Below are positions 1 through 64,000 of a stretch of 64,000 bases of DNA, piece after piece. Positions within the stretch are counted from its first letter, which is position 1, and every line of letters begins with the position of its first letter. The notes under the pieces were generated by a model. The model saw only the letters and a program-made list of their open reading frames with translations, ran no database searches and was not told where the DNA came from. The stretch lies in sequence record MK268344.1; one strand, 5' to 3'. The translations under genes were made by a program, and so were the position numbers.

Positions 1-4
1 TGCA

Positions 5-391
5 ATGGATCTAGATCTACTAAAACAACGTAGTCCTCTATTCCGTAGTGGTTACCGTAGTGCACAAGAAGAAGCTGCTAAGAAAAACAATGGCACCTTC
101 CCAACTACGCTATATGATATTCCTCGTCGTCCAGAAAACTTTGTTCCTACTTGGAATGATATTCTAGCAGCAACTCGTCGTCCACGTATGCGTAAGCTAC
201 ACGCAGATCATATGATTCCTCTACTAAATCTACTCATTCGTGAAGTAGAAAAGAATTGTGCTGACGTTACTCGCTATTCTGATGTACTTAAAAAAGTTGA
301 CACAGCTTTCGATATCATGCTACAATATGGCTATGATGAAGGCATTCTAGACGAACGTGACCTAAAGCAATACGATTACGTTCCTAAGTAA
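5..391 (+). CDS. hypothetical protein
   Basis: 128-aa ORF with CTA/CGT/GGT-rich codon usage like the highly expressed genes; followed by a hairpin. Confidence 0.8.
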   Translation: MDLDLLKQRSPLFRSGYRSAQEEAAKKNNGTFPTTLYDIPRRPENFVPTWNDILAATRRPRMRKLHADHMIPLLNLLIREVEKNCADVTRYSDVLKKVDTAFDIMLQYGYDEGILDERDLKQYDYVPK

Positions 392-398
392 ACACAAA

Positions 399-425
399 AG
401 GCCGCTTCATGCGGCCTATATTGTT
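399..425 (+). terminator. intrinsic terminator-like hairpin
   Basis: AGGCCGC-TTCAT-GCGGCCT, weak T tail. Confidence 0.65.
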
Positions 426-435
426 CGAGGTGAAT

Positions 436-957
436 ATGAAACTTAAAGTCTTTACAATGGAAGAAACTAAACAATTAATTGATGACCTGAATAAGTACTG
501 GAAACTTTGTGCTGAAGTTACTAGTATTGCAAGGTTCCGTATTACTGAGGGTTTTGAATCTCATGTTCGTGATTACAAATGGGATTGGCGTTCGCCATTC
601 ACTCGCCGTGTTAAGTCTGTTGAAGATATGACTTATAAGATTTGTGGTGGACAGTTTCGTAGTACGTATTATGAATTCATGGAAAGTAAGGGATTTTCCG
701 AATACCTTTCTTGCTGGTTTTGTGATTCAGATCCAAAATATTATTTTGTCCAAAAGCCATACAATGATATTGTAGAGGCTGCGGCACGTATTGGTTATTG
801 GAAACAAGAACATATTGCAACATTCCACGAATTACTAGAATTGTATGCTGAACATCCTCTAGTGCCGGAAGATAAAGATATTGAAATTATCAAGACTGTT
901 CGTTCCCGTCTTGAAATTCTTGAACACATGATGGAAGAATATAATAATGCAATATAA
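436..957 (+). CDS. hypothetical protein
   Basis: Start moved to ATG 436 after GAGGTG RBS (track start 409 lies in the hairpin). Confidence 0.8.
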   Translation: MKLKVFTMEETKQLIDDLNKYWKLCAEVTSIARFRITEGFESHVRDYKWDWRSPFTRRVKSVEDMTYKICGGQFRSTYYEFMESKGFSEYLSCWFCDSDPKYYFVQKPYNDIVEAAARIGYWKQEHIATFHELLELYAEHPLVPEDKDIEIIKTVRSRLEILEHMMEEYNNAI

Positions 958-1471
958 TTTAACAGAAGAACAAAGTACTAAATTCTATGAAGAATTGGTA
1001 GATGCAATCGAAACAATCGATACTCTAAATGAACTTGCTATTGATACATTCAATAATTGGCATATTCAATACTTGGCTAATCACAAAAGTATTTTTGGAT
1101 TTAAACCTTATAGTATTGAAAAGTTCGGTAAGAAGATTACAATCGGTAAGGGTATTGAAATTGGTCAAAATCAAAAAAGACGTGTAATCTATAATGCTGA
1201 TGGTTGGGGTGCTAATCTCCGTACTACAAAGATTGCCAAACTAACCGGACGTTCATTCTTGGATGTATTGGGTGAAGTCAATCTAGTAAGTGCTGCATGT
1301 ACATCATTTGTTTATAAAAGCTATGAATATGATGAGTGGTGTGAAATCCGTGAAAAAATGGAAAAATATATGCAAATTCCATATACCATTGATAATGAAT
1401 GGTTGGAAGTACTCGAAAGTCTACCAACCAAGATGTACTACTATAAACATGTACTAGGGGATATTGAATGA
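947..1471 (+). CDS. hypothetical protein
   Basis: 174-aa ORF overlapping both neighbours. Confidence 0.8.
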   Translation: MQYNLTEEQSTKFYEELVDAIETIDTLNELAIDTFNNWHIQYLANHKSIFGFKPYSIEKFGKKITIGKGIEIGQNQKRRVIYNADGWGANLRTTKIAKLTGRSFLDVLGEVNLVSAACTSFVYKSYEYDEWCEIREKMEKYMQIPYTIDNEWLEVLESLPTKMYYYKHVLGDIE

Positions 1472-1968
1472 TTTTAAAAACATTAACACCTAAACAAACA
1501 GGCATTTGGATAAAAAATCTCCAAAAACTATTGTCATTGCGTAATGCCGTTAAAAAGTATCATAATTCTGAATATGATCGTGCAGAAAAATTATTCAACG
1601 AATCATATGGGTGGTTATATAAGGCATGGCATAGTATTGATGGTTATGAAGATTTACATCTAATGTGGAACGGTACTTATCATGTTCCAATGTCCATGAT
1701 TTGTAGCCATGTTAAAAAACTAGAAACTGTTCCACCACATATGGTTGAATACAGAAAGCGTCTTATCTATGAATATCGTGACACACGCGACACTTTACTC
1801 AAACGTTTACAACAGAAATGGGAACGTTATGCCGAGCAACCTTTCCAAATTCAGGAAGGTGATTTGGTAATGTATGAGAACTTAAAAGTATGGCACCAAG
1901 AACTTAAAAATGTACTAGTAGAGGGGGGCGTATACGATGAAACACTCGACTTGGATGAAGATTGCTAA
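1468..1968 (+). CDS. hypothetical protein
   Basis: 166-aa ORF, ATGA overlap with upstream gene. Confidence 0.8.
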   Translation: MILKTLTPKQTGIWIKNLQKLLSLRNAVKKYHNSEYDRAEKLFNESYGWLYKAWHSIDGYEDLHLMWNGTYHVPMSMICSHVKKLETVPPHMVEYRKRLIYEYRDTRDTLLKRLQQKWERYAEQPFQIQEGDLVMYENLKVWHQELKNVLVEGGVYDETLDLDEDC

Positions 1969-2410
1969 AGATGTAGCTGATGAGAGTAAATGTATCTCTC
2001 ATCACGTAGGAGCAGTAATTGTACAGAATGATCGCATTGTCAGTACTGGATACAATGGCACACCAACGAAGCAGGTAAATTGTTGTGATGCAAATGCACA
2101 TTTAGTACACAATGGTGAATTACAAAATTGGGTATCAGATGAAGCTAAAGTAGAACATCATAACTGGAGTCTAATGCATGAAATTCATGCTGAAATGAAT
2201 GCATTGCTTTATAGTTCACCAAAAGACCGTATTGGTGCAACTCTTTACAGTACTCTTCAACCATGCTATACTTGTTCTCTATTGATTGCTGGAAGTGGCA
2301 TTACGAAAGTAATCTACGAGAAAGAATATCCACGTACACCAGAACAAGCGATTAATGTTCTACGTAATGCTGGTATTCAAGTTCATAAATTATCAGATTT
2401 GGGAGAATAA
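1937..2410 (+). CDS. dCMP deaminase
   Basis: VGAVIV..GYNG, HAEMNAL and PCYTC zinc-binding motifs. Confidence 0.92.
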   Translation: MKHSTWMKIAKDVADESKCISHHVGAVIVQNDRIVSTGYNGTPTKQVNCCDANAHLVHNGELQNWVSDEAKVEHHNWSLMHEIHAEMNALLYSSPKDRIGATLYSTLQPCYTCSLLIAGSGITKVIYEKEYPRTPEQAINVLRNAGIQVHKLSDLGE

Positions 2411-2413
2411 TAT

Positions 2414-2689
2414 ATGTATCTATTGTTTTCAGTACTTGTTATGATTGGAATATCTTTTGCTACATATATTATAATGAAAATTATCAATTATAGCGTAAAT
2501 GTTGATATGAATGGTAATTCACGTAACTTTAAAGTTCGTTATAATCCATCAAACCATAAGTACTACTTAACAAATGCATCACGCTTTGGTGATATTGATG
2601 TATGCAGATTTGGCCCATTCTTCCGTGTATATTACAAAAGTAAGATTGATGCTGATTTAGTAATGCAAAAATTAAATGATTATCAATAA
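2414..2689 (+). CDS. membrane-anchored hypothetical protein
   Basis: N-terminal hydrophobic helix; GGAG RBS. Confidence 0.75.
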   Translation: MYLLFSVLVMIGISFATYIIMKIINYSVNVDMNGNSRNFKVRYNPSNHKYYLTNASRFGDIDVCRFGPFFRVYYKSKIDADLVMQKLNDYQ

Positions 2690-2713
2690 AAAGGAGGCCA
2701 CTTGGCCTCCTTT
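2690..2713. terminator. bidirectional intrinsic terminator
   Basis: AAAGGAGGCCA-CT-TGGCCTCCTTT between convergent genes. Confidence 0.85.
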
Positions 2714-2821
2714 AATGTATACACTAATTAATTGGAAAAAATCTGTATTTCATTAATTATATGTTTTTAGAGTAAATTAATATATGTAAAAATTCACCAA
2801 TATATGAGTATTTTTTATATA

Positions 2822-3496
2822 TTATGATACGGTTACAGCAGCAATAGCTTGTTTTGCACCATCAGTAGTTACTACAGTGATATTAGCAGTTCCGGTAGAG
2901 ATGAATTTCACTAATCCGGTACTACTTATAGTAGCAACTTCAACATTATCCGATTCCCATGATACTGATTTATCAGTTGCATTTTCTGGTAATATAGTAG
3001 CAACTAATTGTACATCAGGGTCACCGACTGCCCCAGAAACTGTACTTGGTTCAACTGAAACACTTTCAACATTCACAACGGTTGGTTCAGGTGGAACTGC
3101 TTCTGTGGTTTGTGCATTATAATCCACTATATCTACTTCTAAACCATTTGACAAAATGATTTTATGAGTGAAGAATTTGTATGCATAACCAAGTACATCA
3201 CCAGATTCAAGATCATATACTTTCACGACATATTGATTCTTTCCAATAGATTGTTTAATTTCTTCCGCAGTAGCTGATAATGGTAGATCTTTGAAATTCT
3301 TATCTTTACTAACCATTTTCATGAAAGAATAGATTTTATCAGTTCCTTCATTAACTAGATCAAAAATACGGGTAGAACGTTCATTAATGATGAATAATTT
3401 ATCATCAATTGGGTTTGCTTCATTATCTACTGCTGCAAATACATTAATGCCACCTACATTAAATGGCAATTCTCCAAATTTAGCGATAGGCTTCAT
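2822..3496 (-). CDS. Ig-like (Big_2) domain protein, probable virion decoration protein
   Basis: C-terminal VESVSVEP..QLVATILPENATDKSVSWESDN..VATISSTGLV..GTANITVVT matches Big_2; start at CAT 3494-3496 with AGGAGA RBS and TAAATA upstream. Confidence 0.85.
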   Translation of the reverse strand: MKPIAKFGELPFNVGGINVFAAVDNEANPIDDKLFIINERSTRIFDLVNEGTDKIYSFMKMVSKDKNFKDLPLSATAEEIKQSIGKNQYVVKVYDLESGDVLGYAYKFFTHKIILSNGLEVDIVDYNAQTTEAVPPEPTVVNVESVSVEPSTVSGAVGDPDVQLVATILPENATDKSVSWESDNVEVATISSTGLVKFISTGTANITVVTTDGAKQAIAAVTVS

Positions 3497-3528
3497 TGGC
3501 TTTCTCCTATTATTAAAGTACTTTATAA

Positions 3529-3534
3529 TATTTA
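3529..3534 (-). promoter_or_regulatory. putative late promoter (TAAATA)
   Basis: TAAATA on minus strand about 33 nt upstream of the Ig gene start. Confidence 0.55.
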
Positions 3535-3545
3535 CCAAAAAAGTC

Positions 3546-3574
3546 TTGACATATGGAACAAAACGTCATACAAT
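3546..3574 (+). promoter_or_regulatory. sigma70-type promoter
   Basis: TTGACA-N17-TACAAT. Confidence 0.75.
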
Positions 3575-3612
3575 GTACCTCATATCACGATAACATCCCC
3601 TTGAAAAATCTT

Positions 3613-3640
3613 GGGACAAACTAAAAAAATGTGATATAAT
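3613..3640 (+). promoter_or_regulatory. GGGACA-class promoter
   Basis: GGGACAAA..TGTGATATAAT, 16-nt spacer; precedes NAD salvage genes. Confidence 0.75.
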
Positions 3641-3696
3641 AAAGATGTAGCCGATGATGTAGTCGGTGTTAAAATAGTAACTAAGGAGTACTTAGA

Positions 3697-4812
3697 ATGA
3701 AAGAAAAAGTCTATGTTTATATTGGTCGTTTTCAAATGACTCATGGTGGTCATGAAGCTGTCATTAAACATGCATCACAAAAAGCAGACCGTTTAGTATT
3801 GCTAGTTGGTTCTTCTGAACTAGCTCGTGATCCTAAAAACCCATTTACGTTTGAAGAACGTAAATCAGTGCTAGAAGCAATGTCCCAACGTATCGTAAGT
3901 GAAGAATGGTCTAAAGGTCGTTCTGTGAAAGTAGATATCCTACCAATTCATGATTATACTTACAATAACACGAAATGGCTAAAAGAAGTACAAAACCAAG
4001 TACGTTCGGTTACTAACAGTACCGATATTACTCTTGCAGGTTGCCGTAAAAACGGTGATGAAAGTACATTCTATCTTGACTTCTTCCCACACTGGAAACA
4101 AGATTTTATTGAAGAAGTAACAAAAGTGAATCATGCGGTTCCAAAAGAATATCGCGAAATGGATTCTAAAGTAAATCCGAACCCTGCTATCAGCAGTACT
4201 GAATTACGTAATCAATTCTTCAGTACTAAGCAAGTGCCAGTTAATCTTCCACCCGAAACTACAGAGTTTCTAGAGAAGTTTAAAGTACGCAACGCAGACA
4301 TTCTTGATAATCTAGTTAATGAGCACAACTTTGTAGTACGTTATCGTCAACAGATGAATGAACAACTACCGTACACCAACATTCCATTTCTAACTGGTGA
4401 TGCATTGGTCGTTTGTGCTGGTCACGTATTACTAGTGAAGCGTCGTACTTATCCCGGTAAAGGTCTATGGGCGTTACCCGGTGGATTCTTTGATGCATGG
4501 CAAGACCAAACTCAAGTAGATACTGCTCTACGTGAACTAAAAGAAGAAACTAAAATCGATGTTCGTTATAAAGAATTGAAAGGTTCCATTGATAAGGTAG
4601 AAGAGTTTGGTGACTTTAACCGTTCACTACGTTGGCGTATTATTACCAAGTGTGCTTACATCAAACTCAATGGGAATAAACTACCAAAAGTTAAAGGTAG
4701 TGATGATGCTGAGAAAGCGTTTTGGGTTCCACTATCTGAAATTGCCAACAATCGTCACATGTTCTTTGAGGATCACCTAAGTATCATCGACACATTCCTT
4801 GGGATTCTATAA
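3697..4812 (+). CDS. bifunctional NMN adenylyltransferase / ADP-ribose Nudix hydrolase (NadM-Nudix, NatV-like)
   Basis: GRFQMTHGGH HxGH motif, ISSTELR, C-terminal PGKGLWALPGGF..ALRELKEET Nudix box, FEDH. Confidence 0.93.
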   Translation: MKEKVYVYIGRFQMTHGGHEAVIKHASQKADRLVLLVGSSELARDPKNPFTFEERKSVLEAMSQRIVSEEWSKGRSVKVDILPIHDYTYNNTKWLKEVQNQVRSVTNSTDITLAGCRKNGDESTFYLDFFPHWKQDFIEEVTKVNHAVPKEYREMDSKVNPNPAISSTELRNQFFSTKQVPVNLPPETTEFLEKFKVRNADILDNLVNEHNFVVRYRQQMNEQLPYTNIPFLTGDALVVCAGHVLLVKRRTYPGKGLWALPGGFFDAWQDQTQVDTALRELKEETKIDVRYKELKGSIDKVEEFGDFNRSLRWRIITKCAYIKLNGNKLPKVKGSDDAEKAFWVPLSEIANNRHMFFEDHLSIIDTFLGIL

Positions 4813-5354
4813 TGCTATATTGTCTCACGAGAGATGTATACAATGATTTGATGGCAATGCAAATGCATTTATCTGCCAAATACGATACAACGAACTGTAA
4901 ATATCTTGACATTATCCCACATAATGTTAGATTATGTAAAACAGAATCGTTAATCTTTAAAGCAGTTAGTAAACTGTACAATAATGGTGATTACTATAAT
5001 CACCATCTAATCATAAGGAACTGGTGTAGTACTATTCACCCGTTCACTAGTGATACAACTGATATGCATTTTCAGTATCCAGAAAATGATATTGGTTTTT
5101 GGGAATACACTTATGTTGCTCTTGGTGCTAAGAAAGTATTCATTAGTAATACAATGTATTCCAAATATATTTCAGTTAATGGTGGAGTTCCATACTACCG
5201 GATAGACGATGGGCTATCGGAAAAAGAATATACATTAGCTGAGATAGCAGCGAGTAATCAAAAATTCAAATTGGATGCAGTTTTTCCTGCTGAACCAAAT
5301 ATGTTCTCAGAAACTAATCTTGAATATATGATTCCTTACTCACTTATAATCTGA
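4812..5354 (+). CDS. hypothetical protein
   Basis: 180-aa ORF, TAATG overlap. Confidence 0.75.
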   Translation: MLYCLTRDVYNDLMAMQMHLSAKYDTTNCKYLDIIPHNVRLCKTESLIFKAVSKLYNNGDYYNHHLIIRNWCSTIHPFTSDTTDMHFQYPENDIGFWEYTYVALGAKKVFISNTMYSKYISVNGGVPYYRIDDGLSEKEYTLAEIAASNQKFKLDAVFPAEPNMFSETNLEYMIPYSLII

Positions 5355-5400
5355 AAGGCGAAGTAGCTTTTCTTAACAACTTCCAAAGAGGTAATAAAAT

Positions 5401-6879
5401 ATGAAAAATCTAAATGTAAACTTCATCCTAAACGTAGATAGTTACAAAACCGCACATGGTATGATGATGAAAGATGGTGTAATCGCACTAGAATCAAATA
5501 TCATTGCACGTAAGCCAACACCATACACTACTCACGTAGTAATGATGGGTCTACAAATCTATCTACAAGAATACTTAGATATTACTATCACCGTAGATGA
5601 TATCGATGAGGCTGAAGAAGAGACACGTTCTCGTGGAGATTATTTCGACCGCCCATTCTGGGAACATATTGTAGAAGTACACAAAGGTCGTGTACCACTA
5701 CATATCCGTGCAATTCCTGAAGGTACAGTAGTACCAGTAGGGATGCCATTAGTACGCTCTATGAGTACTGATCCAGCAGTTGTAGTCATTGCTAGCTATA
5801 TTGAAACTCAACTTCAACGTGCAGTGCATTATCCTACAACCGTTGCAACCAATGCTCGTAGTATCAAATCCTTTTTAGCTGACACTATGGAACGCCATGC
5901 TGGTCATCGCAACGTTGACTATCATTTGCATAACTTTGGTGATCGCAGTGCTTCTAGCTATGAATCCGCATGGTTAGCAGGTGTATCACACGCAGTAATG
6001 TTTAACGGTTCTGATTGTCTATTGGCAAACCGTTATATCAAACATTTCTATCACACTAAGAAAAATTATCTAAGCAGTGTAATGGCAACTGAGCATAGTG
6101 CAACTTGTTCAAACTCGGATGCAAACAAGCGTGATGATTTTAACATGGCCTTGAAAATGGTTCGTATTTGGGAAAAGATGTGTGATGATTATATTGCAAA
6201 AGGTTCAGTTGGTGTTCCACCAATCGTATCTATTGTAATTGATACTTATGATGCATATCGCTTTGTTCGTGAGTTTATCGGTACTCGTTTAAAATCAACT
6301 ATCGAATCAATTGCTCGTAAATGTCCGGGTGCTAAACTAGTAATGCGTCCTGATAGTGGTGACCCAACAACAATGCCAATCGAAATTCTAGAGATTCTAG
6401 CAGATAAGTTCGGTACTACTTTGAATGGAAAAGGTATGCGTGTACTACCACCATTTATTGGTGTAATTCAAGGTGATGGAATTATGGAAGAATCTATTCG
6501 TGACATTGTTTCGAACCTAGATAAACATAACCTATCACTTGAGAACATTGTGTTTGGTATGGGCGGTAAACTAGTACATCCACCAAAAGGCCGTGACCAA
6601 TTCAGTTTTGCAATGAAAGGTTCTGCACAACAACTAGAAGATGGTACGTGGGAAGATCTATTTAAAGACCCAATCACTGATGTAGGTAAACGTAGTCTTC
6701 GTGGTCGTGTAACTACTTTCAAATGTAAACAAAGTGGTAAAATTATGGCTGAACGTATCGAGCTAGCAGAAGTAAACCCTTTCTTAGAAGACATGATGGT
6801 TGATGTTTATAAGGATGGTGTAATTATGAACTTAAGTACTTTCGACGAAGTTCGTGAACGTGCTAACAAAGGTTTATAA
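5401..6879 (+). CDS. nadV: nicotinamide phosphoribosyltransferase (NadV/Nampt)
   Basis: DSYK, HNFGDR, ATEHS, VIDTYD, RPDSGDP, IQGDG, FGMGG motifs. Confidence 0.93.
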   Translation: MKNLNVNFILNVDSYKTAHGMMMKDGVIALESNIIARKPTPYTTHVVMMGLQIYLQEYLDITITVDDIDEAEEETRSRGDYFDRPFWEHIVEVHKGRVPLHIRAIPEGTVVPVGMPLVRSMSTDPAVVVIASYIETQLQRAVHYPTTVATNARSIKSFLADTMERHAGHRNVDYHLHNFGDRSASSYESAWLAGVSHAVMFNGSDCLLANRYIKHFYHTKKNYLSSVMATEHSATCSNSDANKRDDFNMALKMVRIWEKMCDDYIAKGSVGVPPIVSIVIDTYDAYRFVREFIGTRLKSTIESIARKCPGAKLVMRPDSGDPTTMPIEILEILADKFGTTLNGKGMRVLPPFIGVIQGDGIMEESIRDIVSNLDKHNLSLENIVFGMGGKLVHPPKGRDQFSFAMKGSAQQLEDGTWEDLFKDPITDVGKRSLRGRVTTFKCKQSGKIMAERIELAEVNPFLEDMMVDVYKDGVIMNLSTFDEVRERANKGL

Positions 6880-6885
6880 GTTATT

Positions 6886-6913
6886 GGGAGGCAAATTGCC
6901 TCCCCATTTTTTT
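6886..6913 (+). terminator. intrinsic terminator
   Basis: GGGAGGCAA-A-TTGCCTCCC plus T run. Confidence 0.85.
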
Positions 6914-6933
6914 AACTAATAAAAGGAAAAATA

Positions 6934-7356
6934 ATGTTGGATTTCCTTAAATGTCTTGAGCGTCAAAATTATTTGTACACTGAAATTCAAAAACAAACAA
7001 CTACATATGATGACCGTCATCATTACTACACTCAATTATATGCCCTAAAAAGACAACAAGAATTTGTGAATGCTAAATTACCTTATAAATGTGGATTTGT
7101 TACTGCGAAGCGTAATACTGGCGATTGTGTATATTTTCAAGTTCAAGATGAATGGTACAAAATCGATACATCATTATTTTATCTAGAACGTTGTTATATA
7201 ACAGATTACTATCAGTTTTGTGGAATCCTATATATTGTATACCAAGATGGCTACGCTAGAAAGATTTACACGGTTGCTGCTGATATTGAAAAGATTGAAA
7301 ATGATGCTTGCATTCCTGAGCAAGAAACTATATACTATTATTTCAATAGTAATTAG
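6934..7356 (+). CDS. hypothetical protein
   Basis: 140-aa ORF with AAGGA RBS. Confidence 0.75.
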   Translation: MLDFLKCLERQNYLYTEIQKQTTTYDDRHHYYTQLYALKRQQEFVNAKLPYKCGFVTAKRNTGDCVYFQVQDEWYKIDTSLFYLERCYITDYYQFCGILYIVYQDGYARKIYTVAADIEKIENDACIPEQETIYYYFNSN

Positions 7357-7367
7357 AGGATTAGAAA

Positions 7368-7607
7368 ATGGTAATTTCCCTGTCCGTAATATTCATGGTA
7401 ATCTGGTGGTTTGGTGTTGGCCCGTTTCTTTTAGTACTTAATGCTATTGCACATAGCGATACTAACTTACTATTAGGTTATGCAAAGAAAGAACAGAAAA
7501 GTACTTTTAAGTTTCGCGTTTACCAAGTACTACACTGTATTGGTTATCTATCATGGGTGGTTGGTTTCATTTCCATATATCCACTCGTTTCACATTTTAT
7601 GAAATAA
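7368..7607 (+). CDS. membrane protein
   Basis: Two hydrophobic segments; GAGGA RBS. Confidence 0.75.
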   Translation: MVISLSVIFMVIWWFGVGPFLLVLNAIAHSDTNLLLGYAKKEQKSTFKFRVYQVLHCIGYLSWVVGFISIYPLVSHFMK

Positions 7608-7616
7608 GGAATAACA

Positions 7617-8210
7617 ATGACTTGTATTATCGCATATACTAATGGGGAATCATCTTTCATTGCTGGTGACAAACTAGGTTCTAACGGGTTTACTAAGTCC
7701 GTGATGGTTGAACCTAAAATCTTTGAAAAGAAATTCATCAAAGTACTTTCTGATGGTGTACAACGTGAAGAACAAACAATCGCAATGGGTGGAACAACTT
7801 CTTTCCGTATGCTTCAACTTCTAGACCACAAATTGGTTCTACCAGTACAAGAAAAAGATACAACAACCATTCAGTATTTGGTTCATCAGGTTATTCCTGA
7901 GATTCGTCGCCTCTTTAAAGAAGAATGGGGTTCTCGTGACAATACACAAGAAGTTGGTGGTGGGCAGTTCATTATTCTCCACAATCATGTGATTTATGAA
8001 GTTCAAGAAGACTTTTCAGTACTACAACCTAAAACTAATATTACATCTGTTGGTAGTGGTACATATCATGCAATCGCTTCAATGCAAGCATTTTTGATTG
8101 CTGAAAAGGATAGTAAAGTAAAACTAATTGATCGTGTAACTGATGTATTTGAAATTGTAAGTGCTAACGTAACTAGTGTAAGTGCTGAATATGACATTTT
8201 CAAATATTGA
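7617..8210 (+). CDS. Ntn-hydrolase (HslV/proteasome beta-like peptidase)
   Basis: M-T-C-I-I N-terminus exposing Thr1, AGD..K, and SVGSG motifs. Confidence 0.75.
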   Translation: MTCIIAYTNGESSFIAGDKLGSNGFTKSVMVEPKIFEKKFIKVLSDGVQREEQTIAMGGTTSFRMLQLLDHKLVLPVQEKDTTTIQYLVHQVIPEIRRLFKEEWGSRDNTQEVGGGQFIILHNHVIYEVQEDFSVLQPKTNITSVGSGTYHAIASMQAFLIAEKDSKVKLIDRVTDVFEIVSANVTSVSAEYDIFKY

Positions 8211-8619
8211 TGATAGAAATATGCGTATACATTATTGGTTAAGATGGGCTTATGAAAGAACGGAAATGGAAAAATCATTCCAGACACGTGCACAAGCAAT
8301 TCATAAGTTAGTACATACCAATAAGGAAATTCATGATATTTTAATGGATTCAAAAACGCATACAGTATCGTTTGATGTACTTGCTGGTGTTAGTCAGACG
8401 GCATCATTTGAAAGATATCTAACTATAATAGCTACGAGAAATTTCAAATATGAAATATCATCTTCTGAGTTTTTCGAAGTTATGAAGTTAAACAATAGAG
8501 GTACTTGGATTTTTTATTCCTTCAATGTACCCTGTGAAAACAGTAAACAAGAGTGCTTGCACATTCTATCCAGTGATGGAGTTTACGTGTACCGGGGTGC
8601 TCTAACCTTTGTCCAGTAA
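8182..8619 (+). CDS. hypothetical protein (start uncertain)
   Basis: Open ORF filling the gap; true start may be downstream. Confidence 0.6.
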   Translation: MLNMTFSNIDDRNMRIHYWLRWAYERTEMEKSFQTRAQAIHKLVHTNKEIHDILMDSKTHTVSFDVLAGVSQTASFERYLTIIATRNFKYEISSSEFFEVMKLNNRGTWIFYSFNVPCENSKQECLHILSSDGVYVYRGALTFVQ

Positions 8620-8622
8620 ATA
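8617..8622 (+). promoter_or_regulatory. putative late promoter (TAAATA)
   Basis: TAAATA 30 nt before the ATG at 8653. Confidence 0.5.
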
Positions 8623-8652
8623 CATATAGTTAACCAATTAAAGGAACACATT

Positions 8653-9099
8653 ATGTCAGGAAAAGGTTTTGTGGCATTGAAGTTAGATTCGGTGCAAGGA
8701 AAAGAAATTCAAAAAATATTTAAAACTGCTGGAATAAAATGCTTGACACCAGCAAAATTCCATGTTACCTTAGTATACGATGAGTCAGATCCAGAGATCG
8801 ATCTTCCTTCCAACACTAAGGTATACAATGCGGAGATCGTCGGTGTCGAGCGATTGGGTAAGAAAGGATCGAAGTATGAAGCAATCGCTTTAATACTTCG
8901 TTCGCCAGAAATAGAGAAAAGACATAAAGAGTTGAAGAAGGCTGGTTTCAACCACAAACATCCAAGTTTCAAATGTCACATGAGTGTAGTATACCAACCC
9001 GGTGAAACCGATGAAGACATTATAGATCTGATCTATAAACTTGGTGTACTTCCGAAAACTCTAAAATTTGGTAAGGAATATATGGGTACTACTAAGTGA
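8653..9099 (+). CDS. 2H phosphodiesterase, T4 gp57B/Acb1-like
   Basis: KFHVTLVY and KCHMSVVY HxT/S motifs; size and motif layout like T4 57B. Confidence 0.78.
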   Translation: MSGKGFVALKLDSVQGKEIQKIFKTAGIKCLTPAKFHVTLVYDESDPEIDLPSNTKVYNAEIVGVERLGKKGSKYEAIALILRSPEIEKRHKELKKAGFNHKHPSFKCHMSVVYQPGETDEDIIDLIYKLGVLPKTLKFGKEYMGTTK

Positions 9100-9107
9100 G
9101 GTAAAAG

Positions 9108-9869
9108 ATGGATTTACAAAAGTTTTTGGATAACGCAGGACAACGTAGAATTCTAGTTATATCTGGTGCTGGTCTTTCCGCAGAATCAGGGATAAGTACT
9201 TTCAGATATGACGAAGATGCTTTATGGGAAAATGTCAACGTTAACCATGTTTGTAATATAGCAAATCTCTCACAGTATTACCCAACCGTACATGCGTTTT
9301 ACAACACATTGCGGGTAAATTTGAAAGACAAACAACCTAACGCTGCTCATCAATCAATTGCTGAATTAGAACAAAAGTACGGTGATGGGTTATTCTTACA
9401 CATGACAACTAATGTTGATGATCTTTACGAAAGGGCTGGCGGTACTGCCATGCACTTACACGGAAATCTTCTAGAAGTCATTGAGAACTATTCACTTGCA
9501 GACAACGCATATACTGTTATAAATGTAGGTTATGAAGCCTATATTCCACAGGAAGGAGTTTATGCAAAACCAAATATCGTAATGTTTGGGGAATCCGAAC
9601 GTTATGTAGATGGCAAACGCTTGCCACTATATGAAGATCGTAATAAAGTACTAGCATCCTTAACGGAGTTAGATACTGTTATTGTTGTAGGTTCTTCTGA
9701 TACAGTAATCCAATGGTCTGCACTTGCTGGTACTTCACCTGCATATTCATACAACATCAATATTCGCAAAAACGAATATGATTGGATGTTTACGGAGAAG
9801 ATTTATGATCCAGCAAGTAAGGCTATCCCAAAATTAAAAGATACTATTTTACAAAGGATGGATTTATGA
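9108..9869 (+). CDS. Sir2/CobB-family NAD-dependent deacylase
   Basis: GAGLSAESGISTFR, TNVDDLYERAG, HLHG, KPNIVMFGE, VGSS. Confidence 0.92.
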   Translation: MDLQKFLDNAGQRRILVISGAGLSAESGISTFRYDEDALWENVNVNHVCNIANLSQYYPTVHAFYNTLRVNLKDKQPNAAHQSIAELEQKYGDGLFLHMTTNVDDLYERAGGTAMHLHGNLLEVIENYSLADNAYTVINVGYEAYIPQEGVYAKPNIVMFGESERYVDGKRLPLYEDRNKVLASLTELDTVIVVGSSDTVIQWSALAGTSPAYSYNINIRKNEYDWMFTEKIYDPASKAIPKLKDTILQRMDL

Positions 9870-10234
9870 GCGAGATAGCAGCACAAACTTATGTATTGTA
9901 CGGAACAGAGGTTGATGTTACTAAATTCGATAAGGAACGTTTTGAAAATTTCGAAGAGTACATTGACCATGTTTATGACGTAATCAATAAAGAAAATTCA
10001 CCATTTACTATGATTTATGATGAATTCAATGACAAACACTTTTTTGGTTATGTACTAGATAGGGCCGAAGATACAAAATGGCAAACACAACATTTAAACA
10101 CTGTTAGTTTTAAAAGTCTACAAAGCAAAATCACAATTGATATACAAGAAGCACTAGACTGGATACTATTAGTTTATTTTGGAACCCGCTCACGCGATTG
10201 CAATGTAGATTTTTGGATCTTGTCAGTGTATTAA
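9866..10234 (+). CDS. hypothetical protein
   Basis: ATGA overlap, 122 aa. Confidence 0.75.
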   Translation: MSEIAAQTYVLYGTEVDVTKFDKERFENFEEYIDHVYDVINKENSPFTMIYDEFNDKHFFGYVLDRAEDTKWQTQHLNTVSFKSLQSKITIDIQEALDWILLVYFGTRSRDCNVDFWILSVY

Positions 10235-10246
10235 TAAGAAGGTATA

Positions 10247-10810
10247 ATGAGTTATAGAGAATTACCATTCGGATTACGGTCAAAACGTGGCGACTGTGTA
10301 TTCGTCTGGATATATGCGAAGAATTGCACACCATATGCTAATTATCCTTATAATGACATTCCCAACGTTACTTTAGTTTTATCTGAATTGCGTTGGGATG
10401 GACTTATGGGAGCAGTCGGTGGTGCCGTTGAAGATGATGATGTATCATTAGAAGCAGCAGTCAAAAGGGAAGCATACGAAGAGATTCATTATGACCTACC
10501 AATAGACCGTTTAGAACCACTGCTTACGTTAAAAAATGGAAATGGTTCACACAATCACAGTTTTTCATTAGAAGTTACATATGAAGAACTATTACAAATT
10601 AGAAATAATGCTCATTTGGGTGAGCATTTTAGTGCAGAGAATGCAGGTGTAAACCTAATGCATATCTGTAGATACCAGAAACCAAGCAAAGTTGAATGCG
10701 GATACAATATACTTCTTGGTCAAGATTTTATTGGTTCTGCTAAAATTGAGCTTCAACACCTAGTAAGTACTAAAGACTTATTAGTAAGTTACTTAGACAA
10801 GGATAACTAA
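10247..10810 (+). CDS. Nudix hydrolase, NUDT16-like
   Basis: LRWDGLMGAVGGAVE..SLEAAVKREAYEE Nudix box and C-terminal FIGSA. Confidence 0.75.
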   Translation: MSYRELPFGLRSKRGDCVFVWIYAKNCTPYANYPYNDIPNVTLVLSELRWDGLMGAVGGAVEDDDVSLEAAVKREAYEEIHYDLPIDRLEPLLTLKNGNGSHNHSFSLEVTYEELLQIRNNAHLGEHFSAENAGVNLMHICRYQKPSKVECGYNILLGQDFIGSAKIELQHLVSTKDLLVSYLDKDN

Positions 10811-10811
10811 A

Positions 10812-11141
10812 ATGTATAAGTTGTTCCTAGATGATTTACGAGACGCAGAAAAATACTACCCGAATCAAGGATTTGTAACTATGCGTACTTATTACGATGC
10901 TGTTCAATATGTCAAAGAGCATGGTGTTCCTTCTTTTATTTCGTTCGACCATGACTTGGCAGATGAATGCGAAGATGAGAAAACTGGTTACAGTTTTGCA
11001 AAATTTATCATTGACTTCATCATTGATAATGAGCTACAATGTGTTTTTGATTACGTGGTACACAGTGCTAATCCAGTAGGAAAGGCAAATATCGAGTGTT
11101 ACTTGGAGAATGGTTTTAAATTTATCAGGGGCAACAAATGA
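10812..11141 (+). CDS. cyclic-phosphate processing receiver-like domain protein
   Basis: LFLDDLR, ISFDHDL, KTGY, HSANPVG motifs. Confidence 0.75.
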   Translation: MYKLFLDDLRDAEKYYPNQGFVTMRTYYDAVQYVKEHGVPSFISFDHDLADECEDEKTGYSFAKFIIDFIIDNELQCVFDYVVHSANPVGKANIECYLENGFKFIRGNK

Positions 11142-11440
11142 TTAAAGTTATCATCGCAGCAGTGATCACGGCAGGAATTTCTTTTTTGGTTTCTTCTTGT
11201 AATGATCAAATCGAAAACACCCGGAAGCACGATATTTACTACAATACGGCTACTGTTATTGAAATCGGTCAGTGTAAAGAAAGTAAATGTTCTTTCAAGT
11301 ACAAAACAAGTGATGGTGAAACTAAATTTGGTTTAGCTGACACACCAATGACTATCGGGCAACTAGTCTATCAGCAATGTTGGACTGAAAAGGTGAAAGG
11401 CGTACAGTGTTACGTTGATTATACACCTTCTAAAAGCTAA
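11138..11440 (+). CDS. putative lipoprotein
   Basis: Signal peptide with LVSSC lipobox-like motif. Confidence 0.6.
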   Translation: MIKVIIAAVITAGISFLVSSCNDQIENTRKHDIYYNTATVIEIGQCKESKCSFKYKTSDGETKFGLADTPMTIGQLVYQQCWTEKVKGVQCYVDYTPSKS

Positions 11441-11498
11441 AAGTATCGTACCTAAATACGATTGAAGAGACAAGGAAAGTCTCAATACATAGATAAGG

Positions 11499-12962
11499 AT
11501 GTTTATGAAAAAATATGCTCTAGACACTAACGTAATTCTTGGCGATCCATCTGCTATCCAAGCATTTGATGGAGCTACAGTAATTTTACCATTCACAGTA
11601 CTAGAAGAGTTAGATTCTATCAAAGGCCGTAATGTCGATGTTAGTCGTGATGCTCGCATTGCTATCCGTAATATCTCAGATATTTTGGAAACAGCGACCC
11701 ATGAAGAAATCTCAAGTACTGGAGTGGACGTTTCTAAGATCCATAAACACATGGATTCTCAGAGCCGTCTATTCGTTGCTACAGTGGAAGAAGCGGAAGC
11801 ACTTCTTCGAACCTCTATCGATGAAAATGATGAAGAATTCCACAAAGTACAGACACTAATTAATAGTACTGTACCAGACGATAAAATTATCCTAGTTGCA
11901 AAAGCTACTAAAGCTATTCTAGTAACTCGTGATATTAACATGCGTATCAAAGCACTAGCTTATGGTGTTGAAGTACAAGATTATCGTCATGATGTAACAA
12001 TCGAAGACTCAGACCTAATTCACACAGGTCATCATGAACTAGAAATTGACTTATGGGAAACTTTATCTAATAATAATGTTGAAGTTTATTGTGGTCAAGC
12101 TGGTCGTAAACTATTCCAGTATATCCCAGAAGATGCTATTAAGAGCCTACTTCCAGAAAACATTTGCATTGGTGATTACATCTATGACCAAGCAGACGTA
12201 ATGTTTGTATTTGAAGGTTGGGGTCATCGTGAAGAAATTGATGAAACCGCTGATGATGATACTACATATATGGTATTTCTAGATGTTGGTCAAGCCAAAT
12301 CTTTACGTACTAAAGTCTGGGATATTAAGGCTAAAAACATTCAACAAGCAATGGCGATTAATAGTATTCTTGATCCTGATGTACATATTACAGTACTACT
12401 AGGTTCTGCTGGTACAGGTAAAACACTAATCACCCTTGCAACAGCACTAGATTTAGTACTAAATCAGAAGACTGCATACCAACGTATCATCTTCTCAAAA
12501 ACACAAGATTCACAATTCGAAGATATCGGCTTCTTGCCCGGTACTGAAATGGAAAAAGTAATTCCATTCTGTGGAGCAGCAATTGATGCATTAGAATTCC
12601 TCCACAAAGATGATGCAAACCCACAAGGTAGTATCGAAGAAATCATGAAACGTAATGTAATGCAATTCAAAGCATTGAACTTCATTCGTGGACGTAGTTT
12701 CATCAACACTATCCTAATCGTGGATGAGTTTCAAAACATTACACCTGCACAGGCAAAAACTATCTTGACACGTGCTGGTGAAAACTGTAAAGTAATCATT
12801 ATGGGTAACCTAAGTCAGATTGACTCCCGCTTTATTAGTCCTGTAAATAGTGGCCTAACCTACGTTACAGAAAAATTTAAAGATTGGGAAGGTTGCCGTA
12901 TCATTGAGCTAGAAGGTGTTGTTCGTTCAGCCCTAGCAGCTTTCGCAGAAGAAAATTTATAA
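11499..12962 (+). CDS. phoH: PhoH-family ATPase with N-terminal PIN domain
   Basis: ALDTNV PIN start, DDKII, LVTRDINMRIKA, GSAGTGKT, IRGRSF, DEFQN. Confidence 0.92.
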   Translation: MFMKKYALDTNVILGDPSAIQAFDGATVILPFTVLEELDSIKGRNVDVSRDARIAIRNISDILETATHEEISSTGVDVSKIHKHMDSQSRLFVATVEEAEALLRTSIDENDEEFHKVQTLINSTVPDDKIILVAKATKAILVTRDINMRIKALAYGVEVQDYRHDVTIEDSDLIHTGHHELEIDLWETLSNNNVEVYCGQAGRKLFQYIPEDAIKSLLPENICIGDYIYDQADVMFVFEGWGHREEIDETADDDTTYMVFLDVGQAKSLRTKVWDIKAKNIQQAMAINSILDPDVHITVLLGSAGTGKTLITLATALDLVLNQKTAYQRIIFSKTQDSQFEDIGFLPGTEMEKVIPFCGAAIDALEFLHKDDANPQGSIEEIMKRNVMQFKALNFIRGRSFINTILIVDEFQNITPAQAKTILTRAGENCKVIIMGNLSQIDSRFISPVNSGLTYVTEKFKDWEGCRIIELEGVVRSALAAFAEENL

Positions 12963-12967
12963 TTTAT

Positions 12968-12994
12968 TGGGGCAGTACTTGCCCCATTTCTTTT
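12968..12994 (+). terminator. intrinsic terminator
   Basis: TGGGGCA-GTACT-TGCCCCA plus T-rich tail. Confidence 0.8.
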
Positions 12995-13007
12995 AAAGTG
13001 ATATAAT
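12979..13007 (+). promoter_or_regulatory. sigma70-type promoter with extended -10
   Basis: TTGCCC-N17-TATAAT with TG; overlaps terminator. Confidence 0.55.
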
Positions 13008-13238
13008 ATGTCCAAGAAAATAATGGTGTTTGGCTGTCCTTTATGTGGCTCGAAAGCTCACTGGACAAAGGGAAATGCTGAAACCAGAATGAATGATCGA
13101 GTACAATGCTTGACTTGCTTTCTAGAAATGGAAGGTGATTACGAACCCATGTCAGCAGTTTTGTCATGGAACATGCGAGTACACGATAGTTATATTCAAG
13201 ATTCCGTCTACAGCATTGACGGTGAAAGAATTGAATAA
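13008..13238 (+). CDS. Lar-like (restriction alleviation) zinc-finger protein
   Basis: CPLCG..VQCLTC..AVLSWNMR pattern; start may be ATG 13023. Confidence 0.6.
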   Translation: MSKKIMVFGCPLCGSKAHWTKGNAETRMNDRVQCLTCFLEMEGDYEPMSAVLSWNMRVHDSYIQDSVYSIDGERIE

Positions 13239-13243
13239 AAGTT

Positions 13244-13272
13244 GGGACAAACACTCAACAATGTGATATAAT
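13244..13272 (+). promoter_or_regulatory. GGGACA-class promoter
   Basis: GGGACA-N17-TATAAT with TGTGA. Confidence 0.8.
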
Positions 13273-13303
13273 ATAGATGTTATCTAAACAAGAGGAAATT
13301 AAA

Positions 13304-13552
13304 ATGGAAAAGAATAAAAAAGAAGCTCAGAACACCCGCCGTGCACAGATGGATAAAAACACTGCTCTAGAGAGCTTCAAGAAGCTACGCCAACAGGGTA
13401 TTCTAACCCGCCAGCAGTTCCGTACCATTACCTTTGATAAAGGTCTACAAGGTAGTACCAAAGGTTCCCCTCTAATCACCACTTATGAAGTGGTCAAACA
13501 GGGCAAGAAAAAGGTGCTTGAGGTTAAAACCCAGCAATGGACTCGCATCTAA
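13304..13552 (+). CDS. small basic hypothetical protein
   Basis: GAGGA RBS before ATG 13304; K/R-rich; own promoter and terminator. Confidence 0.8.
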   Translation: MEKNKKEAQNTRRAQMDKNTALESFKKLRQQGILTRQQFRTITFDKGLQGSTKGSPLITTYEVVKQGKKKVLEVKTQQWTRI

Positions 13553-13626
13553 TTTGATGCCTGTTTCGAACAACATTGATAAATAATGTTATAACAATAA
13601 TAACATTTTGACTCCATGTTGTTTTT

Positions 13627-13653
13627 AGGCCACTACTTTAGTGGCCTTTTTCT
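13627..13653 (+). terminator. intrinsic terminator
   Basis: AGGCCACTA-CTT-TAGTGGCCT plus T run. Confidence 0.85.
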
Positions 13654-13664
13654 TTGGAGAATGT

Positions 13665-14378
13665 ATGGATATTAAACACATCTTAACAACACTTGAAAAG
13701 TTCTTACTTGATGAATATGATGTAAATGTTTATATCATGTATGGTTCTTTCGCTGAGTACAGATACGGTTTATTCACTGAACCAAAAGATATTGATATTA
13801 ATGTATTTGGTATGAATGATTGTACTGAACCATTCGAAGTTAATATTCCGGGTATTCCAATTCCAGTATCTATCACACCAATGACATTTTCTGATTTCGA
13901 CAGAGAAATTGATGCATTTGAGCCTAAGTACTTTGTGTACTGGAATCATTCACTTGAAACATCTCAGTATATTAGAAATAGACTCTATCAAATGCATTAT
14001 GATACAAAACCAGAACATATACGCAAATGTGTTAGTTCATTCTCCAGCAAAGCCTATAATAAGGGTAAGAAAAAACTCATAGTAAAAGATGATTATGATG
14101 AGTATCTAGGATTAAAAAATTTGTATCATGCATTTAAATTTGCAAGATTGGCAATAGATACTTTTGGTTCAAATAAACCTTTTGATATATCATTTGCGTT
14201 AATGCACAAACATCGTCTTATGTGGGATTTAAAAGATACATACGATCTCATTTTTGATACATATCATAATAGTACTGGAACATTAGAAGAAAGATTTAAA
14301 CATCTTGACAACATCATAAAACCAAGATATAATGCACTCATGACAGAATTTCGTAAATACTTTCCGAAGGGGAATTAA
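13665..14378 (+). CDS. Pol-beta-superfamily nucleotidyltransferase-like protein
   Basis: MYGS..DIDI motif; GGAGA RBS before ATG 13665. Confidence 0.6.
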   Translation: MDIKHILTTLEKFLLDEYDVNVYIMYGSFAEYRYGLFTEPKDIDINVFGMNDCTEPFEVNIPGIPIPVSITPMTFSDFDREIDAFEPKYFVYWNHSLETSQYIRNRLYQMHYDTKPEHIRKCVSSFSSKAYNKGKKKLIVKDDYDEYLGLKNLYHAFKFARLAIDTFGSNKPFDISFALMHKHRLMWDLKDTYDLIFDTYHNSTGTLEERFKHLDNIIKPRYNALMTEFRKYFPKGN

Positions 14379-14380
14379 TC

Positions 14381-14518
14381 TTGGCAGAACTAATAGAAGC
14401 TATATTAGAATTTGTAGTTGCAATCCTAGCTAACACACGAAATGGTGGTAAGTGGATTCTAATAATCATAGTATTATGTTTGTTAATATGGTTTTGTACT
14501 GTTTTATTCTGGAGTTAA
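14381..14518 (+). CDS. small membrane protein (not in ORF track)
   Basis: TTG start after AAGGGG, 45 aa, two hydrophobic stretches. Confidence 0.5.
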   Translation: MAELIEAILEFVVAILANTRNGGKWILIIIVLCLLIWFCTVLFWS

Positions 14519-14585
14519 TATGAAAAAGAAACATAAAGGACGAATGACTTTCCATTAAGGTACTTTAACTTAATAGGAGAATAAT

Positions 14586-15137
14586 ATGTTCTTTGACCAA
14601 ACATTCGTGATCTACCACGATACAGGTAAAACTGAAATTGTAGATAATCTTTACGAATACATCTATGCATTTGGTGGTATCAGACGTTTTCATTGTCTAA
14701 TGAAATTCAACTTAGGTGCATTTCAGAAACATGAAGGTCGTGACTACTACCGAATCCACGGATGGTGGTATTCCAGAAGTGATTGGGTTTACCACAACCA
14801 TATGTCGTTCTTTCTATACACACAAAAAGGTATGATGATTTCCCCAGACCTCCTTCTAACAGAATTCAGTAATGAAAATGCAAGACGTTGGTACGGGAAC
14901 ACGAAAGCGTCAAAACGGCAATATAAAGCTAGCCACACGTCTTATCATTTCAAACGTCCTAAGACACAACAATCCCGCCGCATCGCAGCAGGAGTTGTTT
15001 CTGAGGAAGGGGAGCCAGAATTTCGTGGTGCTCGCAGATATGCACAATTACGTACCTATTGGGACGATGTACATGTACGTACAAGCTGTTCTTGGAAAGA
15101 CTGTACAAAACGTAAACGACAATACAAAGGGAGCTAA
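14586..15137 (+). CDS. hypothetical protein
   Basis: AGGAG RBS; basic C-terminus WDD..SWKD.TKRKRQY typical of a phage family. Confidence 0.8.
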   Translation: MFFDQTFVIYHDTGKTEIVDNLYEYIYAFGGIRRFHCLMKFNLGAFQKHEGRDYYRIHGWWYSRSDWVYHNHMSFFLYTQKGMMISPDLLLTEFSNENARRWYGNTKASKRQYKASHTSYHFKRPKTQQSRRIAAGVVSEEGEPEFRGARRYAQLRTYWDDVHVRTSCSWKDCTKRKRQYKGS

Positions 15138-15151
15138 TGCTCCCTATTTTT
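15128..15151 (+). terminator. intrinsic terminator
   Basis: AGGGAGC-TAAT-GCTCCCT plus T run. Confidence 0.75.
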
Positions 15152-15165
15152 ATGAGGATATAAAA

Positions 15166-15519
15166 ATGACTCAAAAACGTATATTATATCGTGAAGTATT
15201 GACAATGGATCTAGAAGATTGCACACTTGATGAAATGTTACAAAAGTTAAATGAATGCAAACATCAGCATCCAACTGAAGTTCTTCAAATAGAATTTGAC
15301 TGCGAATTTGGTGGTGGATATAGTGGCCCAGATTGTATGAAAATTTGTTATTATAGTGAAGAAACTGATAAAGAATTCACAATGCGTATGAATTATGAAC
15401 GCGAGAAGCTAGAAGAAAAAGAACGTAAAGAGCTAGGTCGTTTAATATCTGCAAAGAAATTGAATCCAGCTAACCAACAACGCCTACAAGAATTATTGGA
15501 GAAATATCATAATGGATAA
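15166..15519 (+). CDS. hypothetical protein
   Basis: GAGGA RBS before ATG 15166 (track start 14872 overlaps previous gene). Confidence 0.8.
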   Translation: MTQKRILYREVLTMDLEDCTLDEMLQKLNECKHQHPTEVLQIEFDCEFGGGYSGPDCMKICYYSEETDKEFTMRMNYEREKLEEKERKELGRLISAKKLNPANQQRLQELLEKYHNG

Positions 15520-16360
15520 AGAGAAAATTCTGTACCATGCTAAACATAATGGTGCCTTTACTATTCGTTCGTGTGAATATCAAGGTAAATGGTCAGAGAA
15601 TCTTGATTACTTAATTGAGAACAAAATGCTTAATTGGACTACGAGTGGCCTATGGGATGAGTACAATTCATGTGGTCAACAGGATTTGTACGATCAAGCA
15701 TTGCATGAGTACAAGATTACTCCTGATGGTGAAGTACTACTATCGTTATATCGTCTTGCTTATGCACATAAGAATCACTTAAACGAAGAGAAACATATTC
15801 GTCGTATTCAAGAGTTCGAACAACTACTAGAAGCCTGTGGAAAATCTTCTCAATATTTCGAAAAATATCTAACAAAGAATCAAAAGAAAGCACTTGAATA
15901 TGCTCGCAAAGTGCGTGAACTACCTAAATTTGATACTACTCTTTTAGATGAACCTGAACTCAGTCCATTCAACATTGTACCACATGATGAATGGCGACAA
16001 ATGGAAAAATCCAATAGACTAGATAAAATTGATTTAGATGAACCAGTACTAACATCTATGTTCAATATGAGTGTTGGACTTGGCCCAAAGAATTCCGATT
16101 CTTACCGTTCTGAAAACTATGTTCTACGTAAAATAAATGAAGAACTCGGTGAAATGACATTAGAAATGAATATTGCTGATGGCTTATCATATAAAGAAGC
16201 TGGAACTGATGGTGTAAAAGGTGAAGCAGTTGACTTGGCAATTTGTGCTATGGATATGTTTGCATTACAATGTCCAACTATGAGTCCAGAAGAAATAGAG
16301 CGTGAATTCCTATCGTACATGATTGTTAAACTTAATAAATGGCGTAACACCTTAAAATAA
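15512..16360 (+). CDS. protein with C-terminal MazG-like NTP pyrophosphohydrolase domain
   Basis: KINEELGE..GEAVDLAICAMD (EExxE..ExxD). Confidence 0.65.
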   Translation: MDKEKILYHAKHNGAFTIRSCEYQGKWSENLDYLIENKMLNWTTSGLWDEYNSCGQQDLYDQALHEYKITPDGEVLLSLYRLAYAHKNHLNEEKHIRRIQEFEQLLEACGKSSQYFEKYLTKNQKKALEYARKVRELPKFDTTLLDEPELSPFNIVPHDEWRQMEKSNRLDKIDLDEPVLTSMFNMSVGLGPKNSDSYRSENYVLRKINEELGEMTLEMNIADGLSYKEAGTDGVKGEAVDLAICAMDMFALQCPTMSPEEIEREFLSYMIVKLNKWRNTLK

Positions 16361-16363
16361 ATG

Positions 16364-16392
16364 TTGACATGGGGTGTAGTTTTTGCTATACT
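16364..16392 (+). promoter_or_regulatory. sigma70-type promoter
   Basis: TTGACA-N17-TATACT. Confidence 0.8.
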
Positions 16393-16420
16393 CCAAATCA
16401 TCACATCTCAGGAGACAAAT

Positions 16421-16930
16421 ATGAAATTTTTAGTTGCTATTGATTCATCAGCTTCATTCATTTATGATTATCAGTGGGATTATATTAAGAACGTAGTAAA
16501 TGAAACTGTACAATCACTATCATCACAAGGTGAAGTTCAATTAGCTAAGATTGGTCTTGAACTAAATCTATGTACTCTAGAAGAATTCAATAATGGTTGG
16601 AGTACTACCGATGGTGCTGGAATTGATGAAGATAAGTTACTTGAAGTAATTGATGAATACAATTCAGTACTTTTAGTTACAGATGGATTCGTTGATACCA
16701 AAGCACTAAAATCGAAAGTCTCTTTGATGATTCTAGAAGACCCTGATTATGTTGAAAATCCTTTACCTATTGTTGGATTTAAATGTAATAACTGTGGTCA
16801 TGAAAAAAATGAGCACAGAGCAAAAACATTTGACTGTCCAGTGAAAGAGCGTTATAATGCGGTTACATTCAGTGATAAAACCAAATTTACACCTGATATG
16901 TCTAAACCCATTCGTCGGAGAACTATCTAA
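16421..16930 (+). CDS. small vWA-like domain protein
   Basis: AIDSSAS (DxSxS) and LLVTDG; CNNC..C tail; AGGAG RBS. Confidence 0.6.
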   Translation: MKFLVAIDSSASFIYDYQWDYIKNVVNETVQSLSSQGEVQLAKIGLELNLCTLEEFNNGWSTTDGAGIDEDKLLEVIDEYNSVLLVTDGFVDTKALKSKVSLMILEDPDYVENPLPIVGFKCNNCGHEKNEHRAKTFDCPVKERYNAVTFSDKTKFTPDMSKPIRRRTI

Positions 16931-17115
16931 TGAAATATGTTATTCTAACACTATCAGTACTTCTTAGTGGTTGTGTAACCAACTTTACACCATCTAGTTA
17001 TACTGAATATCACCCATTCAGTAAATCCGCACCTAAAAACTGTGCAGTTGTTGATAGTAACATCATTGTAATTAATGGTGTACCATCCTTTGAGTACATC
17101 TGCAATAAGGAATAA
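16930..17115 (+). CDS. putative lipoprotein
   Basis: LLSGC lipobox. Confidence 0.7.
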   Translation: MKYVILTLSVLLSGCVTNFTPSSYTEYHPFSKSAPKNCAVVDSNIIVINGVPSFEYICNKE

Positions 17116-17117
17116 TT

Positions 17118-17456
17118 ATGACTGAAAAAGATTTTCTAATTGAATACATGAAAGGTGTTGGTGAAAGTGAAATGCGTTATCTTTTTGAAGAAGACCGCAT
17201 TATTGAAAGTGATTTCGCTAACGTTACAGAAGAATATGTATGGGTAGAAATAGATACCGATAGTCGTTCTGATGCCGATGTGCCGGATTTTGGTTTTGAT
17301 TTAGATGGTGAATGCTATGATGTACAAATGAAAGATATTCGTAGCATTACTGAGTACTACTTTGAAGATGATACTGATTTTGATGGTGAAGTAGAAATTC
17401 AAGTACTTCGCATGAAAGATGGTACGTTCCTCATCGGTGACTTTGGTCGCAGATAA
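17118..17456 (+). CDS. acidic hypothetical protein
   Basis: AAGGA RBS, 112 aa. Confidence 0.8.
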   Translation: MTEKDFLIEYMKGVGESEMRYLFEEDRIIESDFANVTEEYVWVEIDTDSRSDADVPDFGFDLDGECYDVQMKDIRSITEYYFEDDTDFDGEVEIQVLRMKDGTFLIGDFGRR

Positions 17457-17605
17457 AAAATACGAAAGTACTATAAGCCGTGCTTCTGGCAAAATCCAGT
17501 ATAAGCCCGTACCTCATAGAGAATACATTGATATCCCTACTCAAGTGATACTACCAATCAATGGGCGATAGTACTTTTCCTTTAATTAACACTAACGAGG
17601 TTACA

Positions 17606-17986
17606 ATGATTCACGCAAATGATGTACATGAAGCTGCCTGTAAACTTTATGAAGAAAGTACCGATAATATTTCAGAACAAAATATGGTCAAATTGAATAA
17701 ACTTTTTGAAGAGAATTATTATCTTTTTAAAGATTATACTTGTATCTTTTTAGATCACAGTAATGTAGATCCTGAACTATATGATGGTGATTATTATCCT
17801 TGTGGTAATAACAATGAAAGATTTTATATTGATAACAATACTGATGTTAGTCAGTACTTTAAAAGTTATGGGTATTTTGTAGAAACAATCAGTGAGTATG
17901 ATTGTGGTTTCTTGATTGCTACTCACCCAATCAGTGACGAAAATCGTGTTACACATCATACATTTACCCCACACAACAAACGTTAG
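17606..17986 (+). CDS. hypothetical protein
   Basis: GAGG RBS before ATG 17606. Confidence 0.75.
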   Translation: MIHANDVHEAACKLYEESTDNISEQNMVKLNKLFEENYYLFKDYTCIFLDHSNVDPELYDGDYYPCGNNNERFYIDNNTDVSQYFKSYGYFVETISEYDCGFLIATHPISDENRVTHHTFTPHNKR

Positions 17987-17995
17987 AGGTGTATA

Positions 17996-18634
17996 TTGAA
18001 TACATGTGAAAAGTACTGGTGGGTTATTGAACACCCTGCTTTCATAAACAAAGATGGTCAAATAGTTATAGTTGAAATTGAACCACATATGGTTTGTCCA
18101 ATGACTAATCGTATAGAATCGTATGAACCACTCAATACCAAATTACAGTTATGGATTGAGCTTATGATCCCATACAAAGAAGAAGGTGAGACCAATTATA
18201 CCCAAGCACATGATTGGGAATTAGATTGTGGTGGTTTCACATATGAAGAAGCAATTGAGAATTTATACGAAGGTGTAAAAGCAAAGTACGGAGACTATAC
18301 CGAAGAAGAACGTCAAGAAAAGTACGATGCAGTATATAACCTCAAGGCAAATCGTCAAAATATGTTCAATCAGTATTTCAAAAGTAAACCTTTAGCTACT
18401 AACAGAGCAGAACTAACTAAGTGGTCTAAAGATATCTTAGAAGATTATGAATATGAGAAATACCAACACGAAATCAAAGAGATGAAAGATACAATTGCAG
18501 CCTTGACAGAGCACCGAAAAACGTGTAATATAGAAGAATATGATGAGATTGACACTCACATAGAATCGGAACGCTTCAAGATTTTCGAAGCTGAATTGTC
18601 TTTAAGATATTATATTGACTTGGTGAGGGTATGA
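17996..18634 (+). CDS. hypothetical protein
   Basis: TTG start after GAGGTG. Confidence 0.75.
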   Translation: MNTCEKYWWVIEHPAFINKDGQIVIVEIEPHMVCPMTNRIESYEPLNTKLQLWIELMIPYKEEGETNYTQAHDWELDCGGFTYEEAIENLYEGVKAKYGDYTEEERQEKYDAVYNLKANRQNMFNQYFKSKPLATNRAELTKWSKDILEDYEYEKYQHEIKEMKDTIAALTEHRKTCNIEEYDEIDTHIESERFKIFEAELSLRYYIDLVRV

Positions 18635-19005
18635 CGGAGATTCAGAAATTAGTTAAAGTACTTAACAATATGCCTAAGCTGGAACAGAGCGGTGAACGTA
18701 GACGTTTTCGTGTCATCGCTCGTGCTTTGGATAAGAAAGGCCGAGTTCTGGCAACTAAAACTAATTCCTATACTTTGTCACATCCAGTACAGAAACACTT
18801 TGCAGTACTTGCGGGACGACCAGAGGCAATCTTTGTACATGCAGAGATTGCTACGCTGGTTGCAGCTAAAGCCAATAGAAAAGATGTACACACGTTATTA
18901 ATAGCTCGTGTTGATAATGCTGGTAATCCAATTACTGCTGCTCCGTGTGAGATTTGTTCTATTGCTATAAAGAAATTCGGAGTAAAGAAAATTATTCACA
19001 CATAG
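18631..19005 (+). CDS. minimal cytidine/dCMP deaminase-like protein
   Basis: VHAEIA and APCEIC zinc motifs. Confidence 0.8.
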   Translation: MTEIQKLVKVLNNMPKLEQSGERRRFRVIARALDKKGRVLATKTNSYTLSHPVQKHFAVLAGRPEAIFVHAEIATLVAAKANRKDVHTLLIARVDNAGNPITAAPCEICSIAIKKFGVKKIIHT

Positions 19006-19014
19006 GAGTTATCT

Positions 19015-19455
19015 ATGAGATTAGATATTAATGATGTAGTAGGTTCTGAAAAGTATGTTGGTCAAAAGTTATGGGTTTGCGATTACCGTAAAGATATAGA
19101 TAAAAAAGCAACCAGACATGTAAAGCCAACACAGGTATACATTGCCGGAAGTAGGGATTTTTGTGATGCAGGTTTAGAACCCCGAATCTATTATAGTTAT
19201 GTTGGATTTGCTAAACTAAAGAAAAATGGCGAACCAAATCTAAAACAACTAATCCCACCATTCGATACATCTGGATATCGTTCATATGCTGGTATTGGGG
19301 TGGAAGTGTACGATAATGAAGAAGAATGTATTGAGGCTTATAACAAAGCAGTTGATGAAGTTGTAGAGAAGTATGAGACAGAATTACGATATGTAATGCA
19401 ACGTCTCGCGGCTGAAATGAACGAAATAAGAAACCTTAAAATCACTAAGGAATGA
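19015..19455 (+). CDS. hypothetical protein
   Basis: AGGAG RBS; resembles downstream neighbour. Confidence 0.8.
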   Translation: MRLDINDVVGSEKYVGQKLWVCDYRKDIDKKATRHVKPTQVYIAGSRDFCDAGLEPRIYYSYVGFAKLKKNGEPNLKQLIPPFDTSGYRSYAGIGVEVYDNEEECIEAYNKAVDEVVEKYETELRYVMQRLAAEMNEIRNLKITKE

Positions 19456-19456
19456 T

Positions 19457-19822
19457 ATGATTTATACAAGCCTTTCTCAATTTGTACAGATGGACATTGG
19501 TGCTGGAAAAGTATTCTACGTCAGCGGTTATGCTAATCCCAAATTACGTACAAAACCACTAGCAAATGTAAAACTAGTACGTGTTACATTACACAACAAT
19601 GACCCAGCCAATCCTTATCGTACTGGTATGTACTATCATGATAAACAATTAAAATTTTTATTAGCTAAAACCGATGATGGCAAAGTAGTCAGTGCTGTTA
19701 GTGATGTTTTAGTCTTCGATACAGAAGAAGAAGAAGCTAAAAGCTGGTACAATCAAGAAGTACAAAAAGTTGCTGACCAATATAAAGAAAAATATGAAAA
19801 AGTATTAGGGAACTTACTATGA
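19457..19822 (+). CDS. hypothetical protein
   Basis: AAGGA RBS. Confidence 0.8.
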   Translation: MIYTSLSQFVQMDIGAGKVFYVSGYANPKLRTKPLANVKLVRVTLHNNDPANPYRTGMYYHDKQLKFLLAKTDDGKVVSAVSDVLVFDTEEEEAKSWYNQEVQKVADQYKEKYEKVLGNLL

Positions 19823-20376
19823 AATCTACTACAATTGTAAATTTAGTCGGCGGCCCATGTTGCGGCAAAAGTACTACAGCCGCTGGTCTATTTGCTGCTA
19901 TGAAGCTAAAAACCAAACAAAAAGTTGAAATCGTCACTGAAGTAATCAAAGACTTTGTGTACGACGACAACAAAGGTGCAATGGCTGATCAGATTCTAAT
20001 AACTGCACAGCAGAACCATCGTCTACGTCGCCTACAAGGGAAGGTTGATTTTGTTATCAGTGATGCATCTCTTCTTAATGCTGTCATTTATAATGAATTC
20101 TACAAAGATCCACACAACCTCAGTACGCAATTATCTAAAGATTTATATGATGAATATGATGATAACGTTGTGTTCTTGCTACCTCGCAAACCAGAATATG
20201 ACCAATATGGTCGTACTCAGAGTCTAGAAGAGGCCAAAGAGTTAGATCGCATTTTCGTTAATAAACTTAACGAATTAGAAATTGATTACTTTGATATGCG
20301 TGATTATACACACGAAATGATGCCAGAAAAGATTCTACACATTCTAGGCAGCGTCTACAAATTTGATATAAAATAA
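19819..20376 (+). CDS. P-loop kinase, NadR/AAA_28-like
   Basis: GGPCCGKST Walker A, VISDASLL, GRTQSLEEAKELD. Confidence 0.75.
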   Translation: MKSTTIVNLVGGPCCGKSTTAAGLFAAMKLKTKQKVEIVTEVIKDFVYDDNKGAMADQILITAQQNHRLRRLQGKVDFVISDASLLNAVIYNEFYKDPHNLSTQLSKDLYDEYDDNVVFLLPRKPEYDQYGRTQSLEEAKELDRIFVNKLNELEIDYFDMRDYTHEMMPEKILHILGSVYKFDIK

Positions 20377-20383
20377 TGAGGTC

Positions 20384-20572
20384 ATGATGAAGACTATCTT
20401 CCAAAAAGAGTATGATGGTGAAAGCATCCATGATGTTCAACGGGACGTAATGGAAGCATTTAATGCTAAATTTAATCCAGTGGTTTCTGATATACCCCAA
20501 GATGAGAATGGATTTCAAGAGGGACAATTTATTGTGACCGTCAAGTGGAGTCCATATGCCGAGGAAGAATAA
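20384..20572 (+). CDS. hypothetical protein
   Basis: GAGGT RBS. Confidence 0.7.
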   Translation: MMKTIFQKEYDGESIHDVQRDVMEAFNAKFNPVVSDIPQDENGFQEGQFIVTVKWSPYAEEE

Positions 20573-20590
20573 TAAATCTATTAACAAAAA

Positions 20591-20974
20591 ATGAAATTGC
20601 TCGCTAAAAAAGTGGCTTCAGTACTGAATATTGAACTCAATACTGAACCGACAAAGGAAATGGGTTTCCTTAATTATGAGATTATGAGCAATAGTACTCT
20701 TAATATTGGCACTGTCCATAATAGTAAATCCAAATCATTATATATCAATGTAGGTTCATATGATTTACTATCATATAAAAAGAATGTGTTTGATGAATCA
20801 GACAAATCTTTTATCCCATCAGAAGAAGAGTACTTTATGCAAAGTACTTTGAGAGATCTTGTAATTTCTCGTGAAAAATTACAAGAACTTGAAAAATTGA
20901 TGAATGAATATAAAGATAGCGTTTGTGTTGGAATTGGACTACACGAAGAAGGATGTTATGCTACTACAGATTGA
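20591..20974 (+). CDS. hypothetical protein, EEEYFxxSTxxDL family
   Basis: SEEEYFMQSTLRDL motif shared with three other ORFs. Confidence 0.75.
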   Translation: MKLLAKKVASVLNIELNTEPTKEMGFLNYEIMSNSTLNIGTVHNSKSKSLYINVGSYDLLSYKKNVFDESDKSFIPSEEEYFMQSTLRDLVISREKLQELEKLMNEYKDSVCVGIGLHEEGCYATTD

Positions 20975-21401
20975 AGATCACATAGAAGTACCTCGTTATT
21001 ACATGTCACGATGTGAAAATGATGAACTGCTAGGATTTCTTCCAGTATTAGATCCAGACCAGCATTCATACTACACAGTAGAGAATATTTCACCATCAAG
21101 AGAATTTGATCGTGTTTCTCCCGTCTTTGGTTCATACAGTGATGTAATTACCGATTCTGAATATTGGTATCAGAAACCCATTCATAAAAATGCTCGTGAA
21201 GAAGATAAACTACAGCACGAGTACTACAGAGATGAGTTCTTAGAGCGTTTAGAAACTCACAAATACTGCGTATGGTTCGTAGGTTGTGATGATGGTGATA
21301 ACTTCATACGGTTTGAAAGCAAAGATAAAGCACTAGAATATCTTTCTAGTATTGAATATTTTGAAGAAATATATAATAATCCACACTGCCAGTTGTGGTA
21401 A
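20958..21401 (+). CDS. hypothetical protein
   Basis: AAGGA RBS before ATG 20958. Confidence 0.75.
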   Translation: MLLQIEDHIEVPRYYMSRCENDELLGFLPVLDPDQHSYYTVENISPSREFDRVSPVFGSYSDVITDSEYWYQKPIHKNAREEDKLQHEYYRDEFLERLETHKYCVWFVGCDDGDNFIRFESKDKALEYLSSIEYFEEIYNNPHCQLW

Positions 21402-21402
21402 T

Positions 21403-21429
21403 AAAAAAGCACCCATCGGGTGCTTTTTT
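21403..21429. terminator. intrinsic terminator
   Basis: AAAAAAGCACCC-ATC-GGGTGCTTTTTT. Confidence 0.9.
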
Positions 21430-21463
21430 CGTTTGTTTCTTTATTAGCCAATGTACACTTTCC

Positions 21464-21477
21464 TTGATCTAGATCAA
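21464..21477. promoter_or_regulatory. FNR-binding site
   Basis: Exact TTGAT-CTAG-ATCAA within 18-bp palindrome 21462-21479, abutting the -35 of the nrdD promoter. Confidence 0.8.
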
Positions 21478-21506
21478 GGGACAAACCGGGGTATTGGTGA
21501 TATAAT
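21478..21506 (+). promoter_or_regulatory. GGGACA-class promoter of nrdD operon
   Basis: GGGACA-N17-TATAAT with GTGA. Confidence 0.8.
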
Positions 21507-21553
21507 AATTGTGTACTATCTAAATAAATCACCACAATGACACGGAGAGTCGA

Positions 21554-23359
21554 ATGAAAAAAGATAATTTATATAATGACGTTTCTGATTTTTTAAATCA
21601 AAGCAACCAAGATTTATTAAATGAAAACGCCAATAAAGATGCAAAGATAGTCAATACACATCGTGATTTACTAGCAGGAATACTTTCTAAACATTATGCA
21701 GAAGATGTTATTTCTGAAGATTTAATGAAATGGCATACCGATGGATATGGTCACATTCATGATCTTGATTATTATATTAGTCCATTAACTAATTGTTGTT
21801 TAGTAAACTACGAAGATATGTTAGAGAATGGATTTAAAATTGGAAATGCACAAGTTGGTACTCCTAATAGCATAGGTGTTGCAAGTACAATACTAACACA
21901 AATTGTTTTAGCAGTATCTGCTAGTCAATATGGTGGACAATCATTACCACATATTGACAAAGGCTTGGAACCATATGTTGAAAAATCATATAAAAAACTT
22001 TTAAAACTTCAACAACAGTTCAATCTTAGTGATGATTTTGTAGAATATTCATTGAAAAAAGAAGTTTATGATGCAATGCAAGCATTATTATATCAAGTCA
22101 ATACAATAACATCTAGTAACGGACAAACACCTTTCGTTACTATAAGCCTAGGATTAAGCACTTCTAAATTTGGTAGAATGATAACAGATGCATATTTGGA
22201 TGTGCATGAAAAGGGATTAGGAGTTGACGGGGCAACACCAGTTTTTCCAAAAGTTGTTTTCTTTTTACAAGAAGGTATCAATATGAATAATAATGATATC
22301 AACTATGACTTGAAACAAAAAGCATTAGCATGTGCTTCTAAACGTATATACCCTGATTTTGTTTCAGTACCATTAAATTTAAAAGTTACAAAAAGTACAA
22401 GTGAAGCTGTCACACCAATGGGTTGTCGTTCATTCCTTTCTCATTGGACTGATAATAACGGACATGAAAAATATAATGGTCGATTTAATTTGGGTGTGGT
22501 TAGCATTAATCTTCCACTATTGGCCTTAGAATCATCGTCTGATGGGGATTTTTTCACTAAAGTGGATTATCACATGCAAATGGCATATCGTGCACATATG
22601 AATCGGGTTGAACGTATCAAAAACATGAAAGCCAAGCAGAACCCAATTTTATTCACCGAAGGAGTACTAGCAAGATTAAATCCAGAAGACACCATTGAAT
22701 CATTGTTCTATGATGGTTATGCAAGTATTAGTATTGGTTATGTTGGTTTAGCAGAATGCTCGGAAATTTTAAAAGGAAATATTGATAAAACTTTTTGTAA
22801 ATCAATCTTATCATATATGAAATCAAAATGTGAAGATTTCAAAGCTAAAAGTAAATTATCATTTAGTTTGTATGGAACACCAGCAGAAAGTCTATGTTAT
22901 AAATTCGCTAGAACAATTGAGAAAAAATACCCAGCAGTACTTAAACGAGATTTCATAACAAACTCATTCCACCAACCAGTATGGATTGATAGTTCTCCAT
23001 TTGAAAAATGGAATTATGAAGAAGGTTTTGCATTCTTGAGTAATGGTGGAAACATTAGCTACGTAGAAGCTCCAAATCTATCCAACAATTTAAAAGCATT
23101 AGAAACACTAGTTGATTATGCATATGAACGAGTTCCTTATTTTGGTATAAACCAACCGGTAGATCGGTGTTATGAATGCGGTTTTGAAGGTGAATTTGTA
23201 GTTGATAAAAACGGGTTCCACTGTCCGAATTGTAATAATAGAAATGACAAAACAATGTCTGTCATTAGGAGGGTTTCTGGATACCTAGGAAATCCATCTT
23301 CTAGAGGATTTAACAAAGGCAAGCAACAAGAAGTAATTCAAAGAACTAAACATATATAA
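21554..23359 (+). CDS. nrdD: anaerobic ribonucleoside-triphosphate reductase (class III)
   Basis: HIHDLDY, NCCL, MGCRS, YGTPAE, CYEC..CPNC, RRVSGYLG glycyl radical motif. Confidence 0.97.
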   Translation: MKKDNLYNDVSDFLNQSNQDLLNENANKDAKIVNTHRDLLAGILSKHYAEDVISEDLMKWHTDGYGHIHDLDYYISPLTNCCLVNYEDMLENGFKIGNAQVGTPNSIGVASTILTQIVLAVSASQYGGQSLPHIDKGLEPYVEKSYKKLLKLQQQFNLSDDFVEYSLKKEVYDAMQALLYQVNTITSSNGQTPFVTISLGLSTSKFGRMITDAYLDVHEKGLGVDGATPVFPKVVFFLQEGINMNNNDINYDLKQKALACASKRIYPDFVSVPLNLKVTKSTSEAVTPMGCRSFLSHWTDNNGHEKYNGRFNLGVVSINLPLLALESSSDGDFFTKVDYHMQMAYRAHMNRVERIKNMKAKQNPILFTEGVLARLNPEDTIESLFYDGYASISIGYVGLAECSEILKGNIDKTFCKSILSYMKSKCEDFKAKSKLSFSLYGTPAESLCYKFARTIEKKYPAVLKRDFITNSFHQPVWIDSSPFEKWNYEEGFAFLSNGGNISYVEAPNLSNNLKALETLVDYAYERVPYFGINQPVDRCYECGFEGEFVVDKNGFHCPNCNNRNDKTMSVIRRVSGYLGNPSSRGFNKGKQQEVIQRTKHI

Positions 23360-23371
23360 GAGGTAATTATT

Positions 23372-23734
23372 ATGACTATTAAAGCAAAACAAATTTTATC
23401 TGGTGAACATACTGGAACTATTCTAATTCATGATGGAGAAGTTGCACGTATTATTGTTTCAAAAACATTTTCAGAAAATGATGAAGTACTTTTGAATATT
23501 TTTGACAATGAAGAAATGCGTGATGTAATGATTGAAGAAACACCAAATGTCGAAGGCGGTCAACATTTAAATGTTAATGTGTTATCACGTGAACAATTAG
23601 AAGATGCTCAAAAACATCCTGAAAAATATCCACAACTAACTATTCGTGTTTCTGGATATGCAGTTCGTTTTAATTCCCTAACAAAAGAACAACAAGACGA
23701 TGTTATTAGTCGTACATTTACGAAATCACTATGA
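23372..23734 (+). CDS. grcA: autonomous glycyl radical cofactor
   Basis: [36 protein letters not shown]. Confidence 0.95.
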
Positions 23735-24201
23735 ATTATCAAACAATAATTAAAGATGACTTAATAAATGGGGAGGGAGTTAGATGCTCCCTTTTTGTTT
23801 CAGGATGTAGTCATGGGTGTGTAGGTTGTTTCAATGAAAAAGCATGGGATTATCGTTCAGGTCAAAAATTTAGTACTGAAACAATAGAAATCATACGAAG
23901 CGAATTATCAAAACCACATGTATCTGGTTTATCGTTACTTGGTGGTGATCCACTTATGCCAAAAAATATAAGTACTGTTATAGATTTATGCAAACTCATT
24001 AAAGATGAATTTCCAGAAAAGAATATATGGTGTTGGAGTGGTTATACATTAGATGAAATACAAAATAATCATGCAAAACCTATTTTAAAATACATTGATG
24101 TTTTAGTTGATGGGAAATATATTGATAGTGAGAAAAATCTAAAACTTCCATATCGTGGTTCTAATAACCAACGCATTTTGAAGAAAGATATAGATTATTA
24201 A
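23731..24201 (+). CDS. nrdG: anaerobic RNR activating radical-SAM enzyme
   Basis: [40 protein letters not shown]. Confidence 0.96.
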
Positions 24202-24231
24202 ATACATAGAACTATTGTTATAAAATAAACT

Positions 24232-24257
24232 AAAAGCACCCATTGGGTGCTTTTTTT
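24232..24257. terminator. intrinsic terminator
   Basis: AAAAGCACCC-ATT-GGGTGCTTTT; 24/25 identical to 21405-21429. Confidence 0.9.
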
Positions 24258-24264
24258 ATTTCCA

Positions 24265-24272
24265 TATAAATA
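24265..24272 (+). promoter_or_regulatory. T4-type late promoter
   Basis: TATAAATA before the tail-protein cluster. Confidence 0.75.
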
Positions 24273-24304
24273 CAGTATGGATACCTTTAATATAGGGATA
24301 TAAT

Positions 24305-26998
24305 ATGACAAAGAAAATACATGGTGGCCTAGATGTTACACATAATGTAACAGCACAAGGTAAACGCACAGTACAAGGAATCAATAATCAAACATTCGAC
24401 GATAGCGGAAATATGAATATTGATACTTATACAAAACAAGAATTATTAGATATAGTGAGTTTAATACCTTTATCTCACTACGGTACACATAACTACTTAC
24501 CAGCAGGTGTAAGTGGTTCTTTTGATGGTGCCGCTGAAAACCAAAACTATCGGTTCAATAAAGTATTTTTAGAAAATGATGGTACTTTAGTAATATTACG
24601 TGCAGGTACTAATGGTAGTAATGAAGGTGTATACTATGCTTACTTGCAAAATGCTTTAAATGTAGTTGATATGAATTTATCAGTTAATACAAATAAAGAA
24701 TACCGTCCGGGATATTTCGGTTCTGATAAGTATGCAAAAGGTGTTATTAGTACTGATGATAAAATTGTTGTTGGTATATATGGAAGCCGTACTACAACCG
24801 AAACTGGCGTGTTTGTTTCAATTATGAAAGGAACACTTGATGATACGCAGCATTCTGGATTTTTTATTCCTTATTCAACTGTAGCACCTGACGGTGGTTT
24901 ACAATTTGCAATGCAAGCGAACGATGGTTCTATATATTTCTTTGGATTGAATAGAAATTCCAATCGTTTAGAATCGTCAGTTGTTAGAGTAGTATTTAAT
25001 GAATCGGCTGGAACATACACATCCACACGCATTACTGGTTGGAATAATAAAGTATTTTATAATAGTACTGAAAATGGTACTACCAATTTGGTGTTTTTGC
25101 AAAATGTTCTTTCAAAAGATATTTCACAAAAACCATACATGTATATACCACCATCATCAATAGGTGCTGATCCTTTCACGGTTGCAGTGGATATATTTGC
25201 AGCACAAGAACCAAATTCACAAAATATAAGGATTAAAATTAATGGTGATGCATGGTGTACCAGTACAACGTACAATACAAGACCACAACACGGTTTCAGT
25301 TATGTAATCAATGTATCAACAAAACAAAATACGTTAGATGCAGGAAATGATATAACTAATACCCCAGCACCATTGACTATTACTGATACTGGTTCTTCTT
25401 ATACAGTTTCTGGGAATGTGTTGAACCAAGATCCATTATATGACCACAGTGGTGCAAGAAATATTGGAACTGTATATAATTATCTTCCTACTGGTGTTGT
25501 TTTTGCATGTAGTTCTCCTAATTTATCTGAACCATTAATTATGCAATCATCAAAATTTCCCGAAGGAAATGTTTTTGATTTATTAAATGTTAGAAAATAT
25601 ATTTCTAGTGCTTATAAATCTGGTAGATTAAAACCAACATTTGGTTCAGCAATCGGCTCTTACATACGTGGTATAGAATTGTTACCAAATAATAGTACTA
25701 AAACTTATTCCATCACAACAGGTGGTTCTATTAGACCAGCATACTCAGTACACAAGCCAACACCAACCTTTACATTTAAATCAATAGATTTAGGAACAAT
25801 TAAAGGTTATGAACCAACTACAGATAGAAATTTTATTGCTGACAATATTGATAATCAAGGTATTATAAGTACAGTATCGGGAAATAATGTTGTTTCTAAT
25901 GGTGGTATTTTTGCATGTGATCAAAGATATACCCAATCATTTTCATATGATTATAAAATGAATGGTGTCGGGACGATATCAGTAGATAAAACAGTACTTG
26001 ATAATTTTAGAAATTCTGAATATTCTAAAGTGGCTTCTTCTTGGAATTTATCTTCATCAGCAACAAAAGCATGTATACTTTATGTACCACAACAAGCAGA
26101 TATACCCGCTTTTGTATTATTAAGTACTGTTACTACCGGATTAGCCAATTACACAAGAGTTGTTGAAGTTGATGTTAATACACGAGTTGGAAATATCACA
26201 TCCATAACTGCACGTAGAGTAATATTAGAAAGTGCTCAGAATGGTGATTTCGCATTGAATAGTGGGGCTTATTTTGCACAAGCAACGGTTGGAATGACAA
26301 TATATGACGGAGGTTCGTTCTATTTTGTTGGTTTTTCAAATATACTTTTTCATAATACTATTGGGAATACAAATACTCCAATGTTCCGTGGAATTGTTGA
26401 TAAATCTAGTAGGCAATTTAGTAATATTGTTATTAATGGATATCATCCATCATATGCAATTGGTAACCAACCAGCCGCATTACCGGGTATAGGATTTGGG
26501 GATTTCACGTCTCTTGATCAATCTAATAAAGTTGTATTCCGTCCAGTTGGGACAACTATTGCTGAATATAATGCATGGACATATAAAGGAGATCCAATAT
26601 CAGTAATATCACAAGATGTAGCACAAGGATTTATTGTTTATTTTACGGAAGAAACACCAGTACTATTAAGTGGTAAATCATTTACGTTACCAATTACTAA
26701 TATTGATTTAAGAACTGTTAAATCAAACCCAGCCAATAGTACTTTTTTCATTTATGTTAAAATGAATCAAGGTAATGCAGAATATCATATTACATCTGAA
26801 GTTATTTCTGAAACAGGAACGACAGCTTATAATATATTCTGGATTGGTACGATAAAAACAAACTCTATACAAATTGCATCAATCGATGTGTTTAAGAGAT
26901 CTAGATTGGATGTATTTGGTGCTTCATTGGAAGCGGCTGGTTCATCATTCCCGGTTAGTTATGGTCTTCCATCAAATAATGGCACAATAAACTGGTAA
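24305..26998 (+). CDS. tail fibre/baseplate-associated structural protein (paralog 1)
   Basis: 897 aa, S/T/N/G-rich beta content, late promoter; exact role inferred. Confidence 0.7.
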   Translation: MTKKIHGGLDVTHNVTAQGKRTVQGINNQTFDDSGNMNIDTYTKQELLDIVSLIPLSHYGTHNYLPAGVSGSFDGAAENQNYRFNKVFLENDGTLVILRAGTNGSNEGVYYAYLQNALNVVDMNLSVNTNKEYRPGYFGSDKYAKGVISTDDKIVVGIYGSRTTTETGVFVSIMKGTLDDTQHSGFFIPYSTVAPDGGLQFAMQANDGSIYFFGLNRNSNRLESSVVRVVFNESAGTYTSTRITGWNNKVFYNSTENGTTNLVFLQNVLSKDISQKPYMYIPPSSIGADPFTVAVDIFAAQEPNSQNIRIKINGDAWCTSTTYNTRPQHGFSYVINVSTKQNTLDAGNDITNTPAPLTITDTGSSYTVSGNVLNQDPLYDHSGARNIGTVYNYLPTGVVFACSSPNLSEPLIMQSSKFPEGNVFDLLNVRKYISSAYKSGRLKPTFGSAIGSYIRGIELLPNNSTKTYSITTGGSIRPAYSVHKPTPTFTFKSIDLGTIKGYEPTTDRNFIADNIDNQGIISTVSGNNVVSNGGIFACDQRYTQSFSYDYKMNGVGTISVDKTVLDNFRNSEYSKVASSWNLSSSATKACILYVPQQADIPAFVLLSTVTTGLANYTRVVEVDVNTRVGNITSITARRVILESAQNGDFALNSGAYFAQATVGMTIYDGGSFYFVGFSNILFHNTIGNTNTPMFRGIVDKSSRQFSNIVINGYHPSYAIGNQPAALPGIGFGDFTSLDQSNKVVFRPVGTTIAEYNAWTYKGDPISVISQDVAQGFIVYFTEETPVLLSGKSFTLPITNIDLRTVKSNPANSTFFIYVKMNQGNAEYHITSEVISETGTTAYNIFWIGTIKTNSIQIASIDVFKRSRLDVFGASLEAAGSSFPVSYGLPSNNGTINW

Positions 26999-27008
26999 GG
27001 AGAAAGTT

Positions 27009-27596
27009 ATGTCCATGAAATATATCACTGATGTTAATGCAGCATCACAAATTAAGGTACAAAATAAAAATACTGGTTTATCTATTACTGCTGGTACTGG
27101 TCAGGTTTTTAATACTAATTCATCCGGGGAAATTACATTCCCCGTTTTAACCACCGATGATGTTAACTATATAACTTCAGAATTACCACTTTCACAATAT
27201 GGCGAATTATATGATGATAATTCATTGAATATAACTGCTACTGGATTTAATTTGAATTTCAATAGAGAAATACCACTCTTCATGAGTGGGAAGTATTTTA
27301 AAGTTCCTTTGCAGTCTATACCACTAGCACCACCATCTGGTGGTTCATATACATATTATATATATGTAAGACTAGTTTTAGGTGAACCAATCTATACAGC
27401 CTTACGTTCTGAGGGTCAAGAAACAGAAACTTCAATGTTTATTGGAACTGCAATCGTGAGCACCACTGGCATTACAAATATTAATGTAAATAGAGTATCA
27501 AGATTTAATATCTACAGACCTAATGTTACACAAAAAGGGGCATCATTCCCCGTCAGTACAGGGCATCCTGCTCAGTCTGGTACAATCAATTGGTAA
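27009..27596 (+). CDS. short structural protein (paralog 2)
   Basis: Shares N- and C-terminal modules with both neighbours (LPLSQYG; SFPVSTGHP..GTINW). Confidence 0.7.
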   Translation: MSMKYITDVNAASQIKVQNKNTGLSITAGTGQVFNTNSSGEITFPVLTTDDVNYITSELPLSQYGELYDDNSLNITATGFNLNFNREIPLFMSGKYFKVPLQSIPLAPPSGGSYTYYIYVRLVLGEPIYTALRSEGQETETSMFIGTAIVSTTGITNINVNRVSRFNIYRPNVTQKGASFPVSTGHPAQSGTINW

Positions 27597-27606
27597 GGAA
27601 TTTTTT

Positions 27607-30372
27607 ATGTCATCCAAAAGAGTAATAGGAAATGTTGAGATATTAGGAAATTTAACAATCAACGGAAAGTACGCAATGCGTACTTTCAATCATACAAATC
27701 CAGATCCTAATACTGGTATTATTACATATCCATTTTACACAAGAGGTGAAGTACAAGATATTTTAGATATGCTACCAATATCAAGAATTGGTGAAATGGA
27801 TTATCTTCCAATTAATATTAGTGGTTCTTTTAGTGGGGCAACATCGTATGCTAACGTAAAAAGAATCCAACCAACTATTTTGGAAGATGATGGAACATTT
27901 GTAATTCTTCGTCCGGGTACGAATGGTAGCCAGTTTAATTTTTATTATGCATATGTTAGAAATATTAGAAATATTGAAAATTTATCACAATCTGATATAG
28001 TTCAAACTAATACGATATATAAACCATCATATATGTCTAGTACTCAGAAAATTGAACAATTTTATGGTACAAATGGATACGAACTATTATGGTACAAATT
28101 AAGTAATACAGCAGGTTCAGATTCATATTCAATTACATTAACTAATGGTTCATTTAACGAAGTTGGTCACCAAAGTGTTTTGATTCCCACTTCATCGTTT
28201 CCAAATTATGCACCATCATATGCACATGTGGTTAATGGCATCGTATATATGTGGGGATATGATACATCACTTGGACAAGGTAGGGCTTTAGTACTTTATA
28301 CTATTCCTGTTGACAGCATTCGTGCAGGTAATACAAATGGATTTGTTAAGGTTACTGGTTTTAATGGTTCATCTATTAGAGGTGAAGTATATACTAATTC
28401 AGACACTGCATTAATTTATACAAAATTTCAAAGTAGAAATGATACAGGTGATAATCTATTTGCTATTATGAGCAATTTGATAACAGGTGTAGATTATCAT
28501 GAGTATGCAATTACCAATGCTTTAGCATTTGTAAATCCAGAAGGTAATAAAATACGATTTGCTATGTTTCCAACATATCGATATGGTACAAATTATAATT
28601 TTAGTGATGTAAGAACTTATTGTATTAGTATGGTATATGATATTAGTACTAAAACATTTACATATGATACACCATTAAGAAGTCCTATATCGATTGATGC
28701 AGAAATGCAAAATAGCTCATCAGTAAGATTTATTGAAAATAATCCTTACAAAGTTCAAAGTGTTGTTTGGCGTGGTTTTAATGAAACGTTAGGAAATTGT
28801 GGTACTATTTGTCAAGCCAACGATGGGTTTATGGTGGCGACACGTTCAAGATGGCCTAGTGATGCATCCTTTGGTATTTCATCTAGTAAAATAAATTTAT
28901 TTACAAACCAATTCGATTCAATTAATATGACTAATCGTGCTATTAGTTTCAATACCCAATTAAGAGCAAACCCAACATATGGGTCGGCGGTTGGTGAGAA
29001 CTTAATTGGGCCACGATTCATTAGTAAGTCTCGTATAATTTTAGCATGTTCCGGTACATATGATGGTGTTACATATCCTAGTTATGATACAGTAGCTATT
29101 GCAGATGTTGGTACTGACACTAATTTTACATATGAATCTCTCACTCGTGGTACACTTCAAGGGTATGCACCACAATCCTATCGTAAGATTTTAGCTAATC
29201 CGGGTTCTAAATTTAATGGTTTAGTTACTTTAGTTGATGAATCAGGTAATGTTGCTTCTCATAGTACTTCATTTTGGGGGTCTGGTGCAGGTAAAGATGC
29301 TGGTTTAAATATAAACCCTGATACATTAGAATATGATGGTAATACCGTTTCAGTAGGCGATGGTGTAATGGGTGCATTACGCGATGCTATTATAGCAAAA
29401 GCAGCAATACCAACTGATGCGTCAGCTACGATAGGTTTATATTATGTGCCAGAACAATCTTTTTCCAAAAGTTTTGGCGTAGTCATGATTCGTTATCCTG
29501 ATAACACAGGTAAGTTCGTTGTTGCTGAAGTTGATGTTACAACAAGCACTTCCAACAATCATATTACAATAACAGGAGCAAGTGTTTATAGTACTAGAGT
29601 TTGGAATCGTCAAAATATTTCATCGGTTGGTTATGTAAATTTAGACCGTTATCCGGGAATATATGTAGGTAAGTATAATGGTTTTAACTACGTCAGTGTT
29701 CACAGTGTTGCACAATTCGGTATTCCGGGTGATGCTCGAACGTATACAATGATAGGTAAAATAAAGAATGGTGTAATACAATCAAACTTCTTTAATGAAT
29801 CATACTACTTAGATACTTATGGTCTTGTAGGTGGGGTATTACCGGGAATTGGATTTGGGTATTACGACAACGGAAAAGCAAATGACTATCAAACTAAATC
29901 AGTATTCCAGTTGTATGGAACAACTGAAGCACAAATGGATGCAATGATAGCAAGAACCGGAACCCCAATACGTGAAGTTGTTGTCATTTCTCAAGAAGTT
30001 CCTGAAGGTTTTGATGTATATTTCACACAAGAGTTACCAGTGTTTCTTGGTGGTTTATACTACAAATTACCAATTCAAACTATGAATTTAAGGTCTATTA
30101 AAGATAATCCAGCCAATTCAACATTTTACATATACATAACAATGGATCGTTCAGAGAAAAAAGCCAGTTATGTTATCAGTGAATCATTGTTGGATGAGAC
30201 CTTGACAAGAGTCTATATTGGTCGTATAATAACAGGAAACGTTGGTATTGATACAATTGAATCTGAAAAGGTTACTCGATTTTTAACATACCGTCCAAGT
30301 ACTACAAAACGTGGTTCGGCAATACCAGCAAGTACTGGTGTCCCTTCAGGAACTGGAGCACGCTGGAAATAA
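27607..30372 (+). CDS. tail fibre/baseplate-associated structural protein (paralog 3)
   Basis: AAGGA RBS before ATG 27607; LEDDGTFVILRPGTNGS and NPANSTFYIY shared with paralog 1. Confidence 0.7.
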   Translation: MSSKRVIGNVEILGNLTINGKYAMRTFNHTNPDPNTGIITYPFYTRGEVQDILDMLPISRIGEMDYLPINISGSFSGATSYANVKRIQPTILEDDGTFVILRPGTNGSQFNFYYAYVRNIRNIENLSQSDIVQTNTIYKPSYMSSTQKIEQFYGTNGYELLWYKLSNTAGSDSYSITLTNGSFNEVGHQSVLIPTSSFPNYAPSYAHVVNGIVYMWGYDTSLGQGRALVLYTIPVDSIRAGNTNGFVKVTGFNGSSIRGEVYTNSDTALIYTKFQSRNDTGDNLFAIMSNLITGVDYHEYAITNALAFVNPEGNKIRFAMFPTYRYGTNYNFSDVRTYCISMVYDISTKTFTYDTPLRSPISIDAEMQNSSSVRFIENNPYKVQSVVWRGFNETLGNCGTICQANDGFMVATRSRWPSDASFGISSSKINLFTNQFDSINMTNRAISFNTQLRANPTYGSAVGENLIGPRFISKSRIILACSGTYDGVTYPSYDTVAIADVGTDTNFTYESLTRGTLQGYAPQSYRKILANPGSKFNGLVTLVDESGNVASHSTSFWGSGAGKDAGLNINPDTLEYDGNTVSVGDGVMGALRDAIIAKAAIPTDASATIGLYYVPEQSFSKSFGVVMIRYPDNTGKFVVAEVDVTTSTSNNHITITGASVYSTRVWNRQNISSVGYVNLDRYPGIYVGKYNGFNYVSVHSVAQFGIPGDARTYTMIGKIKNGVIQSNFFNESYYLDTYGLVGGVLPGIGFGYYDNGKANDYQTKSVFQLYGTTEAQMDAMIARTGTPIREVVVISQEVPEGFDVYFTQELPVFLGGLYYKLPIQTMNLRSIKDNPANSTFYIYITMDRSEKKASYVISESLLDETLTRVYIGRIITGNVGIDTIESEKVTRFLTYRPSTTKRGSAIPASTGVPSGTGARWK

Positions 30373-30378
30373 TCAATT

Positions 30379-30409
30379 TGAGGTTGTCTATTGACAGCCT
30401 CATTTTTTT
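30379..30409 (+). terminator. intrinsic terminator
   Basis: TGAGGTTGTC-TATT-GACAGCCTCA plus T run. Confidence 0.85.
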
Positions 30410-30419
30410 CGTGTATTAT
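30391..30419 (+). promoter_or_regulatory. sigma70-type promoter
   Basis: TTGACA-N17-TATTAT with TG. Confidence 0.7.
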
Positions 30420-30439
30420 AATGTAAAAAAGGAGGGATT

Positions 30440-31015
30440 ATGGCAAAAGTGGTAAAACCTATCACACCCGAACAGGCATATTTCAAGACCATCACACTAT
30501 CACAAATTCCAGAAAATGAAGAATCTCAACTTTACACTTTGATGTGTGTGAAGAGTGTGGTCATGCTTAAAAAATTTGTCCAAAAATGGGGAGATTGTGG
30601 TCGCAAATTGTTGGTAGAGGTTAAGTACAAGTTGAGTAATTGTCCTTTAACATATCTCATGATTAGGGATCTAGTACAAGATACTGAAAGATGGGACATT
30701 CCTGATGCACCACAATTTGGTTTCGTTCGTTATCGTTTTGTTGATACAAAAACCAAACATGATTTCACTCTTTACAATCACAGTCGTGGTATACCACGTG
30801 GATATTACCGTGAAGAGAATGAAAAATATTCCAAATATGATTCTGCATCTATTAAATTGTACTTCAATGGAGAACATGAAATGTTCAATGACAATGAAAA
30901 AGTTATTGTTGCCAAAGTACTAGATACACATGCAGCCATGCGTGAAAACTTAAAAGAGTTAAAGCGTCAACAAAAGATCATTAAAAGTACAGATACACTG
31001 AAGGGGCTATATTAA
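30440..31015 (+). CDS. hypothetical protein
   Basis: AGGAGG RBS. Confidence 0.8.
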   Translation: MAKVVKPITPEQAYFKTITLSQIPENEESQLYTLMCVKSVVMLKKFVQKWGDCGRKLLVEVKYKLSNCPLTYLMIRDLVQDTERWDIPDAPQFGFVRYRFVDTKTKHDFTLYNHSRGIPRGYYREENEKYSKYDSASIKLYFNGEHEMFNDNEKVIVAKVLDTHAAMRENLKELKRQQKIIKSTDTLKGLY

Positions 31016-31635
31016 TGAGTTCAGTTACTGAAGTTCTTTCCAATATGATGTATTCAGATAACCCATTCGTTGTAAAAAAGATTTATGAATATGACGATGA
31101 TACAAACGTAGATAATATTAGAAAGTGTGCAATAAACATTAAGTACTGGTATGCTTCTATGCCAGAGGAATGTAAGAGTATATTTCATAAAGTCATTGAG
31201 AATAAAACTTTTAGTATTCATGAAGGTTATACTCAGATCGATCTAAGGAACATAACACACGATATTGGTCTTAGTGGTCTATATCCACGTTATGAGAATG
31301 GGCCTAAAAAAGCCAAGTCATATAGTGAAGCACTTAATGATAAAACTCTTTTATGTCCAGATACACCAGATTATAAAAAATTCATGCTTTATGATGACGA
31401 TAATAACTTCTATTTCTTGGTTACTATGAGTAAGATTTCTTTAGCTAATGCAGATGGAAGTGATATTGTAGTACTCAATTCTGAACCGCGTCATGCATTA
31501 CTTATCTATTGTGCTATCCGTGGTGTTAAACTCATTGAAAATAATATCAGAGAATGGGAAGAAAAACAAAAAGAACTTGAATTAAAACGGCAAATCGCGG
31601 AGACATACAATGTTCGGAAAAAAGAAAAAGCATGA
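31015..31635 (+). CDS. hypothetical protein
   Basis: TAATG overlap. Confidence 0.8.
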   Translation: MSSVTEVLSNMMYSDNPFVVKKIYEYDDDTNVDNIRKCAINIKYWYASMPEECKSIFHKVIENKTFSIHEGYTQIDLRNITHDIGLSGLYPRYENGPKKAKSYSEALNDKTLLCPDTPDYKKFMLYDDDNNFYFLVTMSKISLANADGSDIVVLNSEPRHALLIYCAIRGVKLIENNIREWEEKQKELELKRQIAETYNVRKKEKA

Positions 31636-32104
31636 GTATGATGATTACTTTTATGGTTTAGTTATTTCTAAAAGTAAAGCTCTACTAAAATATGTTCAGG
31701 AACATCCTGAAGGTTCGGATTATGCACGTAAACAGATAGTGGATGCTAAGTACAATATTTCTAAAGTTCATCCAGTACTTTATGGTTTGTACAAACGTGC
31801 ATTGCATAAACCACGTATCATTGGAACACAGCATCAAAAATTTCTAATTAATATAGATACTATTGGTATTATGTTTACAATATCAAATGGTAGTGATATT
31901 TTTACTTTACATTTCAATAATGATAAAATTAAGGCCAACAATCATTATGAATTGACAAGTGACGAATTAAATGCTAAAGTCTTCTTGAGTATCTACAAAG
32001 CAATTGGTGTTAAAAAGGAAAATGCAGAAATGATTGATTTCAATATTCAAAGTAGATTGGTAATCAATTCATTAACCGAGAAATACACAAGGGATTATCC
32101 ATGA
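31610..32104 (+). CDS. hypothetical protein
   Basis: GGAG RBS. Confidence 0.8.
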   Translation: MFGKKKKHEYDDYFYGLVISKSKALLKYVQEHPEGSDYARKQIVDAKYNISKVHPVLYGLYKRALHKPRIIGTQHQKFLINIDTIGIMFTISNGSDIFTLHFNNDKIKANNHYELTSDELNAKVFLSIYKAIGVKKENAEMIDFNIQSRLVINSLTEKYTRDYP

Positions 32105-32409
32105 ATTATATTACACCAGTACTTGTAAATCGTCACAAAGACGAGTTTGATATCTATATTGGTCGGGGTACAAAATGGGGAAATCCATTCCCAATAGATA
32201 AAGCTAAGGGTCATACCCGGCAAGTTGTTGTTGAAATGTACAGGCAATATCTTTATGAAGGTTTGGAGAATGGGGCATTTGAAATTGAGGACTTCTTAGA
32301 GCTTTCGGGTAAAAGAATTGGTTGTTCATGTGCACCTTTAGTTTGCCACGGTGATGTTATTATTGAAGTTTTCAATACTATTGTTGAGATGCTAAATGAC
32401 ACAAAATGA
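32101..32409 (+). CDS. DUF4326-family protein
   Basis: YIGRGTKWGNPF..LSGKRIGCSCAP..CHGDV. Confidence 0.85.
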   Translation: MNYITPVLVNRHKDEFDIYIGRGTKWGNPFPIDKAKGHTRQVVVEMYRQYLYEGLENGAFEIEDFLELSGKRIGCSCAPLVCHGDVIIEVFNTIVEMLNDTK

Positions 32410-32785
32410 TGTTTATAGATTAATAAGGACAATTAAAAATTGCGAAAAGATTAAAGACGAGGATACGTTCTATAGTGTAGATGATAATCGTGTACTACTA
32501 TTTGAGTATAGTCATACTGAAAATAGTTCTTTAAATTTCGTTTGTCCTAAAGACGAAAACGGCGACTTCATATTAGTTGAAATAACAGAAGAAGGAACCG
32601 AATTTACTAAAATTTCCAATAATGGAAGCAAATATGATATAATCGATTTAAGTACTGAAGATAATTTCTTCCAAGAAAGTACAGTATTAGATTTAGGATT
32701 TACTTATGATGAATACTGTTCTATCAGGATGGATTTTTTAAAGTACTATAATGGATTTCTAGATGGGATGACAATTTTTATATGA
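32396..32785 (+). CDS. hypothetical protein, EEEYFxxSTxxDL family
   Basis: TEDNFFQESTVLDL. Confidence 0.75.
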   Translation: MTQNDVYRLIRTIKNCEKIKDEDTFYSVDDNRVLLFEYSHTENSSLNFVCPKDENGDFILVEITEEGTEFTKISNNGSKYDIIDLSTEDNFFQESTVLDLGFTYDEYCSIRMDFLKYYNGFLDGMTIFI

Positions 32786-34023
32786 GTGATAATTTTCTAA
32801 AAGGCCAGATCGTAAAACATTACGCTGGTTCACATGCATATGGAACTAGTACTCCAGAAAGTGATGTTGACTTTCGGGGTATTTTTCTAGCTGACAAGAA
32901 GTATATTCTAACACCTTTCTTCAATGTACGGGAAGTGAATGATCCAAATGAAGAAGATACTAAATTCTTTGAACTTAATCACTTCATGGAATTATGCGTA
33001 GATGCCAACCCAAACATCCTAGAAACTCTATGGGTAGATGATAAAGATATCGTAATGCGTACTGAAATGTACGATCATCTTCGTTCTTATCGTGATGAAT
33101 TTTTGAGTACTAAAATTGCGTACACTTATACTGGTTATGCTCACAACCAAGCAACACGTATGAAAAACCATCATGGTTGGATGGCTAAAGAACAAACAGG
33201 TGAACGCAGATTACGTGATATTTTTGATAAGTATCCTTGCCAACAAGTAATTGATTGGATGTATAACTATTTCCCTGAATATGTAGTTGATCGTATCGAC
33301 ACGTCCAAAGGTAAAGGTGTATACATTAAAGGACTTATTGATTTTGATAAATTCCTTCGTGATAGTTCACTCCAGCTTATTAGTACTGTACCATTGGCAC
33401 AGCACCACTTCGTGCGTTTAGTTCATAACTATTTGCCAGAAAAAGTACTAGATCGCGATTTCAATTTAGCAAATTTCAATTACGATCATGAATTGATTCA
33501 TTACGGTGATAACATTTTTGCTGTTGTTCCTAAGAAAAATAGTAAACTATTGGTGGGTTTGGGTGATTTACTATGGGATAGCAAGAAAGAAAGAACTACA
33601 GAAGAATTAAAAGTAGTTCCTTCTCTAATTGTTAAATTCAACAAGAAAGAGTATGAAGAACTAAATGAAAACCGTAAGCATTACCATGAGTGGAAGAAGA
33701 ATCGTAACAGTAAAAGATCTGAATTGGAATCCATCAATGGTTATGATACAAAACATGCCATGCACGTAGTACGGTTGCTCCGCACAGCAGAAGAAGCATT
33801 AACAACAGGTCAAGTACAAGTACGTAGACCAGATGCAGAAGAACTACTTGCCATCAGAAATGGGGCTTGGAGTTATGAAGAAATGATGAAGTACTTTAGT
33901 GATAAAGAGAAGTATATCCGTGAAGTACTTGTAAAATCATCTCCATTACGCAAAAAAGCTGATATTAAAGTTGCAGCTAAAGTAATGGAAGAACTATATG
34001 AAATGTACTGGTATAAAAAGTGA
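32782..34023 (+). CDS. RlaP-like / Pol-beta-superfamily nucleotidyltransferase
   Basis: GSHAYGTSTPESDVDFRGIF, NPNILE, GYDTKHAMHVVRLL. Confidence 0.88.
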   Translation: MSDNFLKGQIVKHYAGSHAYGTSTPESDVDFRGIFLADKKYILTPFFNVREVNDPNEEDTKFFELNHFMELCVDANPNILETLWVDDKDIVMRTEMYDHLRSYRDEFLSTKIAYTYTGYAHNQATRMKNHHGWMAKEQTGERRLRDIFDKYPCQQVIDWMYNYFPEYVVDRIDTSKGKGVYIKGLIDFDKFLRDSSLQLISTVPLAQHHFVRLVHNYLPEKVLDRDFNLANFNYDHELIHYGDNIFAVVPKKNSKLLVGLGDLLWDSKKERTTEELKVVPSLIVKFNKKEYEELNENRKHYHEWKKNRNSKRSELESINGYDTKHAMHVVRLLRTAEEALTTGQVQVRRPDAEELLAIRNGAWSYEEMMKYFSDKEKYIREVLVKSSPLRKKADIKVAAKVMEELYEMYWYKK

Positions 34024-34030
34024 GGTCAAA

Positions 34031-34459
34031 ATGAGTTATATTCAAGATTACAGAATGCACGTTAACGCAGCAAAAGAACTAGTGGAAAAGCACGGTAAAG
34101 AAATGGTACAATCATTCTTCGAAGACCTATTCAACACGTATCCCAACTTAGATATGGTTTTCATTTATGGTTATACCCCCGGCTTTAACGATGGTGAACC
34201 ATGCTATCATATTCAATATAATATAATCGATTCTGATGAAATCCAAGATTATGTATATGATTATATTGATGATTTGGATGAAGATATTGAAATTAACCAT
34301 AAAATTTCCAATGAACAAAGTCGCGAAATTGACAAGGAAATAGATAGTATTGATGGCCTACTAGAAGAAGAGTACGGTACTGATTGGTACATCCTAGTAA
34401 AACGTAACGAAGATGGTTCAGTTGAGCTACAAGATGGAGATTATGACTGTGGCTACTAA
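34031..34459 (+). CDS. acidic hypothetical protein
   Basis: GAGGT RBS; GYTPGFNDGEPC motif. Confidence 0.8.
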   Translation: MSYIQDYRMHVNAAKELVEKHGKEMVQSFFEDLFNTYPNLDMVFIYGYTPGFNDGEPCYHIQYNIIDSDEIQDYVYDYIDDLDEDIEINHKISNEQSREIDKEIDSIDGLLEEEYGTDWYILVKRNEDGSVELQDGDYDCGY

Positions 34460-34922
34460 TATTGATAAAGAACTAAAAGAAATTGGCAAAAAGCGAGATC
34501 AACAAATCGAATATATAAAAGAGGATGCCCGTCAAAAGGGCATTCAATTAGTACAGCAATTCTTCCAAAGTCTATTTGCTGAAAATGAAAAACTAACTCA
34601 CGTATATGTTACTGGTTATACTCCAGAATGGAATGACGGTGAAGAATGTGTACATGATACTCGTGTGTATATCTTCAATGATATTAAAGGTTGGAGTGAA
34701 ATGGGTGATCTTCTAGAATGTCATCTAGGATGGGATTTGGGTGACGAAGAGAATCCTAACCCAGAATATGCAGCAATAAATGATGGCCTATCCAAGAGCC
34801 AATGCAATGATATTGAAGACCAAATTCCAGTACATGCAATGTCAGAAGCATTCGGTACTAACTGGATTGTAATTGCAACAAGAGACAACGTTACTATTCA
34901 GGAGTTTGAGGTTGGCTACTAA
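34443..34922 (+). CDS. acidic hypothetical protein, paralog of upstream gene
   Basis: GYTPEWNDGEEC motif; start 34443 or GTG 34449. Confidence 0.8.
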   Translation: MTVATNIDKELKEIGKKRDQQIEYIKEDARQKGIQLVQQFFQSLFAENEKLTHVYVTGYTPEWNDGEECVHDTRVYIFNDIKGWSEMGDLLECHLGWDLGDEENPNPEYAAINDGLSKSQCNDIEDQIPVHAMSEAFGTNWIVIATRDNVTIQEFEVGY

Positions 34923-34947
34923 TCTAAATCCAAAAGGTAGTGTGTTG

Positions 34948-35469
34948 ATGAATGTGTTTCAATTTAAACCACCACAACATACTATCGAAGATTTAGTTCT
35001 AAAGTACGAAAAACCTTCTAAAGTACTTTCGTTAGCCGATGATTCATTAAAACCCTTGATTGAAAGAATGATGAAAGTAATGAAACATTTTGATGATAGG
35101 GAAGTTGTTATTGACTATAAAGTACGTTCGTTGAAGTTGGGTGATAGTGGTAGTGGTATCTATGGCTATCACCTTGACTGCTGTAATGATATATGGGATG
35201 ATTTTGAGCCAGAAACGCATCTCATTTACAGTACTGTTATTGGGACTAAATTTATACTTGACGAGATCGATATTACGGGCTATAATACGATTCATGATGT
35301 GTTATCAAATATTTCTTTTGATGAATTTAATGCACCAGTAAATTGGGTACATAAGTACACTAGTAAAGTTCTTCACAGTTGTCCGATTGTGGAGAGTGAT
35401 TGTCAACGCATATTAATCCGTGCTACTGCGGGTTTTAAAGACAGGATAAAACATGCAAAGGGTAAATGA
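34948..35469 (+). CDS. putative 2OG-Fe(II) oxygenase-fold protein
   Basis: YHLD..HLIY..GTKF..VLHS..RILIR (HxD..H..R). Confidence 0.6.
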   Translation: MNVFQFKPPQHTIEDLVLKYEKPSKVLSLADDSLKPLIERMMKVMKHFDDREVVIDYKVRSLKLGDSGSGIYGYHLDCCNDIWDDFEPETHLIYSTVIGTKFILDEIDITGYNTIHDVLSNISFDEFNAPVNWVHKYTSKVLHSCPIVESDCQRILIRATAGFKDRIKHAKGK

Positions 35470-35881
35470 ACTAATTGAAGCAATTATGGAAATCTACTTC
35501 GAAGAAGTAGATACCGTTAAACGTTATATGATTCTTTCTGAATTGGAAAAATCTATCAAAGAAGCACGTTCAGTTACAATAGAACAGATTGAGAGTTTAG
35601 AACATTTTCGGGATATAGTAGATAATAAAGTACCACTAGAGATGCCACAACTTCCAGATGACTATTTTCTAGAAAAAATGTCTGAGGTTGTTTCTAAAGT
35701 CGGTGGTAATAGAGTATTATTGTCTAAGACCTTTAAAATTGGTGATCTAACAGAACTAGAAAACATCGATTCACTTGATGTAGTGGAAATTATCTTGGAA
35801 TTCGAAGAAATTCTTGGAATTGATATTGATCTAGAGATCGATGATGACACAACCCTAGGTGATCTTCTAAATCTACGTTAA
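35453..35881 (+). CDS. protein with C-terminal acyl-carrier-protein domain
   Basis: IDSLDVVEIILEFEEILGIDI matches the ACP DSL phosphopantetheine site. Confidence 0.75.
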   Translation: MQRVNELIEAIMEIYFEEVDTVKRYMILSELEKSIKEARSVTIEQIESLEHFRDIVDNKVPLEMPQLPDDYFLEKMSEVVSKVGGNRVLLSKTFKIGDLTELENIDSLDVVEIILEFEEILGIDIDLEIDDDTTLGDLLNLR

Positions 35882-35886
35882 AAAAT

Positions 35887-35911
35887 AACCCAGCCATGTG
35901 CTGGGTTTTTT
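35887..35911 (+). terminator. intrinsic terminator
   Basis: AACCCAGC-CATGT-GCTGGGTT plus T run. Confidence 0.85.
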
Positions 35912-35912
35912 C

Positions 35913-35957
35913 ATATGTCCTCCTAAATAATTATACATTAACTAAGGAGGATATATG
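35913..35957 (+). promoter_or_regulatory. late promoter (TAAATA) inside RBS-sequestering hairpin
   Basis: ATATGTCCTCCT pairs with AGGAGGATATAT; TAAATA 35924-35929. Confidence 0.75.
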
Positions 35958-36308
35958 GACTTTACCTTATTGCGTAAGTTTTGGAAACCTATTGCAGTAT
36001 TAGTACTAGTAATCGGGTCATTTTGGGGTGGTTGGAAGGCTAATGAAGTATATCATGGCTATAAAGAAAATCTAGAAGCCAGAATTGAGAAGAAGTTTGA
36101 TGAAGGTCTATCTAAGATCCAAGCACAAGGTGCACAGAACTTAATAGATACACAAGAACTTCTCAAGAAAAATAAAGCGGAAATCATTGAAAAAGAAGTT
36201 CCTATTATTATTGAGAGAAAAGTATATCAGAATCCATCACTTGATCAGGATGGTGTGGAAGTACTAAGGAAGCTCAAGGAAGAATCTGCTAAAAAGAGGA
36301 CGAAATAA
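35955..36308 (+). CDS. inner-membrane spanin (Rz-like)
   Basis: N-terminal TM helix plus coiled periplasmic part, upstream of a lipoprotein. Confidence 0.8.
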   Translation: MDFTLLRKFWKPIAVLVLVIGSFWGGWKANEVYHGYKENLEARIEKKFDEGLSKIQAQGAQNLIDTQELLKKNKAEIIEKEVPIIIERKVYQNPSLDQDGVEVLRKLKEESAKKRTK

Positions 36309-36646
36309 TGAGAAAAATATTTCTAGCAATAATCACTGCTTTTGCTATAATATTTGCACTTACTGGATGTGCTGATAAAGTACGAGGTGATGTTAAGCCC
36401 ATAATTGTACAAGAATCTCTTCTAAAGAAGTGTACTTCTGATACACCACTACCAGAAAACCCAGCACGGGATGCTAATGGGAAAATTATGGTTGACGAAG
36501 AAGGTCGAGTACTGTATGATGGTAAGGAAACGATGAGAGTACTCATCAAATGGGATGATATTTACACAGATTGTGCAACTACACATGATTCGTTAGTAGA
36601 TACAATTCGTAAACTTCAAGAAACAAAAGAAATCCAAACCAAATAA
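36308..36646 (+). CDS. outer-membrane spanin lipoprotein (Rz1-like)
   Basis: ALTGC lipobox, Pro-rich segment, late C..HDSL. Confidence 0.8.
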   Translation: MRKIFLAIITAFAIIFALTGCADKVRGDVKPIIVQESLLKKCTSDTPLPENPARDANGKIMVDEEGRVLYDGKETMRVLIKWDDIYTDCATTHDSLVDTIRKLQETKEIQTK

Positions 36647-36658
36647 GAGGCGACTACT

Positions 36659-37297
36659 ATGCTAGGTTATACCGTTAAGAAAGTACTACCACTTGAAGTT
36701 CTGGAATCATTAGAAACTCATGGTTCTATGAAATCTGCAACCGTTGATGGGATTACGTTTAATTATTTCCCAGAAAAGATTGCAACATTTCTTAAGAATA
36801 ATAAATGTATTTGCTGTGGAATACAAGCACATGAAGTACGTTTAGAAGAAGGTAAAGGTACTCATGCCATCTATGGTAATGTTCACCTTAACGTGTATGC
36901 TAAACATATCACGACTTGGGGAGAGTATTGGGATCTAATGACAGTAGATCATGCCATTCTCAAATCAAGAAACGGCCCTGATACTCAAGAAAACTTTAAT
37001 ACTATGTGTCGGAAGTGTAATAAACTTCGCGGTTCACGTTATCCCAATCTTCAAGACTTTCTATCTCGCTATGCAGAGCACGGAGAGTCTTTGATTACAA
37101 GTCGTGCTACATCTCTTCATCATTACCGTTTACGTAAACGTGAACAGGGTACAGAAGAATATAAAGCTATCGTGAAGCATCGTAATGAGATGCGTGAAGC
37201 AAAGGTCGCTGAGTATCTTAACGGTCTTTGTGCATCTCATGTAGGAGCTTACAATCGCCACAACAAAGCCTTGAAAAAAGCATTGACAGTAGGTTGA
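36659..37297 (+). CDS. HNH endonuclease-domain protein
   Basis: CICC..TVDHAILKSRNG..ENFNTMCRKCNKLRG. Confidence 0.8.
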   Translation: MLGYTVKKVLPLEVLESLETHGSMKSATVDGITFNYFPEKIATFLKNNKCICCGIQAHEVRLEEGKGTHAIYGNVHLNVYAKHITTWGEYWDLMTVDHAILKSRNGPDTQENFNTMCRKCNKLRGSRYPNLQDFLSRYAEHGESLITSRATSLHHYRLRKREQGTEEYKAIVKHRNEMREAKVAEYLNGLCASHVGAYNRHNKALKKALTVG

Positions 37298-37311
37298 AAA
37301 TACGATATTAT
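37283..37311 (+). promoter_or_regulatory. sigma70-type promoter
   Basis: TTGACA-N17-TATTAT. Confidence 0.7.
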
Positions 37312-37342
37312 AAAGGGAAATCCACATGGGTTTCCTTTTTTT
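37312..37342 (+). terminator. intrinsic terminator
   Basis: AAAGGGAAATCC-ACAT-GGGTTTCCTTTT. Confidence 0.8.
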
Positions 37343-37353
37343 ATGGAGAAAAT

Positions 37354-37707
37354 ATGAAGACAAAACGTTTCCCACAAGATATAATGAAACAGATGGCATA
37401 CGGTTGCAGTACTGTAACAATGTTTGGTGAATATAACGACAAGATGGGTTGCTTTGATGATGATGTAGAATTAGAAGTATTACATAATGAGGAATGCAAT
37501 ACTACTCGTTGGAATAGCGTTCATGACCTTGTGTTTGTTGACAAACAGACAGGAGAAGCGTATCATACACAGTATGAAAAAGGTCTTACCGAATCACAGA
37601 TGCTAGAACCATTTGACTACGATAAAGATGGTGTTGATTGCGATATTGTTGATGTTTGGGAAGAAGAAGTTACATACAAAGTTATTAGGTGGAAAGATTC
37701 TAAATGA
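37354..37707 (+). CDS. hypothetical protein
   Basis: GGAG RBS before ATG 37354. Confidence 0.8.
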   Translation: MKTKRFPQDIMKQMAYGCSTVTMFGEYNDKMGCFDDDVELEVLHNEECNTTRWNSVHDLVFVDKQTGEAYHTQYEKGLTESQMLEPFDYDKDGVDCDIVDVWEEEVTYKVIRWKDSK

Positions 37708-38093
37708 TTAAAGATATTGATTTTTCAGGACTTGAAATCGTTAGTGCAGTCAAGAACATTACTGACATGTATGATGAAAAAGGGGTGATTTGTACTATTA
37801 CTTTTTTAAAAGAGGAAGATAGTATTTCGCATCTAACGGGAATTGAAGAATTAGTAGCTAAATTAGATTTAGAAGAAAATAAGAAGTATATTAAACTTTC
37901 GTATTCTTATACTATGGTTGAAAAAGAGATCGATACCGACCGCCCGGTGAAGGTGATTTTTACAGGAATAAATAAACCGTACAAAAAAATCTCCCGGTGC
38001 ACTGAGGACAGTACTGAACTGTTGCAGGACATTAAATTCATTGATGAGGTCTTTGAACGTTCACCTAATGAACTCAAACGAACATATCTATAA
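37704..38093 (+). CDS. hypothetical protein
   Basis: ATGA overlap. Confidence 0.75.
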   Translation: MIKDIDFSGLEIVSAVKNITDMYDEKGVICTITFLKEEDSISHLTGIEELVAKLDLEENKKYIKLSYSYTMVEKEIDTDRPVKVIFTGINKPYKKISRCTEDSTELLQDIKFIDEVFERSPNELKRTYL

Positions 38094-38097
38094 TCTT

Positions 38098-38126
38098 GGG
38101 ACAAACAGGTTTTTTTGTGATATAAT
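38098..38126 (+). promoter_or_regulatory. GGGACA-class promoter
   Basis: GGGACA-N17-TATAAT with TGTGA; no coding gene follows. Confidence 0.8.
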
Positions 38127-38132
38127 ATATGA

Positions 38133-38620
38133 TGAGGGATTACCCTCAGTCATACCAATCCTGAATGGCATGTGAAAGCATGAAAAATAAAAACCTGATC
38201 CTATCGAAAAGTAGATGGCAGATGAGTAGTTCATTCAGTACGATGTGCAAAAGAAACCCGTCAGAAATAAAGCGTAAGTGTAGTCGATTCCAACGAGACG
38301 TAAATCACACGCATCACGGCAATGCGGCACAATAAAGGCGTTAAGAAAACATAATCGCCCTAGATAGACATATGAGGCATACTCACCTAGTTGAAAGGGA
38401 GTCTCTTTACGGAGAGACAGCAGTATTTGTTGCTGAATTAGCAAGTACTGTAAGCGTGTGAGGAACACGACCGTTGTATGCAGACTGTAGTAGCTGGAAA
38501 CAGGACAACCCGCCAGCGATTACTTTTATTTCAAATGGATTGATCCGTCTGAAATTTGAGTGGAATCTACAAATTCAGATTGGTATGACTACCAGTGTCA
38601 GGTTTATCCTGATTTTTTTT
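38133..38620 (+). ncRNA. candidate large structured non-coding RNA (about 490 nt)
   Basis: Own promoter and terminator, about 42% GC by my count, 18-bp 5'/3' closing helix, many hairpins, no credible ORF. Confidence 0.75.
38597..38620 (+). terminator. intrinsic terminator
   Basis: GTCAGG-TTTAT-CCTGAT followed by a T8 run. Confidence 0.75.
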
Positions 38621-38786
38621 CGGCCCTCCCTTGTGGGGGGATGGAATTGGATCACAAACCGTGTCAATAATAAAAAGTACAAACAATATAATTTGAATTA
38701 TTATTTCTATAAGCGAAGTATGAGCGTAAGAGAAATAATAATTCTTAGACAATCGAAGATTGGCTAATCAAAAACAAGGATATGAC

Positions 38787-39374
38787 ATGAATTCACATGA
38801 ATTAGCTAAAAAGCTATTAGAGTTGCCAGAACACGAAGTGTTTATTGAAGTACAAACACCATCATCTAATGGTGTTGGTTTTGAATACAAAACAATAAAA
38901 ATTTCTGAAAAGAATCAAATCACTCCTTCTGGTATTTTCCTTAAGCCTGATGTTTTCTTTAACCATACTAATGTAAAATCTCCTAACAGTGAACCAGTTA
39001 TTGGTTCATATGCATTATACTTCAAAGATAAAACGGTAGTGATTAATCGTTATGATGAAAGTCGAATTAGTACTGCAACAGTTAAATTGTTGAGTACTGG
39101 AGAAAGTCGTGTTCACGAATATGGTACTTATAATATGACTATTCATGACAATTTCCAACATTTCAATCGTGGATTTGAAACTGATATTGTATTAGTAACT
39201 AATAAAGAAACATTTGGGGAAAAAGAACAAAAGCTATATCCAAATGCAGAGATTAGACATTTAGAAGATGTTGACTATGTTCGTGTATTAGTATCGTATG
39301 ATAAAGATACATGGACACCAACTTATAAGAGAATGACTTATGCAGAAGCAATCGAATTCGGTAAAAGTCTATGA
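38787..39374 (+). CDS. hypothetical protein (paralog of 41040..41576)
   Basis: AAGGA RBS before ATG 38787. Confidence 0.8.
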   Translation: MNSHELAKKLLELPEHEVFIEVQTPSSNGVGFEYKTIKISEKNQITPSGIFLKPDVFFNHTNVKSPNSEPVIGSYALYFKDKTVVINRYDESRISTATVKLLSTGESRVHEYGTYNMTIHDNFQHFNRGFETDIVLVTNKETFGEKEQKLYPNAEIRHLEDVDYVRVLVSYDKDTWTPTYKRMTYAEAIEFGKSL

Positions 39375-39765
39375 TTTAACTATTGAAACTGATGAATTCA
39401 ATGCTTTAATGAATATATACATATTGTTATCTGGAGATCCAGCAGACCATATTTTTACATCATGCGACGATAATGTTTCCTTAATGGAGACTTTGCGATT
39501 TTGTATTCATCAGGCCGAATGTGGTGAAAATGTTTATATAGTAGGTTTCCCAAGAAGTATTCCTATTGAAAAAAGACCAAATACTCTTTTTTTCCTTAAA
39601 AGTTGGTATGAATTAATGGATGTGTCTGATGAAGAACATATGTTGGTTATAGCAATTAGAGATATCTATGGTAATACTGGTGAGTACTATAAAATGGATG
39701 AAACCTTTAAACATTTAACACGAAATATACGAAGTCTAGTAAGCATATCTTTATATGCGGTATAA
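39340..39765 (+). CDS. hypothetical protein (start uncertain)
   Basis: Open ORF filling gap. Confidence 0.6.
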   Translation: MQKQSNSVKVYDLTIETDEFNALMNIYILLSGDPADHIFTSCDDNVSLMETLRFCIHQAECGENVYIVGFPRSIPIEKRPNTLFFLKSWYELMDVSDEEHMLVIAIRDIYGNTGEYYKMDETFKHLTRNIRSLVSISLYAV

Positions 39766-39768
39766 ATA
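39761..39768 (+). promoter_or_regulatory. T4-type late promoter
   Basis: TATAAATA. Confidence 0.7.
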
Positions 39769-39801
39769 CCGGTATGATTTAACTCTATAAGGAAAAATTT
39801 T

Positions 39802-40242
39802 ATGGATGAATATGAAGATATGCGTAGTATGATGGACTACGTTGATAGTACTGAACAATCTGACGATATTGATGCTGAATTACTAACTTTTGTTGATAAC
39901 AGTATCTTTATGGAATCCCAAGCCCATCATTGGCATCTGCAATGTAATTATTACTCTAAACATATGGAATTGGACGAATTCTACGAAGATTTACCAGAAT
40001 TAGTTGATACATTTGTCGAAGGACTAATGAATACACGTGGCCCACTACCTATTGGTATGGATGCACAATACACTTTTGTTCCATTGGAAGATGCTATCAG
40101 TACTTTGGAAGTGTATGTCGAACAAGCAAGACAGATTCATAGACTACTTGATGAACGAGAGGATTTCGGTTCTGTTAATAGTCTAGAAGATATTATTTCA
40201 TTTGTAGAAGCTACACTCTACAAATTAAAACATTTACAATAA
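39802..40242 (+). CDS. ferritin/Dps-like protein (DUF5856-type)
   Basis: QAHHWHLQ..SKHMELDEFYEDLPELVDTFVE..LYKLKHLQ. Confidence 0.75.
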   Translation: MDEYEDMRSMMDYVDSTEQSDDIDAELLTFVDNSIFMESQAHHWHLQCNYYSKHMELDEFYEDLPELVDTFVEGLMNTRGPLPIGMDAQYTFVPLEDAISTLEVYVEQARQIHRLLDEREDFGSVNSLEDIISFVEATLYKLKHLQ

Positions 40243-40246
40243 AACA

Positions 40247-40273
40247 GGGACGCTTTTTGCGTCCTTTTCTTTT
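40247..40273 (+). terminator. intrinsic terminator
   Basis: GGGACGC-TTTTT-GCGTCCT plus T-rich tail. Confidence 0.75.
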
Positions 40274-40284
40274 GGACAAAAAAA

Positions 40285-40509
40285 ATGAAAGAATATGCAT
40301 TTTATTCCGCAATGGAACAATCACCTCGAAAATTCAAACAAGCGGCCCATTCCTTGGTCTTTTTATGTAGATTTACACCAGTAAGTCATACTAAAATGAA
40401 AAACTGGAGTTTACGTCAATGCGTTAAACAAGCAAAGAAATATGGATGGGATGAATCTAAAAACTGGCGAGACCATCTTACTTTCAAAGGAGACGAATAT
40501 GAGTATTGA
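40285..40509 (+). CDS. hypothetical protein
   Basis: 74-aa ORF. Confidence 0.7.
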   Translation: MKEYAFYSAMEQSPRKFKQAAHSLVFLCRFTPVSHTKMKNWSLRQCVKQAKKYGWDESKNWRDHLTFKGDEYEY

Positions 40510-40699
40510 CGATCTATATGCACTAATTGAAGAAGTGGAACTAGAACAAAAATATTTGTTTGTAGTTTATGATATAGCACAGGATGATATCGGTATTGAT
40601 GTACTAGACTATGAATCCGAAGATTGTATAGATGGTGGATACTTTAATAGTATCGAAGAAGTAATTGAATTTGTAAAAGAACATAAGGGGAGTCTATAA
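40499..40699 (+). CDS. acidic hypothetical protein
   Basis: AGGAG RBS before ATG 40499. Confidence 0.75.
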   Translation: MSIDDLYALIEEVELEQKYLFVVYDIAQDDIGIDVLDYESEDCIDGGYFNSIEEVIEFVKEHKGSL

Positions 40700-41040
40700 T
40701 GAGTTCTGATCGCGTAACTTATGGCCTAATGGCTGAACTACAATTTGAAGTACCTAAAGATAAACGAGATGAAGTATATGATGAACTTGAAGAACAAAAC
40801 CTATTCATTAACTATGAAGGTACTTTGATTTATCATAAACAATTTGATGGGGAACCTTGGGAAACCGGATTCCTTTATGGAACCAAATCGTTTGGGGATA
40901 TGCAAAAATTCATTGACTTGTGCGATGAACATGGTATGATTGTTAAAGAAGAAACAGTTGAACCATTCCATGCAATTTGGTATGACGGGTGTGATGCACC
41001 AATGAATATCATTACGGTTAAAGAATTCCGGGAGGATTAA
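40699..41040 (+). CDS. hypothetical protein
   Basis: TAATG overlap. Confidence 0.8.
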   Translation: MSSDRVTYGLMAELQFEVPKDKRDEVYDELEEQNLFINYEGTLIYHKQFDGEPWETGFLYGTKSFGDMQKFIDLCDEHGMIVKEETVEPFHAIWYDGCDAPMNIITVKEFRED

Positions 41041-41576
41041 TGACTGCCAAAGAATTAGCTGAATTACTATTACAAACCCCTGATTTGGAAGTATACACTG
41101 AAGAATGTCATGTACCAGATTTTTCTGATGCATACTATTCAGTTGAAAAAGTTATTGGGGTAACTAAAACTCCTGATGGTATTTTTATCAACAACGAGTA
41201 CATTAGTGGTAAAGAACCACGTTCTCCATCACAGAAACCACAAATTGGTTCAGTACGAATTATGCTAAAAGATGGTCAATGGTTTCGTCAAGGTAATGAT
41301 GGTCTAAGTGTCCATAATTTACATGATTTCATTGAATATGGTTTCTTCATCACTTACGGTGGATGGAATTCAGAAAATTGGTTAATGTATGATGAAAGTA
41401 GAGTAGATGATTACATTAGTAGTAAAATTGAAGACACTGAAACCGAACCATATAGCAGTATTGAAGTACAATACATTGAAATTTTGACAGAAGTACATTC
41501 TGATACGTGGCATGAAACATGGCAGAAATTTTCTTTTGAAGAAGCACTTGAATTTGTAAAAGCGAGGATTATCTAA
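41040..41576 (+). CDS. hypothetical protein (paralog of 38787..39374)
   Basis: GGAGG RBS; shared termini. Confidence 0.8.
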   Translation: MTAKELAELLLQTPDLEVYTEECHVPDFSDAYYSVEKVIGVTKTPDGIFINNEYISGKEPRSPSQKPQIGSVRIMLKDGQWFRQGNDGLSVHNLHDFIEYGFFITYGGWNSENWLMYDESRVDDYISSKIEDTETEPYSSIEVQYIEILTEVHSDTWHETWQKFSFEEALEFVKARII

Positions 41577-41854
41577 TGGCAAAAGTATTAGTACTAGCAT
41601 GTATGTCAGCATTCGATGATGAAACACATTTCCATATTGATAATATGGGTGTAGTTGAAAGTATTGATGAAATGAATACATTTGTTAGAGATAATCGTGA
41701 TCAAACCTTGGGTATTTATTTCAAGTACTTCTTTACTATAAACGAAAATTTGAATTTCGATTCTAGTATTGAAGACCTAATGCAAGAACTAAAACATGCT
41801 GAAGAAATAAATTATGCCCTAGCACTTTTAATACTATGCAATAAGGTTCTATAA
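41576..41854 (+). CDS. hypothetical protein
   Basis: TAATG overlap. Confidence 0.75.
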   Translation: MAKVLVLACMSAFDDETHFHIDNMGVVESIDEMNTFVRDNRDQTLGIYFKYFFTINENLNFDSSIEDLMQELKHAEEINYALALLILCNKVL

Positions 41855-42354
41855 TGTATACAGTACTATTCACGAGAGAAGCGGGTGGGGAAACTGAAGA
41901 ATATTATGGAACTTCGCCTAGTGTGTTTGAGGTGCATTACTTTAATACTGAATATGAAGTTAAAAACTATATTGTAACAGAAACGGCTTATCAGGAAAAG
42001 ATAGCACATAACGATACTGTTTATAATAAACGCAGGTTCTATTATGGTACTTATAGTTATGCTGTTCTACTCGATGGAGTACTAATCTCTAACGATTATA
42101 ACTTTGATTGTTGTTTCAGTGAAGTAACACTTCCAGACGGCGATTATTATTTCAATGTTTATGATTTATGCGTTCAGGGTGTAAAACAATTTGATGAATA
42201 TAAAAATTATCTTTTCAAATACATCAATGAAGAAGAAACTGCATATAAACGTGCATTGAAAAAAGAAACAGAAGAACGACTCTTGAAAGAAAAAGAGCGT
42301 GAAGAAAAAGAGAAGTTAAAAGAACTTCTCAAGAAATATCCCGATATAAGGTAA
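41854..42354 (+). CDS. hypothetical protein
   Basis: TAATG overlap; C-terminal coiled coil. Confidence 0.75.
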   Translation: MYTVLFTREAGGETEEYYGTSPSVFEVHYFNTEYEVKNYIVTETAYQEKIAHNDTVYNKRRFYYGTYSYAVLLDGVLISNDYNFDCCFSEVTLPDGDYYFNVYDLCVQGVKQFDEYKNYLFKYINEEETAYKRALKKETEERLLKEKEREEKEKLKELLKKYPDIR

Positions 42355-42362
42355 ATAAAAGT

Positions 42363-42731
42363 ATGGCTAGGGGATATTGGAGTAAGCGGGGTTATTCCCT
42401 AAATGGTTTAAACCCGAACGCTTATACATCAAAAACTGATAAAGATGGTAATCTTATCAACCTACCGAGTGCGTCTCTTATGAAGTTCTGGAAGATAAGA
42501 GATATGCCTTTTGGTTCTGAACGGAGACGAGCAGTAATCGAGTTGTTAAAAACTGGTTATTTGATTCCCGTAAATGGTATTGGTCAAATTCAATTGAAAT
42601 GTGATCCTGATTTACGGAAATTGCTTAAAGATGAAAAGATACAAATGTACAATGAACGGAATCGTACATTTAAAAGAACTATAATAAGGTATAATGATGG
42701 AAGCGAAAGACGTAAGCGGAAAAGAAGTTAA
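42363..42731 (+). CDS. basic hypothetical protein
   Basis: AAGGT RBS. Confidence 0.75.
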   Translation: MARGYWSKRGYSLNGLNPNAYTSKTDKDGNLINLPSASLMKFWKIRDMPFGSERRRAVIELLKTGYLIPVNGIGQIQLKCDPDLRKLLKDEKIQMYNERNRTFKRTIIRYNDGSERRKRKRS

Positions 42732-42897
42732 AATTGATGATATCGTGGCATTTGGTCATGACAATGGTAGTACTCTTCTAATTGGTAAAATTTTCAAAGT
42801 AACCCCTAAAAAAGTTTGGATGTATCCAATTATAGAAGGTAAAGTTGTCGAAACTACCTACTGCCGCGATCATAATCGTGTCAGTAAGGTGGGATAA
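42694..42897 (+). CDS. small SH3-like hypothetical protein
   Basis: DVSGKEVKIDDIVAF pattern. Confidence 0.7.
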   Translation: MMEAKDVSGKEVKIDDIVAFGHDNGSTLLIGKIFKVTPKKVWMYPIIEGKVVETTYCRDHNRVSKVG

Positions 42898-43079
42898 TGA
42901 CAAAAGAAGAAATAGAAGATTATATCAAGGAATTGATTCTTAGTAATATGACAGTACAAGTTGATATTAGTCCTGAGCCATATAGTAACAATGAATCCTA
43001 TAATGTGCGTGTTGTTATTGAATATGATGGCGAAGAGATTAGTAGTTATGGAGATTCAATAAGGGTGTCCAATGGCTAA
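42897..43079 (+). CDS. hypothetical protein
   Basis: TAATG overlap. Confidence 0.7.
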   Translation: MTKEEIEDYIKELILSNMTVQVDISPEPYSNNESYNVRVVIEYDGEEISSYGDSIRVSNG

Positions 43080-43641
43080 ATTGCATTTTAACTACGCTGC
43101 TATGAATAGTGGCAAAAGTACTGATCTATTGAGAAAGGCTTTTAGCTACAAAGAACGTGGTCATGAGGTGTTATATCTAACATCATCACTTGACACTAGA
43201 TATCATGAAGGAAAGATTACTTCAAGAATTGGTATAGAATCAGATGCATTTGTGATTAAACCAAATTCATTATTTGAACTTGATATATTTTACGATGAAA
43301 TATCAAGATCTGATTATAAGGCTGTTTTTGTAGATGAATGTCAGTTCTTGACTAAGGAACAGGTTGACAAGCTAGCAGAAATAGTGGATAATCTAAATGT
43401 GGATGTATTTTGCTATGGACTCAGGACTGATTTCACAGGCAATCTATTTGAAGGTTCAAAGCATCTTATTGAGGTTGCTGATGAACTTGAAGATCTAAGT
43501 AGCATTTGTGATTGTGGAAACAAAGCTATAATGACTGCTCGTTTAGTATCCAGTACTGAACAAGTACTCATTGGTGGTAATGAAGCATACAAAAGCATGT
43601 GCAGAAAATGTCATAAACAACACATGAGGTCTAAAACATGA
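43072..43641 (+). CDS. tdk: thymidine kinase
   Basis: AAMNSGKST, VDECQFL, YGLRTDF, ICDCG, IGGNEAYKSMCRKC. Confidence 0.96.
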   Translation: MAKLHFNYAAMNSGKSTDLLRKAFSYKERGHEVLYLTSSLDTRYHEGKITSRIGIESDAFVIKPNSLFELDIFYDEISRSDYKAVFVDECQFLTKEQVDKLAEIVDNLNVDVFCYGLRTDFTGNLFEGSKHLIEVADELEDLSSICDCGNKAIMTARLVSSTEQVLIGGNEAYKSMCRKCHKQHMRSKT

Positions 43642-43859
43642 CAGACGTAATTAAAGAAGTTGCTATTAAAGTTGCTACTACAGTTTGGGAGGGAGTACAA
43701 GATGTATTTTCTTCTGCTGCTGGTGCGTTAGTAGCTGTTGTAGTAGCAATTCTCCTAAGTATTGTTCCTACATTTCTTTTGATCGGTGTAGCTATTGTGC
43801 TATTTGTTGGAATTGTTTATTCACAAGTCCAAGAAAAACTTGACAAAGAATCAGAATAA
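43638..43859 (+). CDS. membrane protein
   Basis: Long hydrophobic segment. Confidence 0.75.
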   Translation: MTDVIKEVAIKVATTVWEGVQDVFSSAAGALVAVVVAILLSIVPTFLLIGVAIVLFVGIVYSQVQEKLDKESE

Positions 43860-43868
43860 TGTAATAAT

Positions 43869-43897
43869 AAGCTCCTATATACATAGGGGCTTTTTTT
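43869..43897 (+). terminator. intrinsic terminator
   Basis: AAGCTCCTAT-ATAC-ATAGGGGCTT plus T run. Confidence 0.8.
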
Positions 43898-43910
43898 ATG
43901 GGAGATTTTT

Positions 43911-44366
43911 ATGTTAATTTTCTTGAATTTGGTAACAGCGGTAATCGTACTCACATACGCTGCATATTACGGTTGGTTGGGTGAATCCCTTCAATCACGT
44001 TTTGTGCTAGATGTTAATGAACAATATGACCGTGAATTGTTGATGGTCATGGCACAAGTCCAAGCGGGTAATGGTACGGCTTCTATGAATGATGAAGGTA
44101 TGATTGTTCTAGAAACTGGTAAGTATCGCTATAAGGTATATGCAACCAACTATAGTGATGAAAAATTTGGTATTTGCTATGTTCGTTATACATATCCATA
44201 TGAAGACAAAATATCATATAGAACAGATAAGATTGATGGTGATCTATCTTTAAGTACTCGCAAGTACTTACTAGCATTTAAAGAAGAATATTTAGGAATT
44301 AAAGACCCATCTTCTGTAAGAAAATCTATTTTTCAATTTAAAAAAGAGAAGGTAACAATTAAATGA
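43911..44366 (+). CDS. membrane-anchored hypothetical protein
   Basis: N-terminal TM helix; GGGAG RBS. Confidence 0.75.
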   Translation: MLIFLNLVTAVIVLTYAAYYGWLGESLQSRFVLDVNEQYDRELLMVMAQVQAGNGTASMNDEGMIVLETGKYRYKVYATNYSDEKFGICYVRYTYPYEDKISYRTDKIDGDLSLSTRKYLLAFKEEYLGIKDPSSVRKSIFQFKKEKVTIK

Positions 44367-44707
44367 GTTTTGAACAAAAAAATTCTGTCCAAACATTTTA
44401 TGTTAACATTCATATTGCAGGTGATTACAATACTTGCATTCGTAAGTGCCGCGAGATTGCATATTCTTTCGGATTTTGTTTCCAAGTACATGCAGTAGAC
44501 TATGTTTATACTGGTGGTTCTGAAGCAGGAGTAATGGTTCGTGTTATTAACTATCCGCGTTTTCCACGAAATGAAGACGAAATAAAAAATCTTTGCATTC
44601 AGTTTGGTTCTCAACTTGCAACCGAAATGTGTCAAAAGAGCTTTACTGTTGAGACTAGTACTGATACAATGTATTTTGAAAGTACACATCCATTGCACAG
44701 CAAATAG
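44363..44707 (+). CDS. conserved phage hypothetical protein
   Basis: YVYTGGSEAGV..INYPRFP motif. Confidence 0.8.
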   Translation: MSFEQKNSVQTFYVNIHIAGDYNTCIRKCREIAYSFGFCFQVHAVDYVYTGGSEAGVMVRVINYPRFPRNEDEIKNLCIQFGSQLATEMCQKSFTVETSTDTMYFESTHPLHSK

Positions 44708-44715
44708 GAGTTCAT

Positions 44716-45294
44716 ATGATTGATATTATTGTATCATGTGCAGTAACAGCAGTTGCATCCTTTGGTGTGCATTATGCATATATGAAATATTTTCCACAAA
44801 AAAGTATTTTACCTAGAATAAGTAAAACAAATCCAGAACCACCGTCTGGGTTAAGTACGGTGGATTATAATATCGAAGAAACAGAAGAACAGTACTTAAA
44901 TCGTTTAAAGTACATTCATAGTACTGCATGGCAAGAATATTCACAACATGCAGATCGGGAAATTCATATTGACGGTGATCGTCATGTAAACCTACTTATT
45001 TTGAATGCCAGTAAGGGGTATATATCGTATAATGTAGGTCATCATACTCTTAATTTTGGTAGTGGTGAGGAAATTTGGATTGCAAACAAATACTTTGCTT
45101 ATGGTCATATCCATCGCTCATCGTCCAAACCACATTTGCGGTTTTCATACACCGACCATCGTCTATCACCTTATACCTTCTTACGTTTAGTTGATTTTGA
45201 GTACGAACACACTAATCCATTGGAATGGAAGCGTAAACATGATGAATATGGTAGGTATAGTCACCGTAACAGATTAAAGGCCCGGTTAAAATGA
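44716..45294 (+). CDS. membrane-anchored hypothetical protein
   Basis: AGGAG RBS; N-terminal hydrophobic helix. Confidence 0.75.
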   Translation: MIDIIVSCAVTAVASFGVHYAYMKYFPQKSILPRISKTNPEPPSGLSTVDYNIEETEEQYLNRLKYIHSTAWQEYSQHADREIHIDGDRHVNLLILNASKGYISYNVGHHTLNFGSGEEIWIANKYFAYGHIHRSSSKPHLRFSYTDHRLSPYTFLRLVDFEYEHTNPLEWKRKHDEYGRYSHRNRLKARLK

Positions 45295-45794
45295 TTAGTC
45301 ATAAAGCAATGTACGATATGGTAACGCAATTTATGTCCACGATTGTACCAAATAATCTTTTCTGGAGTTCCGAAAAAGAATATACGGTGTACATGATGGA
45401 ATCAATGGGGTATACTTTAACAGATTGGTCATGGTATGATGGCCCTCTTGTTAATTTCGATTATCATAAAATTGATGGACATTCAACATCACTGTCATAT
45501 GCAGCTACAACACATGGTTACCATTTTATAAATGAATGGTATTCAATTACGGTAAATGAGGTGCCAGTACTAGCATCATCTGCTAGAAAGAAATTACATG
45601 ACTTTGAAAATGTAAGTATTCATAAACTTTCATTAGCATCAAATCAAAAATTAACATATGAGAATTCGTCAGATGAATTCAAAAAAATGGTAAATGACTT
45701 CACCAATTGGCAAAAAACATTTGACATTGATGAAGATTATCAGTATAGTGTAGAGATATACTTAACAGCTAAGGGTAACGTCGATGAATTCTAA
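45291..45794 (+). CDS. hypothetical protein
   Basis: ATGA overlap. Confidence 0.75.
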   Translation: MISHKAMYDMVTQFMSTIVPNNLFWSSEKEYTVYMMESMGYTLTDWSWYDGPLVNFDYHKIDGHSTSLSYAATTHGYHFINEWYSITVNEVPVLASSARKKLHDFENVSIHKLSLASNQKLTYENSSDEFKKMVNDFTNWQKTFDIDEDYQYSVEIYLTAKGNVDEF

Positions 45795-45942
45795 AGAATC
45801 TTTTAAATATGCATTTGCAATAATTCTAGCAGCTTTTGGTGGGTATGGTTTCATTGCTGGTAATCCACAATGGTTTTGGTGGCTTATTGCATCATTGGGT
45901 TACTTAACAGGAACCGCATTCTATAAAATACTAATGGACTAA
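45784..45942 (+). CDS. small two-TM membrane protein (not in ORF track)
   Basis: 52-aa ORF filling gap. Confidence 0.6.
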   Translation: MNSKESFKYAFAIILAAFGGYGFIAGNPQWFWWLIASLGYLTGTAFYKILMD

Positions 45943-45946
45943 TATT

Positions 45947-46312
45947 ATGGCATTGAGTAAAAAATTACTTAAAAAACGTAATGTGAAATACCTTAATGGA
46001 TTTGTTGCAACTCAATGGAAATTAAGACGTGCTATTCTAGGAATAGGTACATATTATGGTCAAATAGAAGCAGAAATTCGTAAGAAACGTATTAGTAAAA
46101 AATGTATAACATATGTTGATTATGATGATCTAAGACCATTCCTATTTAGATGGAGTGTATCAGTGTATCGCACCAATCCATGTAAAAGAAGTCGGATAAA
46201 GAAATTCTGCACTGGATACCAAATGATTCACCGCGAAGATATGATAGGTACTGAACAAGAATACCGAAATGTTTATGTTGCCAGAGGGGGAGAAAAAGTT
46301 GACAGATTCTAA
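45947..46312 (+). CDS. basic hypothetical protein
   Basis: 121-aa ORF. Confidence 0.7.
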   Translation: MALSKKLLKKRNVKYLNGFVATQWKLRRAILGIGTYYGQIEAEIRKKRISKKCITYVDYDDLRPFLFRWSVSVYRTNPCKRSRIKKFCTGYQMIHREDMIGTEQEYRNVYVARGGEKVDRF

Positions 46313-46904
46313 GAAAAAACATAAAATGGGTGTATTACACGTTGAGCCACATATTCCAGAACCATATCGTACTGGAAATACTATTGTGGCGAATTGTTAC
46401 GAAAAACGCGAAGAGATTTCTAAAGGTCTAATAGCAATTTGCACTTGCGTAGACTACAAGACCAAGAAGGGACAATTGGTATCTGGATATGTACTTTCCA
46501 TTAAGTACGAACAAACTGCTGAACGTCTTCCAAATACATCTGACCTACTAAACATGACACTGAAAGAAGTAGAGTACTGGTGCTCATCTGAAATTGAAAG
46601 AGAAGAACCAGCATTCGTTAAGAATATGGCACGTCCTGTTTATCAGCGTAAATTTAAAGAAGCACACAAGATTCACCGTACAAAATTAAAGTTAACAATC
46701 AATCCAATTTTGCGTAAAATACAATTTTGGACAAATGAACCATACGTTATCGCATCTAAGTTCAATAACGGTGAATTTGTCTCCTATACTATTCAGCGTG
46801 TAAAATACAGTAAGTACCCAGAACCATCCCGGCGTGAAGTTTATAACTTTGAAGTGAAAAATCCTATACTTAAAACTATTAAACATATTTTTGGAGTGAA
46901 ATAA
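46299..46904 (+). CDS. hypothetical protein
   Basis: TTG start after GGGGAG RBS. Confidence 0.7.
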   Translation: MTDSKKKHKMGVLHVEPHIPEPYRTGNTIVANCYEKREEISKGLIAICTCVDYKTKKGQLVSGYVLSIKYEQTAERLPNTSDLLNMTLKEVEYWCSSEIEREEPAFVKNMARPVYQRKFKEAHKIHRTKLKLTINPILRKIQFWTNEPYVIASKFNNGEFVSYTIQRVKYSKYPEPSRREVYNFEVKNPILKTIKHIFGVK

Positions 46905-48112
46905 TGGCAGAACTAATTAAAGAAGGTCGTAAACTAGTAACCATCCGTAAAATTAATGCTATCGACCCAATTGAGGGTGCAGATATGATTGTGAAAGCTA
47001 CAGTTGATGGATGGGATGTTGTTGTTAAAAAAGGTGAGTTCAATGCTGGTGATTTCTGTGTATTTTTAGAAATTGATTCTTTTGTTCCGGTTGAAACTCC
47101 ACAGTTTGCATTCCTAACTGGTAGTGCGGATAAAATTGATGAAACGGGAGTACGTCGCTTCCGTCTACGCACCCGCAAACTTCGCGGAGTTGTAAGTCAA
47201 GGGCTAGCACTACCAACTTCTCATTTCCAGAATGAACTAGGACTAATTGCGGAATCATTAGAAGTACTAGAAGAATCTCGTGATGGTATTGAGCAATTTC
47301 TAAACGTAACTAAGTATGAACGTCCTGATGAGCGTAATGGTGGGACTGGTGCACAGAAATGTAAGAGTGCTGGGAACTTCCCAATTACCATTCCAAAAAC
47401 TGATGAAGATCGTATTCAGAACGTATTTGGTAAGTTCTCACAAACTATGAAAGGTGTTGGTTTCCGTAAGTCTCTAAAACTAGATGGTTCTAGTCAGACT
47501 ATTGCATTCTTTAACAATCCTGATTTCTTTGTTGAAAAAGTAGATGAAGAAGTACGTGCGTGGAATGAAGAAAAACAAGAACTAGAAATTGTGGAAGTTA
47601 AACCATATCCTTTCCAGTGGGCTGAATCTCAAATTGTGGTATGTTCTCGTAACCTAGCACTAAAATTTGATGCTGAATCTCACTTCTGGAAAGCAGCCCT
47701 AAAAGATGATATCCCTGCTCGCCTTAAAGAGTACTGTGAACGTCATGACCGCCAGCTTGCCCTCCAAGGCGAAGTTATGGGGCCGGGTATTCAAGGCAAC
47801 CGCGAAGAACTAGAAGAACATCAGTTTTATCTATTCCGTGTGTGGGATATTGATAATAAGTGTTTCCTTGACGATGCAGAGTTTCAAGAATTAGCATCAC
47901 TACTAGGCTTGACAACTGTCCCACAAGGTGATATTGTATATTTCTTTGATGAGTATGAGACTATTAAGGATGCACTAGCATCTGCTGAACATGCTTCTAT
48001 CAAACACAAAATCGCTGAAGGTGATGTATATAAGAGCGTAACTAAGGTAAATGGTCAAACTATTCACTTTAAAGTTATCAACAATAAATTCCTTCTAAAA
48101 TGCGAGGACTAA
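46904..48112 (+). CDS. RNA ligase, DRB0094 family
   Basis: N-terminal PIEGADMI..VVVKKG, KLDGS motif I, QGEVMGPGIQGN, EGDVYK, FKVINNKFLLK. Confidence 0.92.
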   Translation: MAELIKEGRKLVTIRKINAIDPIEGADMIVKATVDGWDVVVKKGEFNAGDFCVFLEIDSFVPVETPQFAFLTGSADKIDETGVRRFRLRTRKLRGVVSQGLALPTSHFQNELGLIAESLEVLEESRDGIEQFLNVTKYERPDERNGGTGAQKCKSAGNFPITIPKTDEDRIQNVFGKFSQTMKGVGFRKSLKLDGSSQTIAFFNNPDFFVEKVDEEVRAWNEEKQELEIVEVKPYPFQWAESQIVVCSRNLALKFDAESHFWKAALKDDIPARLKEYCERHDRQLALQGEVMGPGIQGNREELEEHQFYLFRVWDIDNKCFLDDAEFQELASLLGLTTVPQGDIVYFFDEYETIKDALASAEHASIKHKIAEGDVYKSVTKVNGQTIHFKVINNKFLLKCED

Positions 48113-48113
48113 G

Positions 48114-48305
48114 ATGCGTAAACTATTGAATATCTATTGTGCTGGTGCACCAAATTATTTTATCTATGGTGTATCAGAAGATTTGGATACGTATTGCTTG
48201 ATTGATAACCAGTACTGGATTATTGCTTCAATGGATATTTCCCGTGAAGAGTTATCAAAAATGATATTGGTTGATAAAGGACGGATGTGTAACGTTCAAA
48301 ACTAA
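48114..48305 (+). CDS. hypothetical protein
   Basis: GAGGA RBS. Confidence 0.65.
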   Translation: MRKLLNIYCAGAPNYFIYGVSEDLDTYCLIDNQYWIIASMDISREELSKMILVDKGRMCNVQN

Positions 48306-48334
48306 AAAAAATACGCAGTTTGTTTCAAAAACTT

Positions 48335-48363
48335 GGGACAAACTGCTTTTTATGTGCTATAAT
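48335..48363 (+). promoter_or_regulatory. GGGACA-class promoter
   Basis: GGGACA-N17-TATAAT with TGTGC. Confidence 0.8.
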
Positions 48364-48425
48364 TAAATCATTAAGAAATGAGTCAACACTCAAACCTAAT
48401 TATCCATTTCTGAGAGGTAGAATAT

Positions 48426-49943
48426 ATGTCCTTTAAACAAGCAGTTAATAATATGAACGTAAAAGCTGAAGATAACGTGAGTAGCACCGCAAACGGTGCA
48501 GTATCTCTAGCGAGTTCACTAAATCCACTAGTTGATCTATTTGCAATCCTAGGTTCTGTTCGTGGTAAAGACTTTTCTACCTTTGAGAATCTTTTCGAAC
48601 AAGCATATTCTATAAACCGTAAGCTAACGCTACAAATGGTTTTATGGTTACGTGATGTTCGTGGTGGTGCTGGTGAGCGTGAAACCACACGTCAAATCCT
48701 TCGCCATCTAGAAGCAAAACACCCACAAGATTTGATCGATATTATCCCTGTACTTGCAGAGTATGGTCGTTGGGATGATCTATTAATCTTTACTATGCCT
48801 ACTCTAAAAGAGATTGCATATAAAACCATTGCTGAAAATCTAAAAGCTGGTAACGGGCTTTGTGCTAAATGGATGCCTCGCGTATATAAACTCAAAAAGA
48901 GTAAAGATGGTTCTGTAAACAAAGAATCTGTTGCAAACGTTAACCGTATCGCTAACAATCAAATTGCTCGTGAGCTAATGCAGGTGATGGGTCTTAACGA
49001 ACGTCAGTATCGTAAACTACTATCTTCAACTAGTAATACAGTTGAACAAAACATGTGTGCTAAAGATTGGTCTAACATTGAGTACTCACATGTACCTTCT
49101 GTTGCAATGAACCGTTATCGTAATGCATTTATGCGTAACGATGAAGAACGTTTCACTACGTTTGGTCAGAAAGTCGCGAGTGGGGAAGTATCGGTAAATG
49201 CAAGTGCATTATTCCCATATGATATTACGACCAAGATTCGTGGCGAACTTGATCCAGTACTAGTAGGTCAGTGGGATTCTCTACCGGACTATTTGAACGG
49301 AAGTAAAATTCTACCAATGTGTGATACCAGTGGTTCAATGGGTGTTAGTGCAGGTGGTGGTAAAATGTCATGTCTAGATGTGGCAAAATCACTAAGCCTA
49401 TATACGGCTGATAAGCAAAAGGGTGCATTTAAGGATGTATTCTTGACTTTCAGTGAAGAACCAGATTTGTTTGTACTTGAAGGTAATAACATCCATGAGA
49501 AATATCATGACCTTTGTCATTATGAAAATTATGAGTATTGGGGTGGTTCTACTGACATTGGTAAAGCATTTGACAAAGTACTAGAAGTTGCTGTGAAGCA
49601 AAATGTACCACAAGAAGATATGCCAGAGTATCTAATCATTTATAGTGACATGGAGTTCAATGAAACTTATTGTGATGGAAACAATGGTAACTGGAGTGTA
49701 ACCGCACATGAATATGCGAAAGCTAAATTTGCTGCTGCTGGTTATGAACTACCGCATGTTATCTTCTGGAACTTGAATGGGCGTGTTGGAAACAATCCTG
49801 TTCGTTTCGATGAAACAGGAACGGCTATGGTATCCGGGTTCAGTCCTGCTGTACTAAAAGCAATTCTATCTGGTGAGCAAGTAGATCCTGTATCTATTAT
49901 GCTAGCAGCCATTGATGTGCCACGTTACAAGGTCATCGCATAA
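48426..49943 (+). CDS. DUF2828 / TROVE(Ro60)-like protein with vWA domain
   Basis: LRDVRGGAGER, YGRWDDLL, CAKWMPR, MCDTSGSM MIDAS, IYSDMEF, FWNL, SGFSP. Confidence 0.85.
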   Translation: MSFKQAVNNMNVKAEDNVSSTANGAVSLASSLNPLVDLFAILGSVRGKDFSTFENLFEQAYSINRKLTLQMVLWLRDVRGGAGERETTRQILRHLEAKHPQDLIDIIPVLAEYGRWDDLLIFTMPTLKEIAYKTIAENLKAGNGLCAKWMPRVYKLKKSKDGSVNKESVANVNRIANNQIARELMQVMGLNERQYRKLLSSTSNTVEQNMCAKDWSNIEYSHVPSVAMNRYRNAFMRNDEERFTTFGQKVASGEVSVNASALFPYDITTKIRGELDPVLVGQWDSLPDYLNGSKILPMCDTSGSMGVSAGGGKMSCLDVAKSLSLYTADKQKGAFKDVFLTFSEEPDLFVLEGNNIHEKYHDLCHYENYEYWGGSTDIGKAFDKVLEVAVKQNVPQEDMPEYLIIYSDMEFNETYCDGNNGNWSVTAHEYAKAKFAAAGYELPHVIFWNLNGRVGNNPVRFDETGTAMVSGFSPAVLKAILSGEQVDPVSIMLAAIDVPRYKVIA

Positions 49944-49951
49944 GTAATAAC

Positions 49952-49976
49952 AGCCCCATACATTTTGGGGCTTTTT
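49952..49976 (+). terminator. intrinsic terminator
   Basis: AGCCCCA-TACATTT-TGGGGCT plus T run. Confidence 0.8.
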
Positions 49977-49992
49977 CATACAAGGACTAAAT

Positions 49993-50133
49993 ATGAAAAA
50001 TGTACGTAATTTTATCTTCGCTTCGTACCTTAACTTTCAGGTGTCGATGAAATTAAATCCTATTTTAACTGTTGCACTAGGTGCAATGTGTGTGGTATTC
50101 TTGTTCTCAATCTTATCAATATTTGGACTATGA
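49993..50133 (+). CDS. small membrane protein (not in ORF track)
   Basis: AAGGA RBS, 46 aa, C-terminal TM. Confidence 0.6.
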   Translation: MKNVRNFIFASYLNFQVSMKLNPILTVALGAMCVVFLFSILSIFGL

Positions 50134-50134
50134 C

Positions 50135-50551
50135 ATGAAAGAATACATTGAAATTGAGGGTGTAATTCGTTATGATCCTCCACGTGTTGGTATGAAAAAG
50201 AACACGGATTTTTGGTGTATTCTTGAACTACCACACGAACTAGTAAAGTACTACCAGTACTTCGTGAAAACTGATTTACATATCCCACTAGCAGATCCTT
50301 CATGGGGAGCACATGTTAGTATTGTACGTGGAGAAACACCACCAAAACCAGAGTTATGGAAAAAGTATGATGGTAAACGTGTGAAGATACGTTATTATCC
50401 TTATATTCATGTGAAGAAAGATCCGAAGAAAGCTGGATTGTACTGTTTTATTGATTTTGAAGTCCCGTTCTTTCGTAAAATCCGAGCAGAGCTAGGATTA
50501 CAATCAAAATACACTTTCCACTTCACTATAGGAAGAACACATTATGACTGA
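50135..50551 (+). CDS. 2H phosphoesterase-like protein
   Basis: GAHVSIV and TFHFTIG HxS/T motifs. Confidence 0.7.
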   Translation: MKEYIEIEGVIRYDPPRVGMKKNTDFWCILELPHELVKYYQYFVKTDLHIPLADPSWGAHVSIVRGETPPKPELWKKYDGKRVKIRYYPYIHVKKDPKKAGLYCFIDFEVPFFRKIRAELGLQSKYTFHFTIGRTHYD

Positions 50552-51116
50552 GTATCGATACTGCTTGATGTATTCGGGTCAGCCGATTGAAGGTTTTTCG
50601 AGTTCCAACGGATATCCTATCTTTTCAGTACATGATAAGGTAATGCCAACATTATCTTTCACATCATTTGAAAGTGCACAAAGCTGTTTAGAATACATGT
50701 TATTAGAATCATTCAATACATTTACTATTGCTGATTTAGATTATAATAAATTGTCAGTTGGTATGATTGAAGTGAAATTCAATCAAATGTCACATATATC
50801 TGCATTTGATTCTATGTTCAAAAATGCATTGCTCGCAAACAATACAATAGCTTTAGCTAAAATTTTACATAAATGTGTTCAATGTGGGTTTAGAAAAATT
50901 CTACCCATGCATTGCGAACAGTTATTGACAAATCCACAAATATTAGAGATTTACGAAAAGAATGTCCCTTACTATGTGCAACAAAACATGGAAAGGTTCA
51001 TGGATGTTGGAATTAGTACTTGCACTCCAGAAGAGTTTGGTGCTATAATTCTTACAACATCTGATGAGTTGCTTACAGCGATTCAATTAGATAGATATAA
51101 TAAAGTTTCGAAATAG
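50544..51116 (+). CDS. hypothetical protein
   Basis: 190-aa ORF. Confidence 0.75.
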   Translation: MTEYRYCLMYSGQPIEGFSSSNGYPIFSVHDKVMPTLSFTSFESAQSCLEYMLLESFNTFTIADLDYNKLSVGMIEVKFNQMSHISAFDSMFKNALLANNTIALAKILHKCVQCGFRKILPMHCEQLLTNPQILEIYEKNVPYYVQQNMERFMDVGISTCTPEEFGAIILTTSDELLTAIQLDRYNKVSK

Positions 51117-51217
51117 TCATTTGACTAGTGTAGAAAGTCCAAAGAGGCTTTGTGCAGAACTTGGCCTCACTGAGTGTCCAGAATGTACGGAGTTTCCACA
51201 ACAAGAAGGAGAAATCA

Positions 51218-52141
51218 GTGAGAGCGTTACAAGAACTCAAAACTTATGTAATAGTAGGTTTTCTGTTACTTGCCGCTGCTATTGGATTTATTGGTTATAA
51301 CAAAAATGATAGTACACCGTCATCGAATTTAGGTGTACAACAAAAACCACAAGTTATTCAAATTCAAAAGCAACCGCCCGTTACCACATTGCCTATCCAA
51401 AGGGCAACGGTGTATAAGACGGAAAGCAGAAAACAGTATGTTGTACAAAAAGGTGATACCTTTTGGGTAATTGCTCAAAAGAAGAAACCTGATAACGTAG
51501 AAATGTATCCATACATTGACGTGTTTAAAAAAGTCAACAGGGGTATTAAAGTACTACATGTTAATAAAGAAGTACAACTACCAAATGAGAATGATTTGAA
51601 GTCGGTTATTCTACCTGATGTGAAAATTCATTTTGAGATTTTAGATCAAGAAATAATTAACCACATCAAACAAGCTGAGGGTTCTAAAGAATCCCAAGCG
51701 ACATTAAAAAGAAAACTACTAGGTGGGGTTACTGGCCCATCTTACAAGAATTCCAAGTTCTATCCTTACAAGGATATGAAAGGTAACTATACTATTGGGT
51801 ATGGTCACTATCTTGGAAAAAAGGATTCCGATGCAATCAAGTACAAACATGGTATTACTGAACGTGAAGCACAGAGGATGTTAGTAAAAGACATGAAACG
51901 TACTTATGATGACTTCACTTTACTATTGCAACGGAAGAATGCAGTTAACCTATCAAAAGAGCAACAACGTTTATTATATGAAATGGCATTTACTTTAGGT
52001 GTTGACAAATTATCCACTTTCGAAAAGATGTGGACGAGTGTTAAACATGGTAATGATGTTAAATTTAAAAAAGAAATAGAAAATTCTTTGTGGTTCCGTC
52101 AAGTAGGTAAACGTGCACATATATTAGTTGATAATTTGTAA
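51218..52141 (+). CDS. membrane-anchored LysM + T4-type lysozyme
   Basis: GTG after AAGGAG; TM 9-27; YVVQKGDTFWVIA LysM; AEG..YKDMKGNYTIGYGHYL; MAFTLG..SLWFRQVGKRA. Confidence 0.85.
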   Translation: MRALQELKTYVIVGFLLLAAAIGFIGYNKNDSTPSSNLGVQQKPQVIQIQKQPPVTTLPIQRATVYKTESRKQYVVQKGDTFWVIAQKKKPDNVEMYPYIDVFKKVNRGIKVLHVNKEVQLPNENDLKSVILPDVKIHFEILDQEIINHIKQAEGSKESQATLKRKLLGGVTGPSYKNSKFYPYKDMKGNYTIGYGHYLGKKDSDAIKYKHGITEREAQRMLVKDMKRTYDDFTLLLQRKNAVNLSKEQQRLLYEMAFTLGVDKLSTFEKMWTSVKHGNDVKFKKEIENSLWFRQVGKRAHILVDNL

Positions 52142-52145
52142 TAAT

Positions 52146-52168
52146 AGGGATGATCTACATCCCTTTTT
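52146..52168 (+). terminator. intrinsic terminator
   Basis: AGGGATG-ATCTA-CATCCCT plus T run. Confidence 0.8.
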
Positions 52169-52181
52169 AATTGGAGATGAT

Positions 52182-52799
52182 ATGGTTAATGGGTTTGGTA
52201 TATATGATGGTGATTATGTTGGTAAAAACACCACAAATAAAATATATCAAGTATGGAGAAGTATGATAAAACGTTGCTATTCTAAAAACGTAACAGAATC
52301 ATACAAAAACACAACAATACACGATGAATGGAAATATTATTCATCTTTTGAAAAATGGTATAATAATAACTATAAAGAAAATTATTCATTAGACAAAGAT
52401 ATAATAGGTGGTGAATTAAATCAATATTCATCAAGAACTTGTGCATTTGTGCCAAGAGAAGTAAACAATTGCATTTTAGATAGCAACACTATTGGTAGTA
52501 AATATCCAATTGGCGTGTCATATCATAAAAAAAGAAAAGATATGATTAATGAATATGCTAAACCATATTATTCACAGATAACAAAATATAATAAAAGAAT
52601 TTTTCTTGGTTCGTATTCTACTCCAGAAGAAGCTCATAGAGCATGGCAATATGCTAAAAAAGAATACATTGAAGAAATTATCACAAAATATTACAATGAT
52701 GTTAGTTCGGAAATCATAGAAGGTTTGAAACGAAGAATAAAAATACTTGATAATGATATAAAATGTGGTAATATAACCAAAACGGTTAATAAAATTTAA
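52182..52799 (+). mobile_element. free-standing HNH/AP2-type homing endonuclease gene
   Basis: YQVWRSMIKRCY, LDKDI, CAFVPREVN, FLGSYSTPEEAHRAW; very AT-rich. Confidence 0.75.
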
Positions 52800-52810
52800 A
52801 GGAGTTGTGT

Positions 52811-53131
52811 ATGATTAATATTCAAGGTATCAATTTAGATGTGACTGACGCATTACGTGAACATGTTGAGCACTGTGCTGCTAAATTGAATAAATTCAAC
52901 ACAAAAAACGACCTTAACCTTAAAGTCAATCTTACTGTAACGGCTAAAGATACATTTGATGTTGATGTAATCGTTGTTGGTAAGAGCATCACTGGTAGTG
53001 CAGCAAGTGATAATATGTATGATGCTATCACCGTAGCTTTTGAGAACGTAGAAACTATTCTATCCCGGCACAAAGGTAAAGAACTAGCGAAACGTCATCA
53101 AAAAATTGACTTGACAGAATCTGACGAGTAA
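52811..53131 (+). CDS. hpf: ribosome hibernation promoting factor (HPF/RaiA family)
   Basis: INIQGINLDVTDALREHV..KL..SDNMYDAI..L.RHKGK. Confidence 0.85.
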   Translation: MINIQGINLDVTDALREHVEHCAAKLNKFNTKNDLNLKVNLTVTAKDTFDVDVIVVGKSITGSAASDNMYDAITVAFENVETILSRHKGKELAKRHQKIDLTESDE

Positions 53132-53139
53132 CGTATAAT
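53111..53139 (+). promoter_or_regulatory. sigma70-type promoter
   Basis: TTGACA-N17-TATAAT perfect consensus. Confidence 0.85.
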
Positions 53140-53169
53140 AAAGGACATTCAAATGAGTGTCCTTTTTTT
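53140..53169 (+). terminator. intrinsic terminator
   Basis: AAAGGACATTCA-AA-TGAGTGTCCTTT plus T run. Confidence 0.8.
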
Positions 53170-53181
53170 ATTGGAGATACC

Positions 53182-53592
53182 ATGAAAGACGATTTGATCA
53201 TTGTACTAGAAGATATTAAGCAAAGTGAAGTAAAAGGAATAGAACATGGATGGAAAAGGTTATCAGACCATGTAACGGTAGCCTATTATCATCCTAGTAC
53301 TGTATTTTTGTTTTCTTTTGTTTATCAGGATAACGAAGCCACATATAAAGATCAATTTCGTGTATATAAAAAGAAAATTATCTATACGAACTATATAATT
53401 GATAATCGTCAAGTGCCGTTTACAACAAAATGCAAAGAAGTTCATATTCGCAATAATATAAAGAGTGAAGAAGAGTACTTTCAAGAAAGTACATTATACG
53501 ATTTGAATGGAATAGTTTACGATGATTACATTTATATCCAACAAATATCAGATGAAATTAGTAAATGGATGGGAGATTTGTGGAATGATTGA
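53182..53592 (+). CDS. hypothetical protein, EEEYFxxSTxxDL family
   Basis: SEEEYFQESTLYDL. Confidence 0.8.
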   Translation: MKDDLIIVLEDIKQSEVKGIEHGWKRLSDHVTVAYYHPSTVFLFSFVYQDNEATYKDQFRVYKKKIIYTNYIIDNRQVPFTTKCKEVHIRNNIKSEEEYFQESTLYDLNGIVYDDYIYIQQISDEISKWMGDLWND

Positions 53593-53992
53593 TAACAAAA
53601 ACATACAATCAGTACTTACCCATCTTCAGAATAATGATCTTTTGTATAATGCTGATGATTGGGAAAAAACCAATAGTTTAACAGAAGTATATGTAAACAC
53701 CTTTGCACATAGAATTACCATAAACATTCATGTACCTGATGATAATACTTTAAAGGGAATTGCATTTTATTTGTTTAAAAACAAATTTGTATATATCTCT
53801 TACTATAACATTGATACAGCCACTTTGAAATGTGAAAAATCAAGAGACGTATCGATCCGTTCTGACATTGAAACTGAGGAAGAATTTTTCCAAGAGTCTT
53901 GTATTTCTGATTTAAATGATTTAGAATATTCAAACTATAAACTCCTTCGTGAAATAATTGATATGAACGAAGATTTTTTATGGAGTTCCTGA
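53585..53992 (+). CDS. hypothetical protein, EEEYFxxSTxxDL family
   Basis: TEEEFFQESCISDL; GGAG RBS before ATG 53585. Confidence 0.8.
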   Translation: MIDNKNIQSVLTHLQNNDLLYNADDWEKTNSLTEVYVNTFAHRITINIHVPDDNTLKGIAFYLFKNKFVYISYYNIDTATLKCEKSRDVSIRSDIETEEEFFQESCISDLNDLEYSNYKLLREIIDMNEDFLWSS

Positions 53993-53993
53993 T

Positions 53994-54146
53994 ATGATAC
54001 ATGTACTAGAAGAAGATTGGGGTGTCAGCGATGATGATTTACGTCCAGACCGACGAACGGAATGGAATGAAGATGAATTGCGTGACCATCGTTCTTTATG
54101 GGAACGTGTAATAGATTGGTTAAATCAAAAATTCTAATAGGAGTTA
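53994..54146 (+). CDS. small acidic protein (not in ORF track)
   Basis: GGAG RBS, 50 aa. Confidence 0.6.
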
Positions 54147-54148
54147 AA

Positions 54149-55273
54149 ATGAAAAAATATATTGTAGGTGGTTTCTGCCGTGATAAACTACTTGGTCTAA
54201 AGCCTAAAGATAAAGATTATGTATTAGTTGGTGCTAATCAGAAAGATATCGACTATCTCATTTCACAAGGCTACGAACAAGTAGGTGCTGATTTCCCTGT
54301 GTTCCTGTCTCCACAAGGTGATGAGTATGCTCTCGCACGTGTAGAACGTAAATCAGGTTCAGGTTACAAGGGTTTCACTGTTGAAACCGAAGGAGTAACT
54401 ATTGAGCAAGATCTATTTCGTCGTGATTTGACAATTAACGCAATTGCATACGATCCAGTATTCCAGAAACACGTTGACCCATACAATGGCAAGACTGACC
54501 TAGCAAACAAAGTACTACGTCATGTTAGTGAACACTTTGCGGAAGACCCACTTCGTGTACTTCGTCTCGCACGGTTTGCTACACGTTATAGTGATTTTAC
54601 TATTCATGAAAGTACAGAAGAAATGGTACGTAATATGGTATCCAGTGGTGATATTGATTCTCTAACACCAGAGCGTGTGTATGTAGAATTTGAAAAAGCA
54701 TTTACTGAACGTCTTCCTAGTACTTTCATCTTTCATCTTAAAGCGTGGGGTGCTATTAAACGCCTCCTACCGGGTTTGGAGCGTTTTTCTAAGGCAGACG
54801 GGGAAACCATCAATAAATTTGCTACGTTAAGCACAGAGGCTTACACAGCGGATTTCATGTGGTCTTACCTACTAAGTCTAACCACGGCTGAGATCAAGAA
54901 AGATTACACTGTCGGTCAGATTAAACTACCTGCACGTTTTGTGAAGTTTCATAATTTCATTAAAACGCATGAAGAAAGTATTAAAAACTTCAGGAAGAAA
55001 ACACCAGAACAGATGGTAGATATTCTTTCTAAGATGAATATTCATAATAACGGCGGTGAAGCATTCCTATACAAAGTACTTGAATACTTTAATATTCAGC
55101 GTGAAACTGATGGTGAATTAGAAGACCTAATTGTTAAAGTTTATGATCGTTATGAAAATACGGTTATTGGTGATATTGATGCAATGGTCAAAGACGGCTT
55201 ACTAGAGCCTAAAGAAATACGTTCCTACGTAGCAAACTTGCGTACTGTTGAGGTTGCAAAAATGTTCGCATAA
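54149..55273 (+). CDS. cca: tRNA nucleotidyltransferase (CCA-adding enzyme)
   Basis: VGGFCRDKLLG..KDKDY, DLFRRDLTINAIA, EDPLRVLRLARFA, LTPERV. Confidence 0.93.
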   Translation: MKKYIVGGFCRDKLLGLKPKDKDYVLVGANQKDIDYLISQGYEQVGADFPVFLSPQGDEYALARVERKSGSGYKGFTVETEGVTIEQDLFRRDLTINAIAYDPVFQKHVDPYNGKTDLANKVLRHVSEHFAEDPLRVLRLARFATRYSDFTIHESTEEMVRNMVSSGDIDSLTPERVYVEFEKAFTERLPSTFIFHLKAWGAIKRLLPGLERFSKADGETINKFATLSTEAYTADFMWSYLLSLTTAEIKKDYTVGQIKLPARFVKFHNFIKTHEESIKNFRKKTPEQMVDILSKMNIHNNGGEAFLYKVLEYFNIQRETDGELEDLIVKVYDRYENTVIGDIDAMVKDGLLEPKEIRSYVANLRTVEVAKMFA

Positions 55274-55277
55274 ATCT

Positions 55278-55306
55278 GGGACAAAAACATGAAAATGTGA
55301 TATACT
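55278..55306 (+). promoter_or_regulatory. GGGACA-class promoter
   Basis: GGGACA-N17-TATACT with TGTGA. Confidence 0.75.
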
Positions 55307-55330
55307 ATAGGTATCTGATGATTTATTGAG

Positions 55331-55771
55331 ATGAAAAATATGCGATATACTTGCGGAATAATTTTTTATCGTGATGGTCAGATACTTATAGGTCATACTA
55401 CCGGGCAAGAGCATTGGGATTTACCAAAAGGTAAAACTGAAGGTACAGAGACCTATGCTGAGGCGGCTGTTCGAGAGTGTTATGAAGAAACTGGTTTTGA
55501 GATAGATGAAAAAGATCTACTCTTTATTGGTGACGTATCGTATAGAAAAGGAAAGAGGCTTATACTGTTTTATTACACCGCTAAATATAAGCCTAATCCT
55601 AGTGAACTTAAATGTATTAGTACTTACACAAATAAGTACGGACAAACGAAACCAGAATTGGACAAGTTTAAATACATTGATGTTGAGGACTGTGAATTGT
55701 ATTTGACTAAACGAATGTGTGGCAGTATTATTAAAGCTGTCAAACAATTCCAGAATATGAAAGGAAAATAA
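55331..55771 (+). CDS. Nudix hydrolase
   Basis: WDLPKGKTEGTETYAEAAVRECYEETG. Confidence 0.92.
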   Translation: MKNMRYTCGIIFYRDGQILIGHTTGQEHWDLPKGKTEGTETYAEAAVRECYEETGFEIDEKDLLFIGDVSYRKGKRLILFYYTAKYKPNPSELKCISTYTNKYGQTKPELDKFKYIDVEDCELYLTKRMCGSIIKAVKQFQNMKGK

Positions 55772-55773
55772 AA

Positions 55774-56040
55774 ATGAAAGTGAAGATTTATGGTCGGGCT
55801 GTCGGTTGCCCTTATTGCACTACAGCAAAACAAATCTGCGAACAGAATAAATTCGATATGGAATTTATCGATATGGAAGCTGTTGGAATGACTCGTGATG
55901 AACTAAGTGAAATTGTTGGTAAACCAGTTTCTACAGTTCCACAGATTTTTGTTGAAGGTGAATATATTGGTGGATGTACTGAATTCATTAAACACCTAAC
56001 AACACTAGCAGAGAAGAAAAATGACACAGATAATCAATGA
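55774..56040 (+). CDS. glutaredoxin
   Basis: CPYC, TVPQIFV, IGG. Confidence 0.93.
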   Translation: MKVKIYGRAVGCPYCTTAKQICEQNKFDMEFIDMEAVGMTRDELSEIVGKPVSTVPQIFVEGEYIGGCTEFIKHLTTLAEKKNDTDNQ

Positions 56041-56269
56041 TTTTCATGCCAAATGCACTTCACGTGCAGAACAGTTGGCAAAACAATTGGGTGTTGAATT
56101 CAAACCTTTAGATGTTTCAGCAATCGAAACATCTACTCGGAAGCGTATGGCAGCACTACAGAAGTACCGCGAACGTAAAGAAGAATATGATGCTCTACTT
56201 GAAGAAGTTTTCAAGGTTTGTACACCCCATGAGGTTCTAGAATTCATTAAGAATTCAAAAACTAAATAA
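56021..56269 (+). CDS. hypothetical protein
   Basis: 82-aa ORF. Confidence 0.75.
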   Translation: MTQIINDFHAKCTSRAEQLAKQLGVEFKPLDVSAIETSTRKRMAALQKYRERKEEYDALLEEVFKVCTPHEVLEFIKNSKTK

Positions 56270-56319
56270 TTATGAAGGAACAATCCTTCATGTTATAAAA
56301 AAATTTGGGAGAAAAGACT

Positions 56320-56562
56320 ATGCTTAGTTTTCGTGAAAAATTAGCTCAAGGCATTTTTGAGAGCCAACCTAAAGTTGCAGACATTCCTCGCAAGTCAGCA
56401 TTCTTAGGAACTATCACCAACGAAGGTTTCTGTGATTATGAAGTACCCGAAGATGATTGGTATCTTACTAAATCCACAGAACGTAGCAATCGCCTCCACA
56501 AAAGTACAATAGCAAGAAAGCATCGCAAAGAAGTGAAGCGTATTCGTTTCGGTTCAGAATAA
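56320..56562 (+). CDS. hypothetical protein
   Basis: GGGAG RBS before ATG 56320. Confidence 0.75.
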   Translation: MLSFREKLAQGIFESQPKVADIPRKSAFLGTITNEGFCDYEVPEDDWYLTKSTERSNRLHKSTIARKHRKEVKRIRFGSE

Positions 56563-56568
56563 TAATTT

Positions 56569-56595
56569 AAAGGACTCAATTAAGAGTCCTTTTTT
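56569..56595 (+). terminator. intrinsic terminator
   Basis: AAAGGACTC-AATTAA-GAGTCCTTT. Confidence 0.85.
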
Positions 56596-56609
56596 CATCC
56601 GAGGATATT

Positions 56610-57083
56610 ATGGTTACAGAACACTTTGGTAATTTATTTGACAGATACAATGATGGATTTTCCGAAGGACATTTACATATTATTGTACATGGTTGTAATG
56701 CTCAAGGTCGTATGGGTTCAGGATTTGCAAAAGAACTTCGTGCCAGATACCCGGATGCATATGAAACCTACAAATCAGTACATGAATCTAGTGGTTTAAA
56801 ACTTGGAAGTACTGTATATCACATTGTCGATGATAACTTGGTAATCGCTAATGCTATTACACAAGAGTATTATGGATATGATGGTGACAAATATGTTAGC
56901 TATGATGCTATAGATACTGTCTTTAAAGACATGAATGATTTTATCGAACTAACAGGAAGGATGACGCACCTCCACTTCCCACGTATTGGGGCAGACTTAG
57001 GTGGTGGTAATTGGTCAGTCATTAAGAATATTATTGACCACCGCATCACTAATGCGTCGAAACATCTATATATTTTGAAATAA
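56610..57083 (+). CDS. macrodomain protein (ADP-ribose processing, T4 tk.4/TARG1-DarG-like)
   Basis: VHGCNAQGRMGSGFAK, IANAITQ, FPRIGADLGGGNW. Confidence 0.88.
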   Translation: MVTEHFGNLFDRYNDGFSEGHLHIIVHGCNAQGRMGSGFAKELRARYPDAYETYKSVHESSGLKLGSTVYHIVDDNLVIANAITQEYYGYDGDKYVSYDAIDTVFKDMNDFIELTGRMTHLHFPRIGADLGGGNWSVIKNIIDHRITNASKHLYILK

Positions 57084-57106
57084 AATGCACAAAAGGATTG
57101 ACAAAA

Positions 57107-57430
57107 ATGACAATGAACGTTAAACTACTAAACATCACCAACATGGGGCCAGTACTAGCAGTTATGCAAGCACACAATGAAGAACAAGTCATTGTAACGA
57201 ACCCAGCAATCCTAGGCACTGATCCAGAAACTGGTGATCTAGCAATTAACGATTACCTAGGCGGTATTTCTGATCTAGATAAAGAAGTTGCTTTTATGAA
57301 GTACAACATTATCTCTATCAGTACCCCTGAAGCTGGTCTAGCTGCTGCATACATTGGTGCACTAGAACAAGCTATTGAATCCAAACCTGAAATTTTCGTC
57401 CCAGACAATAAGATTGTCATTGCAAAATAA
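57107..57430 (+). CDS. hypothetical protein, possibly Sm-like fold
   Basis: CTA-rich codon usage; resembles a small T4-like phage family. Confidence 0.7.
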   Translation: MTMNVKLLNITNMGPVLAVMQAHNEEQVIVTNPAILGTDPETGDLAINDYLGGISDLDKEVAFMKYNIISISTPEAGLAAAYIGALEQAIESKPEIFVPDNKIVIAK

Positions 57431-57439
57431 GAGGTAACA

Positions 57440-57817
57440 ATGAACCAGACTAACGAACGCATTTATCAAGCAGTTGTAATTCTAAAAGACACTCCACAAG
57501 ATGTAGTTGCCAAAGAACTAGTTCGTGGAACACAAGTCCTACTAGCACAATATACTCCCGGTAAAGCATCCAATCTTGGTAAGTTTGAAACTAAGCAGTT
57601 CCAAGAAACTTATCAGAAGTGGGTTGATGAAAACGAAGGTAATATTCGTGTATTCATCGCTGATGATCGTCTAGAACTTGATAGTATTGAATATCAAGCC
57701 GTTAGTCTAGAAACTGTACCTGCAAGCGGATACGGTGAAGGTGAAAGCGTCCTAGTACTAGGCCCATTTGATGGTACACGCTTAGACTTCCACCTTCAGA
57801 ATTGTACTGAAGTCTAA
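57440..57817 (+). CDS. PTH2-fold protein (degenerate peptidyl-tRNA hydrolase-like)
   Basis: QAVVILKD..KW..V..SVLVLGP..LD pattern. Confidence 0.45.
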   Translation: MNQTNERIYQAVVILKDTPQDVVAKELVRGTQVLLAQYTPGKASNLGKFETKQFQETYQKWVDENEGNIRVFIADDRLELDSIEYQAVSLETVPASGYGEGESVLVLGPFDGTRLDFHLQNCTEV

Positions 57818-57824
57818 TTAGATT

Positions 57825-57870
57825 GCACCCCTATAAATATTGTAGATAATACAATAATAGGGGTGCTTTT
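57825..57870 (+). promoter_or_regulatory. late promoter TATAAATA inside terminator/RBS-sequestering hairpin
   Basis: GCACCCCTAT..ATAGGGGTGC plus TTTT; TATAAATA 57832-57839. Confidence 0.8.
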
Positions 57871-58659
57871 ATGTCTTATGATTATCAAGGCGGTGATCCT
57901 GAATCACCACAATACGACCATAGAGAAAAGTTGAAAGACAAAATCACACAAATGCTTGGTGCTGGTGCAGTAACTGTTGAAATTACTGACGGGCAGCTTG
58001 AAATTGCGATTGATAATGCCATTGAAAACTATCGTGCATGGTCAAGTGCTTCTAAAGAAGAAGCATTTCTACATATGAAACTATACCCTTCTGAATCAGT
58101 GTATGTACTTCCTACTGAAGTTGAAATTGTTCGCAGAATCTATCGTCGAGGTAACGGTGTAGTATCTGGGGAAGGTTCAACTGTTGACCCATTCTCACTA
58201 GCATATAGTAATACTTATTTGCTAAGTGCTGTACGTGGTGCAACTGGTGGTGGGTTGTTAACATATGATCTCTATCACCAATTCGACGAAACGGTTGCAA
58301 GACTATTTGGGCGTGAAATTATATTCCAATGGAATCCAGTTAATAAGAAACTAATTATTGACCGTGATATTCGTGGTACTGAAGAAGTACTTCTTCATGT
58401 GTACCAAAACGTACCAGAAGAAATACTATTCAGACAACAAATGTCTTATCCGTGGATTCGTGATTGGACACTAGCAGAAGCTAAGATTATGTTGGGTACA
58501 AACCGTTCTAAATTCGCAACTCTACCGGGGCCACAAGGTACATTCTCAATGGATGGTGATACTTTACGCCAAGAAGGTTTTGCATTACAAGAAAAATTAG
58601 AACAGCAATTACGTAACTACAAAGATGGTGGTACACCTCTTGGTTTCATAATTGGGTAA
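57871..58659 (+). CDS. neck / head-tail adaptor protein (gp13-like)
   Basis: LGAGAVTVEITDGQLEIAID.., WIRDWTLAEAKIMLG.NRSKF..LPGPQG. Confidence 0.82.
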   Translation: MSYDYQGGDPESPQYDHREKLKDKITQMLGAGAVTVEITDGQLEIAIDNAIENYRAWSSASKEEAFLHMKLYPSESVYVLPTEVEIVRRIYRRGNGVVSGEGSTVDPFSLAYSNTYLLSAVRGATGGGLLTYDLYHQFDETVARLFGREIIFQWNPVNKKLIIDRDIRGTEEVLLHVYQNVPEEILFRQQMSYPWIRDWTLAEAKIMLGTNRSKFATLPGPQGTFSMDGDTLRQEGFALQEKLEQQLRNYKDGGTPLGFIIG

Positions 58660-58668
58660 TACAAACAT

Positions 58669-58697
58669 GGAAGTACTTAACTGTACTTCCTTTTTTT
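58669..58697 (+). terminator. intrinsic terminator
   Basis: GGAAGTAC-TTAACT-GTACTTCC plus T7. Confidence 0.85.
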
Positions 58698-58708
58698 ATA
58701 GGTATAAC

Positions 58709-59353
58709 ATGGAAAGAATTATCGTAGCAATAAATGGAACAATTGGTTCTGGTAAAGACACATTTAGTGAAGAATTCATTAAAGCTGGATATCACCGTAT
58801 GTCCTTCGCAACAGCACTAAAAGATGCCGTTGCTGTAATCTTTGGATGGGATCGAGAAATGTTAGAGGGTAATACACCAGAAGCAAGAAAAATTAGAGAA
58901 ACTAAAGATGAGTACTGGAGTGCTAAACTTGGTCGTGATATAACCCCACGATGGATACTCCAACATTTTGGTACGGATGTTGTTCGTAAGTACTTCGATG
59001 ATAATACTTGGGTGTATTCCTTAGAAAACAAGATGCGTCAGATTGATGGTAATATTATCATTACCGATTGTCGTTTCCCTAACGAATTAAGAATGCTTCG
59101 TGAAAATAATGCAACAATTATTGAAGTACAACGAAATGTTCCATCATGGTATAATGATGCATATTCATATAATGTACTATTGTCCAAGGGACGTGACGTA
59201 AAACTTCCCGAATCACTCAAAGGTATTCATCGTTCAGAATGGGCTTGGATTGGTATTAATAAACCTGATTACACCGTAAAGAATGATAGTACTGTAGAAA
59301 AGTTACACTGGAATGCATTTGTTATAAGACATGGTATAGAAGATTCAAAGTAA
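58709..59353 (+). CDS. deoxynucleoside monophosphate kinase
   Basis: GTIGSGKDT, SFATALKD, TPRWILQHFGTD, ITDCRFPNE. Confidence 0.92.
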   Translation: MERIIVAINGTIGSGKDTFSEEFIKAGYHRMSFATALKDAVAVIFGWDREMLEGNTPEARKIRETKDEYWSAKLGRDITPRWILQHFGTDVVRKYFDDNTWVYSLENKMRQIDGNIIITDCRFPNELRMLRENNATIIEVQRNVPSWYNDAYSYNVLLSKGRDVKLPESLKGIHRSEWAWIGINKPDYTVKNDSTVEKLHWNAFVIRHGIEDSK

Positions 59354-59375
59354 TCGCTTTCTATACATAAGTTTT

Positions 59376-59433
59376 AATCCTCCAATAAATAATGATATAA
59401 CGAATATTCGAATACCAATTATTTTGGAGGATT
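59376..59433 (+). promoter_or_regulatory. late promoter (TAAATA) inside RBS-sequestering hairpin
   Basis: AATCCTCCA..AAATAAT pairs with ATTATTT-TGGAGGATT. Confidence 0.75.
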
Positions 59434-59437
59434 TTAA

Positions 59438-62095
59438 ATGGCTGATTTATTATCACCCGGTGTAAGTGTAACCGTCACTGATGAATCGATTTCTGCACAA
59501 GCCGCACCCGGTACTGTGCCACTTTTCGTCATTGCAACTGCTCAAGACAAGCTAGTTCCCGGTAGTTCAGCTATCGCTTCTGGTACATTAAAGGCAAATG
59601 CTGGTAAGTTACAACTTATTACATCACAAAAAAACGCTCTTGATACTTTTGGAACACCAGTGTTTCAAAAACATCTAGGGTCTGTAGTTCAAGGTGATGA
59701 GCTAAACGAGTATGGCCTCCACGGTCTATACAGCTATATGGGAATTGCAAACCGTGCATATGTTGTACGTGCTGACCTTGACCTAAACCAATTAACACCA
59801 AGTGCTACTGAGCCTACTGGTGATGTACCTAACGGTACTCTATGGTTTGATACTTTTGCTTCTCAAGTTGAAGCATATGTAGCAAATGTGGAAAACCCAC
59901 AAAGTTTCTATGACTGGACTCTAAAACCAGTTCGCATTGTAAGTGCTGAATTGATTACTGATGTAAGTACTGTAGGATTAAACGTTGACGATCTAGTAAT
60001 CCGTCATGTTCCAAGTACTGGTCAAATGCTAGTTTACAAATTTGAAAGTGCTGGTCTAGTTCAGGTTGAAACCTATCTATCACCAATCAACAAAGTACCT
60101 ACTGGTACTGCTATCCATGCTGGTGATATCTGGCTACGTGATGGTTATGTGAAGAATGGTTCTAACTACTTCGGCACTCGCTTTGTAATTAAGCGTTACG
60201 CTTCCCTAACTAAAACTTGGGTTCCTGTTGATACTTTCACTGGTACAAGTTTCTATGATATTGAAGCAAAAACTGGTGTATCTAGTAATGCATATATCGC
60301 TGCACTATTCGATTGGGATAGCTATAGTTTCTCACTATACATGAAAACTGGCAACATTCCAACTATCAGTGCTTCTGCAACTCCACTAGGTCAAATTAAC
60401 CTCGATATTGCACAAGCTGATTGCTTCCTAACTATTAGCTATCTTAACAAATCTGCTAAAGTACTTGCAGTACCAAAAGGTCAAATCAAGAATGCAGAAA
60501 CTATTGTTTCTAATCTTAACAAAGTGGCAGCATTGATTAATGATGGTTTTAGTTTTAGTGTACAAAACAACGGTGTAACTATCACCAACAAACTAGGCTA
60601 TAGTTTTAAAGTAACTCAAAGTGGTGAAGCACTATTCGATGCAGCTAATATGAATAAACTATCTACTGATAGTAGTAACTATTCACAAATCAATCCACGT
60701 ATTATTCGTGTTTCTGATTCTGCACCACGCTCTACTGCGTCCGAAGGTACATACTGGTACGATTTCAGTAATTCTGATAATCTAACTGTTACTCTTTATG
60801 TAGCGAACTTAAGTACTGAAGATTGGGATAAAGTACAATCCAACAACATGTATCTACAAGTTGATGAACCTGCCGCTGACCGTGATTTCTGGGTTCTCCC
60901 ACTATCACAAGGTGTTGATGGTTATCAATTCTATCGTAATGTACGTGGTGAATGGGTTAAACTAGACCCAGCAGACCAAAGTACCCTAAACGGTATGATC
61001 TTTGAAGATTTCAACGGTGAAGTTCCAAGTGCTAACCTATATCAAAATGGTATGCTTGCAATTGATATGGGTAATACTGAGGGTGTTGTTAAGCAAATGG
61101 TTAATGGCAAATGGGTTGTTGTTAGTGGCGTAGCCATTGACGGAAGCGGTCTATTTGGTCGTCATGCACAACGTCAAATCATCGTAGAAGCACTAGCTGC
61201 TGTAATCGTGGGTAACGAAGCAATTCGTTCTGAATTCATCGATTTCAACCTAATGTGTTCACCGGGCTATGTAGAACTTCTAGATGAGTTTGTAACACTA
61301 AACACTGATCGTAAAGAAACTGCTTTCATCGTAACTGATGTTCCAGCACGTCTAACTCCAAGTGCTACTGCAATTCAAGAGTGGGCTACCAATGCTAATA
61401 ATGCACCAAGTAATGGTGATATTGGACGTACAACTGCTTATGCTTATGCAGCACAATACATGGGTTGGTGCTTAAGTACTAACGTTGATGGTGAAGAAGT
61501 TGCAGTACCGGGCAGTACTATCGCGATGCGTACCTATGCTTATAGCGACAGCGTAAGTTATGTTTGGTTCCCACCTGCTGGTACACAACGTGGCGTTGTA
61601 AGTAATGCTGCTTCTGTAGGTTACATCACTGATGAAGGTGAATATGCTCCAGTAGTATATAACAACGGTCAACGTGATACCATGTACGTTAACAAGATTA
61701 ACCCAATTGCGATGCGTCCAAGTCGTGGTCTATTAGTATTTGGTGACAAAACACTAGCTGCTGATGAAGGAAGTGCTCTAAGCCGTGTAAACGTAGCTCG
61801 TCTAGTTGTTTACATTCGTCGTCAACTAGAGATTCTAGCAGATCCATTCTTGTTCCGTCTAAACACTGCAAGTACTCGTCAAGAGTTTACGGGTGTAGTT
61901 AACAGTTTCCTAGCTGAAATTCTACAACTAAATGGTCTATATGACTTCTTAGTAGTGTGTGATGAATCAAACAACACCCCAACTCGTATCGATAGAAACG
62001 AATTGTGGATGGATATTGCGATTCAACCAGTACGTAGTATTAACTTTATCTACATTCCAATCCGTATTGAGAAAACTGCTTCAGCAGGTGCTTAA
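59438..62095 (+). CDS. tail sheath protein
   Basis: LLSPGVSVTVTDES N-terminus; WFPPAG..RG, KINPI, FGDKT, RVNVARL, CDESNNTP.RIDRNEL..IQP. Confidence 0.95.
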   Translation: MADLLSPGVSVTVTDESISAQAAPGTVPLFVIATAQDKLVPGSSAIASGTLKANAGKLQLITSQKNALDTFGTPVFQKHLGSVVQGDELNEYGLHGLYSYMGIANRAYVVRADLDLNQLTPSATEPTGDVPNGTLWFDTFASQVEAYVANVENPQSFYDWTLKPVRIVSAELITDVSTVGLNVDDLVIRHVPSTGQMLVYKFESAGLVQVETYLSPINKVPTGTAIHAGDIWLRDGYVKNGSNYFGTRFVIKRYASLTKTWVPVDTFTGTSFYDIEAKTGVSSNAYIAALFDWDSYSFSLYMKTGNIPTISASATPLGQINLDIAQADCFLTISYLNKSAKVLAVPKGQIKNAETIVSNLNKVAALINDGFSFSVQNNGVTITNKLGYSFKVTQSGEALFDAANMNKLSTDSSNYSQINPRIIRVSDSAPRSTASEGTYWYDFSNSDNLTVTLYVANLSTEDWDKVQSNNMYLQVDEPAADRDFWVLPLSQGVDGYQFYRNVRGEWVKLDPADQSTLNGMIFEDFNGEVPSANLYQNGMLAIDMGNTEGVVKQMVNGKWVVVSGVAIDGSGLFGRHAQRQIIVEALAAVIVGNEAIRSEFIDFNLMCSPGYVELLDEFVTLNTDRKETAFIVTDVPARLTPSATAIQEWATNANNAPSNGDIGRTTAYAYAAQYMGWCLSTNVDGEEVAVPGSTIAMRTYAYSDSVSYVWFPPAGTQRGVVSNAASVGYITDEGEYAPVVYNNGQRDTMYVNKINPIAMRPSRGLLVFGDKTLAADEGSALSRVNVARLVVYIRRQLEILADPFLFRLNTASTRQEFTGVVNSFLAEILQLNGLYDFLVVCDESNNTPTRIDRNELWMDIAIQPVRSINFIYIPIRIEKTASAGA

Positions 62096-62101
62096 TACTT
62101 C

Positions 62102-62125
62102 AAAAGGGGCTTATAAGCCCCTTTT
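62102..62125 (+). terminator. intrinsic terminator
   Basis: AAAAGGGGCT-TATA-AGCCCCTTTT. Confidence 0.85.
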
Positions 62126-62159
62126 ACTTTTGTAACTCCAAATATGGAAAGTAATCTAA

Positions 62160-62165
62160 TAAATA
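62160..62165 (+). promoter_or_regulatory. putative late promoter (TAAATA)
   Basis: Upstream of the tail tube gene. Confidence 0.6.
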
Positions 62166-62200
62166 TATTAAAGATATAATTCCAATTTTGGGAGAACAAT

Positions 62201-62887
62201 ATGGCAAATATGTTGGATAAATATGGTGTTCCACTATCTGGTGGTGGTCGTATTGCAATGAAACAACCTAAAGCGAAATATAAATTTCGTGTTATTTTCT
62301 TTGGCTTTGGTGCTGCGGAAGATGGTGATTTTATTACAATTGATACCAACACAGTAGCATCACCACACGTTTCACACGAAAACGTAACTGTTCACAGTTA
62401 CAACAGTAGTGCACACTACAAAGGTAAGTATACTTGGAGTGAGATCGAACTTGCATTCCGTGATTCTGTAGGAAACTCTTCTTTAAAAGCATTATATAAC
62501 CAAATGCGTAAAGAATTTAACTACTATACTCAAGAATCTCGTATTGCCGATGTACAATTTAAGTTCGAAATGTGGATTCAAGCTCTAGATGGTTCTAACA
62601 GTGAAAGTGTTACTAACCTTTTCCAAGGTACACAACACACATGGGTATGCCAAGGTTGTTTCATCACTGATACTAACTTTGGTGATTGGGACTATTCCAG
62701 TTCTGATCCACAAGTAATCACAGCAACAATTCAACCTGATGCATGTGCATTACTAGGCCCAACTGGTCTACCACTAGGTGATGAAGTTTCTGGTAACGGT
62801 ACTCCTGCTAATGCAAGTACTATTTCTGGTGCTCAAACCTCTATCAGTACTACATCTCTACCTGATAAAAACTTCTTTAATAACTAA
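62201..62887 (+). CDS. tail tube protein
   Basis: Follows sheath; QPKAKYKFRV, GKYTWSEIELAFRD, GCFIT..FGDWDYSSS. Confidence 0.85.
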   Translation: MANMLDKYGVPLSGGGRIAMKQPKAKYKFRVIFFGFGAAEDGDFITIDTNTVASPHVSHENVTVHSYNSSAHYKGKYTWSEIELAFRDSVGNSSLKALYNQMRKEFNYYTQESRIADVQFKFEMWIQALDGSNSESVTNLFQGTQHTWVCQGCFITDTNFGDWDYSSSDPQVITATIQPDACALLGPTGLPLGDEVSGNGTPANASTISGAQTSISTTSLPDKNFFNN

Positions 62888-62904
62888 TATTAAAATAGAT
62901 CACT

Positions 62905-62931
62905 GCCCTAGACTTGTCTGGGGCTTTTTTT
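62905..62931 (+). terminator. intrinsic terminator
   Basis: GCCCTAGAC-TT-GTCTGGGGC plus T run. Confidence 0.8.
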
Positions 62932-62935
62932 ATGC

Positions 62936-62941
62936 TAAATA
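62936..62941 (+). promoter_or_regulatory. putative late promoter (TAAATA)
   Basis: Upstream of second tube-like gene. Confidence 0.6.
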
Positions 62942-62978
62942 ATAATATGATCCAAAAATATTAAATAGGGGTTAATTT

Positions 62979-63752
62979 ATGGCAAATATGCTAAACAAAT
63001 ATGGTGTTCCTCTACCAAGTGGTAGAAATAAAACCATGCTTCAGCCAAAATCAAAATATAAATTCAGAGTGGTTGTATATAACTTTGGTACTGATATCAA
63101 TGATCGTGATCACATAGCTCTAGATGTGGATCAAGTAGATAGACCATCGGTGACATTCAACACACAAAAAGTAGATATGTTTACTACTAATAGCTCATAT
63201 ATTACTAAACATAACTGGAATCCTATTGTACTAACAATTAGAGATTCAGTAGGTAATGAATCCGCAAAAGCACTATCAAGACAGCTTCAAAAACAATTAG
63301 ATTTTCCACGTAGAATTACTTCTCGTTCGGAACAAAACTATTCTGGTTATAAATTTGGTTTAATCATTCAAATGCTTAATGGTAGAAATTCTGAAGATAC
63401 ATTAACTAATTTAGGAAGAGATACAGCAGTTGATATTTCTTCCGCATTAACAAATAACGAAGGGTTGACTAATGCAATTGATCAATTCATAGGTGGTTCT
63501 TCATATAACAGTGATGGTATCATGGAGTACTTTGTTTGTGTTGGATGTATTATTCAAGACATAAACTACGATTCTCTTGATTATAGTTCTTCATCTCCAG
63601 TAACTATGAAAATTACAATTAAACCTGATAATGTAGTACAGTATGATACTATTGCTGAAATGTACAATAGTCGTATCAATTCTCTACTTCCTGATGAAGT
63701 TAACCAAGGGCTTGATATTATTGATAAGATTTTTGGACAAGCAGGACTATAA
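62979..63752 (+). CDS. second tail-tube-like protein
   Basis: MANMLNKYGVPL..QPKSKYKFRV..WNPIVLTIRDSVGN..LDYSSS paralogous to 62201. Confidence 0.82.
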   Translation: MANMLNKYGVPLPSGRNKTMLQPKSKYKFRVVVYNFGTDINDRDHIALDVDQVDRPSVTFNTQKVDMFTTNSSYITKHNWNPIVLTIRDSVGNESAKALSRQLQKQLDFPRRITSRSEQNYSGYKFGLIIQMLNGRNSEDTLTNLGRDTAVDISSALTNNEGLTNAIDQFIGGSSYNSDGIMEYFVCVGCIIQDINYDSLDYSSSSPVTMKITIKPDNVVQYDTIAEMYNSRINSLLPDEVNQGLDIIDKIFGQAGL

Positions 63753-63761
63753 GGAGATAGT

Positions 63762-64000
63762 ATGAGTTTTATTGATACATTTGTTAGTACTGGTACTGAA
63801 TTAGTAACATCAGTAGTAGAAAATACACAAATTGTTCGAAATCCACAATTTGAAGCGTATAATGCGGCACAGAGAGTATTTGGAACCGCAGGAGAAAAAG
63901 GATTTACTTTCTACAATCTTCCTAAATTTAAGGATTGTTTTATTGTAGAATTTGTATTAAGTGAATATGCAAAAAACTTTATTGAAACCCAATTACCAGA
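63762..64000 (+). CDS. partial structural protein (runs off window)
   Basis: AAGGAG RBS, open to window end. Confidence 0.65.
   Translation, partial: MSFIDTFVSTGTELVTSVVENTQIVRNPQFEAYNAAQRVFGTAGEKGFTFYNLPKFKDCFIVEFVLSEYAKNFIETQLP

Follow-up and report, generated by a model that had tools for sequence, protein, structure and literature searches.

A candidate class II site for host FNR on the anaerobic ribonucleotide reductase promoter of Rak2-like jumbo phages

Does a strictly lytic phage rely on the oxygen sensor of its host to control its anaerobic ribonucleotide reductase (RNR)? The question is raised by a promoter in sequence record MK268344.1, of which we analysed a stretch of 64,000 nucleotides (the window). 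A preliminary description had pointed to a palindrome carrying the FNR consensus next to this promoter, and had proposed that the phage reads host oxygen status through FNR to switch on an oxygen-sensitive pathway of dNTP synthesis.

The window belongs to a strictly lytic myovirus of about 350 kb, a Rak2-like jumbo phage. Over 20900-24300 it matches Salmonella phages 7t3, SE_PL, Munch and PHA46 at 100% identity and Klebsiella phage fENko-Kae01 at 98.6%. Parts of this region also align, at ~73-81% nucleotide identity, with Rak2-like jumbo phages that are further removed, namely those of Klebsiella (Alcyoneusvirus), E. coli (Asteriusvirus), Pectobacterium (Mimasvirus CBB) and Erwinia. The identification of the gene downstream of the palindrome as an anaerobic RNR was borne out by Pfam NRDD and NCBIfam matches, and this gene is followed by a GrcA homologue and NrdG (Table 1). 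The phage NrdD is without an N-terminal ATP-cone, the NCBIfam profile for anaerobic RNR (PRK09263) aligning from profile position 95, and the GrcA-like protein matches the E. coli GrcA structure 6owr (E = 2.9e-34). Because intrinsic terminators flank the three genes, they constitute an insulated transcription unit. The upstream terminator shields the nrdD promoter from read-through, and an equivalent GCACCC...GGTGC hairpin is present in most relatives. A search of 185,579 bacterial genomes for close relatives of the phage NrdD, as a possible cellular source of gene and promoter, found none.

Table 1. Features of the nrdD locus and of sequences compared with it (window positions unless another sequence is named)
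Feature	Position	Strand	Evidence or remark
Intrinsic terminator, 12-bp stem and T-run	21403-21429	+	Ends upstream gene; annotated terminator in Munch
Perfect 18-bp palindrome CCTTGATCTAGATCAAGG	21462-21479	.	Read from sequence
FNR box core TTGATCTAGATCAA, TTGAT-CTAG-ATCAA	21464-21477	.	Centre 21470.5
GGGACAAAC, -35-like element of phage promoter class	21478-21486	+	GGGACA at 21478-21483 directly abuts box
Extended -10 TGaTATAAT	21498-21506	+	TG 21498-21499, TATAAT 21501-21506; 10/12 match with TG
TAAATAA leader motif	21521-21527	+	TAAATA invariant in 19 relatives
RBS of nrdD, GGAG	21544-21547	+	Annotated RBS in Munch
nrdD, class III (anaerobic) ribonucleoside-triphosphate reductase, 601 aa	21554-23359	+	Pfam NRDD 6.8e-165 and Gly_radical
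grcA-like autonomous glycyl-radical cofactor, 120 aa	23372-23734	+	Pfam Gly_radical; TIGR04365 3e-40 (below the model's cut-off)
nrdG, radical-SAM activase of NrdD	23731-24201	+	TIGR02491 NrdG 1e-57, above cut-off; Pfam Fer4_12
Bidirectional intrinsic terminator closing operon	24232-24254	+	Annotated in Munch
Six GGGACA promoters	3613, 13244, 21478, 38098, 48335, 55278		Window
Identity to TTTTTATTGATTTAAATCAA	L039 (E. coli grcA promoter) vs L003 2842-2860 and L066
T5-like palindrome	L016 1388-1401; L015; L041-L063, ~141 nt before match start

Inspection of the promoter confirmed the perfect 18-bp palindrome and the TTGAT-N4-ATCAA motif inside it, which fits the FNR consensus TTGATnnnnATCAA at 10/10 specified bases. 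The half-sites are of the FNR type (TTGA/TCAA) and not of the CRP type (GTGA), both in the window and, without variation, in 19 relatives; this half-site base tells FNR from CRP. As had been described, the box abuts the -35 hexamer: GGGACA matches TTGACA at 4/6 positions, stands 17 nt from the -10 and forms, with TGaTATAAT, the top-scoring sigma-70-like site in the region. TATAAT follows the box at a distance of 23 nt. With +1 predicted by spacing at the G at 21513, 7 nt after the -10, the box centre falls at -42.5, against the -42 or so given previously; here and below, centres were computed as -(19.5+n), where n is the number of nucleotides from the box to the -10 hexamer. Both the consensus and the class II position near -41.5 that had been invoked agree with the survey of Myers et al. 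(PMC3688515), in which 19/23 directly FNR-activated promoters have their site at -41.5 +/- 4, that of yfiD (grcA) being at -40.5 and those of ydhY and fnrS at -42.5. The phage promoter has the predicted anatomy of a class II FNR-activated promoter.

The CTAG spacer gives the box of the window two GATC (Dam) sites (21466-21469 and 21472-21475) and an XbaI site. This pattern is found in the window group and in the CBB group. Boxes of Alcyoneusvirus and Asteriusvirus are without the CTAG-derived GATC sites, so Dam methylation is not the conserved feature; it could modulate FNR binding at those boxes that have GATC.

The claim that the site is not a chance occurrence was supported by its placement. 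Two perfect FNR boxes were observed in the window versus 0.24 expected from window shuffles. Sites with at most one mismatch numbered 13 versus 8.5 expected, with no overall enrichment, and the nrdD site is the only intergenic one among these 13 in a window that is 8% intergenic. The second perfect consensus, TTGATGGTTATCAA at 60915-60928, falls within an ORF of 885 aa (59438-62095); the next gene begins 1.3 kb away, and the match is most likely due to chance. No perfect box was present in a further 50 kb of the same genome (7t3, 1-50 kb), the scan of 7t3 covering, with the window, 114 of 349 kb, and in each fetched Rak2-like locus with a perfect box the nrdD box was the only one.

The core promoter is itself one of a family. 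Exact matches to GGGACA-N15-19-TATAAT numbered five in the window versus 0.06 expected, and a sixth, looser member lies at 55278; the common form, GGGACAAAC-N9/10-TGTGATATAAT, identifies by its recurrence a genuine phage promoter family. The other five members were correctly described as devoid of an FNR site: they carry an A-rich AAAATCTT stretch where nrdD has its box, and nothing there comes closer to an FNR site than 4-5 mismatches. The class, as (A-rich)CTTGGGACAAAC-N9/10-TGTGATATAAT, was also seen in sequence L034 at 1374, 3393, 12516 and 30730. Canonical TTGACA-N17-TATAAT promoters are distinct from it and cluster in the early region (L034 21892-35817), and a phage-encoded sigma-70-family protein (Pfam regions 2 and 3) is encoded at L034 26691-27659. 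If this protein, and not host sigma-70, reads GGGACAAAC, the class II contact with sigma may not apply. A search of IMG/VR for TTGAT-N4-ATCAA-N21-23-TATAAT was uninformative, with no NrdD, GrcA or NrdG within 2.5 kb downstream among the 118 matches listed.

Conservation upstream of nrdD in related phages, which had been put forward as a check, was determined on the nrdD upstream regions of 19 distinct Rak2-like genomes or contigs, spanning phages of Salmonella, Klebsiella, E. coli, Pectobacterium and Erwinia together with IMG/VR contigs, and including Alcyoneusvirus, Asteriusvirus and Mimasvirus. The box was kept in 19/19 regions as TTGAT-N4-(A/G)TCAA. It was perfect in 15, and in the remaining four an A-to-G change affected the innermost base of the right half-site, the sole half-site position to vary. 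The 4-nt spacer, on the other hand, is variable (CTAG, CCAG, TTAA, ATAG, TTAG, TTAT), and the -35 regions are unrelated between genera (GGGACA, GAATAA, GAGAAA, TACAAA, TGAAAA). Mean column identity of the aligned region was 58%. Among its 164 columns 21 were invariant, the 14-bp box accounting for ten of them and a leader motif, described below, for six; 9/10 half-site columns were invariant versus 12/154 other columns (Fisher p = 1.4e-8). In 17/19 relatives a -10-like hexamer follows the box at n = 22-23, giving a predicted centre of -41.5 or -42.5, and two CBB-like contigs (L030, L031) had no good -10 hexamer at class II spacing. The relatives carry a TATAAT or TATTAT -10 without a recognisable -35. 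The outer CC/GG extension that makes the palindrome 18 bp long is not conserved, being replaced by T in fENko-Kae01. With half-sites fixed, the spacer free and the distance to the -10 held, the alignment makes the signature of selection on the box unusually clear.

The gene content between nrdD and nrdG differs among the relatives, and the FNR box is constant throughout. grcA occupies this interval in the window group and in Muenster, where a further small ORF follows; ph0011 and A4 have grcA and a DUF4326 gene; Hallingskeid has nothing, EC.P1 a 108-aa ORF, KP13-7 a 321-aa ORF and CBB three ORFs. Since the operons without grcA (EC.P1, Hallingskeid, CBB and KP13-7) still have the box, it goes with nrdD rather than with grcA.

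In CBB-like phages a hairpin, (A)TACCCC-N7-GGGGTA(T) with a T-rich run behind it (-12 kcal/mol), lies between the box and the -10, at 3020-3047 in L005 and at the equivalent place in L026-L031, and is conserved. By its sequence it looks like an intrinsic terminator inside a promoter. The two arms are also similar to NarL/NarP heptamers (TACYYMT) arranged as an inverted pair, at atypical spacing.

Which protein would read the box? When 50,697 phage records were searched by tblastn with the E. coli protein FNR, no homologue was detected in Rak2-like or other enterobacterial phages, the only match being one Listeria fragment. Since none was detected in these phages, the reader of the box must be a host protein. 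FNR is established for the Salmonella, Klebsiella, Pectobacterium, Erwinia and Aeromonas hosts (in part, PMC1805755). FNR control would also fit biologically, because oxygen destroys the glycyl radical of NrdD. We propose that at low oxygen the [4Fe-4S] FNR dimer would bind the box at about -42.5, abutting the -35 region, and would recruit or activate host RNA polymerase at TGaTATAAT, so that more transcript would be made for the oxygen-labile glycyl-radical RNR, for its activase and for a spare glycyl-radical subunit. In air, FNR would be monomeric and would not bind, and the FNR input would be lost. FNR occupancy, the start site, activation as the direction of the effect and its size are what we infer here; if the late-type promoter described below acts on the operon, FNR would modulate the expression that depends on host polymerase and would not be the sole switch.

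FNR regulation of the corresponding E. coli genes, on which the preliminary description had drawn, is documented for both nrdDG and grcA (yfiD) (PMC3688515, PMC4009431, PMC1805755). E. coli nrdD has an FNR ChIP peak (PMC3688515), nrdDG is FNR-activated according to Boston and Atlung (2003) and Roca et al. (2008) as cited in PMC4009431, and Yersinia spp. and the Vibrionaceae share with E. coli the Fnr control of nrdDG (PMC1805755). In E. coli this promoter serves the same enzyme system, in the same FNR regulon, as proposed for the phage operon. Its build is different: its two boxes (TTGAGCTACATCAA and TTGATGCAAAGCAC) are imperfect and stand 31 bp apart, and it also has NrdR-box-like palindromes and a ~200-nt leader, whereas the phage promoter has one perfect, class II-spaced box and a leader of ~40 nt. 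No NrdR box was found in the phage nrdD promoter, where the best match had seven mismatches in 16 positions; the E. coli control showed its NrdR boxes and its two FNR sites.

The E. coli grcA promoter, in contrast, resembles that of the phage in having a single perfect box (TTGATTTAAATCAA) 22 nt before the -10. The nrdD promoters of Muenster and KP13-7 reproduce this box with its left flank exactly, over 20 nt (TTTTTATTGATTTAAATCAA), and a homologue of grcA, the host gene under such a promoter, is also carried in the phage operon. The likeness has limits. At -93.5 the host promoter carries a further FNR site, one that down-regulates it (Green et al. 1998, as cited in PMC1805755), and a one-mismatch box is seen 53 nt upstream in E. 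coli grcA, where the phages have none. Downstream of TTTTTATTGATTTAAATCAA, 9/22 positions match between the grcA and phage promoters (counted by eye on the alignment). Descent from the host grcA promoter was considered and rejected, as similarity ends at the box and its AT-rich left flank. Because homology stops there, we read the likeness as one of architecture, probably reached by convergence. In its arrangement of elements, the phage promoter follows the class II design of host grcA and not the design of host nrdDG.

How much would transcription of nrdD in the window phage depend on FNR? Two features bear on this question. The leader carries TAAATA(A), located 33-47 nt before the nrdD ATG across the 19 relatives (33 nt in the window). 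In the window TAAATA is under-represented in coding DNA and clusters 30-46 nt ahead of gene starts: 14/27 copies fall in the 60 nt preceding a gene start and 12/27 are intergenic, versus a background of 8%. Perfect copies of TATAAATA occur at 24265, 39761 and 57832, and the nrdD copy, cTAAATAA, agrees with it at 7/8 positions. An ATAAATA late motif and a gp55-like sigma have been described for CBB (PMC5259590). At 21521 the motif probably serves as an additional phage-specific promoter, T4-late in type and independent of FNR, and the nrdD operon probably has tandem promoters, of which FNR would control only the host-type one.

The other feature is the core promoter itself. In the window it has a consensus -10 with TG and the same GGGACAAAC as five promoters devoid of an FNR box, and it looks intrinsically strong without FNR. 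The dependence on FNR may be small in the window phage, because its core promoter is common to these five. Promoters of some relatives are built differently: that of ph0011 has neither TG nor a -35, and those of CBB-like phages have TATTAT or TATTTT without a -35. These look activator-dependent by design. Of the proposal that host FNR reads oxygen for the phage, the part that rests on consensus, spacing, conservation and the lack of a phage FNR held up as a reading of the sequence, while 'switch on' may overstate the dependence in this phage.

We then compared nrdD promoters beyond the Rak2-like group, nrdD being present in roughly 2,900 phage records. The nearest NrdD proteins are those of Phapecoctavirus-like phages (63% identity) and of Aeromonas phage 4L372XY (58%). 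In both, nrdD has its own promoter, and a one-mismatch box precedes a TAGAAT or TAAAAT hexamer: TTGATTTTCCTCAA, TTGATCCTGAACAA and TTGACTAAGATCAA in Phapecoctavirus AV125 and relatives (n = 21-22) and TTGATTTGAGTCAA in 4L372XY (n = 21). Values of 22 or 21 put the predicted box centre at -41.5 or -40.5; these centres and that of the window are all inside the -41.5 +/- 4 interval of PMC3688515. As a rough estimate from the window frequency of 0.012 per 150 nt, the presence of the TTGA-N6-TCAA core in four of about nine lineages has p ~2e-6. In T4-like (RB14), Vequintavirus (NHEP1) and Seunavirus (EspYZU14) phages nrdD lies directly behind another gene, with no intergenic promoter, and no FNR-like box was found upstream of nrdD in FelixO1-like mio or ICP1.

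Taken together, these comparisons favour the reading that the box at 21464-21477 is a functional class II activator site for host FNR on the promoter of nrdD, the grcA-like gene and nrdG, to which we assign a probability of about 0.75. A more modest role is conceivable, though improbable: FNR would bind at a promoter that is essentially constitutive here, the box either fine-tuning it or being the relic of an activator-dependent ancestor, and GGGACAAAC, the extended -10 and TAAATA would control nrdD. A core promoter with TGnTATAAT shared with five FNR-less promoters, and an invariant TAAATA that behaves as a promoter-like signal across the window, speak for such an arrangement. A relic would decay, yet the five sequenced members of the GGGACA-type sub-lineage (the window, fENko-Kae01, L006, L007 and L032) all keep the box, and within them only its spacer or innermost base changes while neighbouring bases vary, which argues for continuing selection on the box.

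The palindrome could instead be the operator of another dimeric DNA-binding protein, encoded by the phage or a non-FNR protein of the host, its likeness to an FNR box being coincidental. Palindromic operators are common in phages and most of the roughly 600 genes of this phage are without known function. Nonetheless, we give this explanation little credence: the match is 10/10, and the variation tolerated mirrors FNR recognition, with a free spacer, a variable innermost base and a fixed TTGA...TCAA. In addition, the motif recurs at like spacing in unrelated phage lineages with different gene contents, it occurs once per locus and is absent from other promoters, and no gene of the FNR/CRP family is detectable in these phages. 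That the palindrome works as a nucleic-acid structure, be it an RNA hairpin, a terminator remnant or a cruciform, or that it arose by chance, is very improbable. The 18-bp palindrome of the window does fold at -9.5 kcal/mol (z = -2.4), but its counterpart in Muenster reaches -1.4 kcal/mol, which does not exceed the stability of shuffled sequences. Close relatives have lost the outer CC/GG pairs, no T-run follows, and no compensatory changes that would preserve pairing while breaking TTGA/TCAA were seen. The reading as an RNA hairpin or terminator was dropped, hairpin stability not being conserved. Chance is opposed by 0.24 perfect boxes expected per 64 kb as compared with a box in 19/19 relatives.

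Beyond this locus, we lean towards the view that strictly lytic phages of facultative anaerobes wire their anaerobic RNR operon to FNR as a general strategy maintained by selection, extending to all Rak2-like phages, Phapecoctavirus-like phages and an Aeromonas phage, and possibly, in a weaker or differently placed form, to T5-like phages. These operons would form a virus-borne branch of the FNR regulon, in which oxygen-dependent transcription by host polymerase would be layered on an oxygen-blind late promoter, and dNTP supply and burst size in the gut would hinge on host fnr. Host regulators acting on phage genes have precedents, such as the control of cyanophage pstS by PhoB through a pho-box. 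CtrA boxes in alphaproteobacterial phages (PMC9437464) and LexA boxes in GIL01 (PMC4551915) likewise place the site of a host regulator on a phage promoter, as proposed here; what differs is that the regulator would be FNR and the signal oxygen. Host-factor sites on phage promoters are already known, and the FNR/oxygen version is unreported in the literature found: full-text searches returned no publication describing an FNR site at the nrdD promoter of a phage, no mention of FNR in papers on CBB, fENko-Kae01 and jumbo-phage biology, and no transcriptome for the Rak2-like phage group.

Among the Rak2-like phages are candidates for therapy against Salmonella, Klebsiella and E. coli, and the gut in which they act is poor in oxygen. 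Gating of nrdD by host FNR, if it occurs, would make phage DNA synthesis and yield dependent on oxygen and on the fnr status of the host, which would bear on carrying efficacy from aerated broth over to the gut. It would also provide a clean case of a strictly lytic virus sensing its environment via a global regulator of the host and not via a sensor of its own.

Three further arrangements were observed upstream of nrdD in other phages. T5-like phages have a weaker, variable FNR-like palindrome centred at ~-69.5 from a strong TTGACA/TATAAT nrdD promoter (variants TTGACTCAGATCAA, TTGACTCAGATCAT, TTGACTAAAATCAA and ATGATCCAGATCAA, with a degenerate TTAGCACAGATCAA in T5-type contigs); this palindrome could represent a class I-like site or have no meaning. 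In Vibrio phage Achelous a perfect box (TTGATCTATATCAA, L019 1128-1141) is placed 9 nt before TATAAT, where it overlaps the -35 position, a geometry unlike the class II arrangement elsewhere. Finally, in two Phapecoctavirus-like sequences (L021 and L022) a hairpin, AAAGCCAGC-TTAA-GCTGGCTTT with a T-run, lies ~60-20 nt before nrdD; this terminator-like element between the FNR-box promoter and the gene may be a leader attenuator.

Follow-up and report, generated by a model that had tools for sequence, protein, structure and literature searches.

An undescribed family of large, pseudoknotted non-coding RNA in Rak2-like jumbo phages and enterobacterial defence islands

Salmonella phage Munch encodes a member of an undescribed large folded RNA family: it is absent from Rfam 15 and from the inspected records, and no publication or annotation describing it was found in the literature searched. 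The window analysed here is a 64,000-nt stretch of record MK268344.1 (Munch 62001-126000), and all coordinates are positions in this window, on the + strand unless stated otherwise. Sequence comparison showed that 38098 to ~38770 is a single self-contained non-coding transcription unit for a large folded RNA, the transcript itself being predicted. The unit comprises a phage-type promoter, a 5' hairpin, a core of ~490 nt (at least 12 helices), an intrinsic terminator and a structured, putatively read-through extension of ~150 nt (elements E1-E4). The window copy carries the invariant-core pattern of the family, a composite 12-bp helix, helices P1-P6 with their junction blocks and a whole-length profile match, together with its own promoter and E1-E4.

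Locus, promoter and coding potential

The unit lies in an unannotated gap of 693 nt, between CPT_Munch_186 (end at 38093) and CPT_Munch_187 (start at 38787). An earlier note, made from the letters of the sequence alone, had placed a GGGACA-N17-TATAAT promoter at 38098-38126. The consensus scan confirmed it and added an extended -10: GGGACA (38098-38103) is followed by a 17-nt spacer with a final TGA and by TATAAT (38121-38126), and transcription is predicted to start at ~38133. The motif GGGACAAAC-N11-TGnGATATAAT was found five times in the window (0.43 expected), and a GRRACR-N14-TGnTATAAT promoter lies 293-420 nt 5' of the core motif in nearly all family members. Judged by its sequence, the promoter of the unit matches the 'divergent RpoD-like' class (TGAAACG plus a classic -10) reported for phages CBB and GAP32 and, in CBB, 5' of DNA-synthesis genes (PMC5259590).

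The predicted transcript opens with the hairpin UGAGGG-AUUA-CCCUCA (38133-38148). Most paralogues have a hairpin at this 5' position, with differing sequences, and it would probably stabilise the RNA; the TGAGGG/CCCTCA pairing of the earlier note holds in close relatives only, where it is compensated (e.g. GAGGA/UCCUC in relative L091). Counted from its predicted start through the last U of the U8 tract, the core RNA measures ~488 nt (38133-38620), as supported by the family profile, covariation and coding tests. A recount of GC content gave 42.1% (38131-38600) vs 28.3% (38701-38760), reproducing the contrast of 42% vs 28% first noticed; the window mean is 35.1%.

The initial impression that the region holds no credible ORF was borne out, since ORFs on both strands of the locus do not exceed 97 aa. 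The longest stop-free stretch (94 codons, minus strand, 38238-38519) is open in just 4 of the 58 homologues aligned below, its length differences among homologues are not multiples of three, and substitutions in helices are compensatory; a protein-coding gene was rejected on these grounds. The mini-ORF AUGGCAGAUGAGUAG was rejected because its frame is not conserved and its AUG belongs to helix P2 and varies, and a mini-ORF in E2 was excluded because one-nucleotide indels do not keep the frame.

Covariation-supported fold of the unit

Homologues were compared in a structure alignment of 58 non-redundant sequences (<96% identity) with 87 base pairs. Canonical pairs filled 95.6% of the pair cells, vs 34-41% with slid partners and 72% after shuffling; compensatory changes on both sides were counted in 66 of the 87 pairs, and the covariation score was 0.61 vs at most 0.20 across 300 shuffles. 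The earlier note had named compensatory covariation among homologues as a check on its central proposal, a stand-alone, densely structured large non-coding RNA, and this proposal is now strongly supported. For the 3' domain, an independent run of a counting tool (19 sequences) gave 95.8% vs 71.1% canonical pairs, both-side changes in 34/43 pairs and a score of 0.729 vs 0.232, with none of 500 shuffles as high. The family profile matched the window once only, over 38151-38667 (nhmmer, E 1.5e-104). The single-sequence minimum free energy fold (-144.5 kcal/mol, z-score -4.9; 0/100 shuffles equally stable) uses an inverted repeat, 38148-38166/38573-38590. The helices drift with compensatory changes, whereas many nucleotides of the unpaired junctions do not vary; the blocks without variation are GAAAAGUA, RUGAGNAG, GAAACCCGU, CACGGCAAUGCGGC, GAUAGACAUAU, UAAGGGAG, CGACCGUUG, GAAAC and CAACCCGC.

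The 5' domain (38161-38238) is closed by P1 (38161-38168/38231-38238), in which CTGAATGG pairs with TCATTCAG (94% canonical, both sides changed in 3/8 pairs). P1 encloses two hairpins: P1a (CATGT/GCATG, 38169-38173/38178-38182), supported by comparative analysis, and P2, formed by CUG 38195-38197/CAG 38219-38221, CC 38200-38201/GG 38217-38218 and AUC 38203-38205/GAU 38214-38216 around the conserved loop GAAAAGUA (P2c: 94% canonical, all three pairs compensatory). The conserved junction RUGAGNAG follows. The central domain (38244-38359) consists of P3 (38244-38248/38327-38331; 100% canonical, 4/5 pairs compensatory), the invariant P4 (CCGU 38258-38261/ACGG 38316-38319), a variable domain enclosed by P4 (38262-38315), whose two exchangeable forms are swapped between close relatives, and the hairpin P5 (38337-38341/38355-38359; 98% canonical, 5/5 pairs compensatory, up to six pair types). 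Two strings had reminded the earlier reader of ROOL; the one at 38215-38229 proved to be the conserved junction plus part of P2, and the other (38281-38295) part of the variable domain. In the P6-P7 region (38360-38418), the invariant junctions GAUAGACAUAU and UAAGGGAG flank the hairpin P6 (38373-38376/38382-38385; 96% canonical), which is followed by the hairpin P7 (GTCTCT/AGAGAC, 38401-38405/38414-38418; 94% canonical). Both show compensatory changes, and P7 is enlarged by an inserted module in many paralogues.

Three covariation-supported pseudoknots (PK1-PK3) are held in the core. P8 is a 13-bp hairpin (38420-38451) with compensatory changes in 12/13 pairs, and its 7-nt loop (CUGAAUU, 38433-38439) is the 5' strand of PK1. 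The pseudoknot core (38455-38517) contains the hairpin P9 (CGTGT/ACACG, 38455-38459/38465-38469; 92-93% canonical), the invariant CGACCGUUG, P10 (GTTGT/ACAAC, 38473-38477/38505-38509; 100% canonical), the 5' strands of PK2 and PK3, GAAAC, CAACCCGC and the 3' strand of PK3. P10 and PK3 (GCTGG 38493-38497/CCAGC 38513-38517; 100% canonical, 4/5 pairs compensatory) form an H-type pseudoknot. P11 (38519-38522/38561-38564, in the region 38519-38564; 90% canonical, 3/4 pairs compensatory) closes an optional peripheral module (...GGAUUGAUCCGUC..., 38529-38556); in other paralogues this module is found in P7 and not in P11, so that the insertion site shifts.

The continuous 12-nt 3' strand CUACA-AAUUCAG (38567-38578) pairs both with the P10 internal loop (PK2, 38486-38490/38567-38571; 99% canonical, 5/5 pairs compensatory) and with the P8 loop (PK1, 38433-38439/38572-38578), and one strand thereby clamps the two loops together. 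Six of the seven PK1 pairs are canonical in 58/58 sequences and the seventh in 56/58, with three to five pair types at five of the seven, two types at another and one pair invariant. PK1 and PK2, taken together as a composite 12-bp helix, reach 99-100% canonical pairs, and 11 of the 12 pairs show compensatory changes (58 sequences); the tool run on 19 sequences counted 11 pairs, of which 10 were compensatory. The composite-helix sequences differ among paralogues of one genome, the helices of which are mutually orthogonal. Trans targets were sought for the guide-like PK1/PK2 loops, and no second match to the 12-mer or its complement was present in the window (≤1 mismatch).

Several helices of the earlier fold are supported by the comparison, namely CATGT/GCATG (P1a), GTCTCT/AGAGAC (P7), the long stem at 38420-38451 (P8), CGTGT/ACACG (P9) and GTTGT/ACAAC (P10). 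That fold had missed the three pseudoknots and contained two wrong pairings, and its terminal stem turned out to be lineage-specific. The proposed CTG-GAAA-CAG hairpin, canonical in just 10-16 of 58 sequences, is replaced by PK3. The ends had been paired over 38148-38166/38573-38590: an inverted repeat of 18-19 nt is present there, and its outer part forms the terminal stem P0, with 38148-38160 as 5' strand pairing with 38578-38590. The inner CTGAAT/ATTCAG fails because it conflicts with the supported P1 and PK1. P0 pairs without a mismatch over 13 bp in Munch and over 12 bp in L091, where three positions are compensated; it is absent in EJP2 and other paralogues, with ~40% canonical pairs over the family. 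On sequence comparison, the outer 13 bp are specific to the Munch lineage.

The hairpin and T8 tract that the earlier note had read as a terminator (GTCAGG/CCTGAT) were also returned by the scan, as the intrinsic terminator GUCAGG-UUUAU-CCUGAU plus U8 (38597-38620). A hairpin with a U-run occurs at this position in 36/58 copies, and the mature 3' end is uncertain because 22/58 copies are without a U-run terminator. The first estimate of ~490 nt is right for the core; the unit is longer, since conserved structured elements continue beyond the terminator to ~38770. Directly 3' of the terminator, the G-rich hairpin E1 (CCCUCCCU/GGGGGG, 38624-38643) is present in all paralogues and island copies, and its changes are C<->U opposite G alone, which are tolerated only on the + strand. 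E2 (38644-38669) is a conserved single-stranded block (...AUCACAAACCGUGUCAAUA), the end of which repeats the motif of 38590-38601. One copy of this duplicated motif, A(U/C)C-NN-(C/U)GUCA(G/A), stands before and one after the terminator and E1, and the two copies co-vary (own identity 0.668 vs 0.611 permuted; 0/2000 permutations).

Further downstream, a long AU-rich hairpin was found by folding (E3, 38695-38744; strands 38695-38708/38731-38744), the loop of which resembles the family consensus ACGAAGUGA. Its outer stem GAAUU/AAUUC is kept in 29/29 aligned sequences, with an alignment gap at two of the five pairs in three of them. A weak fragment match to Rfam Spy1186876 (38692-38747) was discarded, as it covers the E3 hairpin only. 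The hairpin E4 (G-A-CAAUC-GAA-GAUUG-G-C, 38748-38764) lies inside the conserved block AAUUCUUAGAC...GGCUAAU (38740-38768); in 29 sequences the three pairs at its centre are 100% canonical and alternate between AU and UA. E4 is retained even where the next gene is convergent, and it abuts the next start codon in some paralogues. E2 and E4 were each considered as a general phage promoter or operator motif, and this was rejected because each occurs a single time in the 64-kb window.

Occurrence and comparison with known RNAs

The invariant-core pattern CGACCGUUG-N-GAAAY-NGNN-CAACCCGC, which forms P10 and PK3 and is present in the window at 38468-38512, was used for scanning and retrieved 50 IMG/VR, 73 metagenome and 7 genome stretches. 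All seven genome stretches and every full-length aligned copy match the family profile. Looser patterns were swamped by chance GC-rich matches in IMG/VR, and the 22-base pattern was required. The family is found in three to five copies per genome in Rak2-like jumbo phages (four to five per ~350-kb contig in the core-pattern scan) and as one copy, beside an integrase, in small enterobacterial defence islands; its hosts are Enterobacteriaceae and Xanthomonas. To call it the RNA of an enterobacterial jumbo phage, as was done at the outset, is correct but too narrow, as it is multi-copy and also present in chromosomal islands. Munch has at least three copies, confirmed at 40.5, 100.1 and 182.0 kb, and a fourth near 293 kb is expected by analogy with EJP2. 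Each paralogue occupies a syntenic site across genera; neighbouring genes are syntenic within each paralogue class only.

Full-length copies adjoin integrases in islands of Serratia, Enterobacter, Buttiauxella and E. coli (E 1e-80 to 1e-113). Each 10-kb island has one copy, located within the element and not itself the integration target. The conserved island backbone consists of int, the RNA, a cI-like gene and HTH_35, and the RNA is outside the variable cargo. Repeated exchange between phages and islands is indicated because the island copies are polyphyletic, nested among the phage paralogues and similar (up to 80.6% identity over 552 nt) within unrelated flanks. Island-phage homology stops right after the second copy of the duplicated motif. 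A conserved neighbouring protein was rejected as a partner of the RNA, as no protein family is common to the phage loci and the islands. In this analysis the RNA was the first sequence element to turn up in both lytic Rak2-like jumbo phages and small integrative Enterobacteriaceae defence islands, and it offers a concrete handle on how the two interact.

Rfam 15 returned no family match at gathering score for the whole window and no ROOL, GOLLD, tmRNA, RNase P or intron model at E≤10 for 37900-38900; for ten other members, no match to the same RNAs was obtained at E≤5. The fragments returned were scattered, sub-threshold and not consistent across members. The kinship with ROOL or GOLLD suggested by the earlier note was not upheld, neither ROOL (RF03087) nor GOLLD (RF01998) giving a covariance-model match, and the findings favour its alternative of a new class. 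The ncRNA002 and ncRNA004 of the related jumbo phage PA5oct, defined by RNA-seq, have no homology to the family (nhmmer --max) and so lend its expression no indirect support.

Likeness to ROOL and GOLLD remains in size class (~500-800 nt), in stand-alone phage or prophage genes, in the many covariation-supported helices and pseudoknots, and in highly conserved unpaired nucleotides. The new family differs by being multi-copy, with diverged paralogues at syntenic sites, and by having no tRNA genes nearby (ARAGORN: 0 tRNA/tmRNA genes). Hosts differ too: ROOL and GOLLD come mainly from Firmicutes and from rumen or lake samples, the new family from Enterobacteriaceae and Xanthomonas. Oligomeric cages have been shown for ROOL and GOLLD (10.1101/2024.12.08.627333).

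With tmRNA the RNA shares a length of several hundred nt, several pseudoknots and island genes beside integrases, and its short frame superficially resembles a tag reading frame. It has, however, no tRNA-like end or CCA and is inside the island instead of being the integration target. A tmRNA was rejected on the ARAGORN and Rfam results, the lineage-specific, not tRNA-like 5'/3' stem and the non-conserved AUG of the mini-frame. Group I and group II introns and RNase P RNA resemble it in having a pseudoknotted core, invariant junctions and peripheral domains that change insertion point, and the reading of one contiguous strand by two separated loops recalls the EBS/IBS pairings of group II introns. 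These were rejected as well: there is no Rfam match, the models recognise no domain V-like or P4-like element, no gene is interrupted, and the unit is intergenic with its own promoter and terminator.

It is rare for a new class of large non-coding RNA with a high degree of structure to be found. Those found so far, OLE, GOLLD, ROOL, raiA and HEARO, each gave rise to new studies of structure and function. The present family is attractive for its exceptionally clean covariation support, its unusual topology (an H-type pseudoknot with a two-loop clamping strand), the orthogonal helices of paralogues within one genome, and hosts that are easily worked with (phages of Salmonella and E. coli, e.g. 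Munch, 121Q and PBECO4).

Possible functions

The best explanation, held tentatively and at a little below an even chance, is that the RNA is an abundant trans-acting folded molecule that binds a host factor, the latter being arrived at by elimination. It would act in trans and would be made in large amounts (abundance being predicted) from the three to five diverged gene copies of each phage genome. The invariant junctions around the pseudoknot core may create a specific binding or catalytic pocket. Because the unit survives in islands without a neighbouring protein gene common to phages, the partner would most likely not be a dedicated phage protein but either a conserved component of the host or, by self-assembly, the RNA itself; a host component could be sequestered, re-programmed or scaffolded. 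Invariant junctions, a module that changes insertion site and exchangeable variable domains are traits typical of RNAs with an important three-dimensional fold. A purely trans-acting RNA does not account for the fairly regular intervals between copies or for the conservation of DNA past the terminator.

Both features count in favour of the main rival, an RNA-primed replication-origin unit, which we consider unlikely yet deserving of weight. Promoter, transcript, U-tract, E1 with its G6 run, E2 and the AT-rich spacer with E3/E4 would together be the origin, and the transcript, through a persistent hybrid, would prime leading-strand synthesis, as in ColE1 RNA II and T4 oriF/oriG; there would be several origins per jumbo genome and one per small island, replicated by host or helper enzymes. 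The likeness to these systems is confined to the layout: a promoter lies ~500 nt 5' of a conserved zone, the ~500-nt transcript is structured, and a G-run (in E1) is near an AT-rich stretch (28% GC). T4 also has several dispersed origin copies, and oriF and oriG use middle-mode promoters. The promoter class of the unit, reported 5' of CBB DNA-synthesis genes (PMC5259590), is comparably linked to DNA synthesis. Eneladusvirus-type genomes (355 kb) have five copies on the same strand, at ~30, 93, 174, 258 and 333 kb, with gaps of 47-85 kb; by calculation, five points placed at random on a circle would all be at least 47 kb apart with a probability of ~0.013, an argument from five points, the fifth position of which was taken from sister genomes. 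No recognisable replication gene was found in the backbone of the single-copy islands, and G.U-tolerant hairpins would also suit the non-template DNA strand displaced in an R-loop. Against an origin, neither pseudoknots nor extensive invariant junctions are known from ColE1 RNA II or the T4 origin primers, and known primer transcripts need neither three pseudoknots nor so many invariant unpaired bases. Unlike in these primers, an intrinsic terminator precedes the putative initiation zone, and its rU8:dA8 is the worst place for a stable hybrid. GC skew does not change at the locus, a result that is uninformative because these genomes are transcribed almost entirely from one strand. A fuller version, which we hold to be rather doubtful, is that the units are the origins of Rak2-like phages, with a middle-type promoter and a folded primer RNA, where termination or read-through at U8/G6 and the hairpins would lead to an R-loop and replisome loading, and that the islands are satellites borrowing the origin for replication and mobilisation by jumbo phages. 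The origin reading, if true, would locate the replication origins of these phages and reveal a new RNA-dependent mode of initiation.

The paralogue-specific 12-bp recognition helix, the co-variation of the two motif copies, the end of island-phage homology right after the second motif and a density of invariant junction nucleotides resembling that of catalytic cores would suit a self-processing or trans-cleaving ribozyme, in which the P8 and P10 loops place a substrate strand as the EBS1/EBS2-IBS1/IBS2 pairings do in group II introns and the duplicated motif provides processing sites. Such a ribozyme is improbable: no Rfam ribozyme model is similar, the 12-mer and its complement occur nowhere else in the window, and the unit interrupts no gene. 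The duplicated, co-varying motif could instead supply two alternative partners in a cis-acting transcription element, either a put-like processive antiterminator that reads through T8 and downstream terminators or a regulatory leader in which a GAC(G) strand pairing with motif 1 or motif 2 decides termination. The structured, G.U-tolerant elements past the terminator, the position of most copies at the head of co-directional gene arrays and the abutment of E4 on start codons agree with this. We nevertheless consider it very improbable. In 121Q, Munch and others, the unit at the endonuclease VII / baseplate locus is opposed by convergent genes and a bidirectional terminator, which leaves it nothing downstream to regulate and means that it is not a leader; downstream genes differ between paralogues, and known antiterminator RNAs are ~70 nt. 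A role as decoy or sponge in the contest between phages and host defence, which overlaps the trans-acting RNA preferred above and is compatible with it, is quite improbable as a separate explanation. In this view the phage copies would titrate a host factor for defence or RNA targeting, and the island copies, next to defence cargo, would interfere with the phage RNA as bait or as dominant-negative forms. We know of no defence system with such an RNA, PADLOC identified no protein partner next to the island RNA, and the RNA belongs to the conserved backbone rather than to the cargo. The islands do carry Cap4-nuclease, PDC-M45 and PDC-S16 candidates, the nesting of their copies among phage paralogues implies repeated exchange, and jumbo-phage satellites with defence cargo have precedent (PMC12595487).

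In sequence records, homologous DNA is annotated as protein-coding in 7t3, PHA46, fENko-Kae01 and Yen9-04 (g159/g160), and spurious "hypothetical protein" or "terminator" calls lie over family loci in several GenBank records.

A non-coding, independently promoted RNA in Salmonella phage Munch

The RNA of Salmonella phage Munch (MK268344; 100% identity with the window) is a genuine, non-coding, independently promoted and elaborately folded RNA, and the observation of the earlier note was confirmed on much stronger grounds than its author could have known. Window positions convert to Munch positions by adding 62000. The unit is contained in an unannotated gap of 693 nt between CPT_Munch_186 (ends at 38093) and CPT_Munch_187 (starts at 38787). 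Consensus scans recovered both signals previously proposed to bracket it, on the + strand: the promoter GGGACA-N17-TATAAT with a TG-extended -10 (38098-38126) and a terminator hairpin followed by T8 (38597-38620). The claimed GC contrast was also borne out (42.1% at 38131-38600 versus 28.3% at 38701-38760; window 35.1%). The single-sequence fold reached -144.5 kcal/mol, compared with -113.3 ± 6.3 for shuffled sequences (z = -4.9). There is no credible ORF: of 58 homologues, only 4 keep open the 94 codons on the minus strand that make up the longest run without a stop, and lengths differ among the homologues by numbers not divisible by three.

In nearly every family copy, a GRRACR-N14-TGnTATAAT promoter was found 293-420 nt 5' of the core block. 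Five instances of its Munch form are present in the window, where chance predicts 0.43; the other four, GGGACAAAC-N11-TGnGATATAAT, were located by motif scan on the + strand at 13244-13272, 21478-21506, 48335-48363 and 55278-55306. The motif probably represents, in Munch, the "divergent RpoD-like" promoters of phages CBB and GAP32, which consist of TGAAACG and a classic -10; in CBB, 11 of the 18 promoters of this class sit 5' of a region with many DNA-synthesis genes (PMC5259590). At another Munch copy, outside the window, a 5' hairpin with a U-run (Munch 40,512-40,541; L326 913-942) directly follows the -10 box of the RNA itself and is labelled in GenBank as the terminator of the upstream gene. 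Such a hairpin may double as a terminator for incoming transcription.

Covariation-supported fold and conserved 3' extension

For structure determination, 58 full-length copies (<96% identity) were aligned with MAFFT L-INS-i and runs of covarying columns were sought. The following + strand helices were obtained: P1 (38161-68/38231-38), P1a (38169-73/38178-82), P2 with loop GAAAAGUA (38195-97/38219-21, 38200-01/38217-18, 38203-05/38214-16), P3 (38244-48/38327-31), P4 (38258-61/38316-19), P5 (38337-41/38355-59), P6 (38373-76/38382-85), P7 (38401-05/38414-18), P8 (38420-32/38439-51), P9 (38455-59/38465-69), P10 (38473-77/38505-09) and P11 (38519-22/38561-64). Covariation also supported three pseudoknots on the same strand: PK1 (P8 loop 38433-39/38572-78), PK2 (38486-90/38567-71) and PK3 (38493-97/38513-17). 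Across the 87 pairs, 95.6% of cells are canonical, versus 34-41% with partners slid by 1-3 columns and 72% after shuffling; both sides change in 66 pairs, and the covariation score is 0.61, versus 0.07-0.10 (slid) and at most 0.20 (300 shuffles). As a second check, the 3' domain of 19 diverse sequences was aligned independently with MAFFT and evaluated with a counting tool: 95.8% of cells were paired (71.1% shuffled, 36-47% slid), both sides changed in 34 of 43 pairs, and the score was 0.729 versus 0.232, with none of 500 shuffles as high.

Together, P10 and PK3 make up an H-type pseudoknot. Canonical pairs account for 99-100% in each of the three pseudoknots, where a position can show as many as five pair types, and the sequences of PK1 and PK2 differ among paralogues of one genome. 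The 3' strand of PK2 runs straight into that of PK1 (CUACA-AAUUCAG), so that the internal loop of P10 and the hairpin loop of P8 are clamped together by a single strand of 12 nt.

The helices listed in the earlier note were confirmed, with two exceptions. Its CTG-GAAA-CAG hairpin was not sustained, being canonical in only 10-16 of the 58 sequences, and its 18-bp pairing of the RNA ends survived in part: the inner CTGAAT/ATTCAG segment competes with the covarying P1 and PK1 and was rejected, whereas the outer 13 bp (38148-60/38578-90) are lineage-specific. These are perfectly complementary in the window and in the related stretch L091 (three positions compensated in L091), about 40% canonical across the family, and absent in EJP2 and the other paralogues.

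While the helices drift with compensation, long unpaired blocks are invariant in all paralogues (GAAAAGUA, RUGAGNAG, GAAACCCGU, CACGGCAAUGCGGC, GAUAGACAUAU, UAAGGGAG, CGACCGUUG, GAAAC and CAACCCGC). A module of ~25 nt (...ACAAUAUAGAUCCGUC...) occupies either P7 or P11 (P11 in the window, 38529-38556), and the domain enclosed by P4 has two forms, swapped between close relatives. The invariant blocks, movable module and exchangeable domain are signs that the three-dimensional fold matters.

Conserved sequence runs on 3' of the T8 tract in all paralogues, as four + strand elements: E1, a G-rich hairpin (38624-43); E2 (38644-69), conserved in all paralogues; E3, a long hairpin (38695-38708/38731-38744); and E4, a hairpin (38748-64) whose three central pairs switch between AU and UA and stay canonical throughout 29 sequences (100%). 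The sole variation in E1 is C<->U opposite G, which requires folding on the + strand. E2 and E4 each occur once in the window, hence neither is a general regulatory motif. The U-run terminator is missing in 22 of 58 copies, and E4 is kept in 121Q-type copies, in which the gene on the 3' side is convergent and a bidirectional terminator comes after the unit; it is thus very probable that read-through transcripts are made and are of consequence. Two copies of the motif A(U/C)C-NN-(C/U)GUCA(G/A) (38590-38601 and 38656-38667) flank the terminator together with the E1 hairpin, and these copies co-vary (identity within the same sequence 0.668 versus 0.611 permuted; 0 of 2000 permutations as high). 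The duplication would fit two alternative partners for a GAC(G) strand lying 5' of them; recognition of both copies by a single factor could also account for it, as could a function in processing.

An HNH endonuclease gene (CPT_Munch_184, 36659-37297) lies two genes 5' of the RNA locus. In some genomes, HNH/NUMOD4-type insertions directly follow the unit, as in two metagenome copies (L247 and L290) with homing endonuclease genes directly 3' of E4; the intergenic sites around the unit may be homing hot-spots.

A multi-copy family common to phages and bacterial islands

The RNA is a member of a conserved multi-copy family, not a one-off. Homologues were detected by blastn in 62-71 phage records, at two to five places per record, all in Rak2-like jumbo phages: Asteriusvirus, Eneladusvirus, Alcyoneusvirus (K64-1, RaK2), GAP32, CBB, XaC1/XbC2, Hallingskeid and Kaldavass. 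A 22-base pattern from the most conserved block of the family matched 50 IMG/VR stretches (four to five matches per ~350-kb contig), 73 metagenome stretches and 7 bacterial-genome stretches. With the family profile (nhmmer), exactly one copy was found in the window (38151-38667, E 1.5e-104) and two more elsewhere in Munch (40,540-41,045 and about 182,018-182,523), giving confirmed copies at 40.5, 100.1 and 182.0 kb. Copies are syntenic across genera and all on one strand. In Eneladusvirus-type genomes (354-358 kb) they lie at ~25-30, 93, 174, 258-260 and 333-335 kb, these being the best places from four different paralogue queries, with the fifth position per genome inferred from sister genomes. 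The gaps are about 47-85 kb; by our calculation, five random points on a circle would all be at least 47 kb apart with a probability of about 0.013. In one paralogue class (L023, L223, L240, L305), the gene 3' of E4 begins MIDNRDRAIGALVGLAVGDALG... and, by eye only, looks like an ADP-ribosylglycohydrolase-like gene.

Full-length members were also found in seven bacterial assemblies (nhmmer E 1e-80 to 1e-90), where they reside in small integrative elements and keep the whole unit: a TGAAAC...TGnTATACT promoter, the core and E1-E4. In Serratia fonticola, a serine recombinase, two ParB-like genes and the RNA are followed by a duplicated rof and by tilS, which suggests integration in or beside rof, with a replacement copy. 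Two tandem rof genes of 87 aa each lie at the element junction (L322, strain GTA-SR07 chromosome, 4775-5490). Strain RIT714 carries corC, a tyrosine integrase and the RNA; Enterobacter chinensis, ppdD/hofB, a serine integrase, the RNA, HTH_35 and a cI-like S24 repressor; a metagenome contig, a serine integrase, the RNA, then LprI and a Cap4 nuclease domain. The backbone is uniform across at least 10 contigs: integrase (same strand, about 400 nt 5' of the RNA for the serine type and about 685 nt for the tyrosine type), RNA, cI-like repressor (opposite strand), HTH_35, membrane protein (286 aa) and LprI.

Two of 5426 complete E. coli genomes carry the RNA. In LR-29-1, where PGAP annotated nothing at the RNA, the copy is part of a ~10-kb island next to ffs, between ffs and ybaA (positions 4959-15303 of L325, the stretch NZ_AP027515 3470142-3488515), with the PADLOC candidates PDC-M45 and PDC-S16. 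The island contains an IS3-disrupted tyrosine integrase, the RNA unit, PDC-M45 (dual-OB and DUF488 proteins; the adjoining DUF4326 gene has no PADLOC match), PDC-S16 (DUF2188) and a DNA invertase. This copy is 80.6% identical to that of Serratia phage BF over 552 nt; homology ends directly after E2 and the flanks are unrelated. A FastTree phylogeny of the RNAs shows no single island clade: island sequences are polyphyletic and fall among the clades of phage paralogues, which implies more than one transfer of the unit between phages and islands. For a satellite relationship of these islands to phages, the jumbo phage transduction of Pseudomonas islands carrying an integrase and defence cargo, recently shown (PMC12595487), would be a precedent, not evidence.

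No Rfam 15 family reached its gathering score anywhere in the window, and ten other members gave inconsistent fragments only. ROOL, GOLLD, tmRNA, RNase P, intron, HEARO and 6S models had no match (permissive filters, E<=10, 1 kb), and ARAGORN detected no tRNA or tmRNA. The suggested kinship with ROOL or GOLLD was accordingly rejected; the strings that had been likened to ROOL belong to P2 and the RUGAGNAG junction (38215-29) and to a variable domain (38281-95). Among sub-threshold Rfam matches, Spy1186876 alone had a low E-value (0.0026, at 38692-38747, with 25 bits where gathering requires 208); this fragment match falls on the AU-rich hairpin E3 and is meaningless. The family shares no homology with the ncRNAs of phage PA5oct. 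An RNA is annotated in no record at the homologous loci; several place hypothetical proteins, "repeat_region" or "terminator" there. Short hypothetical proteins are annotated over the RNA and E1/E2 in 7t3, PHA46, fENko-Kae01 and fHe-Yen9-04 (g159, g160; L003 1743-2045); such frames lack conservation, and their annotation is very probably an artefact. The family was not described in any of the literature searched, and the alternative raised in the earlier note, a new class, is supported.

Possible roles of the RNA

The reading that we favour, tentatively, is a folded RNA acting at high dosage on a conserved host component or on other copies of itself. Action as a folded molecule is favoured by the 5' hairpin, terminator, pseudoknotted core with invariant junctions and movable peripheral modules, and three to five strongly promoted genes suggest the dosage. 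No protein family common to the phage-locus and island neighbourhoods was found, which makes a conserved host component or the RNA's own copies the more likely partner. A role as decoy in defence conflicts, which overlaps with this explanation, appears improbable as a separate account, and a ribozyme hardly less so.

The main rival, an RNA-primed replication-origin unit, is rather unlikely: it explains the promoter class, how the copies are spaced, why islands have one each, and the conservation of DNA 3' of the terminator, but leaves the complexity of the fold and the U8 terminator unexplained. Occurrence of the RNA at loci with convergent neighbours speaks against a leader role, and cis-acting antitermination or attenuation is the least probable of these readings. 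The function of the RNA is directly testable in laboratory strains.
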